A DNA stretch of 64,000 nt from a virus (taxonomy: Duplodnaviria; Caudoviricetes): positions 1-64,000 of the IMG/VR virus record IMGVR_UViG_3300039156_000048. The stretch is one strand, 5' to 3'. A program made the translations under genes and the position numbers. The number at the start of each line of letters is the position of its first letter. Position 1 is the stretch's first letter. The notes under the pieces were generated by a model, which had not been told where the DNA came from, searched no databases, and saw only the letters and a list, made by a program, of their open reading frames with translations. Of the stretch, positions 1 to 64,000 are shown one piece after another.

Positions 1-1
1 T

Positions 2-202
2 TTATAAAGACATCCTGTTAACTAACCAGCCGATTCCGATTATCATTATGCAGATGGCGGTAACAATGAACACAGTTCCGAATACACTCATCAGAAGCTC
101 CAATATAATGAGGTCATATTCTCTTTCTGCCCATTCCGTTAAAGTAAAAAGGACTCCTCCAACAATGAGTGTAATAAAAAGAATCAGTAACGTTTGTTCC
201 AT
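2..202 (-). CDS. small membrane protein
   Basis: 66-aa ORF, AGGAG RBS, two hydrophobic segments. Confidence 0.6.
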   Translation of the reverse strand: MEQTLLILFITLIVGGVLFTLTEWAEREYDLIILELLMSVFGTVFIVTAICIMIIGIGWLVNRMSL

Positions 203-226
203 TTATTTTCTCCTTTTGTTATTGTT

Positions 227-481
227 TTAACATCGGAACACAGCACCAGGTTCGTTTGTTATAAGAATCAAGCCGTCCTCATACCATGTCCACCTGCTGT
301 CGTCGATATCAAGCCTGACCGTGAAGTTGATAGTTCCCACATAAGTTCGGATGACTTCTGACCGGACACTCACGACTCTTGCTGTCCTTCCAGCATAACC
401 CTCCATGTGCCAATTGGTATCATGGCAGCCAGTCAGACTTGGTTTAATTTGGACTATATCTCCTACTCTTGGTATTGGCAC
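227..481 (-). CDS. small beta-rich hypothetical protein, paralog 3 of 3
   Basis: GTG start after AGGAGG; shares GD(I/V)(V/L)xIK..M..YxG..AxV..VxLDID..WxWY with its neighbours. Confidence 0.75.
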   Translation of the reverse strand: MPIPRVGDIVQIKPSLTGCHDTNWHMEGYAGRTARVVSVRSEVIRTYVGTINFTVRLDIDDSRWTWYEDGLILITNEPGAVFRC

Positions 482-492
482 AGTTTTTCCTC

Positions 493-738
493 CTAACACA
501 TAAACTCGTCATCGGGGTCAAGCACTATAGCATCCCCGTACCAGTGCCAGTTGCCATTATCAATGTCCAGACGAACGGCAAAACCAGCTCCCGAGGGGAT
601 ATAATAACCGCATTCCGTAACGGCAAGGACTTTTGCTGACTTCCCTTGATACTGCTTCATTCTTTCATTGATGAAGCTGCTTCCGGACAAGTCCCTTTTG
701 ATGTGGACAATATCCCCCCTTTTGGGCACACTTGGCAC
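493..738 (-). CDS. small hypothetical protein, paralog 2 of 3
   Basis: GTG start after AGGAGG; same motif. Confidence 0.75.
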   Translation of the reverse strand: MPSVPKRGDIVHIKRDLSGSSFINERMKQYQGKSAKVLAVTECGYYIPSGAGFAVRLDIDNGNWHWYGDAIVLDPDDEFMC

Positions 739-749
739 GGGCATACCTC

Positions 750-992
750 CTAACACTTGAATTCCCCATCGGGGTCATCCATGAACATAAAGTCGTACCA
801 AAACCAAAGACCCTCATCAATATCAAGATGGACAATAAAGTTTGTTCCTTTGGGGTCGTAGCGATCGAGAGGGTGAAGGCTGGTAACTCTTGCCGTTGCT
901 CCTTCGTAAACCTTCATTGAATCATTCAGATTGTTACATCCGTGCAGGCATTTTTTAATGCGGAGAACATCTCCCACGCTTGGAATAATCAC
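750..992 (-). CDS. small hypothetical protein, paralog 1 of 3
   Basis: GTG start after AGGGGG; same motif; the tracked 1118 start overlaps the upstream gene. Confidence 0.7.
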   Translation of the reverse strand: MIIPSVGDVLRIKKCLHGCNNLNDSMKVYEGATARVTSLHPLDRYDPKGTNFIVHLDIDEGLWFWYDFMFMDDPDGEFKC

Positions 993-1002
993 GATATACC
1001 CC

Positions 1003-1251
1003 CTAACATTCAAATTCCTCATCGTAGTCTTCCCACTCTGTCCAGTAGATGTTCCACGGAACAACATCTCCGTCGGGATACGTAAGGGTGATGAATCCAC
1101 CTTCCGAATTTTCCTCATCTGTGAATTCCCATTTGACCCCGATGCTCACCAGTTCTTTTTCAAGACATGGCAGGTCGCAGTAGTATTCCTCACCATCATT
1201 GGCGCAGAAGCCTTGAATCATGGGAGCTCCGCAGATTTTACAGTTTCTCAT
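1003..1251 (-). CDS. small acidic protein, possible Zn-binding
   Basis: CKIC...CDLPC; packed in operon. Confidence 0.6.
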   Translation of the reverse strand: MRNCKICGAPMIQGFCANDGEEYYCDLPCLEKELVSIGVKWEFTDEENSEGGFITLTYPDGDVVPWNIYWTEWEDYDEEFEC

Positions 1252-1256
1252 TTGCT

Positions 1257-1568
1257 TTAGTTCCGGAACTGATTAACAGGACTTACCTCAGCGAATATCT
1301 CGCCCGTGCAATTCCCATCATCGGAGTACCGGCGAAGGCATACGTTGTCTCCAACGGTTGCCTCAATCATCCATCCGTAGTCATACAGATTGTTGACCGC
1401 TGCGTAATTCCGCAACGCATCAATTTCTGAGTCTCCATGAATACCGATCATCGCCTGTGGCCTGCCGTCTCGGTTTGACCACCAGATAGAGTAGAATTTG
1501 CTGCTGGTTGCGGATCCTTTGACCGCCGGGGAGTGTGCCATTGTGCCTACCATTGTTGTTGTACTCAT
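1257..1568 (-). CDS. hypothetical protein
   Basis: AGGAG RBS, operon packing. Confidence 0.6.
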   Translation of the reverse strand: MSTTTMVGTMAHSPAVKGSATSSKFYSIWWSNRDGRPQAMIGIHGDSEIDALRNYAAVNNLYDYGWMIEATVGDNVCLRRYSDDGNCTGEIFAEVSPVNQFRN

Positions 1569-1594
1569 GATTATCTTTCTCCTTTTATTATTTT

Positions 1595-2668
1595 TTATTT
1601 GTAGACGTTATCGTAGGTGACCACAATCTCAGGGTCTCCAAGTTCTTTCCGGAAGACAACATAGGATGCCCCTTCGGGGATTTTCTCAACACGGTATTTG
1701 GCTTTCGGGAACACGAACATTTCCTTTTCCTTATTGTCAAAGAAACCAAGGATAACAGGGTCGCTTCTGTCGAAATAGTTCTCAAGGTATTCCGGGTCCG
1801 CAACGCGGTCAACCTGATCCCCAAGGTCTTTCCAGGAATACCTTAGATAGCCGCGCAGCTCATAGCCATGTTCAGTGCATTCCGCGATTGCTTCGGCAAT
1901 GATTTTCTCGCTTGCCCTGTGATACGGCGCCGTGTATTCGTTAATTGACTTTCTGGGAACACCCGCTTTGTCTGCTTCTTCCAGCACCCAGTCTCGGGAG
2001 TACAGGAAGATAGGTTTTCCTGAGCGATACGCATATATCACATCTCCCAAACAGCTCAACCGGATGCCATACATAGAGTCATCAGACATATAATTGCCCG
2101 AACTCATGACGATGACCCGCTTGAACCCTCGTTTTTCTGTTCGGGGATTCCTGGAGCCACTTCCATTCCTGCTTAGGACAGACAGGACAACAGGGGCTTC
2201 TTCTTTGTCGAAAGAATAGATTTCCCAGTCAATCCCATCCGGTACTTCAACAATCCTGACGTTTTTTAAGAACTTTTCCCCGTACTTTTCATACATTGAA
2301 ACGGCCAGGGGCTCATCAAACGAAAAACGAAACCCATCGTAGCAATGGCGGAAAGCAGATTCCTTGACCACTCCCTCGTATTTCAACATAGAGCAAGCGA
2401 AGTCGTTACATGTACCGTTGTCAAATTTCTCCAGAGCCACTGCTGGGTCAATCATTTTGTAGCTGATATCCCGGGGTTCTTTCGCATATTTTTTCAGATG
2501 TTCTGGGATTTTTAACGAGGTGTCCTTTTTGACTTTCTCATATAGGTAATACTTTTCCGGATACAGCATCGCCATCGTGATTTCGCGTAACGGGTGTTCT
2601 GCAAAAAGGCCAAGCCTGTCACGGGAACACGGACTCATGTACTTGGTGGGAACTAGTATTTTTTTCAT
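1595..2668 (-). CDS. hypothetical protein
   Basis: long ORF; ATG at 2668 follows AGGAG and overlaps the upstream stop. Confidence 0.65.
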   Translation of the reverse strand: MKKILVPTKYMSPCSRDRLGLFAEHPLREITMAMLYPEKYYLYEKVKKDTSLKIPEHLKKYAKEPRDISYKMIDPAVALEKFDNGTCNDFACSMLKYEGVVKESAFRHCYDGFRFSFDEPLAVSMYEKYGEKFLKNVRIVEVPDGIDWEIYSFDKEEAPVVLSVLSRNGSGSRNPRTEKRGFKRVIVMSSGNYMSDDSMYGIRLSCLGDVIYAYRSGKPIFLYSRDWVLEEADKAGVPRKSINEYTAPYHRASEKIIAEAIAECTEHGYELRGYLRYSWKDLGDQVDRVADPEYLENYFDRSDPVILGFFDNKEKEMFVFPKAKYRVEKIPEGASYVVFRKELGDPEIVVTYDNVYK

Positions 2669-2901
2669 TATTCTTCTCCTTTTGTTATTTTTTCCAGATG
2701 ATAGACGTTCCATTGCTTGATTCTTGTTACGAGGATAAGGGGAATTATAACAAGTAAAATTAGAACAACAGCGATGATACCCGCGACTACTTCATCAAAA
2801 AGCCTTGAGAGCAACCACCCCAATACGAAGGAAAAGAGAAGGTTAGTCGCTGATTCAAGTTTACCTGCTATCTTCTTCTGCTTCTCGATATAGTCTTTCA
2901 T
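2668..2901 (-). CDS. small membrane protein
   Basis: two hydrophobic segments, overlapping start/stop. Confidence 0.6.
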   Translation of the reverse strand: MKDYIEKQKKIAGKLESATNLLFSFVLGWLLSRLFDEVVAGIIAVVLILLVIIPLILVTRIKQWNVYHLEKITKGEE

Positions 2902-3140
2902 AGTTGCGGCTCCGTGGTCAAAACCACAATATATCCGTCTACCAGAACAGTTCCGATGCCTTCCAGGGAGATGGTTGTGCGACCTCTTGACATTTCCCCT
3001 TGCAGATACTCGATGAACCGAGAGAGGGGAACGGTCGTGGAGTGAGCGTAGCCGATACCCAGATTGACGAGGTTCTCCTCAGCTTCCTTGAGTTTGTCGA
3101 GAGCGTGGTTGTGAAGGTTGATACGTTCCTGATTTGTCAT
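2898..3140 (-). CDS. hypothetical protein
   Basis: ATGA overlaps on both sides. Confidence 0.6.
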   Translation of the reverse strand: MTNQERINLHNHALDKLKEAEENLVNLGIGYAHSTTVPLSRFIEYLQGEMSRGRTTISLEGIGTVLVDGYIVVLTTEPQL

Positions 3141-3373
3141 GAGGGTCTCCTTTCCTTGACCGCCTGAATTGCTACTTCAAGCGCCAGGATCTCATTGCTG
3201 CTCAGTTGCAGCCATTCTTTCCTGTGCTTCTTCGTGAGGAAGATTTTCTTATGGATATTCCTGTGAATTTCCCTTTGCATCTCGAGAAAATCCTCCAGAC
3301 ATTCAATGATATTCTCCTGCGTCAGGAGTGTAGGATCTGCGTCGGCTCGGATAGCCAAATTCCCGATTACCAT
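3137..3373 (-). CDS. hypothetical protein
   Basis: ATG at 3373 after AGGGGG RBS. Confidence 0.55.
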   Translation of the reverse strand: MVIGNLAIRADADPTLLTQENIIECLEDFLEMQREIHRNIHKKIFLTKKHRKEWLQLSSNEILALEVAIQAVKERRPS

Positions 3374-3374
3374 G

Positions 3375-3689
3375 TTATCCCCCTGCTTTCTTCGTCTCTT
3401 CTGCAAAGTCATGAATTGCCCACATCACAGCGTCGTCCCATGCGGTTGTGGCATCCTCATAGAGGTACTCACGCTTGAGTTCCCCAATGTATTCTGCGTT
3501 GGCAAATATTGTTTCTTTGCTGACACCAAACTCCTCAAGAATTTCATCATCCTGATATCTGTTGTCAACGGTTTCTATGACATCATCTGTGTCATATTTT
3601 CTTTCTTGAATGCGGTATGCTTTCTCGATTTCCGCATCAGTCAGCTCGATGATATGCTGCTCTCCATTGATAATCCTTGTAATGTCCAT
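3375..3689 (-). CDS. acidic hypothetical protein
   Basis: AGGAGG RBS. Confidence 0.6.
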   Translation of the reverse strand: MDITRIINGEQHIIELTDAEIEKAYRIQERKYDTDDVIETVDNRYQDDEILEEFGVSKETIFANAEYIGELKREYLYEDATTAWDDAVMWAIHDFAEETKKAGG

Positions 3690-3702
3690 TTACTCCCTCC
3701 TT

Positions 3703-3915
3703 TCACCACTCCATCAGATAGTCAAGGTACCTCGCTGCGTTTGCATAGTTCCGGTATGGCCTGCTGAACGGAACGAATTCAGATTTGTCCGTTATTGGAT
3801 TGTATTCATAGACCAGGATAATGTAGGTTCCGTCGTCCTGCTTGGCAATCCGGTAATACCGGTTCTTGAAGGTCAGGCCATGATTTTCTCCAGCAAATAC
3901 TGTACTTGTACTCAT
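3703..3915 (-). CDS. hypothetical protein
   Basis: ATG at 3915 after AGGAGG. Confidence 0.55.
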   Translation of the reverse strand: MSTSTVFAGENHGLTFKNRYYRIAKQDDGTYIILVYEYNPITDKSEFVPFSRPYRNYANAARYLDYLMEW

Positions 3916-3923
3916 AATTCCTC

Positions 3924-4211
3924 CTACATCAGGTCGGGGATGTCGCTCCAGTTGGCACAAGAAACGATTCCACCACTCATAAGTGCTTTGAGCATCTTGA
4001 GACAGTAATCGTACTCTTGCAGTGCCCATTTTTTCTCCTGGAAAGGGACAGTCTCCATGTCGAAGGCAAGGGGAGACGAGAGGATTACTCTGTATTCTCC
4101 ATCTTTCCCGTTTGCAGAAAACCACCTCAGGACAATCCATGCGACAGGGTCATTGTCTTTGCAGAAGATTTCCTGTTTGATGATCTCATAGACTTTTATG
4201 CTATCTGACAT
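3924..4211 (-). CDS. hypothetical protein
   Basis: AAGGAG RBS. Confidence 0.6.
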   Translation of the reverse strand: MSDSIKVYEIIKQEIFCKDNDPVAWIVLRWFSANGKDGEYRVILSSPLAFDMETVPFQEKKWALQEYDYCLKMLKALMSGGIVSCANWSDIPDLM

Positions 4212-4222
4212 GTTAATTCTCC

Positions 4223-4405
4223 TTAATCTTCATAGTCGTTGTCGATGAACTCGTCGTAACAGACCGGGGACATTCCCTGGCATTCCATTTCGGTATGGCC
4301 GTCTGCCCAGTCCTTGAGGTATTTCAGATAAGCGTCCCATTTCCGCTTATCTTCGACATACTTACAGGAGCAGTAACAGCAACCGCAGCGATTTCTTGGT
4401 TTCAT
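4223..4405 (-). CDS. small Cys-rich protein
   Basis: CGCCYCSC motif, RBS. Confidence 0.55.
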   Translation of the reverse strand: MKPRNRCGCCYCSCKYVEDKRKWDAYLKYLKDWADGHTEMECQGMSPVCYDEFIDNDYED

Positions 4406-4632
4406 AAAATTCTCCTTTCTTTTTCATGAGATTTTTGGGTGAGGTCGTCTCGCCTGTAGACCTCGATGGTTTCCCCAGTGGGTCTGTTCCTTTGAGCAAA
4501 TTCAATGGCAGCATCATCAGATAGGAATGGAATGTCAAAGTAATTCTTCAACTTCCCGTCTTTGCCAATCGTGATGATGGTGTAGGGGAATAGGATCGGA
4601 GGACCTGATTGTTCTGCTTGTTCTGTCTTCAT
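4402..4632 (-). CDS. hypothetical protein
   Basis: RBS and overlap with neighbours. Confidence 0.55.
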   Translation of the reverse strand: MKTEQAEQSGPPILFPYTIITIGKDGKLKNYFDIPFLSDDAAIEFAQRNRPTGETIEVYRRDDLTQKSHEKERRIL

Positions 4633-5036
4633 TAAGTTCTCCTTCTGACATCGTATTCATATATGTCGACTTCCCCAATGGATGCCACATAGTAAAAATT
4701 TTCTTTGACTTTGATTGCGAAACTCACAACCTTGTTTAGCACAAAGGCCGCAATGACCTCGCTTCTTTTCTTGAAGTCGTATCCTTCCGTCGGAACATAT
4801 CCGGATGTCGTCCACATATGAACATCCCTACTTGGTTCATATTTGTGCCACAGCATGTCTGCCAAATATGAAATTGCGCTGGGATAACTCCCTAACTTCA
4901 CACCTGGCTCTGAATTGTCGAAGTCGCGCTGGTCATAGTTGTCATCGTTGCCATGTGTTTCACGGTACTCCCAAACGGTCTGTATGGTTCTCAGATTTGA
5001 TTTCCAGGCTTCCTCATACCATTTTTCTTTGTTCAT
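4632..5036 (-). CDS. hypothetical protein
   Basis: RBS, operon packing. Confidence 0.6.
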   Translation of the reverse strand: MNKEKWYEEAWKSNLRTIQTVWEYRETHGNDDNYDQRDFDNSEPGVKLGSYPSAISYLADMLWHKYEPSRDVHMWTTSGYVPTEGYDFKKRSEVIAAFVLNKVVSFAIKVKENFYYVASIGEVDIYEYDVRRRT

Positions 5037-5037
5037 G

Positions 5038-5592
5038 TTAGGTTTTTCTCCCTGATGAGGGCGTCAAGGATGCGGTCAAAAGCTTCGTTTTGCAGATGCA
5101 CTTGCTGGGGTTGACAAGAGCAGGTTCCACTCCGAGGTTGCACAGAATCAGAGCAGAATTCTCCAGAATACAACCAATTTCCGGATAAGGATTAGCGTTC
5201 TGGACAGCGGGGAGATACACCTCATGAAAATGGTTGAAGATGCGGTCAAAAACTTCCTTAGCAGTTAATCCACCAAGGACTTCATCATGGGTTGATTCTT
5301 CTTTGGTGAGGAGGCCCATGATTTCCAGTTCATCACAACTCCCACCATAGGAAGAATTCCCCTCGATAACGCTCACTGCCGGATGTGCTATGAGAGGATA
5401 GATCAGCGACCGCATTCCCTCACCACGAATCAGCAGAGTATAAGGGATGCAATAGGTGTCCAGCATTTTTGCGAGCCGGTCAATTTCCGGATAGTTTTCG
5501 CACATTTCCTTGGCAAAGAGATAATTCGCCTGTGATGCAGATGCAGGAAGTCCCGGAACAGTTATCCGATAGAAAGAGGTTCCAATTTTCAT
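5038..5592 (-). CDS. hypothetical protein
   Basis: AAGGAG RBS, 184 aa. Confidence 0.6.
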   Translation of the reverse strand: MKIGTSFYRITVPGLPASASQANYLFAKEMCENYPEIDRLAKMLDTYCIPYTLLIRGEGMRSLIYPLIAHPAVSVIEGNSSYGGSCDELEIMGLLTKEESTHDEVLGGLTAKEVFDRIFNHFHEVYLPAVQNANPYPEIGCILENSALILCNLGVEPALVNPSKCICKTKLLTASLTPSSGRKT

Positions 5593-5623
5593 AAAAATTC
5601 TCCTTTGTTTTGATCTTGTTTTC

Positions 5624-5798
5624 GTATGCGGAATTCCAGACAGCAGGTGAATGGTGGCGTTAGTGCTACACCTTTATAACCGGATGAGTATCACACTATT
5701 TTCTGCACCCATTGTGTGCCAGCGGTTACCATTGGTCACCATTCTTTGAAGACCGCCCAAGCTCTTGACAAGCCCCTTGCTGTCCAGAATTCCGCATA
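5624..5798. ncRNA. candidate structured RNA (nested long inverted repeats)
   Basis: GTATGCGGAATTC..GAATTCCGCATAC closing stem extends to about 25 bp; inner stems GAATGGTGGC/GTCACCATTC and TAACCG/CGGTTA. Confidence 0.4.
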
Positions 5799-5830
5799 CA
5801 AGTAATTGGTTCCGGATTGAAGTTCCTCCT

Positions 5831-5983
5831 TTACATCATGTAGTAACGGGTCTGAGGCTTCATATAAGCCCGTTCGGTTTTCCAGTTGTGAATTTTCCCG
5901 ATCATCCCTAATATGAATTCTCCAATAAGCAGGAGAAAGGCCAGAGATGCGATGACGGTCAGGATGATGATAAGATTCGCCAT
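5831..5983 (-). CDS. 50-aa single-TM peptide (not in ORF track)
   Basis: GAGGAG RBS; MANLIIILTVIASLAFLLLIGEFILG... Confidence 0.6.
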   Translation of the reverse strand: MANLIIILTVIASLAFLLLIGEFILGMIGKIHNWKTERAYMKPQTRYYMM

Positions 5984-5995
5984 GTTTTTCTCCTC

Positions 5996-6033
5996 ACTTA
6001 TGTAGATGGATTGAACTGTTGATTTTCGGACAC
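5996..6033 (-). promoter_or_regulatory. putative phage-specific promoter
   Basis: GTGTCCGAAAATC-N11-CCATCT-ACATAAGT; near-identical element at 11027. Confidence 0.55.
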
Positions 6034-6055
6034 TTTGACTTATTAAATTTCTGGA

Positions 6056-6337
6056 TTAAATTCCGAATAACTGAGAAGTCTTGGAGTAGGTGTCTTGTGT
6101 TACCTCATTTGCATAGATAAAACTCTTCAGTTCTCCTGCTCCGGTGTCCCAGTAGGAACATAGCAAAGGAACCAGATTTCCGTTATCATCTTTCTGGTTC
6201 TCCAGGACGTAATTAGCGCCATTAGGATATTCCTGTTGGAAGCGGCGCAGGGCAGATTCTTCATCAATCGCCGTACATTTTCCGTGATAGGTAGGAGTCC
6301 CGAATGGTCCACTTCCAGCTAAGACGTATGTTTTCAT
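6056..6337 (-). CDS. hypothetical protein
   Basis: GGAGG RBS. Confidence 0.6.
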   Translation of the reverse strand: MKTYVLAGSGPFGTPTYHGKCTAIDEESALRRFQQEYPNGANYVLENQKDDNGNLVPLLCSYWDTGAGELKSFIYANEVTQDTYSKTSQLFGI

Positions 6338-6370
6338 ATTTCCTCCACCGGGATAGTTCCCGGATAATTA

Positions 6371-6778
6371 TCAGAACTGGTTAACGCAGATATTTCCGAA
6401 GTCGAAAATTCCGCATTTCATGGATGCTAAAATTCCCGACCACTTTTCGCCATTCTCCAGGCGTTTCTCATAATGAAATTCCGCATCGCGGGAGATACAG
6501 TACAGCCATTCATCATAGGAGAGATGTTGTTGGAATTCCCCATGTTGACTAATAGTGTATCCTTTAAGTGTTTTGCGATAGGTGTTACCGTTGAGTTCAA
6601 CTTCGGAGCCGTTGAGTGCTGCCCGGGTATAATTGGCAATGACCAGGAGCCGGGACATTCCCTCTTTTGTCCTCTTCATGGTTGAATCCAAACTGAGGAT
6701 ATCACCTTGACTTTTAATCCTTTGGACATTAGGATAGACAGGGGAATGACCGGAAGGAGCCGACATTGTTACCGACAT
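6371..6778 (-). CDS. hypothetical protein
   Basis: ATG at 6778 after AAGGAG. Confidence 0.6.
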   Translation of the reverse strand: MSVTMSAPSGHSPVYPNVQRIKSQGDILSLDSTMKRTKEGMSRLLVIANYTRAALNGSEVELNGNTYRKTLKGYTISQHGEFQQHLSYDEWLYCISRDAEFHYEKRLENGEKWSGILASMKCGIFDFGNICVNQF

Positions 6779-6854
6779 GGTTTTGATCTCCTTTTTTGTA
6801 TTAAAAAAGACCACCTTTCGGCAGTCTATTTTTCGCAAGTTTATGAGGTGAATT

Positions 6855-7085
6855 GTGGCTATTAAAAAACAAAGCGTATGGGCAAGAGAATCAATGGATA
6901 GAATTTACTATCCGCCTGTTAAGATACGATTCAGAAAAAGGCCACCTAATAATGGAATTTATCCAATAATGGAAACAGCTGCACAAAATGCCGGTATTAC
7001 ATTGGCTGAATACGGCAGAATTGCGGTATTTGAGAAACTCAAAAGGGACGGGTATTTAGATTCAGAAGATGAATATATAAGATGA
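6855..7085 (+). CDS. possible ribbon-helix-helix DNA-binding protein
   Basis: lone plus-strand gene with GAGGTG RBS; strand-helix-helix pattern VKIRF...IMETAAQNAGITLAEYGRIAV. Confidence 0.5.
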   Translation: MAIKKQSVWARESMDRIYYPPVKIRFRKRPPNNGIYPIMETAAQNAGITLAEYGRIAVFEKLKRDGYLDSEDEYIR

Positions 7086-7102
7086 TTATCTAAGATCTTA
7101 AA

Positions 7103-7510
7103 TCACCGGCTACCATGATATCCGTTTAATGCCCGGAATATCTCTTGAGCCAATGGGCTTTCATACGGCACCTGGGTATGTGTCCACTCAAACTTCCAAG
7201 GTGAGGAATAGTCACCGGATTGGACAATAATGGGCCTGCGTCCAATTGTTTTCGAGTTGCAGCCCCAAACAGTCTTAACGTGTTTGATTGGCATTGGAGT
7301 ATCATAATTGATGCACTTGAATACGATGATATGTCTATCCTTGGGATTGGCGTCACCAAATCGGGCTGCTTTTGTGCCAAAGGACGCAAACGGAACACCT
7401 TCTGCATCTAGTCCATATGCACAGCCTGGGTGCAGGCTAAAGCCTTTCCATGGCTGGAAATGGGTTGATACACGGGCGATTCCGCGCATCTTGTTTAATT
7501 TACTGGGCAT
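7103..7510 (-). CDS. hypothetical protein
   Basis: GAGG RBS, 135 aa. Confidence 0.55.
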   Translation of the reverse strand: MPSKLNKMRGIARVSTHFQPWKGFSLHPGCAYGLDAEGVPFASFGTKAARFGDANPKDRHIIVFKCINYDTPMPIKHVKTVWGCNSKTIGRRPIIVQSGDYSSPWKFEWTHTQVPYESPLAQEIFRALNGYHGSR

Positions 7511-7665
7511 GATATATCCTCGACTTTCATATTAGGGTAACTTTAATACAACCTCAGCACCTTATCTTTTCAGAGTCCAGAATTAAATCTGACAATGCTT
7601 TTGGTTAATGGTTCTTTGCGTTTAATCGTTGTTGTTATTGTTAGCAAGCATTAGTTTATCCGCGC

Positions 7666-7785
7666 AGCAAACAAGCCAGATCGCTTTTATACTTCTATCC
7701 TTGACAGGATAAAAGGGTATAGCAAACAAGCCTTTCCAGTTTTTTGGCTGTATTCGTGTTTTTTAGTAACACAAACAAGCCTTTC
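7666..7785. repeat. three copies of CAAACAAGCC(TTTC)
   Basis: at 7668, 7723 and 7772. Confidence 0.7.
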
Positions 7786-7893
7786 ACCTTTTGGCTTTTG
7801 GCTTTTTCTATTCGCTTGCACTTTCCTTTTGACTGTTGACATTCATGCTGTATGCTATCGTTTATTGTTTGTCCGGTTTACTGCTTGCCCGGT

Positions 7894-8637
7894 TTACTTT
7901 TTTGTGCTTGCCTTTTCGATTTTAGCCTTTTCATCATTGACCTTTTTTGCTTGTGCGGTTCTTTCAGTATCTTTGTTTTTCAGTGCTTTTTCCATTGCAT
8001 CCGGGGAAACAGTATCTTGATTGCTTGCCTTGAGTTTCTTTTCTTTGAATACTGCATCAACGTCTTGCAATCCTGAAACAGCACGGGCAACGGCATGAAC
8101 AATACTTTTGTCTATGTTCGTTTCGTTGATTGCTTTTGGTGATAATCCATTCCAGTCTTTCAATGTATCCAGTGCGAACCGGAGTACTTGCTTGTTTACT
8201 GTTGCATTGTCAAGACTTGTATTAGAAAAGGCAATCAAGGCGGAAAAGGCATCGTTTAAGCTAGTCTTGTCTTGTTCATGCTTGATACTTTCAATGTATG
8301 CAAGTTTCATCTTCTCAAGCAGGACGTTATATGCTTTCAAATCATCTTTTTTCAAGATAGCACGGTATCCGATTGTAGCCTTTTTCCTTGAATTGATTGT
8401 CAATCCGCTTTCATCACTGAAAGCGACAACCGGACAAAAGGCATTGTTTGCAAGTGCAAGTGCAGGGTATTCGCTTTCAATGATTGCCTTTTTCCATGCT
8501 TTCATGATTGCATCATTCAACGCCTTTTGTGCATCCGCCTTTTGTTCTTCAGTTTCAGCACTGGTCAGGGAAAGTATTTCATCCGCAAAAGTGGTTCTGT
8601 ACGTTTCCTTGATTTTATTTGTTATTTCTTGTTTCAT
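7894..8637 (-). CDS. first gene of the leftward early transcript, Lys/Ala-rich helical protein
   Basis: ATG after AAAGGA; downstream of a sigma70 promoter. Confidence 0.65.
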   Translation of the reverse strand: MKQEITNKIKETYRTTFADEILSLTSAETEEQKADAQKALNDAIMKAWKKAIIESEYPALALANNAFCPVVAFSDESGLTINSRKKATIGYRAILKKDDLKAYNVLLEKMKLAYIESIKHEQDKTSLNDAFSALIAFSNTSLDNATVNKQVLRFALDTLKDWNGLSPKAINETNIDKSIVHAVARAVSGLQDVDAVFKEKKLKASNQDTVSPDAMEKALKNKDTERTAQAKKVNDEKAKIEKASTKK

Positions 8638-8742
8638 GTTGTTTCCTTTCATGCTATACAGCATGAATGTCAACAGTCATTAGGTCTTTGCTTGCTTTTC
8701 TCTTTTTTCTTTTGTCAATGTTCGTGACTTGATTGTTAGTCC

Positions 8743-8791
8743 CTTTCACTTTGTGTCCGGTTTGCCTTTTGTGACTTTCACTTTGTGTCCG
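8743..8791. repeat. 17-bp direct repeat x2 in early leader
   Basis: CTTTCACTTTGTGTCCG at 8743 and 8775. Confidence 0.85.
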
Positions 8792-8815
8792 TCAAGGCAT
8801 CAATCAGTCAATTAC

Positions 8816-8844
8816 AAGATACCATAGTCACCTATACATGTCAA
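8816..8844 (-). promoter_or_regulatory. sigma70/sigmaA early promoter
   Basis: TTGACA-17 nt-TATCTT with extended -10 TG and AT-rich upstream region. Confidence 0.7.
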
Positions 8845-9051
8845 GTATTTTAATCAAAAAACATTATAAAAACAATGTATATAATAATGTAATACTATTC
8901 ACTATATACAATGCTATGCGATACATAGTATTAATGTATAGTATGGATAAACTTTGAGTATAGAATGAGTAAACAAAGAATGACTTGCATAAACACTGCA
9001 TAAACAATGCATATCATGTATACCATGATATACCAAATATACCAAAGCCCC

Positions 9052-9428
9052 TGTGGATAACTTTACCGGCAGCCTGTGGATAACTATTTATTCCTGACAT
9101 TATAGTCAAAATGTTAGGCAGAATATGACAAAAAATGTGGATAACTTTTGCCTGGAGCCTGTGGATAACTTTTATGCAGTGATGTATAATGATTGATAGC
9201 AATTGAATTGTATACAATATATACATATGTTTATACATTGTTACAAAAAAGTAACAAATTCTTAACAATTTACGCAAAAATGTAACAAATTTGTAATAAA
9301 TAGCCTACTCCTATCTCATTATTACCTTGATTTCTCAATTTATCACCTTGATTTCACTATTTCCACCACACAAGGACCCGCTATAAGGCCATAAGAGCCA
9401 CTGATCAGCCCTATCTTGGTTATCCACA
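9052..9428. promoter_or_regulatory. cluster of five perfect DnaA boxes
   Basis: TGTGGATAA at 9052, 9075, 9136, 9160; TTATCCACA at 9420. Confidence 0.8.
9093..9118. other. dif-like palindrome, copy 1
   Basis: CCTGACATTA-tagtca-AAATGTTAGG. Confidence 0.55.
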
Positions 9429-9644
9429 GGGTATACAAGCGTCAACTGGGTATACATTTGAATAAATCTTGCATAAGCAACTGCCTCATCTCTCCCTTCA
9501 GCCCTCTCTCAGACGATTTACAGGTACACTAGTGTACTGACCCTTTACGCTGAAACCTTTTTCTTATACATAAGAATATACATTTAGTAGATCCCCTTGA
9601 AAAAGGGTCATGTTTAAGGTTGAATAGATAGTGGTATACTATAA

Positions 9645-9660
9645 AGTTTCACGTGAAACA
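9645..9660. promoter_or_regulatory. parS-like site (ParB/Spo0J)
   Basis: AGTTTCACGTGAAACA, 15/16 match to TGTTTCACGTGAAACA. Confidence 0.7.
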
Positions 9661-10055
9661 ATTTGGACTAAGTGAATGATATACCAAAGGTTAGAAGGAA
9701 CGCAAATAAATGGGTTTTCCATTTTAAGTGACGATAATCATTCTTAGGCTCTCGCCTGCCGTGTTGGGTTAGAATTTAGCCCATCCTATGAACCCAGCGT
9801 ACCCTTCAAGTTACAAATTCGATTAAATGAGAAAACTAACCGAGTGTACTTATAGAACCCCCGGCAAAGGGTGCAGAAACTGACCACAATTACGCTGCAT
9901 CTTATGTTGTTAAGTGCGGCTAATCGCTTGTTCGGAGACGAATGAGTTACTTGATATGTCACGGCTTGCAACCTGTTTAGCCTGATGGGGCTTGAGGAAA
10001 CATGGTGCTGGCCAAAATAATCCTTCTATTAGACGCGTGCGTGCGTATGCGCGCG

Positions 10056-10500
10056 TTTTATATATACTATATATAAGTATATTAACCAGTAAGATAGTAG
10101 TACTATATACTCTATTAAACTATATAGATAATTACTATATAGTTCCTGAGTACTATATAGATCTTTTTTATACTTAAATATAATAACTTATAAACTATAA
10201 CGGAGTATATATACCAGTTAGCTAACTAGTAGGATAGTAGGTATATATACTGCTTACTATATAAACGACTAACAAGTACTGTTCCTAATTAGTATATACG
10301 TCTTCTTTAAATTAAAATAAAGTATATAACCTATAGCTATATATATATAACCAGTTAGCTAACTAAGGCTTGTAATACAGTATATAGTTCTTAGGACTAT
10401 ATAGTCTTTTATTAAGTACTAAAAGAAAGAAATAGGGTAGTATATGTTACTCTTATATACCTAATAGGACTATAATCAGTAAGTTATCAGGTATATATAA
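10056..10500. repeat. very AT-rich TATA-repeat low-complexity tract
   Basis: repeated TATATA; palindrome AGTTAGCTAACT at 10216 and 10353. Confidence 0.7.
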
Positions 10501-10579
10501 TAGGGACAGGATTAACCTTAAGAAGCACGGCGAGGGGACCTTTCCGTATCGTTTTAATTTCTATGCTCTAATCCACTGA

Positions 10580-10951
10580 TTATAACTAATAGATTTTGAT
10601 GCTCCTCTTTTTACTAAGGCAAATACCTTACCCCTATATGTGCCGTGTCTTAAACGCTGATTATAAGTAGTCGATTTGGACCGTAGATCGAATCCTGGAA
10701 GGGTGGCTCCACCCCCGCAGCACGGAAGAGGAACCTTCCTCGCCGCGTCGAACAGCGTTATGCACATAATTATACATCGTGGTGTTTATCACTCATAATT
10801 TTATAGATTCATTTTAAGCTCCAATTCCATTAGTTATAACTAGTTGATTTGGAGCATCACTTTCCACTAAGGCAAATACCTTGCCTTAATATTTCAACTC
10901 TCTATCTCCTGATTATAAGTAGTCGATTTAGGGTAAGGATCGAATCCTGGA
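10580..10951. repeat. two copies of an about 120-bp block element (third copy at 58510)
   Basis: shared blocks TTATAACTA, ACTAAGGCAAATACCTT, CTGATTATAAGTAGTCGATTT, GATCGAATCCTGGA. Confidence 0.8.
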
Positions 10952-11026
10952 GAGGGGTGTCCCCGGAGAAGCGTGGAGAGGATCACCTGCATAAAATATA
11001 CATATACAAAAATAATATGCAAAAGG

Positions 11027-11065
11027 GTGTCCGAAAATCGACTCATTCGTCCATCTATAAGTATA
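11027..11065 (+). promoter_or_regulatory. putative phage-specific promoter
   Basis: GTGTCCGAAAATC-N11-CCATCT-ATAAGTATA upstream of the first rightward gene. Confidence 0.55.
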
Positions 11066-11118
11066 GAGGGGTTATGAGAGACATACCACCGCCTCAAAAA
11101 AATTAAGGGGAGAAAACA

Positions 11119-11481
11119 TTGGCTAACACAAAGGAATTACAGAAACGGATCAGGGAACTCAAGAAGAACTTCAAGGGGGCTGGGGATGCTTACAAGGCTT
11201 GGCAGCAGGCAGCGGAGACACAGGATATCCGGCGCAACAGCCTGTACAGCGCGTATCGGAACATCGCGGTAACGGCCTGCACGTCGGCTTATGAACTCAC
11301 GGAAGTGCTTGATCTGGTGGACGCGGAGCTGACTATGTCCAGGGTACAGGAAGCAGAGGTCAAGCCTGTGATGGAAGCGCCCCCGCAGTCCAGCGGATAT
11401 GTGACCGGATTCACGAAGACTCAGAAAGATGAGATTTATGAGATCGAGAAAGAAATAAAGAAGGAGAAAAACGCAGAGTGA
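11119..11481 (+). CDS. hypothetical coiled-coil protein
   Basis: TTG after AAGGGGAG. Confidence 0.6.
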   Translation: MANTKELQKRIRELKKNFKGAGDAYKAWQQAAETQDIRRNSLYSAYRNIAVTACTSAYELTEVLDLVDAELTMSRVQEAEVKPVMEAPPQSSGYVTGFTKTQKDEIYEIEKEIKKEKNAE

Positions 11482-11921
11482 AGTTTGTACTGAGCAATGA
11501 CATCAACAGTAGGCTGAGTACGGTCGCTGTGATGGCTAATGGAGAAAGGGCGGTTGCTATCTTCCCGACGGAACAGGCCCTGAAGGACTACGAAGAAGTC
11601 GTGGATATGATAGGGGAGAAAATGGATACCCCGGGGTTGACCTTCGATACTCTGGCAAGCGTCAAGAAGGACGCTGTATGGGAAGACAAGCACGGAGAGG
11701 CTATCCTGGGGTTAATTATTGATGATGTTGGCGGCTTCGTCAACGCTGCGCTCAAGCATCTGGGGATCGACCTCCCCGTCATCTACGCCATGGTGAAAGA
11801 CAACGGGAACTCTTTTGTCCTGGCTCCACCCAGCGAAGACGGCTTTACGATCCCATCACCCGACCAGGTAGCTGAGATTATTACCAAGTCTCAGGACGGC
11901 GTCCTGGTCGTCAAAGAATAA
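11478..11921 (+). CDS. hypothetical protein
   Basis: GTGA overlap, AAGGAG RBS. Confidence 0.6.
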   Translation: MKFVLSNDINSRLSTVAVMANGERAVAIFPTEQALKDYEEVVDMIGEKMDTPGLTFDTLASVKKDAVWEDKHGEAILGLIIDDVGGFVNAALKHLGIDLPVIYAMVKDNGNSFVLAPPSEDGFTIPSPDQVAEIITKSQDGVLVVKE

Positions 11922-11929
11922 GGGGAACT

Positions 11930-12460
11930 ATCTCTGACAAAGAGATTATAGCGGTCGAAGACGTTTCGGCGGAAGAGGAAAAGACCACCACGCAAACAGG
12001 CTCAAGCACCCACAAGATTTCATCCTGGGACTATCTGAGCCTCTCCGAACATAGAGTTGTCAAACAATTGATTCGCACTCGCAGTCTGGTCGATAAGTAT
12101 TATACGTCAGTACAATACGGATCCGGTAATGTCCTTGAAACATCAGGGGTCTTTACCTTCGACGAAGACATTTTGACAACCTACTTTGACCTAGACGCCT
12201 TAATAAGCGAGTGCGGACTGACTGAACTTGAGATGGATATCGTGACCTCTATGATGGATGGTTACACAGTCAGGGACATTGTGGAAGAACGGGATTACGC
12301 AGACGGAAGGGCTGTACTCAACAGACTGGATGATGCGGTGGAGAAGATTGCTTTCAGGAACAATGAGCGATGGGCTGAATCCATCGAGAAGGCGCACCAC
12401 CGGCGTTGCCAAAAAGTAATTGATAAAAGAAAAGAACAAAAGAGAAAAGATTTAATATAA
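11930..12460 (+). CDS. sigma region-4/LuxR-like HTH protein (start uncertain: ATC 11930 or TTG 12068)
   Basis: LTELEMDIVTSMMDGYTVRDIVEE..VLNRLDDAVEKIA HTH pattern; frame is open back to an RBS at 11920. Confidence 0.5.
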   Translation: MSDKEIIAVEDVSAEEEKTTTQTGSSTHKISSWDYLSLSEHRVVKQLIRTRSLVDKYYTSVQYGSGNVLETSGVFTFDEDILTTYFDLDALISECGLTELEMDIVTSMMDGYTVRDIVEERDYADGRAVLNRLDDAVEKIAFRNNERWAESIEKAHHRRCQKVIDKRKEQKRKDLI

Positions 12461-12577
12461 ACAATATATTAATCAAACAAATAAAGAATAAAAACAACAA
12501 ACAAAAAACAATTTTGAAACAAACCGTGGACTTTTTCAATACATCTCTCATAAGTATATAGGAAGGTCTTTAAAAAG

Positions 12578-13255
12578 ATGACAAAGATTTTTAGGTTGAA
12601 TCTCCCAGACGGAACGGTTGATGAAATTTCCTACGATGAGCAGACGGACAAAGCTGCCATTGCTGAGAAGTATCTTGCCGCATGGGGTGGCTACATTGAG
12701 CGCAACTGGCTCTCAAATGACCACGAGGACAAGATGTGCGGGGAGAACAGGGTCAAGCGTTTTATGGAAAGCATCTCTGCCTTTATTCTCATGGGGGATA
12801 CCAGCGACACAATCACCGAATGGGGTGAAAGAAAAACCAAACAATGTGAAGTTCTTATACCGATGGGGCAAGAGGGAGCTCTTTATGGCGTTCCTGGTGA
12901 TGTGATATCCCAAATCGAGACCGCTCCGCCAGCGTTTACGCAGAAGAAAATCATTGCGCGGCAGAAGCGCTTTCCTGAGCAAGGCTCGTTTTCGCGGATT
13001 GAAGCCTTTAAACGCGAAAATCCTCATGCGGTGTTCTCCTTTTACCATGTAGACACGGAAGGTTGTTTTACGGCAGGCGGTTCAAGGTACAGGATTTCGG
13101 ATGAGGTCAAGGAATATAAAGGCAAGAAGACAAAAAGCGGTCTGCGGTATGACATGGACAGGATCATCGTCGTGACGAAACCCAATGGTGAAAAGGTATT
13201 TTTGAATCAATGGGGATATGAAATCCCTCAAGGCTCTGTAACAGAAATAAAATAA
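12578..13255 (+). CDS. hypothetical protein
   Basis: 225-aa ORF, GGAAGG RBS, CCG-N23-ATAAGTATA upstream. Confidence 0.65.
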   Translation: MTKIFRLNLPDGTVDEISYDEQTDKAAIAEKYLAAWGGYIERNWLSNDHEDKMCGENRVKRFMESISAFILMGDTSDTITEWGERKTKQCEVLIPMGQEGALYGVPGDVISQIETAPPAFTQKKIIARQKRFPEQGSFSRIEAFKRENPHAVFSFYHVDTEGCFTAGGSRYRISDEVKEYKGKKTKSGLRYDMDRIIVVTKPNGEKVFLNQWGYEIPQGSVTEIK

Positions 13256-13267
13256 TATTTTAGGAGG

Positions 13268-13489
13268 ATGCCGCATATGGCAATCTATCTGAGAAACCCT
13301 GAAAACCTTCGTCCCTGGGGACATGCGGCAAGCCTTTATGCCAGTACTAAGCAAGAGATTATCGCCGCCGGTTCAACTGTCACAACCGTAAATGAGGGAA
13401 CAATCGTAGTCATTCCCGGCTCTGACTGTATCACCAAGCTTGGTGAAGTCCTTCTCCTTGACCCCGTGGACGGATGGGGCGAGATTTAA
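13268..13489 (+). CDS. hypothetical protein
   Basis: AGGAGG RBS (start may be 13277). Confidence 0.55.
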   Translation: MPHMAIYLRNPENLRPWGHAASLYASTKQEIIAAGSTVTTVNEGTIVVIPGSDCITKLGEVLLLDPVDGWGEI

Positions 13490-13502
13490 GGAGGAATGAC
13501 GA

Positions 13503-14771
13503 ATGAGATTTGATGTTGCCGCCTATAAGGTGGCGCTTAAGAAAGCGCAGGAACTGCTTGAAGGGCAGGATGGCGCGGGAGATATTGGCTTTACAGACCC
13601 GAATGGGAATATCGCGGGGGCTACTGTTGGAGCTGCCCTGGTTGAATTGGGGCTTAGTGTGGCAGGAGCGGTGGCTGATATTGAAAGTAACCATCTGATT
13701 GTTCCCACCGGGGAACGGCCTGCTACCGAGGAAGACTTATACAAAGGCTTACAGATTTTTGATTCGACAGAAAGCAAACCTTACTGGTGCACAACCCCCG
13801 GCGAAAAAGAGGTTGACACACTTGAGGTACTCAACGATGTCATTGTGGCTGGTTCTGTGGACGTTACTCTTAACGGGGTTACTGTCAACACGCAGCTTGC
13901 AGGAGACGTTCCCGCCTTTTACAGCCTGACCATAGACACGGCACCTACATCTGCCGGAGATGTTGTGGTTACCCTTGCGGGGGTTGACACTACAGTTGCG
14001 GTGCTTGCCGAAGATCCTGCGGCTCTCGTCGCGGATAAAATCAGGCTTGCTTTCGCGGGCAATATAGATTGGATTACTTTGGGTGAAGGGGAGACCATAG
14101 GGATTACCGCTGGTTCTCCGGGGCCATCTCCTTCAGGCGCTTATTCTTTTTCAGGCGGCACAACCGGAGCAGCCTCTACGCTTGGTGTTGTTCTTCTTGC
14201 CCCAGGCGTTCTGGCAGACACCATCCCCCAAATTGCTACTAAAATTAGGGACAACACCTACGAAGGCTGGACAACGAGTGGCGAAGGTGAGTTCGTTATT
14301 TTTACCAAGAATTCCATCGGGGCTTGCAGTGCTCCGGCATATACGGATGTTGATACCGGTGTTGCGGCGAGTTTTATCAGGACAAATGAGGGAGTTACAA
14401 CCGTATGGGCAACCTTGCCGGTTTTTACTCCGCCTGAGCTTGAGTATATTGGGGTCAACGAATCAAATGACGAATTTCTGTGCGATCTTCAACAGCAGCG
14501 GGAAGCAAAGGTTTCCATGCTGATGACGAATGCGGGGGCGAAAACTGTAGCGTTTACGGAATGGCCGATATCTGGTCGTTGTGAAGTTTTTCTTGAGATC
14601 ACAACGCTGGCTGCGCCGACTGTCACATGGAATTTCAGTGGCACTGTTCGCTGGGCTGGCGGCTCCGCTCCGGCAATAGAAGCTGGAAAGGTATACCGCA
14701 TCAGTACCTATACTAATGACGGCGGAACAACGTGGGATGCTTATTTGCTTGGGATTATTACGGTATCGTAA
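13503..14771 (+). CDS. putative virion appendage/fibre-like protein
   Basis: Gly/Thr/Ala-rich; nested repeated domain; C-terminal VRWAGGSAP...TNDGGTTW typical of phage fibre tips. Confidence 0.5.
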   Translation: MRFDVAAYKVALKKAQELLEGQDGAGDIGFTDPNGNIAGATVGAALVELGLSVAGAVADIESNHLIVPTGERPATEEDLYKGLQIFDSTESKPYWCTTPGEKEVDTLEVLNDVIVAGSVDVTLNGVTVNTQLAGDVPAFYSLTIDTAPTSAGDVVVTLAGVDTTVAVLAEDPAALVADKIRLAFAGNIDWITLGEGETIGITAGSPGPSPSGAYSFSGGTTGAASTLGVVLLAPGVLADTIPQIATKIRDNTYEGWTTSGEGEFVIFTKNSIGACSAPAYTDVDTGVAASFIRTNEGVTTVWATLPVFTPPELEYIGVNESNDEFLCDLQQQREAKVSMLMTNAGAKTVAFTEWPISGRCEVFLEITTLAAPTVTWNFSGTVRWAGGSAPAIEAGKVYRISTYTNDGGTTWDAYLLGIITVS

Positions 14772-14822
14772 CGGGAGATCAAAATACTGGATTCAAAATA
14801 ACCGATGAAAAGGTGAAGACTG

Positions 14823-15572
14823 TTGACAACGAGGACTTCAAAATCCACTACGGCGAAACAGGGAACCCCTAAACCCAAGGCATCCAGGGATACGAACCAA
14901 TACGCAAATCCTCCGAAGACGCTGGATGAGCATTACTTCTATCGGATGCGGTTGGACGAAGACCAGAAGAAATTCAGGCAGGCCATCTGGGATAAGGACA
15001 TCCAAATCGTGTTCTGTGACGCGAGAGCAGGCACTGGCAAGACAACGATTGCAGTAGCAACCGCAAACCTTCTGGTAAAGTACGGTCTCTATGAAGGCAT
15101 CACCTATATCATCAGCCCGTGTATGGAAGGGGAACTGGGCTTCCTTCCTGGTAGTGCCGAAGAAAAGACGAAGCCGTATGCAACAGCTTTGCAGCAGGCG
15201 CTTCTTGAGTGCGATGAGCAACCAGAACGGGTCATTATCCAGAACGGTTGCGCCAGTGTAAAGGATGGTGCCTATGTGGATTTCATTCCTCATACCTTCC
15301 TTCGTGGAACAAACTTGAAGAACAGGGTTGTAATTTTAGATGAAAGCCAGAACTTCGATGTCTTCTCCCTTAAAAAAGTCTTGACCCGATGCCATGATGA
15401 CGCAAAGGTAATTGTCATCGGGCATAGTGGTCAACGGGACGCTTATCGGGCTGGAGACAGCGCCTTCAAGAGATACATTGAACACTTCAGGCCAGACCCA
15501 CGGGCGGCTGTTTGTGAGTTGTCCATCAACTATCGCGGGTGGCTGGCGAATCATGCGGACGAACTGTACTAA
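14823..15572 (+). CDS. phoH: PhoH-family ATPase
   Basis: ARAGTGKT Walker A, GELGFLPG, FLRG, ILDESQN, LTR. Confidence 0.9.
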   Translation: MTTRTSKSTTAKQGTPKPKASRDTNQYANPPKTLDEHYFYRMRLDEDQKKFRQAIWDKDIQIVFCDARAGTGKTTIAVATANLLVKYGLYEGITYIISPCMEGELGFLPGSAEEKTKPYATALQQALLECDEQPERVIIQNGCASVKDGAYVDFIPHTFLRGTNLKNRVVILDESQNFDVFSLKKVLTRCHDDAKVIVIGHSGQRDAYRAGDSAFKRYIEHFRPDPRAAVCELSINYRGWLANHADELY

Positions 15573-15599
15573 CTGTCCCGGATAGTTACGATTAAACGG

Positions 15600-16090
15600 G
15601 ACATTACGGCTCAAACATTGTTATCAGACCGGCACTGCCGGTAGGATATACACGGCACTTGAGGTCGTGTCATGCGTTGAAGTGTGTGCTGGGTCAGGAT
15701 CCAGAGACACATGAAGCATCCATGGGGTTGGCGGACAACCACAACCTGACTTAGGCACTTTAAATGCAGTGCTGACAGAAAACCGCAACTCAGATCTTAA
15801 CGGGCCTATTTTCTTTAAGAATCCTTTGACCTGCCGATGCGAGGTGAGAAGCGTTAGTAACTATCGTAAGATAAGAACCGAAGCGTGAGAGGCCAGCAAA
15901 CTTTCGGGGGCAAGGATCCGTATGTAAAACCATATGTTGGTCAGTCGGTTTGACTTTGTAGTGTACTCGTCAAAAAACATCGCGAAGTATTTTGGACGCA
16001 ACACCCAACCACCCGATCCCCAGTGACAACTGAACCATGCGGGATGACGACCTGTGTGTGAAAGTTGCCAGCAAGACGGGTGGTTGGATT
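15600..16090 (+). ncRNA. candidate large structured ncRNA
   Basis: about 500 nt with no credible ORF between phoH and tRNA; many hairpins including an 11-bp stem 16005-16015/16077-16087. Confidence 0.45.
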
Positions 16091-16109
16091 ATTTTTAAAA
16101 TTTATATGC

Positions 16110-16185
16110 GCCGACATAGCCCAATTGGCAGGGCACCTGCCTTGTAAGCAGGAGATTGAAGATTCGAGTTCTTCTGTTGGCTCCA
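16110..16185 (+). tRNA. tRNA-Thr(TGT)
   Basis: full cloverleaf: GCCGACA/TGTTGGC acceptor, CCTGC-cttgtaa-GCAGG, GAAGA-TTCGAGT-TCTTC, encoded CCA. Confidence 0.92.
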
Positions 16186-16215
16186 CAATAAAGAGGATTT
16201 TAGGAGGGGACGGCC

Positions 16216-17427
16216 ATTCATAGTCTGAAACGGAACACCCAGGAAACAGAGCAGGAATTCATCTGGCGGCTCGGTGAAGCAAAAACAAACGGAACGCTCG
16301 ACCTTACATGGGAAGAGATTGCAGATATCATTAACAAAGAGTTCAGGGAAGCCGATGATGAATACAGGACGGAAAGCGCTTACCGGAAAGTCTTTACGAC
16401 CGCCAAGCAGTTCTATGAGAATGTCTTCAGCAAAACCCTTGGGGAAGACGAATACCTTGAGGAATTGAACAAGCAGAAGAATGAAGTCTATAAGGCAAAG
16501 CGACAGTTATTTGACCAGCGGAAAGAATACAATAAGATCTTGACAGCGGATGCCCGGAACGAGCATTTGATGGGGGAACTGATACGGGCGGCAGGCAAGC
16601 TGCCAGCAATGGTTAACCTTGACCTAAGACCCAAAGAGGAGAGCGATGAATATAACGAGGCTCTTCTTTTTTTGAGTGACTGGCATGTGGGGCTTGAAGC
16701 GGACAATATCTGGAACCGGTTCAATCAGGATATCCTGCAAGCCCGTGTCAGCAAGCTTGTCAACGATTCCATCCGGTACCTGAAGCGCCACAAACCCAAG
16801 GTGCTCCACATTGCCATCATTGGTGATATGGTTCATGGTGTGCTTCATAACCCCGGCAGGATTGCCTCCAGTGAGCTGGGGGTCGAGCAGTTGATGCAGG
16901 CCAGCGAAATCATTGCGGATGTTGTGAATGAATTGTCAATGTACGTTGAAGAGACGTTGGTTTACAGCACTTATGGCAACCATGCCCGTTCCGTTCAGAA
17001 CTATAAGGACAGCATTCACTCCGATAACCTTGAGCGTCTTATCCCCTGGTGGATGAAACAGCGCTTGAAGGGTATCAAAGAGATTAAGTTTGTTGACGGG
17101 ATCTATGAGTTCCTGCGTATCCGCGTGTGCGGTCAGGAAGTCGGGGCTGTTCACGGCGACCTGGACAGTAAAAAGGAATTGGCGAATGTCATGACGGCAG
17201 TGTTTGACAGAGCGTTTGGCGTCCGTCCCAAGTACGTTGCCATGGGACATATCCACCATACTGAAGACCTTGACGCGAACGGGGTGCGGACAATTGTTGT
17301 CAGCAGCTTGTGCGGCACGGAAGAGTTTGCAAACACTAAGCGGTTTTTCTCAACGCCCTCCCAGACCCTCCTGTTTTTTAACATGGATGGCTTGGAGTGC
17401 CGGTACGATATCACGTTCAACGATTAA
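16216..17427 (+). CDS. calcineurin-like metallophosphoesterase with N-terminal extension (probable ATT start)
   Basis: SDWH, GD, GNH, HGD, GHIH motifs; frame open from 16204, ATT 5 nt after AGGAGGGGA. Confidence 0.8.
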   Translation: MHSLKRNTQETEQEFIWRLGEAKTNGTLDLTWEEIADIINKEFREADDEYRTESAYRKVFTTAKQFYENVFSKTLGEDEYLEELNKQKNEVYKAKRQLFDQRKEYNKILTADARNEHLMGELIRAAGKLPAMVNLDLRPKEESDEYNEALLFLSDWHVGLEADNIWNRFNQDILQARVSKLVNDSIRYLKRHKPKVLHIAIIGDMVHGVLHNPGRIASSELGVEQLMQASEIIADVVNELSMYVEETLVYSTYGNHARSVQNYKDSIHSDNLERLIPWWMKQRLKGIKEIKFVDGIYEFLRIRVCGQEVGAVHGDLDSKKELANVMTAVFDRAFGVRPKYVAMGHIHHTEDLDANGVRTIVVSSLCGTEEFANTKRFFSTPSQTLLFFNMDGLECRYDITFND

Positions 17428-17456
17428 AAGAATGAAGGAAGAAGGAAGGTGGCGCA

Positions 17457-18473
17457 TTGCCAAATGCCGTGATAAGGGCACGGGGTCAGCCCCATAAGAT
17501 TGTTGATTCTGTTGACCAGATGGTCGAGGGAACGCCTCTTCCAAAGCCCACTTCAAATAAACCAAAGTCTAAGAAAGAGGCTGTTAAGCTCTGTGTTAAG
17601 TGCCAAGCATCATACCCGCTCAGTGACTTCTATAAGAATAACGGCTGGTCGGCACAAGCCTATCATGATGCATGGTGCAGGAGTTGCGCGAAAAAGTACA
17701 GCACGACTAAGGAAACACTCCGTGAATATTGTTTTTATAACAACAGGGCATGGAGCGAGGCACTTTGGGGCAGGTCAAAAGAAGCATCAAGATACAAATT
17801 GGCGAATGACCAGAAGTATCTGAAGTCCAGTGACAAGAATAAGTCGATGGCGGAAGACCCGATTGCCTGCGGATTATATCTTGCCCAGATGAACATGAAC
17901 TATACCTATGTTTACTCAGAGAACATCTCCGTTGAGAGCGGCTCCTACCCAATGTTTGATTCCTCCAAGTCCGATGGCACAATTACCCGGGAAGCGGAAG
18001 AAGAGAACCGGATTGATACGGAGATTGTGTATGACGCGGCGTGGAACGGCGTGTTTACAAAGCGTGAACTGGAGTACTTGAACAACTATTACCACCAGCT
18101 TGAATCAGACTTTGCGTTGGATGATGTAAGTATGCGAGATTATGCCCGAAAGGTTGCGAAAGCATCCCTGACGTATGATGATGTGTATAACAAGCATAAA
18201 AAAGGCGAGGCAACCAGTAAGGAACTGGGCGAGGCAAAGTCAAACTTTGATGAGCTGTCCAAGTCCGCGAATTTTGCTGCCTGTCGCCGCAGGGCTGATG
18301 ATAAAACGATGGTCCTTCCTTTGGGCCTTGTGGTGGAATATCTTGAGGCGAACGGGAAGATCTATGCGAGAAAAGAGGAATGGCCCCAGGATAGCGTAGA
18401 CCAAATGATACTGGAAATGTATCACATTGCCACCTCACTGGGACTCGATTCCGGGGCGGTGGTAGAGGAATGA
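17457..18473 (+). CDS. Zn-finger protein upstream of terminase (possible small terminase)
   Basis: CVKC...CRSC; overlaps the terL start. Confidence 0.5.
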   Translation: MPNAVIRARGQPHKIVDSVDQMVEGTPLPKPTSNKPKSKKEAVKLCVKCQASYPLSDFYKNNGWSAQAYHDAWCRSCAKKYSTTKETLREYCFYNNRAWSEALWGRSKEASRYKLANDQKYLKSSDKNKSMAEDPIACGLYLAQMNMNYTYVYSENISVESGSYPMFDSSKSDGTITREAEEENRIDTEIVYDAAWNGVFTKRELEYLNNYYHQLESDFALDDVSMRDYARKVAKASLTYDDVYNKHKKGEATSKELGEAKSNFDELSKSANFAACRRRADDKTMVLPLGLVVEYLEANGKIYARKEEWPQDSVDQMILEMYHIATSLGLDSGAVVEE

Positions 18474-20146
18474 TCGACTTAAAAGAATATTTGAGTGTCC
18501 AGATGATTGACTTGATGGGGGAGCAGATTGCTTTCTATCGGGACCATCTGGACATTTTTATTGAGGATAATTACGGATATAGACTAAAAGACCAGCAGAA
18601 GATCATCGCAAGGATGGTGGGGCGCGGATCCCGCATCAGCATAGCAAACTCCCGTGGTTCAGGCAAAACATGGCTTCTGGCATTGTGCGCTCACGCTATC
18701 GGAATCCTGTGGCCTGGAAGCCTGGTGGCGGTTGTATCTGGTACGGCAAACCAAGCCACGCTGATCCTTGAGAAGCTACAACAGATGACGAACAACCCAG
18801 CGATTGTCAGGGAGTTGGATACTTCCAGCGGCAGAAACCCTGTGCAGGTGAATACCAACAAAGGGAAGACGAGATTTTTGAACAGTTCGGAGATCGAGTC
18901 TTACTCTATCCGTTCAATTCGCGGCAGACGCGCAAAGATGATCATTGTGGACGAAGCGCCTTTGGTGAAAAGTTCAGACCTTGACAGCGCGGTTGGTCCT
19001 GTCCGGAACTTTACCCGTGACGTTTGCCATACCTACGGAATTAGGGACTATCGCAGCAAGGTCATCAACATCTCCTCAGCCTGTGAGAAGTCCAATCATT
19101 TCTACGAAGACATCATGCAGATTGCCCGGGGGATGAGCAACGGGAACAAAGACCTTTTCGCAATGACGCTGGATTATCGCGCAGCGGTCAGAGCCGGGAT
19201 TACAGACCTTGATTACTTTGAGGGTGAAAAGCACAAGATGCCGCAATCAAAGTTTGATATGGAATACGGCACCATCTTCCTGGGGGAAGAAGCGAATAGC
19301 ATGTTCCCTTACTCAGTGACGGAAGCCTGCCGAACTTTCAAGGACATTGAGCTGATGATGCCAAAGAGCAGCACCAGTTCCTACGTCATGGGGGTTGACA
19401 TTGCGACTTCTTCTGCAAAGACAGCGGACAACACGGTCATTACCGTGATCAAGTTGTTTGAGCACCAGGACGGAAGCATCGGGATGAAGCTGGTTTTTAT
19501 GCGCTCCTTCCATGGCCAGAGCCTACCGGCCTTGGCGAGGGAAGTACGGAAGATCTACACGAAGTTTCCAAACATCACCAAAATTGTATTTGACCAAAGG
19601 GGTCTTGGAGACTCCTTCCCGAAGTTTATGGATGAGCCTTGGGTTGACCCGGACAGCGGAAAAGAATACCCGCCTTTCGTGGTGGACGACGAACGGGCAA
19701 TGTCAGCCGTTGCACTGCCGATCCTAAGGAGTGTCAAGGCGAACCAGGGAATCAATCAGGCTATGGCAACGGGGCTGAGAGTGGCCTTGGAACAGCGGAA
19801 ACTGGAGCTGCCGGTCAGCTCACGGAATATCATCAACGGCAAGCTCATGATGAGTAACGGAGACGATGAGAGTGAAGATGCAACCTCTTTGAAAACCTTG
19901 TCGATGGCTGAACAGGCTGTCTTTATTGAGACAGATGCCTTGCAGTTTGAGATGGGGAACGTTGTGGCAATCCGGACGCAGGCAGGCAACTTCATTTATG
20001 ACACGGCAAGAAAAACGCAGCACAAGGACAGATATTCATCCATTGCCATGGCGGTGTGGTTTATTGCCGAGATGGAAGCAATGAAGAAACGAAGGTACTA
20101 CGCAAACATAAACTGTGACGCCATCGGCGTTGCAACAAGATTTTGA
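18470..20146 (+). CDS. terL: terminase large subunit
   Basis: SRGSGKT Walker A, IIVDEA Walker B, GVDIA nuclease motif, C-terminal KDRYS. Confidence 0.9.
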   Translation: MIDLKEYLSVQMIDLMGEQIAFYRDHLDIFIEDNYGYRLKDQQKIIARMVGRGSRISIANSRGSGKTWLLALCAHAIGILWPGSLVAVVSGTANQATLILEKLQQMTNNPAIVRELDTSSGRNPVQVNTNKGKTRFLNSSEIESYSIRSIRGRRAKMIIVDEAPLVKSSDLDSAVGPVRNFTRDVCHTYGIRDYRSKVINISSACEKSNHFYEDIMQIARGMSNGNKDLFAMTLDYRAAVRAGITDLDYFEGEKHKMPQSKFDMEYGTIFLGEEANSMFPYSVTEACRTFKDIELMMPKSSTSSYVMGVDIATSSAKTADNTVITVIKLFEHQDGSIGMKLVFMRSFHGQSLPALAREVRKIYTKFPNITKIVFDQRGLGDSFPKFMDEPWVDPDSGKEYPPFVVDDERAMSAVALPILRSVKANQGINQAMATGLRVALEQRKLELPVSSRNIINGKLMMSNGDDESEDATSLKTLSMAEQAVFIETDALQFEMGNVVAIRTQAGNFIYDTARKTQHKDRYSSIAMAVWFIAEMEAMKKRRYYANINCDAIGVATRF

Positions 20147-20162
20147 GAAAGGGGGGATATCA

Positions 20163-21737
20163 ATGGGATTATTGGAAAGCCTGGGGCTCAGACGAGCGCC
20201 TCCTGTGACAAAGACAGCCGAGGACGATAGACAGAAAAAGTCCATTGTCGTCGGAGCATCACCGGAAGAAGGAGAAACCTCAATCCAGACCTTTAACAAT
20301 ACGAACATTACCTATCAGGGAGACCTGCAAGGCTTTGATTACAACGCGATCCTGAAGGACAAGCAGGGCAAGATCCTTGACCTGTATAAGCTGAGTGACT
20401 ATTTCATCGACGCCGACCCGATTTATCGCGGTATTATCAAGCACGTGTATGTGCCATTCAGCCTGTTGCCACGGTGGAAGCTGGTTGGCGTAAACGATAA
20501 GATCAGAAATGAATATCTTGAGTACTACCGCAGGATCGGCCTGATCAAAAAGATGAGAAGCATCTTTCTTCAGTACTATAAATACGGTAATGTCTTCATC
20601 TACGTGATGGAAGACGGAAATATTGTCACCCTGCCCGTCAATGAGTGCATCATCAAAAGCGTAACCTTGAACGATGAGCCTCTGGTTGAGATGAAACTGG
20701 ATACCCTCAAGAATAGTTTTGACGGATACGGGTCAAACGATGACCGCTATTTCAAGGAGCAGGAGTTCAAGAACAAACTCAAGGGCTACCCCCTGGAGAT
20801 TGGGGAAGCCCTGGTCAAAGGAAAAAACACCGCGCAGCTGAATCCGGAAAACCTGTTTGTCCTTCAGGATGTAAAGGAAGATTGGCAGAGGTATGCGACC
20901 CCTATGATAGCCTCCTTTCTTCCGCCCCTGAGCAAAAAGGCATTGATCGGAAGGTACGAAGACGCTTTGCTGAATTTGGCGCAGCGTTCTTTTGTTCACG
21001 TCAAATACGGAGACGCGAATGCTGAGACGGATATCCTACCAGACAAAAACCAGCTTCAGCAGGTCAGCAGGCTCTTCTCAAAAGGGATGAGCGGATTCCC
21101 TCTGGTTGTAACGAACCACCTTGCCTCAAGCGAAGTTATTCAGTCGGACAGCGGGTTCCTGCACGAATGGGATAAATACAAAGAGGTTAACGATGAACTG
21201 CTGTCTGCCGGTGGTATCTCTGGCATTGTGGTGACAGGTGTCTCCTCTGACGGGTCTACTTTCTCCTCAGCTCAGGTATCAATGAAAGCGGCCTCAGCGA
21301 GGATAGAACAGATGCTGTCGCTGATGGCGGATGTGATGACCCGGATCAACGAGCGTGTTTATTTGGCCGCGACAGGGCGCAAAGGGGGCAAGCCTCCGTT
21401 GTTCCAGTTTATGCCACTGACCATGGAAGGCCGTGCTGAAATGCAGAAGGCTGGCCTTGAATTGTGGAAAGCCGGTGCCATCTCCTCTCGCAGTATGCTT
21501 GATAATTACGGGTATAGCCTGGAAGAAGAGTTTGCTATCCGCGAGAAAGAAGACAAGGACGGCATCACCGAAACCATGATGCCACGGGAAGCGGGCACAG
21601 AGGCCCCGGATGAACCCGGAGGCGAGACACGGGGGCGCAAAGAGTTGCCTGACGATGAACGGAATTCACCCCCGGAAGACGCCGAACGGAGCAAAGCCCC
21701 GAAGCCGTCAAGTCCCGAAGGGTCCATGGAAGAGTAA
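20163..21737 (+). CDS. portal protein
   Basis: follows terL, about 520 aa, YYKYGNVF motif; ATG after AAGGGGGG. Confidence 0.75.
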   Translation: MGLLESLGLRRAPPVTKTAEDDRQKKSIVVGASPEEGETSIQTFNNTNITYQGDLQGFDYNAILKDKQGKILDLYKLSDYFIDADPIYRGIIKHVYVPFSLLPRWKLVGVNDKIRNEYLEYYRRIGLIKKMRSIFLQYYKYGNVFIYVMEDGNIVTLPVNECIIKSVTLNDEPLVEMKLDTLKNSFDGYGSNDDRYFKEQEFKNKLKGYPLEIGEALVKGKNTAQLNPENLFVLQDVKEDWQRYATPMIASFLPPLSKKALIGRYEDALLNLAQRSFVHVKYGDANAETDILPDKNQLQQVSRLFSKGMSGFPLVVTNHLASSEVIQSDSGFLHEWDKYKEVNDELLSAGGISGIVVTGVSSDGSTFSSAQVSMKAASARIEQMLSLMADVMTRINERVYLAATGRKGGKPPLFQFMPLTMEGRAEMQKAGLELWKAGAISSRSMLDNYGYSLEEEFAIREKEDKDGITETMMPREAGTEAPDEPGGETRGRKELPDDERNSPPEDAERSKAPKPSSPEGSMEE

Positions 21738-21862
21738 AAAAATGAAGAACAACATAACTCGTACATCAGGGCGAAAGCCCTGTTTGTATATAGATGCCGT
21801 GAAATTTGTCTGTCCTCCTACAGGCTTATATATCGGTAGTAACGGAAAGGGGGATTTCGATA

Positions 21863-23338
21863 TTGATTAAAGTAAAGAATACCAAGTCTTTACGTTCGAT
21901 TTCATCCTCTATCATCTCAATTTCTGAGGTTCAAAAGAGCAATCGCCCGTATCTACAAATCGTGACAGTCATCGCAGATGATTCTGTCAATTTGAACGGA
22001 GAGCGTATGTCTCGTGCGTTCCTTGAGGACATTGCGAATAGGAGTGCTGAGTACGCTGGGGTCCCCCTTCTGGCAGATACCGATAAAATAAAAAGAGGCG
22101 ACTTCAAAAACGGGCTCACGCATCTATTTGACCCGGAAAAGGGAGTGTTTTTAAGCACTCAGATTGGGAGCCTGCAAAGGTTCTGGACAGAAGAGATCAA
22201 TGGCCGGCTGGTCCTCAAGGGCGAAGCCAAGGTGTTCAAGCGGGATGCTAAGGTGACAGATGCCCTTGTGGATTTATTCAATGAAGGCCACCTCTTCGTG
22301 TCTGTTGAAGTGGAAGCAGGTGAAACCAGGATTGAGAATGGTGTGTTGACGGTGGAAAAGAGTGACTTGAACAGTCTGATTGGCTTGTGCTGTGTTTCAC
22401 GGCCTGCTTATCCTTCCGCGACTGCGACTTATGTCGCCGCCGAAGTGGAAGAGAATGACGCTGAGTTTATCCGTGCCACGGAACATGCCAGGTTGAGGCT
22501 CGCGGAGGCTCTTGCCATTACCAATGAGGCTTCTTTAAACACAATCACTGGTTGGGTTTATCGGGCGGTCGCGGAAGCGATGGGAGAAGACTTCTGGGGA
22601 ATGTCTTTTTACAACATTGGCATGACCAGCGCCCTGCTCTACAACGAAGAAACCGGAAGGTTGTTCACCGTCAACTACATCATTCAGGAAGACGGGGTAC
22701 ACCTGACAGACTTTTATGAGAGCAAGGTTGTTCGGGCACAGGAAGCCGAAAGCACATCAGAGGAAAGCGAGGAAAAGAATTTGGATAAGGTAGAAGCTGA
22801 AGTTGTAGAGGAAGTTAAAGCCGAAGCAACGGAAGAACTTCAGGCCGAGGCCGTTGAGACCGTAGAAGCGGAAGCAGAAGAAACCAAAGCGGAAGAAACT
22901 GAACACGTTGAGACTGTTGAAGCGGCTGAAGAGGCTGAGAAGACAGAAGAACAGGTTGCTGAGACCCTTGAGGCCGAAGCGGAAACAGAAACTCCTGTGA
23001 ATGAACTGGAGACAAAGCTGGCGGAACAGGCCAAACGTATTGCGGAACTGGAAGAAATTGAAGCAAAGTGGCTGACCTCCCAGGAAGCCCAGAAACAGGC
23101 AGAGGCCGCCCAGAAGAAAAACAGGCTGTCAGAGTATGCGAAGACCTCAGGTCTTGACTTGCAGGCTGAAGCGGTGATGGCTGCACTGGAAGCGTTGGAC
23201 TATGAGCGCCTGGTGTCGCTTGTTCTGGAAGCACAGGTAACAGATGAAGAGCAGGTTGTGACAGCCTCTGAAAAGGTCACCAACCCGATGGTTGGGGATA
23301 TGAAGCTCACGAATTGGCTTTTTAGCAAAGATAATTAA
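21863..23338 (+). CDS. prohead protease-scaffold fusion
   Basis: N-terminal NLNGE...VSVE...PAYP protease-like region, Glu/Ala-rich coiled C-terminus; position. Confidence 0.65.
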   Translation: MIKVKNTKSLRSISSSIISISEVQKSNRPYLQIVTVIADDSVNLNGERMSRAFLEDIANRSAEYAGVPLLADTDKIKRGDFKNGLTHLFDPEKGVFLSTQIGSLQRFWTEEINGRLVLKGEAKVFKRDAKVTDALVDLFNEGHLFVSVEVEAGETRIENGVLTVEKSDLNSLIGLCCVSRPAYPSATATYVAAEVEENDAEFIRATEHARLRLAEALAITNEASLNTITGWVYRAVAEAMGEDFWGMSFYNIGMTSALLYNEETGRLFTVNYIIQEDGVHLTDFYESKVVRAQEAESTSEESEEKNLDKVEAEVVEEVKAEATEELQAEAVETVEAEAEETKAEETEHVETVEAAEEAEKTEEQVAETLEAEAETETPVNELETKLAEQAKRIAELEEIEAKWLTSQEAQKQAEAAQKKNRLSEYAKTSGLDLQAEAVMAALEALDYERLVSLVLEAQVTDEEQVVTASEKVTNPMVGDMKLTNWLFSKDN

Positions 23339-23353
23339 TTGGAGGGATATTGA

Positions 23354-23776
23354 ATGGCTGGTTACATGACCAAACTTCAGGGATATGTCTACGATGGTGA
23401 ACACGTCGCAGCGACCGCCCTGGTCAACGGTAATTTTGTTTACGTTGACTCTGATAACAAAGCGGCACCGATTGCCGAAGAGACTGATGTGAAACTTCGC
23501 GTCAAAGCACTGGAAGGCCCCTATGGGATGACGGGCCTGCGCCTGGTAGTTGCCGAACAGGGTGACGACGAGGTGTTTTTGGTAGAAAATCTTCCCGAGG
23601 GTGAAGCTGAATATGACGAGACAACCTACGGCCCCGCTATTGGTGAGTATGCTCGCATTCACCGCCTGCTCGCTGGTGAGGAACTTCTGGTGTCCCTCAC
23701 TTCTATCGTTGGGATTAACGTTGGCGACGTGATTACCATTGGGGCATCCGCTGGCGCTTTCCCCGCTGCAACTTAA
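23354..23776 (+). CDS. capsid decoration/cement protein
   Basis: 140 aa between scaffold and capsid genes. Confidence 0.55.
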   Translation: MAGYMTKLQGYVYDGEHVAATALVNGNFVYVDSDNKAAPIAEETDVKLRVKALEGPYGMTGLRLVVAEQGDDEVFLVENLPEGEAEYDETTYGPAIGEYARIHRLLAGEELLVSLTSIVGINVGDVITIGASAGAFPAAT

Positions 23777-23789
23777 GGAGGAGTAACTG

Positions 23790-24584
23790 ATGGCTGGTTA
23801 CATGATTAAATTAAACGGTTATTCTTATGAAGGTGAGTATGTTGCGGCAGCCGATCTCTTGAACGGCGCGCTGGTCAACATCGCCAACAATAAGGCAACT
23901 GCGCTCGCGACAGCAAAAGATATGAAGTTTCGTATCGTGGCGCTGGAAGGCCCCTATGGGATGAGCGGCCTCAAACTCGTTGTCGAAGAGCAAGGAGACG
24001 ATGAGGTCTTTCTTGTTGAAAACCTCCCGGAAGGCGAAGCTGCCTATGATGAGACCCTTTATGGCCCTGCCTCTGGCGAGTATGTCCGGATGCACCGCCT
24101 GTTGGCGGGTGAAGAGTTCTATGTTTCTTCGGATATTATAGACCCCACCGGTTATTCCGTTGGAGAATGGCTCTATGCCGGAGAAGATGAACAGCAAACC
24201 GCCTCCATGACTGTTGCCAAGGTCATTACAAAGGTTGTTGATACGAGCGAAGTCACCGACATTACCGGTGAAAGCCTCGCTACCTTTGTTTTGGACGAGG
24301 GTGACGTGATTCATTACAGCGTGACAGTGACCAATACGGGTGACCTGGCATTGGCGGCGATCTCCGTGAGTGACCCGATGAAGGGTGAAACACCCGGTGC
24401 CGTGGCGACCCTTGCAAAAGATGCCACTTCCAGCGCCATTGTCTATACTCATGCGGTGACAGAAGCAGAGGCTGGCACACGTGTCGCGAATACTGCTACA
24501 GCTGTCTGTGCCCACCCGCGCAGGCCCGGAGTGAATATCACGGCAACCAAGACCGCCACTATCGGGGCTCTTGCTGGGGCATAA
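23790..24584 (+). CDS. decoration protein paralog with C-terminal Ig-like (DUF11-type) domain
   Basis: N-terminus near-identical to preceding gene; GDVIHYSVTVTNTG motif. Confidence 0.6.
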   Translation: MAGYMIKLNGYSYEGEYVAAADLLNGALVNIANNKATALATAKDMKFRIVALEGPYGMSGLKLVVEEQGDDEVFLVENLPEGEAAYDETLYGPASGEYVRMHRLLAGEEFYVSSDIIDPTGYSVGEWLYAGEDEQQTASMTVAKVITKVVDTSEVTDITGESLATFVLDEGDVIHYSVTVTNTGDLALAAISVSDPMKGETPGAVATLAKDATSSAIVYTHAVTEAEAGTRVANTATAVCAHPRRPGVNITATKTATIGALAGA

Positions 24585-24605
24585 TCTCCGCTAAACACTA
24601 AAGAG

Positions 24606-24630
24606 AACGACCACAAATGGGTCGTTTTTT
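24606..24630 (+). terminator. intrinsic terminator
   Basis: AACGACC/GGTCGTT stem plus T tract. Confidence 0.6.
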
Positions 24631-24662
24631 ATTATCAAAAAATATCAGGAGGATAGTTAATA

Positions 24663-25661
24663 ATGGATGTCAAGATTGAGAAAGATATGAATATCGTCAA
24701 ACTGCTCACCGCCCAGGCGAAAGGTGAGCGCGTTGAGTCTGACAAGGTTGAAGAAGCGAATCAGCAGATTCAGACCATGCTGGCGGACTTCAACCCGATG
24801 AACCGCTACATGGTTGCCCAGTTGATTGGGTATGCCGTGACAAACCTGAACAAGGTTTCTCCCAGTATCTTCGACCAGATTGCTGATGTGAAGCGAATCG
24901 GTATGGGCGACAAGGCCATGTTCAAAGTGCCTGTCGGTACCATCAAGGCCATCATCCATGCTAAAGGCGCTACTGTGCCGCGCAGCCGTGTTGCTGACAA
25001 GCAGGTGCTTGTTGACACCGTTTCTGTGTCTGCCCGTCCGTCCGTTAACGTGATTGAGATCCGCAGTGGCCGCAAAAACATGGCCGACCTTATCAGGGAT
25101 GCCCAGTACCAGATGAGCCTTGTCAAGAATGCGAACATCCAGAGCATTTTTGCTGGCGTAATCAACGATTACTCTACCCCGTTCTTCGCTCAGGGTTCTG
25201 GCTTTGCTACGGCGACCTTTGACCCGATGCTGATGCACTTCCGCAGGCTGGGTGGCGTTGCCATTCTGGGTGACCCCGCCATCCTTGACAAGGTTGCCGT
25301 TGCGACTGGATTTACTACCGCAAGCGGTGTTGTGCAGTTCGCTGATGATATCATGAAGGACTACCACGCTACTGGCCTGCTTGGTTCTTACCGTGGCGCG
25401 AAGGTCATCCAGATGCTGAATGGTTATGGCGCTGACGGCGAAACCCCCATCCTCGACCCCGCCTTCCTGTATATCCTGTCCACCGCCGTGTCTCCGGAAG
25501 CCCGGAACCTTAAGATTGTTGAGGAAGGCGATGTGCTGGCGCATGAAGATACCAACATTGATGACCTCTCCTATGATGTCCGCCTTGACCAGTTCTTTGG
25601 CGCGGCTTTCATCGTTGGCGATGTCCCGACCATCGGCGTGTACGAAGACCAGAACCTGTAA
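24663..25661 (+). CDS. major capsid protein
   Basis: 332 aa, AGGAGG RBS, position, strongly biased codon use. Confidence 0.75.
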   Translation: MDVKIEKDMNIVKLLTAQAKGERVESDKVEEANQQIQTMLADFNPMNRYMVAQLIGYAVTNLNKVSPSIFDQIADVKRIGMGDKAMFKVPVGTIKAIIHAKGATVPRSRVADKQVLVDTVSVSARPSVNVIEIRSGRKNMADLIRDAQYQMSLVKNANIQSIFAGVINDYSTPFFAQGSGFATATFDPMLMHFRRLGGVAILGDPAILDKVAVATGFTTASGVVQFADDIMKDYHATGLLGSYRGAKVIQMLNGYGADGETPILDPAFLYILSTAVSPEARNLKIVEEGDVLAHEDTNIDDLSYDVRLDQFFGAAFIVGDVPTIGVYEDQNL

Positions 25662-25680
25662 TCGGTTTATGTCTGGAGCA

Positions 25681-25706
25681 GCGGGGGTGAAATATCCCCC
25701 GCTTTT
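25681..25706 (+). terminator. intrinsic terminator
   Basis: GCGGGGG/CCCCCGC plus TTTT. Confidence 0.5.
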
Positions 25707-25745
25707 CCCGCCGCATTATTGATACCTTGAAGGAGGAATGAAGGA

Positions 25746-26180
25746 TTGTCTGATAAACTAAGAGTATATAATGACCGCCCCTATGACATTGGTGCTGTTC
25801 TGTTGAATGGCCAAAGCGTCAATATCAAGTCTGGCAGTTTTACCTTGTTGTCTGAGGATGACATTGCGTTCATCGAATCTCAGTGCGCGTATAACAAGAA
25901 GTTATTTGGTACCGGAAAACTGAGGATTGACAAGGCAACCGAAGAGAAAATTGACGAGATTGGCATTGTGAAATCCGAAGAGAATTTTCATATCTCCATT
26001 GATGAGATTGAAAAGAAATTGCTCGGCGGAATTGCCAATCTAAAGAAGTGGCTCGCAACGATTCAAGATAAGGCTTACTTGTTTGAAATCTATACTATTG
26101 CGAAATCGCTTGACCTTTCTACCAGTAAAATGAAGGCGCTCAAAGATATCCTGCCTGAATTGCTGACCGCAGATGAATAA
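25746..26180 (+). CDS. hypothetical head-module protein
   Basis: RBS, position. Confidence 0.55.
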   Translation: MSDKLRVYNDRPYDIGAVLLNGQSVNIKSGSFTLLSEDDIAFIESQCAYNKKLFGTGKLRIDKATEEKIDEIGIVKSEENFHISIDEIEKKLLGGIANLKKWLATIQDKAYLFEIYTIAKSLDLSTSKMKALKDILPELLTADE

Positions 26181-26202
26181 TTAAATAAGGGGGCGGGATG
26201 TC

Positions 26203-26622
26203 ATGGATTTGATACCGCTTGTTGATGAGCTGAAAACAGCAACAGCGTGGCAACGCACCCCACAGGCAATCTTGCACGAGGACTATGTGAATATGATTGT
26301 CAACGGCATCAAGTACCTCTACCTAATTACAGGAAGAGGAGATGCTTTTGATTCCGCTATGATCGGGGAAGATGATGATAACCTTCCTACTTTTACGGGG
26401 ACACTCTCATTAACAGAACAGATGATTGTTGTGTGGGCGGCTCAAATCAGCCTGTACGAAAGGGTTCGTGCAGATAAAAACTCTATTGTCGGATATACCA
26501 CTGATGCGCTGACTGTGACAAACGCAGATAAGCCTTACCGTTACCTCTCCGAAACAATTGAAGAATTGAGACGGAATATCAGGGCAGCCTATTATAAGCT
26601 CATTTCTTATGTAGGAGATTGA
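26203..26622 (+). CDS. putative head-tail adaptor
   Basis: helical 139 aa; position. Confidence 0.45.
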   Translation: MDLIPLVDELKTATAWQRTPQAILHEDYVNMIVNGIKYLYLITGRGDAFDSAMIGEDDDNLPTFTGTLSLTEQMIVVWAAQISLYERVRADKNSIVGYTTDALTVTNADKPYRYLSETIEELRRNIRAAYYKLISYVGD

Positions 26623-26626
26623 GCGT

Positions 26627-27064
26627 ATGGCAAAGACGGTATATAAAGGATTGCCCGCTGCGGTAATGTGCAGAATTGAACTGGAATATAAAAACAAAGA
26701 TCTGGAAGTTGTATCGCACCGGGAGTGCAGTCTTGCCGATTATTCAGACCTACTGAAAAATTCAGCCGTTCGACTCATTACAGATGTCGAAGATTTGGCT
26801 TACAGAGCAACAGATGGAAAGGGCAAGGACGAGTGGCAACCGGATGTGATGCTGGCTTTCAGCAAACTAAGGCACAAGCTTCTTGACATGGCGGGGGAGA
26901 TCGAACGGCTTTCAAAAAATCTGCGGATCGAGGTGGACACAGTCTATCCTTCATCCCCGGTAGTTGGGCCGATGCGGTTTCAAAGCCAGGAATTCAATGA
27001 GCCTTTTTCCCAGCCGAAATGGGATTTTTTGCGGGTGCTGAACGAACCAAAGGACGGTGAGTAA
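26627..27064 (+). CDS. hypothetical protein
   Basis: AGGAG RBS. Confidence 0.55.
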   Translation: MAKTVYKGLPAAVMCRIELEYKNKDLEVVSHRECSLADYSDLLKNSAVRLITDVEDLAYRATDGKGKDEWQPDVMLAFSKLRHKLLDMAGEIERLSKNLRIEVDTVYPSSPVVGPMRFQSQEFNEPFSQPKWDFLRVLNEPKDGE

Positions 27065-27827
27065 CTTGGCAATCAAGCCCTTTGTAAGCGTTCCGAGTTC
27101 TACCCAGTTTTACGTCCCCCCGCATATCCAAACGGATTTTATGAATTATCTGGATACCGATGTCCCGAATGCCAACTACACATTTGAAATTGTGGGGGAC
27201 TGGACATTGAGGGGTGGAGTTGGGTACACGCCGCGATATCTGAGGGCTGAGACGTACCCCATTAACTGGAAGAGTAACTTCGGAAATGCCGATAACACGG
27301 TAAACTTCAAAACTGACTTGCGGGTGCCTGTTAACAAAGGGGATATCGCAGTCAGGAGTGACGGTCAGATCCGACAGCTCAACTGGAAGGTCGAGAAGCA
27401 CGTCAATGACCAGTCTACCCAGGCTCAGGAGTGTAACCTTCTGGTGACCATTGAGCGGAAAGTGGATGAAACAGTTGACCCGGCAACCGGGTATGTGGTT
27501 GTTGAAACAGACCCTATCACAGAAAAACCAATCCCGTTCAACCCGATCCAGACCATTGTGTCCAGTCATCCGTGCGCCGCGTATCAATATGACGGCAGGC
27601 CGTATTATGACACGAACATCAACGCGCCTGGTATTGCCCCGGACGTTCTGACGATGCTCCAGATTCAATGGAACAGCGGAACGGCAAATATCCGGATAGG
27701 CGATGAGTTTGACTGGTTTGTTGACCGCTACCGCATCAGCAATCTGGACTACGGCGGGATTGATGTAGACCATGAGCATGGTGTCCTGAAGATTCATGCC
27801 AAGAAGGTCGCGGGTGGTTCTGATTGA
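27057..27827 (+). CDS. putative head closure/neck protein
   Basis: beta-rich; position. Confidence 0.45.
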   Translation: MSNLAIKPFVSVPSSTQFYVPPHIQTDFMNYLDTDVPNANYTFEIVGDWTLRGGVGYTPRYLRAETYPINWKSNFGNADNTVNFKTDLRVPVNKGDIAVRSDGQIRQLNWKVEKHVNDQSTQAQECNLLVTIERKVDETVDPATGYVVVETDPITEKPIPFNPIQTIVSSHPCAAYQYDGRPYYDTNINAPGIAPDVLTMLQIQWNSGTANIRIGDEFDWFVDRYRISNLDYGGIDVDHEHGVLKIHAKKVAGGSD

Positions 27828-28372
27828 GTAAAACAAAGACTATTTCTTTTAAGTTTCACAGGAAAAAATTTGACGACATCATGACAAAACACGCGAGGGA
27901 AGCCCTGCGGAAAGCCTCTGAGCGCCTGCTGGAAATCATGCAGAAAAATGTAGTGAGGTCCCTTTACGGGGGCCCCCTTTCAAGCGAATGGAGGCAGGAA
28001 GTAGCCGATGCTTTGACAATCGCCCTTGGCAGCGGGAACCAGTACGTCCTTCGGCAGGGGGTCGTCCTGCCCGATGATGACTTGATCCAACTGAAAGCGT
28101 GGCTGATCAACTACGGTGTTGGCTCCGCTCATGGGGGGGAACCCGTCCACGCAGGTCCAAAAGGAAGAAGCGTCTTAGACGAAGACATGCTCCCTACAGA
28201 GTCTATCAGTCGTGATCATGCGATGCCAGACCGATATAACCAAACCGGAAATGACTGGATTGAAATGTCTTTTGACCAAGTAGAACATGAGTTTCTTGGA
28301 ATCCTGGAAGTGGAATGGAATGATATCTCAGAACTTGACCTGTCAAGTTGCTGGGATGTTGATAGTGAATAG
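27824..28372 (+). CDS. putative neck/tail completion protein
   Basis: position; AWLINYG-type motif. Confidence 0.45.
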   Translation: MSKTKTISFKFHRKKFDDIMTKHAREALRKASERLLEIMQKNVVRSLYGGPLSSEWRQEVADALTIALGSGNQYVLRQGVVLPDDDLIQLKAWLINYGVGSAHGGEPVHAGPKGRSVLDEDMLPTESISRDHAMPDRYNQTGNDWIEMSFDQVEHEFLGILEVEWNDISELDLSSCWDVDSE

Positions 28373-28386
28373 GGGGGTGATGGACT

Positions 28387-28866
28387 ATTAACGTTGAAAA
28401 GACTACGACCTGGGCTGATAACTGGAATGAAGTCATCCGCACCGTCCTATTCCCCGACGACAGGCTAAAGACTTTGTTGATGATTCCGACAGCCGAGAAA
28501 AACGATATCATGAAGTTCATCACTGAGTATTTTGTGAAATATCCCATGACGGACGAAATCCTGGGGAGCCACAAAGTCCGTGTGATCTATGATGACGAAC
28601 AAGGCCAGAAGATGAACATCCCGCAGGCTGTGAAGCGAATCCTTGCCTTTGATATTTATGTCAAGAGTGATGTGCTGCACACGGCGGACAACGACAGGTT
28701 AAAAGACCGCTCGATCTTAATTTTTGAACGAATCCGGTACTTGCTGACACGGCAAGAAGTCGTGTGCAAGATGAGGTTCGTTTGTGAGGATGACTACGGG
28801 CTGGGAGCCAAGACAATTGGCTACCGGAGATACCGTGGGGTGTTCTCCTATAAGAAAACATACTAA
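28387..28866 (+). CDS. putative tail terminator protein (probable ATT start)
   Basis: precedes tail tube gene; frame opens at 28381 right after GGGGGGTGA. Confidence 0.5.
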   Translation: MNVEKTTTWADNWNEVIRTVLFPDDRLKTLLMIPTAEKNDIMKFITEYFVKYPMTDEILGSHKVRVIYDDEQGQKMNIPQAVKRILAFDIYVKSDVLHTADNDRLKDRSILIFERIRYLLTRQEVVCKMRFVCEDDYGLGAKTIGYRRYRGVFSYKKTY

Positions 28867-28971
28867 TAAATAGTCCATAGAGTTAACCGTTATTTGATTG
28901 TTTAGGAGGCTCTCAAACAGTGGTTTTCTTGTGTGTGTCTATAGATAATATTAAAAGTGAGGTAATACAAT

Positions 28972-29766
28972 ATGGCATATATTCCTGCTATCGACGGTTA
29001 TATCGTTGATGTCCCGAATGTTATTTTTACCCGTTGTGACGGGAAAGAATTCACCTATCAGCGCCTGACCAGCTGCAACTTCAGCCCCACCATGGAGCCG
29101 ATCGCGATCAATGCCGGTCATAGCCTGTATCCCGTTGCGTACATTCCTGCTGGTGCGACTGCTGAAGTCACCGTGACCTCTGCGGAGTTCCGTGCCGACA
29201 TGTTTGAGATGGCACACAACACGACCGCAGCTGAAGATGCCGCCTATTCCCTTCGCAGGAGCGGAATCTTCAATGTTGCTACCGGCTTAAAAATCAAGCT
29301 GCCCAACGGCGCGACTACCCCCTATATCGTTGGCATGACACAGGATGCAGCACCCGCTGCTGGCAAGTATTCTTTTGCCCACGTTGCGGAAGCCGCAGGC
29401 CCTCCCGTTGTCCCCGCCCATGAGCTGATTACTTTCAACGCTGGTGACGTCGCGGTTGGCGATGACGTTCAGGTGACCTACACTCTGGCGGGCTCCGGCA
29501 CGAAGATCCCGGTACCCGTGATCTCTAGCTCTTCCCAGGGTGCCCTTCAGTTGCAGTACCCCGTGTACAGCACTGGCACTGACTGCTCAGACTCTGCCAT
29601 CAAAGGCAATCTGTATCTGTCTGTGTTTAAGGTTCGCGTGACCGCCATGCCTGGGTTCGATTCGAGCTACAAATCAGCACTAACCAACGGCGTAACCTTC
29701 TCCGTGGTTGATCCTCAGCGTGATGATGGGTCCGCCTGGGAATGGTTCTACGAGCCGGTCGCCTAA
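28972..29766 (+). CDS. major tail tube protein
   Basis: GAGGT RBS, 264 aa, followed by terminator and chaperone pair. Confidence 0.7.
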   Translation: MAYIPAIDGYIVDVPNVIFTRCDGKEFTYQRLTSCNFSPTMEPIAINAGHSLYPVAYIPAGATAEVTVTSAEFRADMFEMAHNTTAAEDAAYSLRRSGIFNVATGLKIKLPNGATTPYIVGMTQDAAPAAGKYSFAHVAEAAGPPVVPAHELITFNAGDVAVGDDVQVTYTLAGSGTKIPVPVISSSSQGALQLQYPVYSTGTDCSDSAIKGNLYLSVFKVRVTAMPGFDSSYKSALTNGVTFSVVDPQRDDGSAWEWFYEPVA

Positions 29767-29781
29767 CTGACCCAATAAATC

Positions 29782-29813
29782 AGGGGAGGGATTCTTCCCT
29801 CCCCTCTTTTTTT
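29782..29813 (+). terminator. intrinsic terminator
   Basis: AGGGGAGGGA/TCCCTCCCCT plus T7. Confidence 0.75.
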
Positions 29814-29855
29814 ATGCCCATTTATGAAGGAAATAAGGATTAAGGAGATAAAGAT

Positions 29856-30308
29856 ATGGCACCCAGAAAGAAACCACTGCCGACTACAGACAAGGAAGTC
29901 AAACCCCTTCCACTGATCGGAAAACCTGAGAATACCGTGAAGATTGGTGAACTGATGATTGAGATTAAACCGACCCTGTTCCTCTACCAGAGAGACAGGA
30001 CTGCGGCGTTTTATAAAATGCTCGAAATGTACCCCCTTCCTGACCTGTTTGCCATGACCAAGGAGGCCCTTGGGGATGAGGAACGGGACGGAGACAAGTG
30101 CATCATGGACTGGCTGATTGCGGCAATTGATAATGTTGACCTTGAAGAAGGAGAAGCTGAAAAAATTGTCATAGAAAATTTTGCGGGGAGGAAGATGGAC
30201 ACCGGGACACTTGAAACTATCCTCTCGATTTTTAAGCGGGTCAATAAAATTAATGAAAAAGAAATAAACCTAAAAAAGTTCAAGGAACAGAGGGGAGTGA
30301 TGGCCTAA
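29856..30308 (+). CDS. tail assembly chaperone (gpG-like)
   Basis: between tube and tape measure; A_AAA_AAG slippery site at 30272. Confidence 0.7.
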   Translation: MAPRKKPLPTTDKEVKPLPLIGKPENTVKIGELMIEIKPTLFLYQRDRTAAFYKMLEMYPLPDLFAMTKEALGDEERDGDKCIMDWLIAAIDNVDLEEGEAEKIVIENFAGRKMDTGTLETILSIFKRVNKINEKEINLKKFKEQRGVMA

Positions 30309-30631
30309 ATCTGGATGATGCTGCGGCTCTTGTAGCAGTGCATCTGGGGGAGGTCGATGAGCGCAAAATCAACAGGATGAGTTATATCTTCTTTGAAAGT
30401 GTGCTGGCCTCCTTAGGCCGAAAACTGAACTATGATGCCGTGGTGAATTATGCAGGCAACAGTTACTTTGAGAAATCCTGGGAAGTGATTTCTGAGAACA
30501 ACCCTATGAATATAAAAAAGGAAGATCTCCGGGACAGGAGTGGGCTTGGTAATTTTGCAAAAGGACTTAAGCTCAGTGATATAAAAATCATTGGGGATCC
30601 ATCACTGGTAACAGGAAAACAGAAGGAATAA
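30272..30631 (+). CDS. -1 frameshift extension of chaperone (gpT-like; fusion about 258 aa)
   Basis: -1 frame open 30257-30631 with no RBS-linked start. Confidence 0.7.
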   Translation, partial: KKVQGTEGSDGLNLDDAAALVAVHLGEVDERKINRMSYIFFESVLASLGRKLNYDAVVNYAGNSYFEKSWEVISENNPMNIKKEDLRDRSGLGNFAKGLKLSDIKIIGDPSLVTGKQKE

Positions 30632-30645
30632 AAGGAGAATAAGGA

Positions 30646-31281
30646 ATGAGTGAAAAAACGGATAAAAAGGTAGAACAGAAAACTACAGAAGTCAAGGTAG
30701 ATGAACTGAAGGATATCAAAGCCAAACTTAAGAATACGATCAGGCAGAAGAAATTCCATGTGATCAAAACACCGGATGGTACGGAAATCAACGTGGTTGA
30801 TTACCTGACGCAGGAAGAAAAAATGCAGGCGGCAATGCTGATTGCAGAACGAACCATCATGCTGGATGAGGAAACTGGTAAAGGTTACTGGGCGTTGAAC
30901 CTTGAACCCGAGCGGGTTCTGACGGTGATTGAAGTCTACACTAACCTCGCAGTGCCAGATGAAGACCGTTATGATTTTTATGACTATCTTTCAAATGAGG
31001 GAATCATCACAGACATCTGGTTTGTCATCGACCGGGATGCTGACAGGGTGTTGAGCCTTGCTCAGAACATGGCGAAGATGGCAATCGAACGGTTCAATCA
31101 CGAGAACAGCATGGACAACTTCTTGAAGCAATTGTCCAGCGGGAGCGGGTTAGGCCAGGAGCTGACTGAGATGCTGGAAAAAGCGAAACAGCAGGAAGAT
31201 ACTGTATCACAAAGGGTTTCCGCCGTGCTTGATAGCAAGCCGAAGGGGAACCTTATTAATTTTTCAAAACGCAAAAAATAA
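30646..31281 (+). CDS. hypothetical tail-module protein
   Basis: AAGGAG RBS. Confidence 0.6.
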   Translation: MSEKTDKKVEQKTTEVKVDELKDIKAKLKNTIRQKKFHVIKTPDGTEINVVDYLTQEEKMQAAMLIAERTIMLDEETGKGYWALNLEPERVLTVIEVYTNLAVPDEDRYDFYDYLSNEGIITDIWFVIDRDADRVLSLAQNMAKMAIERFNHENSMDNFLKQLSSGSGLGQELTEMLEKAKQQEDTVSQRVSAVLDSKPKGNLINFSKRKK

Positions 31282-31339
31282 CAGGGCGGAGGCCCTCTTG
31301 ATACATAGCTAACATAGAAGGAACGGAGGGCGAAAGCAC

Positions 31340-34300
31340 TTGGCAGACTTAAAATTAATCGGTGGTATTGGCTTAAACCTTGACCAATTGATGCGGGATT
31401 CACAGACAATGTCCCGTGTATTCGGAAAACAGTATAAGCTGATGATTTCCACTCAGGGGTACGATGTTGTCAAAAAGCAACTCCGTGATCTCGTTCTTGA
31501 GAACGAAAAATTACAGAAATTAAACACAAGAGTTCTCAAACAAACCATTGACTCCAATGGAATGATGAAAACAACGACCCTTAACCGGGATGGCGTCAAA
31601 AAGACTACAACACTTGATACAAATACCGGACAGATCGTTAAAGAAATAAGGGACGCAGATTCCGCTTTAACTGAATTAAACAAATCCTATGGACGGATAA
31701 AAAAAGCACAGACTGAAATTGGCCAAATTCAAAAAGAATACGCAGGTAGAGAAAAAGAAATGCCCGCGTCCTCGCAGAAACGTCTCGTTGCGCTTAATAA
31801 TATTCTTGCGAGAGAGCAGGCTTATGTAAATACAAAAAGAGACGCAATCAGAAACGATGAAAAAATGAATGCCCTCCTACAAGATAGGAAAAGAATCCAG
31901 TACCAGATAGACCACAAGACAGAGAAGGTAACACAAACAACTGAGGTCGAGAAGGTCAACACCCTATATGCAGAGCAATCCAGATTGGTTAAGGAAATTG
32001 GACAACTGCAAAGAGAGATGTTTTCAGCGGGGCCGAAGGAAAGGAAGGTAATTGAAGGAACCCTCGCAACCCGCCAGCAGGAGCTTGCTCAAGTCCAACA
32101 GCAAATTTCTCAGTCCGGATACCAGAATACTGAAAAGGAAGCCGCTGCGCAGAAACAAATAAGGATAGAAGCGCAGAAGACTGCGCAAGAAGAAGCAAGA
32201 CTTAATGATCAGAGGGTCAGAGGTAAACAGGCACTAGATACAATGTACCGCACAATGGTTGCTATGCTGACCATCCAGGCTGTCCGTATGCTTCGGGATG
32301 CATGGCGGGAAGCCCTGAGTTTTGTGAAGCAATACTATGATGCACTGAATGAAATCCGGATTGTTACAGGCTATACCCAGGAGCAGGCGGATAAACTGGC
32401 AGATCGGTACTTAAAGCTTGCCGATAAAATGAAGGTAAGCGCACTTGATATCTCTAAGATGGGGGCCACGCTGTACCGGCAAGGTTTGCAGGGAGACGAT
32501 GCGGTCATGGGTCGAATGGAAGCTGTTATCAAGTATTCAAAAATCGCAGCAGAAGACGTATCTGAAAGCGCAGACTTGATGGTTGTTGCAATCAATGCCT
32601 TCCAGCGAAAAGGAGAAGACGCTTCCGATACCGCTATGCGCGTTGCTGATACATGGACCTACATGGGCGACGCGGTTGAAACCGAGGCCGGCGAAATCGG
32701 TACAGCTATGCAGAAAGTTGTCGCCAACGCAAAAGTAGTCGGGCTGTCTCTTGAAAAAACATCCTCTTTTATTGCAACGATTTCCTCCGCTACCCGAGAA
32801 ACTCCTGAAGTTGTCGGTACGGCACTGAACAGGATCATTTCAAGATATGAAAAACTAACCCAGGCTGGTATGAACAAGATATTCACATCAGAAGACGGGG
32901 ATATCGTTGCTGTCAATGATGTGGCCAGGGCCTTAAAAGTCATTAACGTCGAACTCTATACGGCAGGAGAAGGTTTCATGACCTTTGGCGACGTGATGGA
33001 CAAAGTTGGCGCCAAGTGGAAAGACCTGAGCGATGTCGAGCAGAGATATTTAGCCACGGCAATGGCGGGTATCCACGGTATCAACAAGTTTTATGCCCTG
33101 ATGGAAGACTATGATAAGTCACTTAGTCTATATGAAGGCTCGTTAAACGCGAAAGGCTCTGCAAACGCGAAATATGCCATTGAAATGGAAAGCGTGACAG
33201 CAGCCCAAGCCGACATGACGAATAGTCTCCAAGCGTTATACAATACCCTCTTGAGCGGCCAGATTATCAAAGAGTTCTATGAATGGGTCGCCAAGGCGGT
33301 TAATAATTTTAAAAGCGGAGTTGAAGTTTTAGGTGACTTTAACATTAAAGCTGTAGCTACGGCGGCAACAATCATTGGGGTTGGGGTTGCAATCGGTAAA
33401 GTTATCAAAGTCATGAGCGATGCAGCCAAGGCTAAGAGCTTGCTCACATTATTTGGAGGAGGAAGCATTCGGACACTGCTTGTTGGGTTGACCGCGCTGG
33501 CTACTGTGTTGATTACTGTTGCCGGGAAGGTTCGTGAAGCTTCAGATCCTATCAAGAGTTTTACGGACGAAATGGAGAGGCTTTCCGGCGCACAGGAAAA
33601 ATGGAACGAGAAGATAGACAGGCTGGCAGGGTTCAAAACCGAACTTGAAAATATCGCAATAGCCTCAAAAGATACAGCAGAATATCAGGAAACTTTTAAT
33701 GGTTTGATGGAAAACCTTGTGAAAAATACTCCTTCACTGAGTAGCGCTTTGCAAGACGCCAAGGGAAACTGGGTTGATCTTGGGACAGCAATTGGCGTGG
33801 TCAATGAGAGAATGGAGAAAAACGCTGAACTTAGAGACCTTGAGGCGAGAGCAAATGCTTTTAGGGCTCTAAGCGCACTTCCTTCTGAGTTAGAGGGATC
33901 TATTGGGGACAGCCGGAAAGCTGAAAAATTAAAGACCCTCGTAGAGGCCATGAAATTTCTAAGAGACAATCAAGACCTTAGCAACTGGGCAGACGGCTTT
34001 TTCAAAATGGGGAACAACGGAGCCGGGGCCCGTGATATCAATAACTTTACAAGTCAACAGGCGGAGGCATATAAATCCAAGGTTCTCGTTAATACGTTTG
34101 CCGATAATGACGGTGGGGCACTGGATTATATTTCATCCTATTTTGGGTTCAATAAGAATTTAAGCTTGAAACCTAATCGGAACGCTTTAGTAAATATGAT
34201 TGCAGAAGACCTGGAGCTTTCGTCGGCAATGATAGACACTCTTTATTCCAACAGCAAAGATGAAGTAAAAATCAAAGTAATGGAGTACCAGGATGCTATC

Positions 34301-37300
34301 GTAAAAATATTTTCGACGACAGATGGCTATAGAGAAGCTCCCTTGTTTGTTCGTAATATGATAGATCAAGTAGCCAAAGATATGAGCGAAGAGTTTGGCA
34401 ATATTGACTTCTCTGTTATGTCTGATGATGAGATTGTGAGTATTGCAAACTCCTATAAAATCCAGACCTATGAAAAAGCTAAATCAATTATGGAAGACGC
34501 TGGAAGCGCACTGATAAAAGTGATTGCTGGTTCGTCGTCCCCATCCCGTCCGCCTTTTTCTACTGCGGTCGAAGAATTGACACAGCGATTCGGCGGGGAC
34601 TTACTTGAGACACAAAAGGTTCTTGATAAATATTTTCCAGCAGAATATTCTGAAAAATATTGGACCGAGTTTATGAAGCGGGTCTATTCAGGGTACTCAG
34701 ATCAAAATCTTGATGATTTCCTAGGAAAAGGGGATTCCCCTTTTGACTTCCTTAAGCAGGAAACAGCAAGAGGGTTAAAAGAGGCAGGAGAAGTTTTAGG
34801 AGTTGCTGAAGAGGAAATCCAGGGTGCGTTTGATAAAATTATGGCAGTTAAACTTGACCCTGCTGGAAAAGAAACCGCAGCTTTAAGCTCTCTTTTTAAC
34901 CTCTTGTTTAACGGGATCAGCCCAAACCAAATGGGGACCTTATTAGACCAGCTTGAACAAACAGAAGAGGGGATATCTGGATTCGCTGCGACCTGGACAG
35001 AATGGACCAACCTTTCAAAAACAAGCCCCTTCTCTGGTAGCGGAGAACAGATAAAAACTGTCACCCAAATCTATGATGAGCTCCGCAAAGTTTCAACAGA
35101 TAGCAAGGTATCCAACGCGGCAAAAACTTTGCTGGGTTTGTTTGACGGCGTCACAAATGCCGAAGGCTTAAAAACGGCGGCGGCAGAAGCGAGAGGGATG
35201 TTTGAGAACCTTGTCCCCCCAGAGCTCCAAGGCGACCTTGCCAATTTATTGCCTAATTTTGATACCTTTCTTGACAAAGCGGAAGAGGGAAAAATCTCTC
35301 TGGAATACCTTGGGATTTACACAAAAAATCTTCAAAGCAATATCAATGACCTTGACTTCAAAATCCTTCTGGACAGTATCAGCGAGATGGAAGGCTCAGG
35401 AAAAATCATAGGTGGGGTTGCGGATGCCCTCAAGGGTATCAAAGCTGGCGGAGTAGAGGCGGTTACTTCCGTGATTAGCCTCAGAAACACCATGAACTCC
35501 TATGCGGACGCACAAAAGGCGTACAACGAGATCATCAAAGCAGGTGGAAAACTGAACGAAGATACTTCGGGGTATTTTGATACACTCTCTTCGGCTACAG
35601 GAATCCCTGTTGAGCTGCTGGACAAAGACATTACCCTGGCTTCTACTAAATTGAATGCTGAGATGGAACAGCTTAAAAATACAATGTCTGTCCTCGCGAA
35701 AATGGGTGGGGCAAATATTATCAGCTCTGACTGGATTGGACAAATCGTAGCAATGGAGGGGTCGACCGACCCAGCTGTTATCAGCCTTCAGTCCCTGTTG
35801 GATGTCATTGAGTTGATTACCGGGGCGACATTCAACGGAGCGAGCTCTATTGAAGACGTCGTTCAGGCAATTGAGAACCTTACCTCTACAACAGGAGAGG
35901 ATATCGACTCCTGGTTCTATAAACTCAGAAAACTAAACGAAGAAATAAAGGCAATGACTGAAGGCTCTTATGGAGGGATGAAGCAAGATATGTTCCGTGA
36001 GAGCGGGGCATATAACAAGGCGGAAAGCTTGATGCCTTACATGGGGTACATGAAAGATGAGAGCGCAGATACACGTGATTATGGCGCTGAAGCTTTCTCC
36101 ACAGCAATCCGTGAACTTTCTTTAGATGAAATTGAAGTAATGAAAAGCGAATTCCCTGAACTCGGAGCAATCATTGAGGCAGTATTCGATAACGGAACCT
36201 ATTCAGCCGAAGAACTTGAATACGCAATGGAGAAGACGCGAGAGAAACTTGATGAAATGGCTCAGTCTGCCGAGGACTCAGACCTTTCAGAGAACTTCGG
36301 GGATGCGCTCGGAGACTTCAAAGAGCTGCAAAAAGGCGGCAAGAATGCAGCTAAAGTTATCAGTGATATAACCAGTGAATCCAAAGGGATGACAAAAGCC
36401 CTCTCTGCAATGGAATTCATTCAAAAGAAACAGTACAAAACACAAGACGAACTGAATGAAGCATACCAGGCAATGAGCGACTATCTGGGGATCCCCATTG
36501 AGACAGCCGAGGATTTTGCGGCAGCCCAGGCAATGATGGCAGGAGCTACGCTTCAGACGGGGAACAGCCTCGGCTGGATGGTGAACGGGCTGATGGCTTT
36601 GAGTGCCATACAGATTGATCCCAGTGGGAAAGTATCTGCTATGGGGTCTCTGGAAGCAGCAGCGGCAGCCGCCGGGATGTCCACTGAGGAATTTGCTATT
36701 GCCCTCGCCGCAATTAACGGTGCGGGGTTCAATTTCAAAATCAACGAAGACGGGACGGCAGGTGTCGTCGAGAGCTGGGTCAATAAGAACGCGATTAAAA
36801 ACTTTGCTCCATCAATGAAATCTTCTGGTGGCGGTGGTGGAGGCGGCGGTGGTGGATCTGGACAAAGTGAAATTCAAAAATTTCTTGACCAATTGTCTCA
36901 GCTGAAAAGTATTGATGACTTTCTTCGTAAGATGGTTCAAATGCGCGGAAGCCTTTATGAAGCACGGGGAGAGCTGACAAACTATATCCAGGCCGTTGAG
37001 CAGGAAATAGAGGTAGTCAAAGCTCGGAATGATGTGGATGAAGCGGAGCTCCAGCAAATTGATGAACGGATGAGAGCACAGCAAGAGCTTGTCGCATCAA
37101 TGTCTACCTCCAATAAAAACTATGAGAAAGCGGCAAGCGACTTGAAGTCTCTTCAAGACACGCATCAGTCGTATACGGAGACGGTTGAGCAGAACAAGAT
37201 AGACCTTGAAGAACTTAACGACACCCTTGAAGAGACGCGCAACGCTATTAGAGACATGCAGATTGATATCCGCGAGACAATTCACGAAGCAATAGTTGAC

Positions 37301-38575
37301 CGGGAAGAACTTAACCAAAGCATGCTCGAAGGCGAAATAGAACTTCAAGATACTATCCTTGAAATCCTTGAGGCACGGTATCAAAAAGAATGGGACCTCA
37401 TCAAGGAGAACATCGACGCTCAAAAACAGGCACTTGAAGAAGAAAAAAGGCTGATAGACGAAGAACTGAACGCGCGTAAAGAGGCGGCTGAAAAGGCTGA
37501 TAAGTATACGCAGCTCAGGGGGTATGAATCCCAGCTTGCCATTATCAGTGCAGATCCCACAAGGGCGAAAGATCAGCTTGAACTCCGTAAAAAGATAGCT
37601 GGTTTGCGCAAAGATATTGCCTGGGACCTCGCGGAAGATGAAGCAGAAGCACAAAAAGATGGCATTGACCAGCAAATAAAAAGTCTTGATGAATACCTTG
37701 AGGAAATCGATGCCTTTTATGAGGCACTGTTCGAGAACCCCCAGCAACTTATAGAAGAGATGCGGGAGGTTATGAAAGGCAGCAACGAAGAAATCCTCGA
37801 ATGGCTGGAAACTAACAGCACAGAGTTCGCGTCTTCAACGGCTGAAACGCAGGAGAATATGCGTATAGGCTGGCAAGCAACTCTTGACCAGATGCGTGGA
37901 TTTACCAAGACGTATTGGGATGAGGTTGAAGAAATTATCTCTCAAGGTGATACAGCCATCATTGAGTTTCTGAAAGCAAATTCAGCTGAGTACAGGACGG
38001 CGGGAAAAATGCAGGCCGAAGCACTGGTCGATGAATGGCAGAAGAAACTTGATGATTTGAAGGCCGCGCTGACCAACACGTATCAGAGAATCAACGAAAT
38101 GCCAACCGATAAATATGTAACGATTCACGTATCCACAGTTGAAAACGGCGGGGGAGGGGGGAAGACACCAATCGACCCTCTTGTTGTCGCAGTGGGTGGT
38201 GGGGGTAATTTTGGCATGTCACAGCCTGGAAAAGTAACACAGATGGCCTTCGCGTCCGGCGGACTTGTTGATTATACCGGGACTGCACAGGTCCACGGCT
38301 CGCCCACAAATCCAGAGGCGTTTCTCAGTGCTGTAGACACAAAGATGATTCGGGGTCTGCTTGACGGTTTCAAATTTATTGTCCCCAGATTTGGGGGAAT
38401 AAAGAGTCAGACCGGGGCGAACGGGAATGTCACGATTGAGGAAATCAATATCTCTGTCGACAAACTTGATAATGATGCCGATCTTGAAGACCTCGCAAAT
38501 AAGGTTGGAGAGAAGTTCGCAAAAGCAATGACAGTAAAACGGGGCGTGTCTGTCGGTAACCTTAGGATCAAGTAA
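31340..38575 (+). CDS. tape measure protein
   Basis: 2411 aa helical protein; TP901-type core (ATRETPEVVGTALNRI..R); C-terminal FASGG. Confidence 0.9.
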   Translation: MADLKLIGGIGLNLDQLMRDSQTMSRVFGKQYKLMISTQGYDVVKKQLRDLVLENEKLQKLNTRVLKQTIDSNGMMKTTTLNRDGVKKTTTLDTNTGQIVKEIRDADSALTELNKSYGRIKKAQTEIGQIQKEYAGREKEMPASSQKRLVALNNILAREQAYVNTKRDAIRNDEKMNALLQDRKRIQYQIDHKTEKVTQTTEVEKVNTLYAEQSRLVKEIGQLQREMFSAGPKERKVIEGTLATRQQELAQVQQQISQSGYQNTEKEAAAQKQIRIEAQKTAQEEARLNDQRVRGKQALDTMYRTMVAMLTIQAVRMLRDAWREALSFVKQYYDALNEIRIVTGYTQEQADKLADRYLKLADKMKVSALDISKMGATLYRQGLQGDDAVMGRMEAVIKYSKIAAEDVSESADLMVVAINAFQRKGEDASDTAMRVADTWTYMGDAVETEAGEIGTAMQKVVANAKVVGLSLEKTSSFIATISSATRETPEVVGTALNRIISRYEKLTQAGMNKIFTSEDGDIVAVNDVARALKVINVELYTAGEGFMTFGDVMDKVGAKWKDLSDVEQRYLATAMAGIHGINKFYALMEDYDKSLSLYEGSLNAKGSANAKYAIEMESVTAAQADMTNSLQALYNTLLSGQIIKEFYEWVAKAVNNFKSGVEVLGDFNIKAVATAATIIGVGVAIGKVIKVMSDAAKAKSLLTLFGGGSIRTLLVGLTALATVLITVAGKVREASDPIKSFTDEMERLSGAQEKWNEKIDRLAGFKTELENIAIASKDTAEYQETFNGLMENLVKNTPSLSSALQDAKGNWVDLGTAIGVVNERMEKNAELRDLEARANAFRALSALPSELEGSIGDSRKAEKLKTLVEAMKFLRDNQDLSNWADGFFKMGNNGAGARDINNFTSQQAEAYKSKVLVNTFADNDGGALDYISSYFGFNKNLSLKPNRNALVNMIAEDLELSSAMIDTLYSNSKDEVKIKVMEYQDAIVKIFSTTDGYREAPLFVRNMIDQVAKDMSEEFGNIDFSVMSDDEIVSIANSYKIQTYEKAKSIMEDAGSALIKVIAGSSSPSRPPFSTAVEELTQRFGGDLLETQKVLDKYFPAEYSEKYWTEFMKRVYSGYSDQNLDDFLGKGDSPFDFLKQETARGLKEAGEVLGVAEEEIQGAFDKIMAVKLDPAGKETAALSSLFNLLFNGISPNQMGTLLDQLEQTEEGISGFAATWTEWTNLSKTSPFSGSGEQIKTVTQIYDELRKVSTDSKVSNAAKTLLGLFDGVTNAEGLKTAAAEARGMFENLVPPELQGDLANLLPNFDTFLDKAEEGKISLEYLGIYTKNLQSNINDLDFKILLDSISEMEGSGKIIGGVADALKGIKAGGVEAVTSVISLRNTMNSYADAQKAYNEIIKAGGKLNEDTSGYFDTLSSATGIPVELLDKDITLASTKLNAEMEQLKNTMSVLAKMGGANIISSDWIGQIVAMEGSTDPAVISLQSLLDVIELITGATFNGASSIEDVVQAIENLTSTTGEDIDSWFYKLRKLNEEIKAMTEGSYGGMKQDMFRESGAYNKAESLMPYMGYMKDESADTRDYGAEAFSTAIRELSLDEIEVMKSEFPELGAIIEAVFDNGTYSAEELEYAMEKTREKLDEMAQSAEDSDLSENFGDALGDFKELQKGGKNAAKVISDITSESKGMTKALSAMEFIQKKQYKTQDELNEAYQAMSDYLGIPIETAEDFAAAQAMMAGATLQTGNSLGWMVNGLMALSAIQIDPSGKVSAMGSLEAAAAAAGMSTEEFAIALAAINGAGFNFKINEDGTAGVVESWVNKNAIKNFAPSMKSSGGGGGGGGGGSGQSEIQKFLDQLSQLKSIDDFLRKMVQMRGSLYEARGELTNYIQAVEQEIEVVKARNDVDEAELQQIDERMRAQQELVASMSTSNKNYEKAASDLKSLQDTHQSYTETVEQNKIDLEELNDTLEETRNAIRDMQIDIRETIHEAIVDREELNQSMLEGEIELQDTILEILEARYQKEWDLIKENIDAQKQALEEEKRLIDEELNARKEAAEKADKYTQLRGYESQLAIISADPTRAKDQLELRKKIAGLRKDIAWDLAEDEAEAQKDGIDQQIKSLDEYLEEIDAFYEALFENPQQLIEEMREVMKGSNEEILEWLETNSTEFASSTAETQENMRIGWQATLDQMRGFTKTYWDEVEEIISQGDTAIIEFLKANSAEYRTAGKMQAEALVDEWQKKLDDLKAALTNTYQRINEMPTDKYVTIHVSTVENGGGGGKTPIDPLVVAVGGGGNFGMSQPGKVTQMAFASGGLVDYTGTAQVHGSPTNPEAFLSAVDTKMIRGLLDGFKFIVPRFGGIKSQTGANGNVTIEEINISVDKLDNDADLEDLANKVGEKFAKAMTVKRGVSVGNLRIK

Positions 38576-38598
38576 GAAAAGACCCAATAGAATAGGAA

Positions 38599-38630
38599 GC
38601 TAAGACGGGAGTGAAAACTCCCGTCTTAGC
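38599..38630. other. perfect 14-bp hairpin with GAAA loop
   Basis: GCTAAGACGGGAGT-GAAA-ACTCCCGTCTTAGC; no T tract. Confidence 0.7.
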
Positions 38631-38656
38631 GTGGTAGAAGGAAAGGAAGGAGCCTG

Positions 38657-39724
38657 ATGGATTTTACATTTTGCGGGATAAGCGCAGCAGACTGCGGTTT
38701 GCTCTACGTCCCAAAGGCAGAAAATATTTTTGTATGGGACAGCAACTATACAACACACTCGTTAGAGGTTGACGGACACGATGGCGGATACTGGTACGGC
38801 TCAACCGTAAAACCTAAAACTTTTGATTTGGATTGTTATTTTGAGGATGTTACCTCATTGCAGATAAAAAAGGCACAAACCCTGTTCAATCGTGGAAGGA
38901 CGGGGGAACTTATCTTTAGCGATCGACCGTTCCTGGCATATACGGCAACGGTGACGGAATGGTCAAGACCAGAGATATATGGACTGAAGAACGGTCTGAT
39001 TACCCTTCACTTGACCGCATATTATCCATTCGCGCTCATGGACAGATTGTTTGTTGCGGACTTTGAAGAATATGGGAGCGAATACGAGGAACTTGTCAGA
39101 GATTCTACGGGTGTACTGACAGAGGCAAAGACTCCAGTCAATATCATTGATACAACACCGGCATTGACCACGGCTACACAATTCCTTTTATATAATCCAG
39201 GAGACGAAAAGGCCGACACTATTATCCGCATTGCTGGAGATGTCGGGACTGGGGTCTCCATATATAATGCCGCGACAAAACAGACATGTACGATCAAGGG
39301 CATTACTAAAGCATTGACCAGCACAGCCGGTAAGTGGCTGGAAATTGATTCAGGGGCCGGCAAGGTTTACTTGACAGATGGAACAACGCCCGTGATGTCT
39401 TTTCTTTATCATGATAACGGGTTTGTCCAGTTGGAAGGGGCTGCTCCCATTAATAGAGAAATAACAATATCTTACACAGGCAATGTAGTAAGTTCCAATG
39501 GAGAGTTTACTCCAGATATGGAAAACAAATACATCCTGATCAATGGCACATGGAGAAAAATAACGGATTATTTTAATGCTGATGATATGAAAATTAATTA
39601 TACGTTTGGAGCTCCTGGAGCCGCAGTGTCTGATGTTGCGACAATGAACCTTGTAACCGTAACCCCCGTCACAACGATGGAGATAACAAAACTTGAATTT
39701 TATTATTACCCGACATTCAAATAA
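38657..39724 (+). CDS. distal tail protein (Dit)
   Basis: FTFCG start, DGGYWYG, GELIFSD, YYPFA, YNPG; follows TMP. Confidence 0.75.
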   Translation: MDFTFCGISAADCGLLYVPKAENIFVWDSNYTTHSLEVDGHDGGYWYGSTVKPKTFDLDCYFEDVTSLQIKKAQTLFNRGRTGELIFSDRPFLAYTATVTEWSRPEIYGLKNGLITLHLTAYYPFALMDRLFVADFEEYGSEYEELVRDSTGVLTEAKTPVNIIDTTPALTTATQFLLYNPGDEKADTIIRIAGDVGTGVSIYNAATKQTCTIKGITKALTSTAGKWLEIDSGAGKVYLTDGTTPVMSFLYHDNGFVQLEGAAPINREITISYTGNVVSSNGEFTPDMENKYILINGTWRKITDYFNADDMKINYTFGAPGAAVSDVATMNLVTVTPVTTMEITKLEFYYYPTFK

Positions 39725-39738
39725 GGAGGATATGGCAG

Positions 39739-42700
39739 ATGGCTACTAAACGCAATATCAACATATCCATCCATGACTATAACAGGAACAAACTTTGTGA
39801 CATCTACAACAGCAACACACGGACATCCGGGCAGGCTTACAACATTGTAATAGAAAAAGAAGCCAGCGGGTACAAGCAACTCAGGTTTACCATCCCCTAT
39901 AAAGTAATGGAAGGGAATGAGCTGGTTGATAACCATCGCGCACAGCACCTGAAAAACGAGTACCTTGTTTCTGTCACGGAAAACGGGGCGACAGACTGGT
40001 TCTATATCAGTGAACCGAATATAGAACACAATAAAAAGACGCTAACGGTCAGTCTAACCTGTCAACACGTTTCGTCTTTACTGCGGATGCGTAACCTTTA
40101 CCTTGAACTGGACGATACGAATGGGATCGGTACATGTTCCGCGTTAGCAACAACGATACTGAATGGTACAGGATGGACCCTTGGCGATTGTGATACGTTT
40201 TATGAAGCGGATGGTGTGACAGAAAAAGTAAGAACACTAAAAGCATCCAATAAAACAGGCGCATACCAAATGATTGTCAATCTTTGCAACCTTTTTAATG
40301 CAAGGCCCATCTTTAATGGAGATGACAGGACAGTTAGCATCATCACATTCAACCCTTTTCACAATCCACTGGATCCAGCTGTGCCACTCGTTGACAACAT
40401 CGAGAAAGTTATTGAGTTAAATTACGGCAAAGTAATGGATGGTGTTTCCAGAAAACTGGATACCAGCTCATTGATAACAAGGCTTCATGTTGAGGGTGAA
40501 TATGGGGATGACGGGTATGTAGGAATCGAAAACGCACCCGCCAACACATCCGGGCTTGATTTTTTGACGGACTTTTCATACTTCCAAACACTTGGCTTGT
40601 TCACTGGTACCCATACAATCGCACTTTCAACCTACCTTTCAAATATATCCGTTGCAAAAGCGGCAGTTAAAGAAACAACAGCCTCTGTACTTGCAAAAGA
40701 GACAGATCTCATGGAGCTTTGGGGTACGTGCAACTATGGGTGCTTTGATGTTACGTCCAGGGTCAACGGGACAACATTGAATGTTTCCATGGCTTGCACA
40801 AATATGGAAGATACACCAACGCTTGAAGCTGGGCAAGACGTTGTGCTGATGAATACAAACGGTACCCATCTGTATACAACGGTTGCAAGTGGCAGCTTAA
40901 CTCAAATCGTGCTGGCCGACAGTATCTCTCTTGCCGCCCACACAAAACTAATTGTATTCTTTACCCCGTCCAGCGGGGATATCGGTGGAAAAGAATCAGC
41001 CCTTGTTGCGTCAGAAAAAACAAGAGATGACGGATATGATGACCTGGATGGGGTTGACTCTCTTTATACCACATTATTTTCTCAGGCAACAGCACCGGTA
41101 TCCGGTATGGTTGCCAATGACCTATGGGTCGACATTGATGCCAGCCCTATTGCTGTATACCGATATTTGAACAGCAACTGGAATACCAAGGTTTCCGGTA
41201 TGACGGCAAGCTATGCGACGATTATTGGCAAGGCTCTGTCTCGCATAAATAATCTTTTAAATGGAACAGTTGATTCAGATGGCCTCTATGAACTAATGAT
41301 TGACGCGGACATCCTTGCAAGGCAGATAGACGTTCTGTATGACACATATGACACACAGATTGGCGTTGTCAACAGTGTTGAGACAGCATTTTCTACAGCC
41401 ATGGGAGATATGCTTCGCGACGGATACTGGAACGACAGTAACTACATTGTTGGTCAGGAAGACAAATTATACGCAGACGCACAAGATATTATAGATGTTA
41501 TGGCTCAACCAGTTGCCAGTTATTCTGTCAATATGGTTGACCTATATGAAGCATATATGGCTTCGCCACAAAGACAGGAAGAAACGAGTCTTGTGGCAGA
41601 CATTGAGACGAGCATCATTGACGGGGAATTGAGTATTACGGTTCCTGCAAGCGTTGTCGGGATTTCTTTCCCAACGCCCATACTGGATACGGACGGAGAC
41701 CTTGAGTCAGCACAGATTGGCGACAGTATGAATGTTGCGTTCTCGCTTGAAAGCGGATATCTCCTTGCGGACGCAAATGGATATCTTGCTTCAGAATACG
41801 AAGTTCCGTCGTGGCAGGACATTGATATCGACTTCTGCGTCCACCTGATTGATGAAGAAATAGGCATATCTGACTGGGGTTTTATTGAAAAGATTTCAAA
41901 ATGTTATGACAACCCTTGGGAGACTGATATCAACATCAGTACCAAAAAATCTGATATCAATGGCCAATCTTTTACCGACATACTTGCAAGTGTTGCGGCG
42001 GTCGCAGAAGAGGTTCGGGGTAAGGCCGATGTGTATGATAGATCTCGTGTTATCTCGGATGCAAGGACACTATCGGCAGACGCTCTTCAAGGAATTATTG
42101 ACGTAAACAGAAATGCAATGCTGTCCACCATGTCAAACTGGGGGACTGACAACAACGGGAATATCGTGTTTACGGCGCTGGACGAATCTTCTGCCATGAT
42201 GCTGACCGGAAGCGGGTTCATGATTGCTAACAGCAAAACGCTTGAGGGCGATTGGAACTGGAGAACTTTTGGTGACGGAAATGGTTTTTCTGCGGATGAA
42301 ATCAATGCTGGTGTTCTCAATGCAGGTATCGTGCAAATTTTAGGCACAGACCAGTTCTACTGGGACGCAGACAATATTTATATCTATGATACAAGTGAAC
42401 CGATGAATCAAATCCGTATAGGGAGGTTTGACGGAACAAATTACGGCATTGGATTTACAGAAGATGGTGGGGCAACCTGGCAGACCGCAATAGGGTTTGA
42501 CGGTACGCACATTGGAAGCAATGCTAATATCGACTTGACCGCAGGGGGGTCGATTACCCTCGCCTCAAGCAGTGATCTTTCTTTCGGGACAGATACTCTT
42601 GCGGATTTATTGGCGGAAGCAGGGACCACACAGACAACAATTTTTTATCAAACATCTACACCAACAGCAGTTGCCATAGGCGATATCTGGTACGACACGG

Positions 42701-44331
42701 ACGCAACCCCAATAACCATTAAGCGTTGGAATGACTCGGAGTGGGTTGACATTACCACCACAGCCTTGTCACAGGCACTAAATGCCGCAGGGGACGCACA
42801 GGCAACGGCTGACGGGAAAATAGTGACATTCGCGCAAGACGAGCCTCCAACGGCAGATGCAGTTGGTGATTTATGGGTAGACACAAACGACAATAATAAG
42901 TTGTATCGGGCAACGGCGGCAGGGAACAACTGGGCTTTATATAAAATCGCGGCAGGGTATGTCAGCACCAGCCACATCACCATCGACAACGATTTAATCG
43001 ACATCGCTTCAGGAGGTTCCATCAACCTCGCCGCGGCCTCCCAAATCACCATCGGGACAAACCCGCTGGGCATTGGCAGCGTCAACTACTTTGCAAACAC
43101 AACCGGATATACCATGTTTTCCGGGTCCGTGCTTGGCAGGAACGCGGACGATTACCTGAACGGGTTTTACTTAGTCGGGCCTCCGTCCGCAGACGGTGCT
43201 TTAAGACTGAATAGCGTTATCACCGGAAATGGATACTGGACGGTCAGTTTTGATGTTCGTGGAACACAGGGGGTTGTGCTTCCGATTATTGTTGATATAT
43301 GCGACTCAACCACATCGACATTCTACACCTCCGCTGATAACATATACACCCGAAAAACCCTAACGGTCAACGTAACGAACTGGTCAAGCGGGGTTTATAA
43401 TTTCATTGATTTTTCTGGCCTTGGGTACGCTTACTATAAAATCCGCAATATCAAGGTCGAAAAAGGAACGCTAGCGACAGACTGGTCGCCGCATCCCGGC
43501 GAACTGCATAATTCATCCCTCACGCTTGACGCGACTGGCATTGCGTTGAAAACTGGCGGCACGTTCACCGTTGGTTCGTCCAACTTCGCCATCGATGCAT
43601 CCGGCAATGTGTCATTGACAGGCACAGTTACAGCAACAAGCGGTTCTTTTAGCGGTACAGTTGTAACCAGCAATATTACTGCTACCGGAGGTTCGGTTGG
43701 CGGATTTACGCTTGATTCTATTCATATGTACTATGGTAATTATTATGATTCACAATTTGTAGATTTAAGTAGATGGGGTCTGGCAGTTGGCCCTGATTTG
43801 AATACTGCGGCTGGTAATCAAACGTGGCATCCCGTGAGAATGACAACCTTAGCAGATGGTGACTATGGGCACTTCATGGCTAAGAACGGAAATATAGGTA
43901 TCGCCTCTTTTTCTCCTGACTCCTTCGCTATAAGGACATGGCCTAGCAATTTATTTTATGGGTCCGGAAATTCTGGTAGTGGTAGAAATACTGTAATGAT
44001 AATAGGCACGGATGGAAACCTTTATATATCCGGTGCTGGATACGCTACAGGCGATTGGCATGACCAAACCCCTGGTTATCAAGGCAACAACGCTACAGCA
44101 GAATTAAAACTTATCAAAAACGATTCAAAAGGCAATGTTGACCACTCTACTCTTCCGGATTTTGCCAAGCATACGATGTCAGTAAAAAAGCAAAACAAAG
44201 ACGGTAAAGAGACTACAGAGAAGATTGAGGGACGTGGACTTGGTGCAATGATTTCAATATTAACTAAAGCCATACAGGAACTTGACGAAAGACTTGATAA
44301 ATTGGAGGTAATAAATGGAAAAGCAATATGA
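39739..44331 (+). CDS. baseplate hub/Tal-like large tail protein
   Basis: N-terminal LITRL..G tail hub region, WNWRTFG.GNGF.AD.I..G, DLWVD repeats, C-terminal LTKAIQEL chaperone-like coil. Confidence 0.75.
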   Translation: MATKRNINISIHDYNRNKLCDIYNSNTRTSGQAYNIVIEKEASGYKQLRFTIPYKVMEGNELVDNHRAQHLKNEYLVSVTENGATDWFYISEPNIEHNKKTLTVSLTCQHVSSLLRMRNLYLELDDTNGIGTCSALATTILNGTGWTLGDCDTFYEADGVTEKVRTLKASNKTGAYQMIVNLCNLFNARPIFNGDDRTVSIITFNPFHNPLDPAVPLVDNIEKVIELNYGKVMDGVSRKLDTSSLITRLHVEGEYGDDGYVGIENAPANTSGLDFLTDFSYFQTLGLFTGTHTIALSTYLSNISVAKAAVKETTASVLAKETDLMELWGTCNYGCFDVTSRVNGTTLNVSMACTNMEDTPTLEAGQDVVLMNTNGTHLYTTVASGSLTQIVLADSISLAAHTKLIVFFTPSSGDIGGKESALVASEKTRDDGYDDLDGVDSLYTTLFSQATAPVSGMVANDLWVDIDASPIAVYRYLNSNWNTKVSGMTASYATIIGKALSRINNLLNGTVDSDGLYELMIDADILARQIDVLYDTYDTQIGVVNSVETAFSTAMGDMLRDGYWNDSNYIVGQEDKLYADAQDIIDVMAQPVASYSVNMVDLYEAYMASPQRQEETSLVADIETSIIDGELSITVPASVVGISFPTPILDTDGDLESAQIGDSMNVAFSLESGYLLADANGYLASEYEVPSWQDIDIDFCVHLIDEEIGISDWGFIEKISKCYDNPWETDINISTKKSDINGQSFTDILASVAAVAEEVRGKADVYDRSRVISDARTLSADALQGIIDVNRNAMLSTMSNWGTDNNGNIVFTALDESSAMMLTGSGFMIANSKTLEGDWNWRTFGDGNGFSADEINAGVLNAGIVQILGTDQFYWDADNIYIYDTSEPMNQIRIGRFDGTNYGIGFTEDGGATWQTAIGFDGTHIGSNANIDLTAGGSITLASSSDLSFGTDTLADLLAEAGTTQTTIFYQTSTPTAVAIGDIWYDTDATPITIKRWNDSEWVDITTTALSQALNAAGDAQATADGKIVTFAQDEPPTADAVGDLWVDTNDNNKLYRATAAGNNWALYKIAAGYVSTSHITIDNDLIDIASGGSINLAAASQITIGTNPLGIGSVNYFANTTGYTMFSGSVLGRNADDYLNGFYLVGPPSADGALRLNSVITGNGYWTVSFDVRGTQGVVLPIIVDICDSTTSTFYTSADNIYTRKTLTVNVTNWSSGVYNFIDFSGLGYAYYKIRNIKVEKGTLATDWSPHPGELHNSSLTLDATGIALKTGGTFTVGSSNFAIDASGNVSLTGTVTATSGSFSGTVVTSNITATGGSVGGFTLDSIHMYYGNYYDSQFVDLSRWGLAVGPDLNTAAGNQTWHPVRMTTLADGDYGHFMAKNGNIGIASFSPDSFAIRTWPSNLFYGSGNSGSGRNTVMIIGTDGNLYISGAGYATGDWHDQTPGYQGNNATAELKLIKNDSKGNVDHSTLPDFAKHTMSVKKQNKDGKETTEKIEGRGLGAMISILTKAIQELDERLDKLEVINGKAI

Positions 44332-44488
44332 TGTAACTTTTACTGAGCAGGAAATTTCAAAAGTGTTTGATGCGCTGATTGATCGTCCCTTCAAAGAGGT
44401 TGCGCCGTTGGTGGCTAAACTTCAGGAAATATACAGGGCAAACTATGCTAACCCTGCCCAACACAAGCAAGAAGAAATCAAAGAATAA
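44315..44488 (+). CDS. 57-aa hypothetical protein (not in ORF track)
   Basis: GGAGGT RBS; MEKQYDVTFTEQEI... Confidence 0.6.
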   Translation: MEKQYDVTFTEQEISKVFDALIDRPFKEVAPLVAKLQEIYRANYANPAQHKQEEIKE

Positions 44489-44495
44489 GAAGATA

Positions 44496-44531
44496 AAAAA
44501 GGGGGCTGTTGAGAAATCAGCGGCCCCTTTT
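44496..44531 (+). terminator. intrinsic, probably bidirectional terminator
   Basis: A tract-GGGGCTGTTGA-GAAA-TCAGCGGCCCC-T tract. Confidence 0.65.
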
Positions 44532-44544
44532 AATTCCAACAATT

Positions 44545-44570
44545 CCTAACATTAGATGAATAATGTCATA
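44545..44570. other. dif-like palindrome, copy 2
   Basis: CCTAACATTA-gatgaa-TAATGTCATA. Confidence 0.55.
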
Positions 44571-44625
44571 TTGAAAAGTGAGTGTTTTCAACGGTTTTCA
44601 GAGATTCAAAATTTTATAGAAGGAG

Positions 44626-47481
44626 GTGTTGCCGATGTATAAAATCAAAAGCATGCCCAAGTCTCTAATCCTTGGCTATTTTGGTGAGTCCAATATCAAA
44701 GAGTTCGAGGTTGACTGCACCGACTGGCTGACAGAGTGGCCGGACGGTACTATTGTAGTAACGTATCAGGCACCCAGTGAAACAAGAGCATATCCGCTGC
44801 CACCCTCGCAGTCAGTTGTGGGAGACGGTATCTTGACCATCATTGTCAGGAGCAACATGACAAGCGAGGCGGGAAGCGGAACACTCAACATCCGTCTTGT
44901 CGATGACAACGCAACCCCGGAAGACCTAGATGACGATATTGGCAAGCGATCTGTTCTCATCAGGACTACCGTGCTTGAAAGCCATGAAACAGTTTTGGAT
45001 GAAGCGCCGGACATCGTACGGGACTGGGTAGATGAAGCGACATTGCTGAACGCTGCTGTGACCGAAGAGGAAGCAGACAGGGTTGAAGCAGAGGAGGCAA
45101 GGGCTGTCTGGGAAGCCTATGACAACGCAAACCAGTATGAAGTCGGCAACAAGGTATCCTATGAGGGCTCAAGTTATATCTGCGTCCTGGATTCACTTGG
45201 CAACCTACCGACAGACGAAACCTACTGGCTGATGATAGCCAGAAGGGGATATACATATCTTCCGTCGTTTGAATTGGATGACGGTTATTTAATGGCTATG
45301 ATTACAGAAACTTATAATCTTGGCAGAGTTGCCTATGTGAACAAGGGCGCATACAGTGCAGCGACTGTGTACGACAAGTATGACGTTGTTCTTTACCAGA
45401 ATGGCAGTTATGCGTACATCAATGATACAAGCGCGGCAGGGAACGCACCAACCAATGTGACTTACTGGGAGGTCATGCTGGATCCGACAGACATGAACCT
45501 TGCAACAACTGCTGCAAATGACGCGGCGCAGGATGCCCTTGATGGAATCATCGCGTCTGCCAGCGTTTCCGGGGATGACTTGCTGTTTACGACAGCAGAC
45601 TCTACTGTTCATACGGCAACTGGCGCTATGGCAGATGTCAACGCTGCCACAGATGCCGCGAATACTGCAACGAATGATATGCGCTATATGCACCTGAAAT
45701 ATTCTGTAAACGAACCAACGGCAGATGGCGACATCAGTAATACTCCGGGCAATTGGCTTGGTATTTACATTGGTGTAAGCCATACCGCTCCAACCACATA
45801 CACGTCCTACACTTGGCGGAAGATTAGCGGCATCCATGTTGGAGATGACGCACCGACTGCCAATGAGGGCTTATGGGTGGATACCGATGAACCCGACATT
45901 TTAGTCAACAACCAAGATTTGCTGGACGCGATTGATGCGGCAAACAGTTCGGGCCCTGTGTCTGCAAGTAGAACAGTCGGGGATGGGACTCCCGGGACAA
46001 CCGATACTTACACGATTGTTTATGGAAACGGCAACACGACCAGTTATGATGTCTACAACGGCGCAGATGCCCCGTCTCTTGCGGGCGTGCACCAGTACAT
46101 CATCCGGTGGGATAAGGTCAACGCAGAGTGTACACGCATGGGCGATGCCGCGGCGATTACCACCGTGACCACGAATTTCGGACATTTCGGAGCGACCAAC
46201 CCCACATACGATAACCCCTTCGATGAGTTATACCCCTGGAAATACCGCAAACTGTGCAAGGTTGACCGTGCCGCATACGCTTTGCTTGCGCCGGGAAGCG
46301 ATATTACTGAAGCCGTCACGGCATGGGAAGGTGAACCGGGATTTACGCTTGACGGTACCGGAGACTTCGATGGCGTATACACACCCGAGTTCTGGGCAAG
46401 GGATTGGGAGGACGCAACCTACCGCTACATCGGCGTTGCGGACGGGCCTATTCCCGGCTGGCAGTATTTCGAGGCGACCATCGGCGGCAGGTACTTCGGC
46501 AGCATGGACGGGTCGAGCAAAATCACCTCAATCGCCAACGCCATCCCCCTTCGTAACACGCTGATGAGTACCATGCACACCAACGTCACAAGCCAGGGCA
46601 TGACGCTGGATGATATTTTTACGTGGTGCGCGGACAATGTGCTGATGGCGGTGGAATACGCTTGCCTGAACAGCCAGCAAGTGCTTGGCAACGGATGCGA
46701 TACTTTGTATCGTCAGTCCGCAGAAACCATTGGCGAGGCAGCAAGCGCAGGCGCAACGCTCTTGAAACTCCCGAATGCGTTTGCGGCTTACTGTGTCGCC
46801 GGGGCCGTTATCGGCATCGGTACAGAGAATGGCGGCGAAACGGTAGACATCGTGAGGTTCGTTTCCTCCGCAGACCTTGATGCCGGTGACCCCCTGTTTG
46901 CCACGCACAAGGCGGTCACAATAACCCCTCTGACAAACCCCGTGACCACGGCGCACTTTGTCAGCGTCCACGGGACTTACAACGCTCCCGACATAGAGAT
47001 TGGAAGCAAGTCCGGGTATATTGGTAGCAATACGAAAGTCAATGCATATTATCGCGGCAGGGTGGCACATGGGAACTATTGGAGATATGTTCTTGGCGCA
47101 TACCGTCAAACCGGGACAGGCGAGATTTGGGTTGCCAACAGCCGAACCGAGGCGGCGGCGTATGATGCGCTGAACACAGGCGTGCATCGTAACACGGGCA
47201 AGGCGTTGCCCACTACGTCAAATTACATCGCCACGCTTCACGCAGATAACTTGCTTCCGCTGGTTCCGTTTGCGGCCACAACCGGAGGCGCGGCAGGGAG
47301 CGGCGACCCAGTTGGAGACTATTGCTATGTGCCAAGTTTGGCAACCGGTAACACTATCCTTCGCCTCGGTGGTTCCGCGCGCGACGGCGTGAGCGATGGG
47401 CGCTTTTGCGGTTATTGGGGCGCCTCGGCTGGTGTCTCGGCTTGGGGCATCGCCGTTCTGCCCTTCTTGAAAACCCCTTAA
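44626..47481 (+). CDS. receptor-binding/tail fibre protein, DGR target
   Basis: BppU-like N-terminus, two CBM5/12-like repeats (Y..G.KVSY.G..Y...W), C-terminal lectin-like domain ending in the VR. Confidence 0.85.
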   Translation: MLPMYKIKSMPKSLILGYFGESNIKEFEVDCTDWLTEWPDGTIVVTYQAPSETRAYPLPPSQSVVGDGILTIIVRSNMTSEAGSGTLNIRLVDDNATPEDLDDDIGKRSVLIRTTVLESHETVLDEAPDIVRDWVDEATLLNAAVTEEEADRVEAEEARAVWEAYDNANQYEVGNKVSYEGSSYICVLDSLGNLPTDETYWLMIARRGYTYLPSFELDDGYLMAMITETYNLGRVAYVNKGAYSAATVYDKYDVVLYQNGSYAYINDTSAAGNAPTNVTYWEVMLDPTDMNLATTAANDAAQDALDGIIASASVSGDDLLFTTADSTVHTATGAMADVNAATDAANTATNDMRYMHLKYSVNEPTADGDISNTPGNWLGIYIGVSHTAPTTYTSYTWRKISGIHVGDDAPTANEGLWVDTDEPDILVNNQDLLDAIDAANSSGPVSASRTVGDGTPGTTDTYTIVYGNGNTTSYDVYNGADAPSLAGVHQYIIRWDKVNAECTRMGDAAAITTVTTNFGHFGATNPTYDNPFDELYPWKYRKLCKVDRAAYALLAPGSDITEAVTAWEGEPGFTLDGTGDFDGVYTPEFWARDWEDATYRYIGVADGPIPGWQYFEATIGGRYFGSMDGSSKITSIANAIPLRNTLMSTMHTNVTSQGMTLDDIFTWCADNVLMAVEYACLNSQQVLGNGCDTLYRQSAETIGEAASAGATLLKLPNAFAAYCVAGAVIGIGTENGGETVDIVRFVSSADLDAGDPLFATHKAVTITPLTNPVTTAHFVSVHGTYNAPDIEIGSKSGYIGSNTKVNAYYRGRVAHGNYWRYVLGAYRQTGTGEIWVANSRTEAAAYDALNTGVHRNTGKALPTTSNYIATLHADNLLPLVPFAATTGGAAGSGDPVGDYCYVPSLATGNTILRLGGSARDGVSDGRFCGYWGASAGVSAWGIAVLPFLKTP
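47365..47468 (+). repeat. DGR variable repeat (VR)
   Basis: 104 bp, differs from TR at 16 positions, all TR adenines. Confidence 0.95.
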
Positions 47482-47489
47482 AAGAGGGG

Positions 47490-47514
47490 TTCGGGGAGAC
47501 GCTCTCTCCCCGAA
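47490..47514. promoter_or_regulatory. DGR target-recognition hairpin/cruciform
   Basis: TTCGGGGAGA-cgctc-TCTCCCCGAA just after the VR. Confidence 0.75.
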
Positions 47515-47572
47515 AATTGATTATATAAGGCTCGAAAGGTGCAGTGTCCCCGGGCGCTTGTTCTTCCTTCTA

Positions 47573-47676
47573 CTCGGTGGTAACGCGAACAACGGCGTGA
47601 ACGATGGGCGCTTTTACGGTAATTGGAGCGACACGGCTGGTAACTCGGCTTGGAACATCGCCGTTCTGCACTTCTT
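47573..47676 (+). repeat. DGR template repeat (TR)
   Basis: six AAC and one AAT codon in VR frame, 21 adenines. Confidence 0.95.
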
Positions 47677-47793
47677 TTGGTTCTTAAGTAAGAATCAGGC
47701 ACCTGAGAGCCGCGCCCCTTGGCGAAAATTACACGACAGGAACGGGTTAGTAGGTTTATTCTCGACCGCCCGTAGTGCAAAAGAAGGTGTTTT

Positions 47794-48852
47794 ATGCCTA
47801 AGCGAACAGGCTTTTTATATGAGCAAGTCATATCGGTTGAGAACTGCGTATCAGCAGTAAAAGATATGACGAAAGGAAAAAGCAAAAACAAACGCGCAAC
47901 AGAAATGAGGAACAACGCACAAAAGTATGGAGAAATGGTTTCCAAGATGTTGAGCAATGGAACTTGGAAGCCTTCTCCATATAAGGAACACACAATCGAG
48001 GAAGGTGTCGGCAGAAAAAGACGGAACATCAAAGTTCCGTGCCTTATCGACCAAATCGTCCACCACGCAATCCTCAGGGTCACATCGCCACACATCATGC
48101 GCCGGAATTATTATTACAACTGCGGCTCAATTCCCAACGCTGGGCAGAAACGTGCCACAGATGCTATGAAGCGATGGATGTCTGCCGGAGAAAACAACAA
48201 GTATGGCGCACTGTTTGACATCAGGAAGTTTTACGATACATGCCCACACCCGGCTGTCATGAAAGCGCTTAGAAAAATCTTCAAGGATGAGAAATTTCTG
48301 GCGTTGCACCAAACAATACTCGACAGCATGGGCGATGGCCTAGCAATCGGGTTCTATCCAAGCCAATGGTATGCCAACCTCGTGTTGATGTGGGTTGATT
48401 TTGAGATAAAGCAGAACACAAACCCTAGTTGCCACTATGTCCGCTACATGGATGACATGTGCCTATTGTCAAGCAACAAGCGAAAACTGCACCAAACGAG
48501 AGTCGCTATCGGGAAACTGCTCGCATCCTGGGGTTTGGAGATGAAGAGCAACTACAAGGTTTTTAAGGTTGGTGATGGCTTTGTCCCTTTTCTATCGTAC
48601 CGATTCTATCACGGATACACGTTTTTGAAGAAAATACTGATGTACCGGATAGTGTCGAAGGCCAAGGCGTTCAGCCGGAATAAAACGCCGCACAATGCCA
48701 TGGCAATGATGAGTTATCTTGGTCTGATAAAGCACTGCAACGGATGGACATTCTTTGTGGACAAAGCCCTTCCGTGTCTTAGTTTAAGGAAATGTAGGAG
48801 GATTATATCGTATGAGAGTAGAAATCAGCGAAATGCCCTCACAGCCGTTTGA
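47794..48852 (+). CDS. DGR reverse transcriptase
   Basis: DQIVHHA, DIRKFY, GLAIGFYPSQ (DGR-type SQ), YVRYMDD; adjacent to TR. Confidence 0.95.
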   Translation: MPKRTGFLYEQVISVENCVSAVKDMTKGKSKNKRATEMRNNAQKYGEMVSKMLSNGTWKPSPYKEHTIEEGVGRKRRNIKVPCLIDQIVHHAILRVTSPHIMRRNYYYNCGSIPNAGQKRATDAMKRWMSAGENNKYGALFDIRKFYDTCPHPAVMKALRKIFKDEKFLALHQTILDSMGDGLAIGFYPSQWYANLVLMWVDFEIKQNTNPSCHYVRYMDDMCLLSSNKRKLHQTRVAIGKLLASWGLEMKSNYKVFKVGDGFVPFLSYRFYHGYTFLKKILMYRIVSKAKAFSRNKTPHNAMAMMSYLGLIKHCNGWTFFVDKALPCLSLRKCRRIISYESRNQRNALTAV

Positions 48853-49123
48853 GATATTCAGGGTTGGGGAGGACGCAATCATCCGGTTCTGGGAGAATCC
48901 GGAAGAAATTGTCAAAGAGAACGCAAGCAACTGGGCGGTTGACGAATATAAACTGACCGTGCCGTGGCGCAAAAACCTTGCCGCCTCAATCGAAGCAAAC
49001 CTTTCCGTATGGATGGATATGGCGAAAGCTCAGGAGGGCATTACGCCACAAAAGACGGTGGAAGAACGTGTCGCAACCGTTGAAGGGGTCGTGACTATGC
49101 TTGCGGAGGTGGTATTGCTATGA
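48812..49123 (+). CDS. small acidic tail-associated protein (possible fibre chaperone)
   Basis: AGGAGG RBS; C-terminal TVEERVATVE coil. Confidence 0.5.
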   Translation: MRVEISEMPSQPFEIFRVGEDAIIRFWENPEEIVKENASNWAVDEYKLTVPWRKNLAASIEANLSVWMDMAKAQEGITPQKTVEERVATVEGVVTMLAEVVLL

Positions 49124-49302
49124 CAGACATAGAAGCAAGGCTTGAGCAGATTGCTGTTGCCCTCAAGGAAAAGGCTGTTGAAACACAGTCGAGAAAAACA
49201 ACCGCAAAAGAGGAATACGCAAAGGCGGACAATGTCTTGAACATCAAGTCCATCGAAGCAAGGCTGAGAATCATTGAAAAATACCTCGGCCTGACCAAGT
49301 GA
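49120..49302 (+). CDS. small coiled-coil protein
   Basis: GGAGGT RBS, ATGA overlap. Confidence 0.55.
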   Translation: MTDIEARLEQIAVALKEKAVETQSRKTTAKEEYAKADNVLNIKSIEARLRIIEKYLGLTK

Positions 49303-49327
49303 CTAACATTATACATGTAATGTCAGC
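49302..49327. other. dif-like palindrome, copy 3
   Basis: ACTAACATTA-tacatg-TAATGTCAGC. Confidence 0.55.
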
Positions 49328-49377
49328 TAATCCAAGGAGGAATAAACTATGAAAACTTATAAAATGGCGGTGAGTAT

Positions 49378-49980
49378 ATGGCAGTATTAAAGTTTAAGGA
49401 CGTAATGGGTAACTGGCACAGTATACCGGCGATACAGGGTGCGTCTGCTTACGAACAGGCAGTAGATGGCGGCTATATGGGGACGTTGGAAGACTTCTAT
49501 CTTGCGCTGAATGAGGTTAATGCCGCAGTACAGGCGGCTGGGGATGCAGAAGACTCAGCCTCTGCCGCCGCAGCATCCGCCGCACAACTGGCCGCTGGCG
49601 TGGCGAGTCCGGCGGGAACGTATGCTACTACTGCCGCTTTGGCATCGACTAACCCTGACCATAGCAAAATCTATGTGGTCACGGCTGATGGTCATTGGTA
49701 CTACTGGTCTGGAAGTGCGTGGGCTGACGGGGGCGTGTATCAAGCGGTATCCCCAATCTACGACTTGATGTTTGATATTAAGGACACCCTCCAGACACCC
49801 ACCTTCAATGGTGGTAGGTTGACGCAAATCGCTCATACGAACCGTTCTACTTCTGCCGTTGTGAGAACAGACGTTTTTACCTATGGCCCCGGAACTGTCA
49901 CGGAAACGAGAACGTTAGCGGGCGGTGCGTCCATTTCCTTTGTTAACAACCTGACTACTTACGCGACGGAGGTGGTGTAA
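49378..49980 (+). CDS. minor tail/fibre-type protein
   Basis: GASAYEQAVDGGYMGT and GHWYYWSGSAWADGGVYQ modules typical of phage tail proteins. Confidence 0.6.
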   Translation: MAVLKFKDVMGNWHSIPAIQGASAYEQAVDGGYMGTLEDFYLALNEVNAAVQAAGDAEDSASAAAASAAQLAAGVASPAGTYATTAALASTNPDHSKIYVVTADGHWYYWSGSAWADGGVYQAVSPIYDLMFDIKDTLQTPTFNGGRLTQIAHTNRSTSAVVRTDVFTYGPGTVTETRTLAGGASISFVNNLTTYATEVV

Positions 49981-50769
49981 ATGGGACTTAATTTAGCGCA
50001 CGTTATCAATCCTGTGATGCCCCAGCAAGCCGGGATTGACCTATACCGTTCCGGGACAGCGGAAGCAACATATACTATCCAATATATGAAGTTTGGCTCT
50101 CGGTTCAGCCACGTAATTATCAAGAACGAAAGCAAAGATTATGACATTCAATTCAATATCGACATATACGAATCCTACGCGGCGTATACCGGATTCATCG
50201 TCAAGGCAGGGGAGCAGTTCGAGGCAGACATATGCGGGCACGCGCTATGCTACAAGAAACTGACCGCCGTTGCTACGAATCCTCAATTTAGATACATGAT
50301 TACCGGGCCTGTTACGAGAAAGAAATTTTACCCTGTTGGTTGGGACAATGTGGAGGAATTTACAGCTGGGGCTGTGGTTGGCACAGCGTCGTATGCAGAT
50401 ATGACAACATATTTATACCTGAAAGCCGAAAGAATAAGCGGGGTAAACGCAAATGTCCAGTGCGTGTCTGCGGAAGAAGTTGATTTCACAAGGCTGAAAA
50501 CACTGTATGTGGATTGGGAGAACCTTGGCACAACGGGATCAGTCGGGAGGATTACCGTTTCGAGTTGGGATGGTTATTCCTATGCGGGTGAGGTTGCTTT
50601 GTTTTCATCTTTTGACACCAGCAAAAGCGGTGCTTGGGCGAGAACAACAACCGCCATTGATGTAAGCACGAAGATTGGTTATGGGAAGGTCACGGTAAAG
50701 GCTTTCGCAGAAGTCGCGGACGGAAGGGTATGCGAACTCAAAATCTACAAGATTTGGGGTGAAGCGTAA
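49981..50769 (+). CDS. beta-rich putative carbohydrate-binding tail protein
   Basis: GGAGGT RBS; beta-rich pattern. Confidence 0.45.
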   Translation: MGLNLAHVINPVMPQQAGIDLYRSGTAEATYTIQYMKFGSRFSHVIIKNESKDYDIQFNIDIYESYAAYTGFIVKAGEQFEADICGHALCYKKLTAVATNPQFRYMITGPVTRKKFYPVGWDNVEEFTAGAVVGTASYADMTTYLYLKAERISGVNANVQCVSAEEVDFTRLKTLYVDWENLGTTGSVGRITVSSWDGYSYAGEVALFSSFDTSKSGAWARTTTAIDVSTKIGYGKVTVKAFAEVADGRVCELKIYKIWGEA

Positions 50770-51569
50770 TGGGATGGCATGTAGATATACGCCCAAGCTG
50801 GACAACCAGAAAAATAGAACCCGCAGTCTGCTATTGCTTTGACGATTCAAGCCGCTCTGTTTACCTCTACGCACGGCCACACTTTGTCAATGAGGGCGTA
50901 TGCGGGACATTCTTTATGAACTCCGGGAGCATCGGGGGCGCTCCGGGTCAGTACGGAGAAAAGTGTTCGTGGGCTGAAGTGGAGGAAATGGCGCAAGAGT
51001 TTATGTCCACGGGCACCGGTATAGACATACAAGACCATACGCACGGACATACGCCTCTTAATCCTGCTTCAAGGACGACAATAACGAACCTTGAAGCAGA
51101 GATACAGCTGGGGTTTACGACTTTCGCCCAACACGGGATATTCCCGAATTTTATGGCTTACCCTGGCGGAGCTATTAATTTAAGGGGAAAACAACTTTTA
51201 CAGAAATATTATTTAGGCGCAAGAAATGGAAATGCCGCAGGCCCTATATGCAACCTTGACGATGTTGACCTCTACCAACTTGCTGGGCAAGGAGTTTATC
51301 TTGGGGACACTATGAAACTTACAAAATTAGAAGATTCGAGATACAGTATTGAAAATCTTATAGAGGATTTAGACGAAAAACCAGGGATACATTTCGGGTG
51401 CATTCACAGCCTATACCCTGTCGGTGGGACACCGAACGGGGTACGGGAGGACGTTTTTCTTACTTCCATTCAAATGCTCAAAGCAGCTGGCATACGAATT
51501 ATTTCAGTTGCTCAAGCATACAACGAACTTTCAAACCGAGGCCCCACTTGGTGTGCCGGGCCAACATAA
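50769..51569 (+). CDS. polysaccharide deacetylase (NodB/CE4-like)
   Basis: CFDD, GTFF, HTHGH, AYPGG motifs. Confidence 0.8.
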   Translation: MGWHVDIRPSWTTRKIEPAVCYCFDDSSRSVYLYARPHFVNEGVCGTFFMNSGSIGGAPGQYGEKCSWAEVEEMAQEFMSTGTGIDIQDHTHGHTPLNPASRTTITNLEAEIQLGFTTFAQHGIFPNFMAYPGGAINLRGKQLLQKYYLGARNGNAAGPICNLDDVDLYQLAGQGVYLGDTMKLTKLEDSRYSIENLIEDLDEKPGIHFGCIHSLYPVGGTPNGVREDVFLTSIQMLKAAGIRIISVAQAYNELSNRGPTWCAGPT

Positions 51570-51583
51570 TGTAAGGAGGACAC

Positions 51584-51666
51584 ATGGCAACAATCAAACT
51601 TGACAGCCTGCGGACGGGGTGATGCAAATGGGGAACTACGCGGTGAGATTCATCAACACGATATAA
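51584..51666 (+). pseudogene. truncated, frameshifted gene remnant
   Basis: AAGGAGG then MATIKLDSLRTG* and MQMGNYAVRFINTI*, ending inside dif-like copy 4. Confidence 0.45.
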
Positions 51667-51687
51667 CATTATAAGACAAATGTTAGA
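51662..51687. other. dif-like palindrome, copy 4
   Basis: TATAACATTA-taagac-AAATGTTAGA. Confidence 0.55.
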
Positions 51688-51743
51688 CAAACCATAAGAT
51701 GGATTATGAAAGGACAAAGGTCCTTTTTTTGATTGGAGGAAAA

Positions 51744-53468
51744 ATGAAGCTATACGAAACTTTACAAACAAAAAACAAGGGCTATATCCAGGCGAGGTCG
51801 ATCAGACCAGTCGGGATTTTTGTCCACAGCACTGGGGCAAGCAACCCTGAGTTAAGACGATATGTAGATGCTCCTGAGTTGCTGGGGAAAAACCTGTACG
51901 ACAATCATTGGAACAAGGGTACTGCAACCAAATCAATGCACGCTTTCATCGGATTGGACAAAAACAAGGAAGTTGCTGTCTGCCATACGCTGCCTTACAA
52001 CATTGCTTGTTGGGGTGCGGGTGGTGGGTCAAAGGGGTCATACAATTATGATCCGCAGGCACACATCCAGTTTGAAGTGTGTGAAGACAATGCTCCTAGG
52101 AGCGGGAATCCGCCTACGGCAGAGCAAACCGAGTATTTCAAAAAAGCGTGGTTGGCGGCTGAAGAATACTGCGCCTACCTGTGCAAACTATTAAAACTCC
52201 CGGCTTCGTCCATTGTTGGGCACTACGAAGCTGCGAAACTTGGCTATGCCTCTTACCATTCCGATCCTGAGAATTGGCTCAGGGTTTATGGCGACAGCAT
52301 GGACAAATTCAGAGCGAGAGTTGCGAAACGTCTTCAGGGTGAAGTCGTTCAACCAGAACCCAAGCCCGATCCTAAACCCGAACCGCAACCAGAATCAGAG
52401 CAACCTAAAATTACTCTTCCCGCCACTATCAAACTACAAATTACTAAGCCTGAGAATGCTAAATTCTTTGGGAAACCAATCGGCACAATTATCTCTTTAC
52501 CGACTGAAGAATACATAAAAGGGGTTGTCCCCGCTGAAGTGGGGAACCCTCCTCTCGAAGCGGGCATTGCACAAGCAATTGTGGCAAGGTCACTCGCTCT
52601 TTCTGGCCGTTGGCCTGACGTCATCAGTGACACCACAAGCCATCAAGCCTATAGCGGAGAAAGAAGTGCCGATCCTGATTACTTCAGAGCACACCAGGCG
52701 GTTAAAGATAGCAAAGGAATTGTCCTTCTTTATAAAGGGAAGATTGCGTCTACCTTCTACGCTGATTCCAATGGCGGAAAAATGGTTGCTTCAGATATGC
52801 ATTGGAATCAAAAAACTCCCTATGAACAACGAGAACACATCCCATACCTTGTCTCTAAAGACGACCCTTGGACTCTTGCTTCAGGTAAACCTTTCAATGG
52901 GCATCCTGTCGGCATGAGTCAACAGGGTGCAATTTGGGCGGCAAAAAATGGCATCAAGCACGAAGAGATTCTTGCCTTCTACTATCCTGGAACAGTCCTT
53001 TCTTCAAAGGTAGCGACCACTCCTGGCACCCCTCCGGTTACTCCTCCAGATTCAAAAGATTATCTTTATAGGGCAATGGTTGTTACGGCAAATCCGCTCT
53101 CTCTTAATATCTGGTCGAACACAAAAAAGGGATCAAGCCTTAAGAAAGTTCCGAAGGGTGCTTTCGTTGAAGTCTTGAAAGAGGTTAATTCCACCTGGGC
53201 CCAAGTAAGATATAACGGAACCATAGGATATTCCGATCGCCAATACCTAAAACCGCACAATGAAACCGGAACCTATCTTGCGACTGTTGTCACGATGTAC
53301 CCATTGTCTTTAAACATCTGGGCAGCTGCCAATAAAGGTAAAAGCCTTGGAAAAGTTCCTAAGGGAGCTGTTGTCACGGTTCTTGGTGAGGTTGATTCAA
53401 CGTGGGCGAAGGTTCAATACGGGAATATCATTGGCTATTCTGATAGGAAGTATCTGAAAAGGGTGTAA
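51744..53468 (+). CDS. endolysin: amidase_2 + SpoIID/LytB-like + two SH3b domains
   Basis: VHST..HAF..FEVCE..GHYE..HSDP; EEYIKGVVPAE..AQAIVARS..HQAY..GHPVGMSQQGA..ILAFYYPG; two LNIW..KVPKGA repeats. Confidence 0.85.
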   Translation: MKLYETLQTKNKGYIQARSIRPVGIFVHSTGASNPELRRYVDAPELLGKNLYDNHWNKGTATKSMHAFIGLDKNKEVAVCHTLPYNIACWGAGGGSKGSYNYDPQAHIQFEVCEDNAPRSGNPPTAEQTEYFKKAWLAAEEYCAYLCKLLKLPASSIVGHYEAAKLGYASYHSDPENWLRVYGDSMDKFRARVAKRLQGEVVQPEPKPDPKPEPQPESEQPKITLPATIKLQITKPENAKFFGKPIGTIISLPTEEYIKGVVPAEVGNPPLEAGIAQAIVARSLALSGRWPDVISDTTSHQAYSGERSADPDYFRAHQAVKDSKGIVLLYKGKIASTFYADSNGGKMVASDMHWNQKTPYEQREHIPYLVSKDDPWTLASGKPFNGHPVGMSQQGAIWAAKNGIKHEEILAFYYPGTVLSSKVATTPGTPPVTPPDSKDYLYRAMVVTANPLSLNIWSNTKKGSSLKKVPKGAFVEVLKEVNSTWAQVRYNGTIGYSDRQYLKPHNETGTYLATVVTMYPLSLNIWAAANKGKSLGKVPKGAVVTVLGEVDSTWAKVQYGNIIGYSDRKYLKRV

Positions 53469-53470
53469 AA

Positions 53471-53764
53471 ATGAACAAGAAGTATTTTGAATTCTCTAAG
53501 GTAATTGTCCGGAGAGCGTTGATTGTTTTTCTTTCCCAGATGCTTTTAACAATGGCAATTATATTCTTCCGGCCTGAATCCGCAATGCAACTTGTCAGTT
53601 TGATGAATGCAGCGATACCACTGTACATCGTTATCTTTGGCGGATATTTCGGCAAGGCCGGTTTAGAGAATTATAACAAAATTAAGTTCCAAGCTATTGA
53701 AACAATGGAAGGCTGTGACCCTCTTGAGCCATCAAATATTTCTGATGGTGGGTATGAGGTATGA
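53471..53764 (+). CDS. holin-like two-TM protein
   Basis: two hydrophobic helices, lysis cassette. Confidence 0.55.
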   Translation: MNKKYFEFSKVIVRRALIVFLSQMLLTMAIIFFRPESAMQLVSLMNAAIPLYIVIFGGYFGKAGLENYNKIKFQAIETMEGCDPLEPSNISDGGYEV

Positions 53765-53775
53765 GGAGATAATAT

Positions 53776-54168
53776 ATGGAAAATTTAATTGATATCGGTT
53801 TGACAATTTTACAAGCACTGATTCTTGCTGTTGCCCCTATTCTTGCGGGTTACATTATTCAGTTTGTGAAAGCTAAAGCAGCAAACTTAAAGCAGAGTAC
53901 AGATAATAGTTTTATCTGGAATATTATTAATCTTATTGAGGGTATTGTGGCTAATGTAGTTGCGTATGTCCAACAGACGTATGTAGATAACCTCAAGAAA
54001 GACGGCAAATTCAACGCTGAAGAACAAAAGATCGCATTCGAGAAAGCATATAACGGAGCGCTTGAATTAATCAGCGAAGAGCAAAAGGCTCTTATCGAAT
54101 CTCTCTTTGGGAACTTTGGTGACTGGCTTAGTATCTTAATTGAGGCGGCTGTTCGTAATCAAAAATAA
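53776..54168 (+). CDS. holin (LL-H-like)
   Basis: N-terminal TM, VAYVQQTYVD, IEAAV motifs. Confidence 0.65.
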   Translation: MENLIDIGLTILQALILAVAPILAGYIIQFVKAKAANLKQSTDNSFIWNIINLIEGIVANVVAYVQQTYVDNLKKDGKFNAEEQKIAFEKAYNGALELISEEQKALIESLFGNFGDWLSILIEAAVRNQK

Positions 54169-54185
54169 ATTAATGTGAGGCTTGT

Positions 54186-54653
54186 ATGACAGGAGAACAG
54201 ATAACTGATATCCTAAAATTAATAAGCGGGGGCATAACCTCTGCTTTAGTTATTTTTGGGTTCCTTGTCGCTTTGATTAAACCGATAAGGGTTAAATTTA
54301 CACAATGGATCAATAAACAAGCACGGACAGAGAATATAATCGGAAGGCTCGACAACATTGACGCGACGATGAACAAGGTCAACCAGGATGTGGGGGAGAT
54401 TAAAGTACAACTGGAAGATCATATTGCTAAGAATAATACAGATTTTCAACGCTCACAAGCAGCACATATGATGTCTCTCAGATGCCAGATACGGGAGATT
54501 TGGACAAGAAACTACCCTAACAAGGAATTGACTATAAGGGAGCAAAGAGATATTTATGACCTATATGAAGCCTACTCTTCTTTGGGTGGGAATGGGTATA
54601 TTAAAAGCATTCTGGAAGAAATGAAGGAATGGAAAGTTATCACCAAGATATAA
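54186..54653 (+). CDS. membrane-anchored lysis-cassette protein
   Basis: TM plus coiled coil plus YEAYSSLGGNG. Confidence 0.55.
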   Translation: MTGEQITDILKLISGGITSALVIFGFLVALIKPIRVKFTQWINKQARTENIIGRLDNIDATMNKVNQDVGEIKVQLEDHIAKNNTDFQRSQAAHMMSLRCQIREIWTRNYPNKELTIREQRDIYDLYEAYSSLGGNGYIKSILEEMKEWKVITKI

Positions 54654-54667
54654 ATGGATAAAAAAAT

Positions 54668-54700
54668 AGGGGATACCGTAATTGGTATCCCCCTTTTTTT
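54668..54700 (+). terminator. intrinsic terminator
   Basis: GGGGATACC/GGTATCCCC plus T7. Confidence 0.75.
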
Positions 54701-54725
54701 ATTATACTTTTATAAATGACAAGTG

Positions 54726-54754
54726 TTGACATAGGCACCGTGACATGGTAAAGT
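54726..54754 (+). promoter_or_regulatory. sigma70 promoter upstream of attP tRNA fragment
   Basis: TTGACA-17-TAAAGT with extended -10 TG. Confidence 0.65.
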
Positions 54755-54854
54755 TCTCCTTGGCAAACTGAACAATCAGTTGTCGAAAAAGGGGATTTTC
54801 CACAAGTAATCAGCAGGTCTCCGCCAAAAGTCCTTATAGAATAAGGAAAAAATT

Positions 54855-54913
54855 GCTGGTGTAGCTCAATTGGCAGAGCAGCTGATTTGTAATCAGCAGG
54901 TTGCGGGTTCAAG
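54855..54913 (+). mobile_element. attP core: 5-prime 59 nt of tRNA-Thr(TGT)
   Basis: D arm, anticodon arm and GCGGGTTCAAG present, 3-prime T stem and acceptor strand absent; next to integrase; flanked by inverted ACAATCAGTTGTC repeats. Confidence 0.75.
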
Positions 54914-55014
54914 GAGATTCAGCCAAAAAACTGAGGAAAATCAACACTTTTTCGGCAAAAGTTAGGACAACTGATTGTACAAGTTTGACTACTGTAATCA
55001 GGAGTCCTACTTTT

Positions 55015-55908
55015 ATGACTATTACTGTTGATTGGTTATTCAAAAAATTCATTGCTGAGTGTTCTGTTTACAACAAGTCTTATCCAACAATTAGGTGCTA
55101 TGAATCAAGCTTCCGAAAATTGCAAGCATTTAATCCTGCTATACTGAATGAACCGATTCACAGTATCAGCAAACAGTTTGTAAAAAGTTACACTGTTTAT
55201 CTTTCAGAACTGGATATCTCTACTGCGTCTGCCAATCATTACATAAGGGATTTAAGGGCATTCCTGTATTGGTGTATGGAAAATGAGTATCTTTTGCCGT
55301 ACAAGATCCACTTGATTAAAGAGAATCAAACGTTGAAAGATCCATATTCAAGAGATGAAATTGCCGTGCTGTTACGAAAACCATTAATCTCTGATCCATT
55401 TACCCAATGGAGAAATTGGGCTATCGTTAATTGGGTATTAGGGGTTGCGTCAAGAGCTTCGACTATCGTAAATGTTTCAATGAAAGATGTTGATTTTAAA
55501 GATGATAGAATTTTGACAAGACATAATAAGAATGGCAAAATATATTCAATTGTAATGCCTCCCCTTTTAAAGAAGGTTCTCTTGGAATACTTGCGACACC
55601 GGACAGTTGATAGCGAATATCTTTTTTCTGCCGTGAACGGGGAACAGTTAAAGGTGGGGGGGTTAAGCCATTCCATCGCTAAGTATAATCGAAGCAGAGG
55701 GATTAACAAAACCTCAACCCACCTTTTTAGGCATTCCTTTGGGGTTCTCTGGGCGGAGAATGGCGGTGACGTATACAGGCTTCAAAAAATCTTTAACCAT
55801 TCAGACATTCGCACAACCCAAAAGTATATTAATTTATACGGGGACAATAAGGATGATGAAAAATTCATGGAGTTTAATCCGCTTCAATCCATTAAAAGAA
55901 AACCTTAA
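55015..55908 (+). CDS. int: tyrosine recombinase/integrase
   Basis: R (ASRAST), K (NKNGK), HLFRH, HSD, TTQKY; ATG after AGGAG. Confidence 0.9.
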   Translation: MTITVDWLFKKFIAECSVYNKSYPTIRCYESSFRKLQAFNPAILNEPIHSISKQFVKSYTVYLSELDISTASANHYIRDLRAFLYWCMENEYLLPYKIHLIKENQTLKDPYSRDEIAVLLRKPLISDPFTQWRNWAIVNWVLGVASRASTIVNVSMKDVDFKDDRILTRHNKNGKIYSIVMPPLLKKVLLEYLRHRTVDSEYLFSAVNGEQLKVGGLSHSIAKYNRSRGINKTSTHLFRHSFGVLWAENGGDVYRLQKIFNHSDIRTTQKYINLYGDNKDDEKFMEFNPLQSIKRKP

Positions 55909-56522
55909 GCGGCTGAAGTATTCTTTTTATCATTTTTCAAACAACTTCTAATATATTCTATCGTATCTGCCTCCCCGTTTTTCCTTCGATACTTATTGAT
56001 AAAATTGGTGCTATGACCAATAGCGTCTGCCCATTGTCTTCCAGTTAACTTTAACCCATCTACTTCTATGGGCAGAGTTGTTGATTTCCATCTTGTGTTT
56101 TCCACCGCGGGGACAAGTCGGCAGTTCTCTGGGGAATAGTTCTTGTTACCGTCAATCCTGTCAATTGTCAAATCGTTTCTTCCTTTTGACTGAGAGACGT
56201 ACCACTCATAGAATGCGAGAGGAGAGTTAAGCCATTCATCACATATCCTTATTCCCTTTTCTCCATACCATTTATAATCTCTCTTCCCAGGACTATAGCA
56301 TCTACTAATCATCCCATTAAAGGTTACAGATATCCTTTTATCTTTAATATTCAGTCTTCTCGTACCAGTCAGCTCATGGATATTGTTGCATTTCTTTACG
56401 TCCTTTATCCATGCCTCTCTGGTCAGTATTGTTTCACCGCAAACAGAGCAAGTTGCGTAGATCATCTTATGGCCCCATTTATTTCTAAACCCAGCATCCT
56501 TGTAGTCTTTATATATGCTCAA
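55905..56522 (-). CDS. HNH-type endonuclease-like protein
   Basis: MISRCY..YGEKGIRICDEW..LTIDRIDGNKNYSPENCR..N. Confidence 0.7.
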   Translation of the reverse strand: MSIYKDYKDAGFRNKWGHKMIYATCSVCGETILTREAWIKDVKKCNNIHELTGTRRLNIKDKRISVTFNGMISRCYSPGKRDYKWYGEKGIRICDEWLNSPLAFYEWYVSQSKGRNDLTIDRIDGNKNYSPENCRLVPAVENTRWKSTTLPIEVDGLKLTGRQWADAIGHSTNFINKYRRKNGEADTIEYIRSCLKNDKKNTSAA

Positions 56523-57203
56523 CTATTTACCTTCTTTATCTTTATTAACTGGACTCTTTACCACTTTTCGTTTTACTTTCTTCACGGGGGCAGTTGGCAT
56601 TCTCCGCATTTCTCCGACCTCTGACCTGAAGGGTCTGCCGATATTCTGCTGAATGATATAAGCAACACCGGCAGCAACAGCGTCACTCTCATCCGTATTT
56701 TTGTATTCATAGACCCCCACATAATCCCGCAGCGCTTCCCGCACATCATCCTTGGTGGCGTTCCCGCTTCCTGCAATGATGGCCTTGATGGACTTCGGCG
56801 CAATCTCGCACCATTCTTTTGGGTGGATATCCAGTTTCAAACAGGAGAAGTCTCTCGCAATCAGGAAGTCGGTGATGCCAACCACCTTATTAAGCGTCTG
56901 CGTTTCATTGGCAAAACGGCTGAAAGCGCGTTCCCTGACAAAGGTGACTTTCGAGCCTTCCGGAATCGCCTTGATGACGTTCTTCATATGGGTGAAGATA
57001 CGCCCAAGCATATCCCCATGGGTTCCTTTGTATTTCTTGTTGTCGCATACGCTTGTGTCCACAACACGGATGCGGCCATTGTCTTCAAGGTGGAGTAAGG
57101 CAAACCCAGGCTGTCTGAGGCTCAGGTCTGCGCAAAATAAAAACTCCGGTATGAAGGGGGGAGTTTTTGAAGCAAGAAGGGTTGATTCGTTGACGGCTGT
57201 CAA
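56523..57203 (-). CDS. RuvC-like Holliday junction resolvase
   Basis: DLSLRQPG, VRE, PKSIK..GSGNATK, DESDA. Confidence 0.8.
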   Translation of the reverse strand: MTAVNESTLLASKTPPFIPEFLFCADLSLRQPGFALLHLEDNGRIRVVDTSVCDNKKYKGTHGDMLGRIFTHMKNVIKAIPEGSKVTFVRERAFSRFANETQTLNKVVGITDFLIARDFSCLKLDIHPKEWCEIAPKSIKAIIAGSGNATKDDVREALRDYVGVYEYKNTDESDAVAAGVAYIIQQNIGRPFRSEVGEMRRMPTAPVKKVKRKVVKSPVNKDKEGK

Positions 57204-57640
57204 TTACATTCCTCCCAGAATTTCCTGCGCTGTTCCTGCTCTTCAGCAGTCAATATCTTCCCGTAAGTGGGGGACTTCCGGTTTCCGTCAATAACCATCC
57301 ATTCGTCGTCTTTTGATGATGTACTGGTGAGTGTGATATCTGGCGAACAGTAACTGGTGCCGGTTTCCCATACGCTTGGGATGGTCGCTGTTTCTATGGG
57401 TTTCTTTTGATATAGCCCAATCAGTTTATTCAGATACCACACTGCCTTTTTGCTGTCACTCAGGTCATCTTCTTTTTTTCCCAGCCTGTCCATGTACTTC
57501 ATGACAGACCCTTTGAGGAACCCGATATATTCCTCACGGCTGAGTTTATCTTCAAGATAGTCAATACATTCAATCTTCCCCTGATAATGGGAAGGGTGAT
57601 TTACATATTCATAATCCGGACTTAGGCTTCTTTTCTCCAT
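57200..57640 (-). CDS. DUF3310-type protein
   Basis: VNHPSHY..ECID..GFLKG..KY..R..KK..D..KA.WYL. Confidence 0.8.
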   Translation of the reverse strand: MEKRSLSPDYEYVNHPSHYQGKIECIDYLEDKLSREEYIGFLKGSVMKYMDRLGKKEDDLSDSKKAVWYLNKLIGLYQKKPIETATIPSVWETGTSYCSPDITLTSTSSKDDEWMVIDGNRKSPTYGKILTAEEQEQRRKFWEECN

Positions 57641-57799
57641 TCATAATCCTCTCTTCTCTTTATTGTAAGGAAAACCCATGTGGTTTACCCAAAAAATTTC
57701 ATATTCATAGTCCGTCATTTCATCAATGGATTTTGGTTTATGAAATAATCCGAATTTCCTGTCGAACCAATATCTTATTTTTTCAATCATTTTCTTCAT
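57641..57799 (-). CDS. 52-aa hypothetical protein (not in ORF track)
   Basis: ATGA overlap with NUDIX stop; fills the gap. Confidence 0.45.
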   Translation of the reverse strand: MKKMIEKIRYWFDRKFGLFHKPKSIDEMTDYEYEIFWVNHMGFPYNKEKRGL

Positions 57800-58488
57800 G
57801 CCAGTTTGTCCAATATAATTTCAGACCAGGATTCAAGCTTCCCCTCTTTGGCATAGGCACGAAGGGTGTCAAATGTGACCCATTCCCCGCTGAGTTTGTC
57901 TTTTTCTTTTACGGATATTTTGTTGTGTTGCAGCTTCATGCTGACCACCATCCCTAAGTGAACCCGACCGATGGCAGTCGATTGGTCGTAAATGTAACCA
58001 AGGCGTTCATAATAAGTAATGTCATCCTGAGCAAGCCCGACCTCTTCAGCCAGTTCCCGATACATGGAATCAACCAAGTCTTCGCCTTCGTCTATGTGAC
58101 CGCCGATGCCGATGCTGTAGAGGCCGGTCAGCCTTGCATCACCCTCACCAAGCCTCTTTGTACAGAAGTATTGCCATTCACTTCCTTCATTTGCCTTATG
58201 TTTTAACACGACATAGTTGATGGGCTGCAAGTAGGTTTCATCCGATTCCGCTTTCCGCCGGGGGAGATACTCCATATTAGAGTGTATCGCCAGATTCAAA
58301 GGGGCGGTGATTGAGCGTGTCCCCATTGAGTATTTCACATAAGATTGTCTGTGAGGGATGAATTTCTCTTTTGTGATAAGATCACTAATCGCCGGGGACA
58401 GTTTTACAACCGCTACTTTCGTATCCCCATATTTTGCCGCCAGGTCTTCTTGCTTGAGAATGGTATCCTGTATTTTTTTTCTTGCCAC
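57796..58488 (-). CDS. NUDIX hydrolase
   Basis: GGHIDEGE..RELAEEVG Nudix box. Confidence 0.85.
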   Translation of the reverse strand: MARKKIQDTILKQEDLAAKYGDTKVAVVKLSPAISDLITKEKFIPHRQSYVKYSMGTRSITAPLNLAIHSNMEYLPRRKAESDETYLQPINYVVLKHKANEGSEWQYFCTKRLGEGDARLTGLYSIGIGGHIDEGEDLVDSMYRELAEEVGLAQDDITYYERLGYIYDQSTAIGRVHLGMVVSMKLQHNKISVKEKDKLSGEWVTFDTLRAYAKEGKLESWSEIILDKLA

Positions 58489-58509
58489 GTTTTGCTCCTA
58501 TTTTATTAC

Positions 58510-58591
58510 TTATAATTAGTCTGTTTGACATGCCACTCTGAGGTAAGGGAAACACCTTACCGTGATGATAGAAGGTTCTATCTCCTGATTA
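58510..58591. repeat. third copy of the block element at 10580/10834
   Basis: TTATAA-N28-TAAGG-N6-CCTTA and TCTATCTCCTGATTA at the same spacing. Confidence 0.65.
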
Positions 58592-58594
58592 GAG

Positions 58595-58921
58595 TCAGGA
58601 CTTTTCCCTGTTTTTTTGAATCCTCATGCGTATTTGCTCCAGTCTCTGGGCTGCTGCACTTTTCTGCTCGGGTGTCATCACCCTGGGTTTCCGGATAGAC
58701 ACGTGAGTCTTGGGGAATGTAAATTCCGCACCCCACTCATCGACCCTGACCAACTTAAACTCATCAAAATCATTGACGATTTTCATCAGCTTGTTCATCA
58801 TGGATTTGCTGGAGGTGGCAAGCACCGCGTTCGGCTCTGCTTCATTAAAGAGGATGACGGTTTCCCGTTCAAACGCGGACAGTTCCTTTACTCTTTCAAA
58901 GGGTTTCTTTTCTGAATCCAA
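58595..58921 (-). CDS. hypothetical protein
   Basis: AAAGGA RBS, TTG start. Confidence 0.6.
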   Translation of the reverse strand: MDSEKKPFERVKELSAFERETVILFNEAEPNAVLATSSKSMMNKLMKIVNDFDEFKLVRVDEWGAEFTFPKTHVSIRKPRVMTPEQKSAAAQRLEQIRMRIQKNREKS

Positions 58922-59039
58922 TATTTATTTCCTTTCTTATTGACAGGGAAGAGGCTCCGCCAAACAGATGACGGAGCATTGCCTGTTATGATTCTAAATT
59001 TCAGTGAATGGCGCTATTCAATTCACCCATATTTTAGCG

Positions 59040-61244
59040 TTATCTTATAGGGCAAGCGCCTGTTGAACAGTCCGGGTCATCTGAATCAAGTTCAGACACG
59101 CCAACAGTTTCATATTTCTGAAGGATTGAAGGGTCAAACGGGATAAACTCGGAAGACATTTTATCAAATTCTTCTCTTGTAATTTCCTCGAGTGGGGCGA
59201 GGTGATAGGTTCCGCCATCAAGTGCAAGGAAGGAAACACCTACATATCGATCCCACACTCTCTTGATATATTCCTTGACACTACCCCACTCTTCGGGACG
59301 GACAGTAATCGTGTTGCTTGAATTATGGTTTGTATAGGACTGTTGGAACATCAGATATCTGTCAAGTTGGTCCAATGCCGATACGTCATTTTTTGTTTTT
59401 ATCGCGCCAGATTGAATAGGAAAACTGAACACAAGCGTTCTCCCTTTATTCTCCTCATCATATTTCCAGCCGACATCAATCATTGCCTTGGCAAGGGCGT
59501 CATCAGCAGAAATCCTGACCCTGCGGATATAGTAGGGAGCATGAGCATCATGAAGCCCTGGTGATACGCCACCAGCAATGACGGACAGAGATCCTTCGGG
59601 CTTGACTGTAGTAACAAGAAGCGGTGTCTGGATCCTCAGTTCTTTTGCGTATTCATCCGCTACATAATTTGCTTCACTTTCAAGGTCTTCCAGAAACAGC
59701 TCCTTATCAATAAGTTCCATTCTTGACGTGGCATCCTCATATCCCGTCATGCTGCAACCCGTCAGCCTGTCCCGCTTGTGTTTAAAGTCCCACTCAGGGA
59801 GCTCGAGGTCGATGAGCGTCATCCGCAGACCGGCTCTTGCTGACAGTGCCTGTGCTTTCATCAGGCCGTCATAGTCTTTAATCACGCCATCTTCACTGAA
59901 CGCAGTTAGGTTGATGGTGGTTAAGTTGCATTGCTGCTTGTTATCCAAGAGGATCTCAGCGCAGGGATTGACCCCCTCCGCATTGAAGCGACGCTCACCC
60001 GCAGCTTTCAGATTAATGAAACCAGGTTCCCCGTCCAATTGGAGCATCAGGAACACCAAGTCCATAAAATCATCAGACGGTTTCTCGAGAAAGCCGATAG
60101 AGTTATTGGAGAGCCTTCGATGTTCTATTCCCTGCCGGACTTTATTTTTTCCTTTGCTGAACTCATCAAACCACGGGGGAGGCTCAATCCCCATCTTGTA
60201 GAGTTGGGCAAGCACTTTTTCGTGTTGAGCAAAATGCTCGACTGTCCAAAAACCGTTGATGCCGTACTTGGCAAACAAAACTTCCAGGTCATCATCGTCA
60301 AAGAGGAACAGTTCGGCAGTCCTTCTTACACCGCCTGAAACCACGTTATTCCCAATCAGGTTACCCATGTCAAGGATATGGATTGGTCGGACTCTCCCAT
60401 AACCTCTCTCGTCTGGAACAATTGGAGCAAGGCTTTCATCTATTTTATTTTTCAAAACATTGTCAAAGCCATGGAACATTTCCATCAGCGGAGTTGGCCC
60501 AGAGGCTGTTCCGCCAAAGGTCTTCAGGCGCTCACCCCTTGGACGGACAGAGTTGAATGAAATTTTAATCGTGTGGATGTTCTCATGCTCAGGCTTTGTC
60601 AGCAGTTGGAAGTAGTGTGATAACGCGTCTCTCCATCCTTCCTTGCTGTCACCTACATAGATTTTGGCAAAACCATTCGCCAGAAAGCGGGTATCGGTAT
60701 CCTGCAAACGATGGTCTTCGGGAAGTGGTTCATAAGGGGAGAGAATCATATTCGTATTGATGCGGATCGGCGGCAGCCCCGCCGCCATTTTCTTGGTACA
60801 CTTGAATCCGACCCCGCTTCCAAGCATCAGCAGGTAAAACAGTTCAGCAAGGTCTTCCCATTTCTCAATGTTTGTAAAGCTGCAATTGAAATTTGCCATC
60901 GGGTAATCTTCAGCGACAGACGTACCACCAATCCACAGCGACCTTCCGGAAGGGAATTGCCGTAAATTCCAGATACCGTCAAACAATTCTTCTGCTTCTT
61001 GCTTCAGCCAGTCCGTTGGGACAGGGATACCGATCTTGTTTCGATGGATATAGTCAAGGCCGACATTGTACTGGACAGTCCTGGCGACAGTCTCTTTCCA
61101 GGTTTCCCTTCGGCTTTTTTCGGGGAAAAACCTGGAATAAGTCCTGTAATAAGTGAATAATCCAATAGGGGACATGTGCTCCGGGTGCGGTGGATATTTT
61201 GATAAAAATTCTTCGGACAAAAATGCGGGGACGCTATAACTCAA
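59040..61244 (-). CDS. nrdJ: class II (B12-dependent) ribonucleotide reductase
   Basis: RTYSR, PSGRSLW, NCS, GGVRRTA, NPCAE, TTVKPEG, C-terminal CSTGACPIR. Confidence 0.9.
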   Translation of the reverse strand: MSYSVPAFLSEEFLSKYPPHPEHMSPIGLFTYYRTYSRFFPEKSRRETWKETVARTVQYNVGLDYIHRNKIGIPVPTDWLKQEAEELFDGIWNLRQFPSGRSLWIGGTSVAEDYPMANFNCSFTNIEKWEDLAELFYLLMLGSGVGFKCTKKMAAGLPPIRINTNMILSPYEPLPEDHRLQDTDTRFLANGFAKIYVGDSKEGWRDALSHYFQLLTKPEHENIHTIKISFNSVRPRGERLKTFGGTASGPTPLMEMFHGFDNVLKNKIDESLAPIVPDERGYGRVRPIHILDMGNLIGNNVVSGGVRRTAELFLFDDDDLEVLFAKYGINGFWTVEHFAQHEKVLAQLYKMGIEPPPWFDEFSKGKNKVRQGIEHRRLSNNSIGFLEKPSDDFMDLVFLMLQLDGEPGFINLKAAGERRFNAEGVNPCAEILLDNKQQCNLTTINLTAFSEDGVIKDYDGLMKAQALSARAGLRMTLIDLELPEWDFKHKRDRLTGCSMTGYEDATSRMELIDKELFLEDLESEANYVADEYAKELRIQTPLLVTTVKPEGSLSVIAGGVSPGLHDAHAPYYIRRVRISADDALAKAMIDVGWKYDEENKGRTLVFSFPIQSGAIKTKNDVSALDQLDRYLMFQQSYTNHNSSNTITVRPEEWGSVKEYIKRVWDRYVGVSFLALDGGTYHLAPLEEITREEFDKMSSEFIPFDPSILQKYETVGVSELDSDDPDCSTGACPIR

Positions 61245-61254
61245 ATAATCACTC

Positions 61255-62376
61255 TCATTTCTTATTATCTTTTTTAATCAAATAGTCAGGGGAAACAGCC
61301 TTGAAGCTGATATCCTTTATATAGTTTCTACAAACTACGCCCTCCCGTAACACATCAGGGTTGATGGCGGATTTTCCGGTCGCATAGTTCAGGATATCTT
61401 CAACGTCCATTGGCATCTCAATCGTTCCTACAAGAGGAACCCAGGGGATGTCGCAGGCTTTTAAAATCGTCTCACCAATCGTGCAGGGAATCTTGCGGGT
61501 GGGGATAATCAGGTTGAAGGCATAGAACCTTACCTCATCCAGTTTGTAAGGGTTGCCCTGGACGCCCTGCCCAATCATTTCTCCCTGGATTGTCACCCAC
61601 TCGTTCTTCCCGATGATCTTCCTTAGTGCGGCTTCCATATGGTATTTTTCCGCTACGGCAAGGAACTTCACATCGTCCGTACTGCCGGTTACCAATCTTC
61701 GGTTTCGTGAACAAACACCAAATTCAAATCTCTGTTTTCGTGAAAACAGGGTCGGTTTCTTTCGGTGCAGAAAGACAGTCAGGCTCGAGCCATCCAATTT
61801 CTCCCGGCAGACGAAGGTGTCGGTTCCGTTAAAAACCCAGGGTACTGTCTGGATCCGTGTTTCATCCGTCTTCTTGACAAAGGAAGGAAAGCGTTCCGCT
61901 TGCTTCTTGAGTTTTGCGTTGCGGCGAAGCAGGAATTTTCCCAGTGGTCTTGTCAGCGGATTCTTCAGCAGCCTGCGGATATAGGGAATGTTGGTGCTTG
62001 TCACATTGACAGATTTCGGTTCATCATCCACTTCATCACAGTGCTTGACCCCCAGGATATCCGTGACATCCATCCCTTCGTGGGCAAGTTTCTGTTCTTT
62101 CTCCGGAAGAATACTTAAAGGAAAGCAAATACCTTCTGATAAAACGCCGGACATTTTCATGACTTTGATTTTATATTTCTTGCTTCTCAGAAATTCAAAC
62201 TCTGGTTTCTCAGGCATCATACTGTCCGGTTCACAGTAGATGCATAGGTCACCGACCTCATAGGCATCCTTCTGCACAATCACGTGCCACCCAAGAACGG
62301 TGGCAAGGACGATTCTATCTTTCCCTTCAATGGGATTCAGTTCCAGTATCTTCTGGACAGATGCTAACTTTCTCAA
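61255..62376 (-). CDS. RNA ligase (DRB0094-type)
   Basis: MRKLAS N-terminus, KTDETRIQ, EKLDGSS, QGEMIG, REGVV, FKAVS. Confidence 0.85.
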   Translation of the reverse strand: MRKLASVQKILELNPIEGKDRIVLATVLGWHVIVQKDAYEVGDLCIYCEPDSMMPEKPEFEFLRSKKYKIKVMKMSGVLSEGICFPLSILPEKEQKLAHEGMDVTDILGVKHCDEVDDEPKSVNVTSTNIPYIRRLLKNPLTRPLGKFLLRRNAKLKKQAERFPSFVKKTDETRIQTVPWVFNGTDTFVCREKLDGSSLTVFLHRKKPTLFSRKQRFEFGVCSRNRRLVTGSTDDVKFLAVAEKYHMEAALRKIIGKNEWVTIQGEMIGQGVQGNPYKLDEVRFYAFNLIIPTRKIPCTIGETILKACDIPWVPLVGTIEMPMDVEDILNYATGKSAINPDVLREGVVCRNYIKDISFKAVSPDYLIKKDNKK

Positions 62377-62963
62377 GTTCTCCTCCGCTGATAATCTTCA
62401 TAGTGCGGTCGGGTTGAAAACGCCTTGCTCTCCTCAGGGTCAAGGAAGTCGCACTCGTTTTCAAACTCACACACCAAAGGATATTCCTTGGTAAAATCAA
62501 TTTTCATATGATTACAGTGTGTGCAGTACACATGCTCGTCTTCCCCTATAACTTCATTGTTGGGGAGTAATGCTTTAACTTCCCGAATCAGTCGCCGGAA
62601 GGTTCGTGCTTTTTCTGTCAGTTCTTTTTCTTCCTCAAACGAAGCGTCAAACCGTAGCCAGTCATCGAAGTTATTCTCAATGTCTGTAAGACCTTCCCGG
62701 ATTAAATCCCGGAAGTCTAAAAAAGAACTGTATGTTTCAATAGTATCGGTTGTTCTGTTGATGATGGTCGTGTGATAGTAGGAAACGATGTATGAATCCA
62801 CCCCTTCTTCGTCTATATGCAAGACAAAGGGGATGCTTTTTTGATACAGTGCGACAATGGCGGCATTCAGGAAGTCAAGTGGGATATCCGTTAGATAGCT
62901 TCCACTCCCTTCATACTCACCGATTGTAACTGTTGTCCAACCTACTTCTGGTTTACTGAACAT
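62373..62963 (-). CDS. hypothetical protein
   Basis: AAGGAGG RBS; C-terminal Cys cluster. Confidence 0.6.
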   Translation of the reverse strand: MFSKPEVGWTTVTIGEYEGSGSYLTDIPLDFLNAAIVALYQKSIPFVLHIDEEGVDSYIVSYYHTTIINRTTDTIETYSSFLDFRDLIREGLTDIENNFDDWLRFDASFEEEKELTEKARTFRRLIREVKALLPNNEVIGEDEHVYCTHCNHMKIDFTKEYPLVCEFENECDFLDPEESKAFSTRPHYEDYQRRRT

Positions 62964-63000
62964 GTTCCTCCTTATATAATTCTCGTCAATTTATTCAAAG

Positions 63001-63153
63001 TTAATTTGTACTGACCCACCATATGCTTTCCCACCATCTGTCCCAAAGGTTCAGTCCCGGCGAAAGCCAAGATACCGCTGCAAGCAGGGCGAGGAACACA
63101 ACAATAATTATGATGGCAAACCAATCAACTTTTTTGTGCCAAGAATCACCCAT
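63001..63153 (-). CDS. 50-aa Trp-rich membrane peptide (not in ORF track)
   Basis: AAGGAGGAG RBS; one TM, seven Trp. Confidence 0.55.
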   Translation of the reverse strand: MGDSWHKKVDWFAIIIIVVFLALLAAVSWLSPGLNLWDRWWESIWWVSTN

Positions 63154-63165
63154 GCTCCTCCTTGC

Positions 63166-63633
63166 CTAAGCCTTGTCAGGGCCATTTTTCTCATTCCATT
63201 GTTTTTCATTATCATAAAATCTATAGCACTTATGGCAGCCGAATTCTTTGGATTTTCTATACTCCTCGTAGGTTTCATGTTCTGACGCCTCTGACCCGCA
63301 CTTCTTACATTTAAAATTCCCGTTGGCATCAAGCCCTTTCAGGGCATTAAGTTCTCTTATTTTTTCAATGGACGATTGCAGTACTTCTCTTTCTTTGAAC
63401 AGGATGTCTTTCTGCGTTTCATATTCTCTTTTCAGTTGAAGGATCTCCCCATCAATTGACCGCAGTTTTCTGTTTAGCGATTGGATGATGTCATAGTTTG
63501 TCATAATCTGCCTATTCCTGTCTTTTGTGATTTTGCGAATGCGAGCATTGCTTGCTTTGATTTCCTGTGGGGTAAAAAATTCTCGCTCAAGTTCATCATC
63601 CCAGAGGGTAAATCCGTTTTTCTTACCCATCAA
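63166..63633 (-). CDS. coiled-coil protein with C-terminal Zn ribbon
   Basis: CKKC...CHKC. Confidence 0.55.
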   Translation of the reverse strand: MMGKKNGFTLWDDELEREFFTPQEIKASNARIRKITKDRNRQIMTNYDIIQSLNRKLRSIDGEILQLKREYETQKDILFKEREVLQSSIEKIRELNALKGLDANGNFKCKKCGSEASEHETYEEYRKSKEFGCHKCYRFYDNEKQWNEKNGPDKA

Positions 63634-63943
63634 ATTTCACAACCACCGCTCTGTCATCCCAGTATTCGTCAGCACTGATTTTGCGGCTGTTTGCCCCGAA
63701 CATCTCATTCCGTTCCTGTAGGTTCTCGTTCACTTCATCAAACTCCAGGCCATAGGATTCACACCAACGAACGGCATTCGCCAGGGACTCCCCTTCCCGG
63801 CAGGTAAAGAGGATGAGTTTGATACCACTGTTCCGCAGCCGAATCAGTTCCTCGATGACTGGTTTATTGGGAAGACCAATCTCAGGCCACTTATTCGCCT
63901 CACACAGGCATCCGTCAAAGTCAACTGCGATAACCTTATCCAT
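63623..63943 (-). CDS. HAD-family phosphatase
   Basis: IAVDFDG, LFTCR, K..ADEYWDD. Confidence 0.8.
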   Translation of the reverse strand: MDKVIAVDFDGCLCEANKWPEIGLPNKPVIEELIRLRNSGIKLILFTCREGESLANAVRWCESYGLEFDEVNENLQERNEMFGANSRKISADEYWDDRAVVVKFDG

Positions 63944-64000
63944 TACTCACTGTCCTCTTCGCCAATCTCTTCTTCTTCCTGATCTTCCTCGTCAATCTCC

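Follow-up and report, generated by a model that had tools for sequence, protein, structure and literature searches.

DnaA boxes lie beside iterons in the plasmid origins P1 oriR, pSC101, F and RK2. In phages, host-type parS sites are known from phi29, a small virulent phage with five parS sites and additional Spo0A boxes, which is entrapped in spores in a Spo0J-dependent manner (PMC2731898). In T5-like phages, the untranslated first-step-transfer (injection-stop) region contains eight conserved DnaA boxes; these boxes form pairs 3 bp apart in conserved inverted repeats and occur family-wide (bioRxiv 10.1101/866236). On chromosomes, several consensus boxes are also found together in non-coding DNA without dnaA, as in E. 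coli datA and the B. subtilis DBCs, whose function is known to interlock with Spo0J/Soj (PMC3245932). Extrachromosomal mycobacterial prophages combine RNA-based origins with parABS (PMC7157519).

The locus studied here lies in a window of 64,000 nucleotides, which is the first part of a 101,755-bp record (IMGVR_UViG_3300039156_000048). The record is an uncultured contig, 64% complete, of a large, integrase-bearing, SPbeta/c-st-like phage of gut Clostridia. The preliminary description of this DNA had proposed a chromosome-mimic locus, which holds as regards the DnaA boxes and parS, but not as regards a dif site and the architecture of an oriC. The boxes and the parS site are real, far beyond chance, and part of the phage rather than of a host fragment. 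The phage probably recruits host DnaA and ParB onto its own DNA.

The record contains five perfect DnaA boxes, and a span of 377 bp (9052-9428) holds them all. Four of them read TTATCCACA on the minus strand, that is, TGTGGATAA on the plus strand, and form two pairs: pair A at 9052-9060 and 9075-9083 (23 bp from start to start) and pair B at 9136-9144 and 9160-9168 (24 bp apart), with a gap of 14-15 bp between the boxes of a pair. Pair B is a duplicate of pair A: an 85-bp unit with two boxes is duplicated in tandem, and CCTGTGGATAAC is the extended word common to all four co-oriented boxes. The fifth box (9420-9428) is TTATCCACA on the plus strand, inverted relative to the other four, and forms a 13-bp inverted repeat with the box at 9052 (CCCTGTGGATAAC / GTTATCCACAGGG). 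The five boxes were thus found exactly where they had been described. An expectation of 0.5 perfect boxes per 64 kb had been given, which is right for equal base frequencies; calculated from the base composition, about 0.9 are expected per record on both strands, and the chance of five in 377 bp is below 1e-9. The cluster, which packs four boxes into 117 bp and all five into 377 bp, is dense by the definition of at least three DnaA boxes at a mean spacing below 100 bp (PMC7561715). The one-mismatch box TTATCCATA at 8942..8950 (minus strand), also described earlier, exists and is oriented like the four main boxes, though it is not significant alone, and one-mismatch boxes as a class are not enriched (22 observed vs 17.4 expected). 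A relaxed-consensus box, TTATGCACA, which fits TTWTNCACA, is located at 10758..10766 on the plus strand of the same gene-free region.

This region is the largest gene-free stretch of the record, a divergent control region of ~2.45 kb (8674..11118). Leftward genes stop at 8673, the rightward late/structural operon begins at 11119, and a search of both strands found no credible ORF of at least 20 aa in between. Phage genes flank the region on both sides, including structural genes further to the right, and it sits just upstream of the late and packaging genes. The GC skew, suggested earlier as a check in its cumulative form, changes over at this region, together with the coding strand. When the 101.7-kb record is ranked by stability in 200-bp windows, the bottom four all fall inside the region, and the AT-rich stretches 8841-8950, 9164-9300 and 10056-10500, beside the boxes, are the lowest-stability DNA in the record. 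Between the four boxes and the fifth lies an easily melted, AT-rich stretch (9180..9310) that includes a TTGTTAC-A6-GTAACAA palindrome and GTAACAAA repeats; its nearest-neighbour stability is -1.05 to -1.12 kcal/mol per step, compared to a record mean of -1.37. Further to the right, degenerate repeats of 105-140 bp with many ACTATATA make up an AT-rich array (10060..10500) that is the least stable DNA of the record, and a comparable array trails the DnaA boxes in the relative L226. No DNA homologue of the region was found among phage records.

Short repeats accompany the boxes. TATACCA occurs three times, at spacings of 10 and 9 bp, right beside the first DnaA box (9019..9045, plus strand); six of the 14 copies in the record are inside the gene-free region, and the three words are a possible binding array for a second factor. 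Two tandem, iteron-like 21-bp direct repeats, 86% identical, are found at 9319..9360 (plus strand). Compared with the definition of iterons as at least three phased repeats of 17-22 bp, the region offers two 21-bp repeats and the three TATACCA words at a spacing of 9-10 bp. As in origins of the P1 oriR type, a mobile element has an AT-rich stretch and short direct repeats with DnaA boxes on their flanks. Here, however, there are just two 21-bp repeats, no adjacent Rep gene was recognised, and the phage brings its own helicase-primase and polymerase. The ten flanking ORFs (the five largest per side, 4632-8673 and 11119-14771) had no significant match in Pfam or PHROG, the only hits, both sub-threshold, being COE1_DBD (17.2 bits vs a 27-bit cut-off) and a PHROG sigma factor (E = 0.0055). 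For the adjacent 259-aa protein, Atlas, Pfam and PHROG gave no functional lead.

The replisome genes of the phage comprise PolIII alpha, a Toprim-DnaB_C primase-helicase, SSB, a Rad52-like protein and a PD-(D/E)XK nuclease, and the replication genes are at least 55 kb distant from the box cluster. Besides the integrase, the record encodes a second protein of the tyrosine-recombinase family (79105-80055). No recognisable initiator was found in the record. The families Bac_DnaA, Bac_DnaA_C, ParB_N and ParA-type AAA_31 were all absent in a family search of the whole 101,755-bp record. The earlier remark that neither dnaA nor parAB lies nearby can thus be extended to the entire record, which covers 64% of the phage. 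Since the record contains no cognate genes, any reader of the DnaA boxes or of parS is presumably a host protein.

The parS-type site, AGTTTCACGTGAAACA (9645..9660), is located 220 bp from the fifth DnaA box. It agrees with the consensus TGTTNCACGTGAAACA at 15 positions out of 16, contains a 14-bp core that is a perfect palindrome, and is the sole such site in the record, in agreement with its previous identification as parS-like. A match this good is calculated to occur by chance ~0.005-0.009 times per record, or ~2e-4 times in the gene-free region. The core is that of the chromosomal parS of Clostridia, and stretches of 22-25 nt that include it match many chromosomes at 96-100%. Like phi29, this phage carries a chromosomal-type parS without a ParB gene in its record, and host ParB is the presumed reader. 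Unlike phi29, it is a large integrating phage with a single parS and DnaA boxes alongside. Spo0A boxes (TGTCGAA, searched for as TGNCGAA) were absent from 8600-11200, whereas 2.1 would be expected from their density in the record.

The dif-like palindrome described at 9093, between the two box pairs, turned out to be something else. It reads CTAACATTT-TGACTA-TAATGTCAG (9094..9117, minus strand), has at least 9-10 mismatches in 28 positions to the dif of B. subtilis or E. coli, and belongs to a phage-specific family with seven copies in the record (9094, 44546, 49303, 51663, 72622, 89372 and 99273). The copy at 9094-9117 is the best of the seven, without any mismatch to the family consensus CTAACATTW-N6-TAATGTCAG. 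Seven copies are incompatible with dif, which is expected to be single per replicon, and when we searched for the 28-bp (11-6-11) XerCD site, no stretch of the locus reached the cut-off of 10 mismatches in 28; the best matches of the record (9-10 mismatches) lie elsewhere. The palindrome at 9094 is a probable operator of a phage regulator. The SPBRE repeats of SPbeta are reportedly bound by the master repressor MrpR/YopR. The palindrome resembles them as a dispersed, intergenic element of a large SPbeta-like temperate phage, but its sequence is unrelated as far as compared.

A comparison with oriC reveals both similarities and differences. The box cluster lies beside AT-rich, unstable DNA, and a parS is near, as in the origin-proximal chromosome (PMC8287927, PMC7561715). 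However, there is no dnaA context of the rpmH-dnaA-dnaN kind, no close tandem pair with GC cluster and trios, and no homology to host origins. In the basal unwinding system, tandem boxes separated by no more than 3 bp are combined with a GC cluster and with three or more DnaA-trios inside 16 bp (PMC8287927). Here, the wide spacing within the pairs does not correspond to such a module, and the test for DnaA-trios was weak or negative. Boxes 9052 and 9420 are followed by a GC cluster, but not by an NTN run of three or more. Box 9136 is followed by five NTN triplets, the sole run of at least five, two of which fit the trio consensus; NTN runs of at least three are found at 36% of positions drawn at random from this region. 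The orientation also deviates from the oriC rule, as the four boxes and the fifth box all point away from the intervening AT-rich stretch. The record has no dnaA, the flanks are phage genes or unmatched ORFs, and the locus does not show the architecture of an oriC.

DnaA-box clusters are also present in three distant relatives with TerL proteins 46-49% identical (G413, G416 and G422), each in a long stretch devoid of genes that lies 8-15 kb upstream of the terminase gene; in G413 this stretch is divergent. G413 has six perfect boxes and one near box, while G416 and G422 have three tandem boxes each. The flanks of these boxes are similar (CCTGTGGATAAC), and in G416 an AT-rich repeat array comes next. 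Most relatives are without a cluster, including seven of the eight that are at least 90% complete. Neither the whole records of the 24 relatives nor 174 TerL-centred loci contain a parS; the single match with two mismatches among the relatives is at the level of control patterns. The suggested check for the same motif set in related phages thus gave box clusters in the equivalent gene-free region of three of them, and parS in none (0/24). The absence of the cluster from most relatives, and of parS from all 24, indicates that boxes and parS are dispensable for this phage family. Nearer relatives by TerL (63-98% identity, P0001-P0006) occur in ENA and Logan. The metagenome scan gave no TerL closer than 57%, and in IMG/VR no close relative was found by single proteins.

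Beyond these relatives, at least 118 IMG/VR contigs have a DnaA-box pair, and 57 of these have at least four boxes per 600 bp. DnaA was encoded by none of the 50 box-cluster contigs checked, and one cluster directly follows a VapE-type primase/helicase gene. Within 1.2 kb, the unrelated viral contig L191 carries both ~10 DnaA boxes, 9 of them perfect, and three parS. In a sample of 119 IMG/VR loci selected for parS, none had two or more perfect boxes within 1.5 kb. The same composite was not found in the cultured phages c-st, SPbeta, E3, MT835469, TR-TP2, LC76P1, phi3T, Goe14, Tsamsa and Perkons. Among these ten, c-st alone has a tandem box pair; a parS-type palindrome was seen in Perkons alone among the five scanned for it (LC76P1, phi3T, Goe14, Tsamsa and Perkons).

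We tentatively favour the explanation that the region is a host-DnaA-assisted origin and control hub whose parS loads host ParB. The stretch from 8.9 to 9.7 kb would be part of the main non-coding control and origin region of the phage, with docking sites for two host chromosome proteins. Host DnaA would occupy the five high-affinity boxes, i.e. the duplicated pairs and the inverted box 260 bp away, which bracket easily melted DNA. Once bound, it would help to mark or open the region so that the helicase-primase, SSB and PolIII alpha of the phage could start replication, which would make phage replication dependent on the state of host DnaA. A phage regulator bound to the palindrome between the box pairs may hold the region shut in the lysogen. 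Host ParB (Spo0J) would load at the single parS and position or condense the replicating or not-yet-integrated genome like an origin-proximal piece of the chromosome.

Several observations speak for an origin: the clustering of the boxes, their placement at the switch of coding strand and skew, the low stability of the DNA, and replisome genes of the phage's own without a recognisable initiator, DnaA, ParA or ParB. The clusters in G413, G416 and G422, the frequent clusters in IMG/VR, the composite in L191 and the chromosomal-type core of parS point in the same direction, and there are precedents in the DnaA boxes of T5 (bioRxiv 10.1101/866236) and the host-type parS of phi29 (PMC2731898), as well as in the DnaA boxes of P1 oriR and other plasmid origins. 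The missing unwinding module, the orientation of the boxes, the distance to the replication genes and the absence from most relatives count against it, as do promoter overlaps that are neither above chance nor conserved.

These promoter overlaps bear on a second explanation, according to which the boxes are operators of a DnaA-sensing transcriptional switch rather than an origin, and couple the lysis-lysogeny decision or induction to the replication state of the host. We regard this as possible, albeit doubtful. DnaA would sit over the -35 of two duplicated rightward promoters and the regulator would bind at the palindrome over the first -10, with ParB at parS as a second operator-like input. 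The target would be a non-coding RNA region reaching to a terminator at 10056, or the late operon. Indeed, sigma-70-like hexamers overlap boxes 9075 (9077-9106) and 9160 (9162-9190): in both duplicated units a box covers a -35-like hexamer that is followed at 17-18 bp by TATAGT or TATAAT, and the palindrome overlaps the first -10. By reading the sequence, we also noted a candidate extended -10 (TGgTATACT, 9632-9640) that would put the transcription start on parS. However, promoter-like matches in the region are not in excess (11 vs 11.6 in shuffled sequence), and the overlap of promoter and box is absent from G413 and G416. The putative transcript would correspond to a candidate structured non-coding RNA at 9690..10056 (plus strand), which ends in a strong intrinsic terminator (10035-10056, then a T run) with no ORF upstream of it, which implies a non-coding transcript, and folds with a z-score of -4.0 on the plus strand vs -2.8 on the minus strand. 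Rfam gave no family in 8.6-11.0 kb at gathering thresholds and just noise at E up to 10. Among the relatives' loci compared the RNA has no homologue, and covariation lends it no support, which weakens the case for a switch. In having a candidate structured RNA beside a partition site in its non-coding DNA, this temperate phage is reminiscent of the mycobacterial prophages, which encode ParAB and stay extrachromosomal (PMC7157519); here, par genes are absent and an integrase is present. The switch gains some plausibility from the sporadic occurrence of the clusters in relatives, which suits an optional regulatory add-on, and from the established role of DnaA as a transcription factor at B. subtilis box clusters (PMC3245932, PMC4447404).

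Rather unlikely is a titration decoy, in which the hundreds of high-affinity boxes of amplified phage genomes, and the copies of parS, would absorb host DnaA and ParB, thereby halting host initiation and disturbing segregation to the advantage of the phage. All boxes have the perfect high-affinity consensus, the record lacks cognate genes, and other viral contigs have arrays beyond the needs of an origin, such as L186 with 23 perfect boxes in 480 bp and L188 with nine in three triplets. The extra-oriC clusters of B. subtilis repress initiation dose-dependently and act together with Spo0J/Soj (PMC3245932). On the other hand, five boxes are a modest number, the cluster is not kept in most relatives, and its position in a control region, where it alternates with a phage operator, points to a function in cis. 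Pulling Spo0J off Soj would moreover be expected to stimulate rather than inhibit DnaA (PMC3245932). DBCs and datA belong to chromosomes, where their effect depends on dosage relative to oriC, whereas the boxes studied here are on a mobile genome whose copy number shifts by orders of magnitude.

Segregation or spore entrapment, which the preliminary description had inferred, now appears improbable. In that case, parS and the origin-like boxes would let host ParABS and SMC carry the unintegrated genome to daughter cells or forespores. The near-perfect parS, unique in the record, and the published use of host Spo0J and parS by phi29 (PMC2731898) are in line with this, as are the SpoIID domain of the endolysin, the Clostridia that host the relatives, and TerL, whose closest match among cultured phages is c-st. 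The phage c-st is a plasmid prophage. A single parS, compared with five in phi29, the lack of Spo0A boxes in 8.6-11.2 kb, and the absence of parS from all 24 relatives argue against entrapment. Furthermore, candidate hosts that share the attB tRNA include many Christensenellales, and described members of this order are not known to sporulate. Nor would the phage need to persist as an episome, since it carries an integrase and a tRNA-Thr attP, and some of its relatives have been classified as proviruses. In a separate search for an attB beside the host origin, neither a box cluster nor a parS was found around the matching tRNA-Thr (windows up to 8 kb, 120 genomes).

We consider it very improbable that the boxes are a T5-like leading-end element that tethers or pauses entering DNA at membrane-bound DnaA, or marks the packaging or terminal region. 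In both phages, consensus boxes cluster in a large non-coding region that is rich in repeats and palindromes and lies at a distance from the replication genes, and the function of the cluster is a proposal in both. The region here sits just upstream of the late and packaging genes, and some IMG/VR clusters are near contig ends or follow a T7-type terminase gene. Yet contig-end clusters barely exceed expectation (11 of 41 full-length contigs vs ~7, a slight excess), and the T5 model is itself a proposal. In contrast to T5, the boxes of a pair are 14-15 bp apart, the cluster is sporadic in relatives, and the boxes belong to a Bacillota phage and have a parS alongside.

Although the record is an uncultured and incomplete contig (64% complete), an artefact, be it an assembly that joined host oriC to the phage or motifs that cluster by chance or neutrally, deserves hardly any weight, given the phage genes on both sides, the phage palindrome inside the cluster, the lack of dnaA, the clusters at the same position in three relatives and the chance below 1e-9. 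A chimera had been named as the outcome that would overturn the initial interpretation, and it is very unlikely: 399 Clostridia genomes contained no extended match. In 85 of them, matches of 21-72 nt (about 75-100% identical) at the level of motifs or low complexity were found, and extended homology was also missing in five genomes that bear related prophages. Together with the perfect copy of the phage palindrome inside the cluster, this indicates that the locus is phage rather than host DNA.

Returning to the host-DnaA-assisted origin, the resemblance to L191 raises a broader idea, which we put forward with considerable doubt. Some phages may carry an 'origin-address' module, a box cluster with parS but no cognate genes in a gene-free control region, which leads the host to treat the genome as origin-proximal, and unrelated phages such as this one and L191 may have gained it independently. 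With ParB and SMC loaded on it, such a module would bring the genome to the pole or into the forespore, and DnaA-ATP and Soj would set the time of initiation.

At about 1.2 kb, the locus is compact. In metagenome bins, sites of this kind could be mistaken for contamination with host oriC or for the origin of a chromosome. Should DnaA and ParB of the host indeed load at this locus, a large temperate gut phage would have linked both its replication and its intracellular position to the initiation and segregation machinery of the host while encoding neither protein. This would be a route of host takeover or of sensing the host state that has barely been studied beyond phi29 (parS) and the T5 proposal (DnaA boxes). 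As DnaA-box clusters are frequent in dnaA-free viral contigs, the use of the host initiator by phages is a general question.

We scanned the whole 101,755-bp IMG/VR record, which is classed as linear and 64% complete and whose initial 64 kb make up the window, for DnaA boxes, the binding sites of the host initiator. All five perfect boxes named in the preliminary description were recovered, and no others. Four of them read TGTGGATAA on the + strand (9052, 9075, 9136 and 9160), and the fifth reads TTATCCACA (9420). Since only about 0.9 perfect boxes are expected in the record on both strands, given its base composition, five in 377 bp cannot be due to chance. The four co-oriented boxes belong to an 85-bp unit that occurs twice, and have a longer word, CCTGTGGATAAC, in common. 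The one-mismatch box claimed at 8942 is also present, as a member of a class that shows no overall enrichment (22 observed vs 17.4 in shuffled sequence).

The parS-like site (a host ParB site) claimed at 9645 was confirmed as well. The sequence AGTTTCACGTGAAACA at 9645-9660 agrees with the Bacillota parS consensus at 15 of 16 positions, its core is a perfect 14-bp palindrome, and it is unique in the record, where by arithmetic 0.005-0.009 matches of this grade are expected. An extended -10 (TGgTATACT, 9632-9640) would put the predicted transcript start on parS. The dif-like site (XerCD dimer resolution) proposed between the box pairs did not hold up. The 9094-9117 palindrome is not meaningfully similar to dif of B. 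subtilis or E. coli, and across the record even the best dif matches differ from dif at 9-10 of 28 positions. It is instead the best of seven copies of a phage palindrome family (the others at 44546, 49303, 51663, 72622, 89372 and 99273), with zero mismatches to the consensus CTAACATTW-N6-TAATGTCAG. We therefore regard it as a phage-specific site and reject a host dif; most simply, it would be the predicted operator of a phage regulator. The preliminary observation holds except for dif, and the idea of a chromosome-like host signal set is correct in part.

These sites lie in a region without credible ORFs (8674-11118), at which the GC skew switches. Genes to its left are transcribed leftward, and the late/structural operon runs rightward. 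The record's four least stable 200-bp windows (10056, 10303, 8841 and 9164) are all inside it, as is a relaxed-consensus DnaA box, TTATGCACA, at 10758. Three TATACCA words with 9-10-bp spacing adjoin the first box (9019-9045), two tandem 21-bp repeats occupy 9319-9360, and the heptamer ATGTATA is concentrated in 8.8-11.0 kb (12 of the record's 20 copies); all three elements are candidate sites for further factors. The + strand of 9690-10060, about 370 nt, is a candidate for a structured non-coding RNA and ends in a strong intrinsic terminator (10035-10056). It folds better than shuffled sequences (z = -4.0); we found no Rfam family, no ORF and, among the loci fetched, no homologue. After it comes an AT-rich array made of degenerate repeats of 105-140 bp with ACTATATA words (10060-10500), the least stable DNA of the record, for which a promoter array, a packaging site and an unwinding element are all conceivable. 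At 10567-10892, repeat families D2 and D6 correspond to a duplicated element that carries a TAAGG-N6-CCTTA hairpin.

TerL homologues at 63-98% identity exist; the relatives screened here have TerL 44-57% identical (174 TerL-centred loci and 24 whole records). A look for the same motif set in related phages had been proposed, and three of them have box clusters. In G413, a divergent stretch of 1.1 kb that lacks genes and lies about 15 kb upstream of TerL holds six perfect boxes and one near box; G416 and G422 carry three tandem boxes each, about 8-9 kb upstream. The box flanks resemble CCTGTGGATAAC, but the regions do not align with that of this phage. In the sequence of G416, which was read, the boxes occupy a long stretch devoid of genes, and after them come a purine tract and an AT-rich repeat array like that of this phage (locus L226, 5790-6160). 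The tract is pure GA, about 115 nt, directly after the boxes (L226:5160-5275), a possible R-loop or triplex-forming element. The remaining screened relatives, including seven of the eight records at least 90% complete, have no box cluster. A cluster at this position thus recurs in the lineage yet is optional. parS was found in none of the 174 loci and 24 records, and is specific to this phage or to kin closer than these. Ten cultured relatives lack the composite of boxes and parS. Phage c-st (NC_007581.1) has a head-to-tail pair of perfect boxes where CST015 starts (11589-11606); no other cluster was found in the ten, and SPbeta has no perfect box. The parS scan covered five of the ten (LC76P1, phi3T, Goe14, Tsamsa and Perkons), and a parS-type palindrome was present in Perkons alone.

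Among IMG/VR viral contigs, at least 118 have two perfect boxes 14-15 bp apart, and 57 of those listed have at least four within 600 bp, at G+C contents from 18% to 66%. No DnaA gene was found in 50 such records; genes beside the clusters include T7-type terminase, VapE-type primase/helicase and exonuclease. Individual contigs show 23 perfect boxes in 480 bp (L186:12862-13339), three box triplets with 11-12-bp spacing after a T7-type terminase gene (L188:6874-7252) and eight perfect boxes after a VapE-type primase/helicase gene (L152:5030-5209). At least 119 contigs bear parS, and among the parS matches listed none has more than one perfect box within 1.5 kb. An unrelated 41.9-kb record combines about ten boxes (nine perfect) with three parS-type palindromes, GTTCCACGTGGAAC (11952, 11976 and 12298), in a gene-free stretch of about 1.2 kb (L191:11180-12320); it lacks dnaA, and the neighbouring ORFs have no Pfam match. 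L128, a small, phage-like 13.4-kb contig with a direct terminal repeat, has three tandem boxes (181-213) that have 27 nt in common with the L226 boxes; its 688-aa ORF contains a perfect parS at 12364.

The replication genes of the record code for PolIII alpha, a Toprim-DnaB_C primase-helicase, SSB, a Rad52-like protein and a PD-(D/E)XK nuclease; the record also has genes for ribonucleotide reductase, RNA ligase, RtcB, two tyrosine recombinases and an endolysin whose domains are Amidase_2, SpoIID, SH3 and GW. The claimed absence of dnaA and parAB was supported, short of proof, by family searches: Bac_DnaA, Bac_DnaA_C, ParB_N and ParA-type AAA_31 had no match in the record, which lacks about one third of the genome. 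One recombinase adjoins a tRNA-Thr fragment, the attP. At least 120 genomes, most of them from Clostridia and many from Christensenellales, have an identical copy of its tRNA half. The phage's TerL shares 25-31% identity with the TerL proteins of c-st, a Clostridium phage, and of the SPbeta group, and bacterial genomes with related TerL genes are nearly all gut or rumen Clostridia. Two RNAs scored above the Rfam gathering score, a drum RNA next to tRNA-Thr (15672-15790) and an RT-18 RNA (47713-47786).

The evidence shows a predicted host-factor docking region and cannot separate its possible uses. We tentatively rank first a control hub and origin assisted by DnaA. The boxes, of high-affinity type, lie on either side of the most easily melted DNA, where the coding strand switches, and the phage brings a replisome without a recognisable initiator. 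Host DnaA would assist the origin, the phage operator would gate the region, and parS would load ParB for positioning. Against an origin count the missing oriC unwinding architecture, the boxes pointing away from the central AT-rich stretch, their distance from the replication genes and the fact that most relatives do without boxes. A DnaA-sensing transcriptional switch is possible at a lower probability; sigma-70-like hexamers overlap boxes 9075 and 9160, and we give them little weight because such matches are no commoner in the region than in shuffled sequence. Titration of DnaA or ParB by a decoy would be modelled on B. subtilis, where box clusters act dose-dependently (PMC3245932), and is rather unlikely here. 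Still less probable is parS-driven segregation or spore entrapment; host-type parS has been discussed for phi29 (PMC2731898). A T5-like leading-end element is improbable; phage DnaA-box clusters have been discussed for T5 (bioRxiv 10.1101/866236). An artefact is the least credible explanation, and contamination with host oriC is very unlikely because 8850-10060 matched the 399 Clostridia genomes only over 21-72 nt, at motif level or in low-complexity sequence (among these matches are the box pairs and, at 96-100% identity, the parS core), a phage palindrome sits inside the cluster, and phage genes flank it.

The literature searched contained nothing on this phage group. Phi29 likewise has a host-type parS, and DnaA boxes are known in T5 and plasmids; the novelty of this locus is that of a variant of these known kinds, and it is worth an experimental test.
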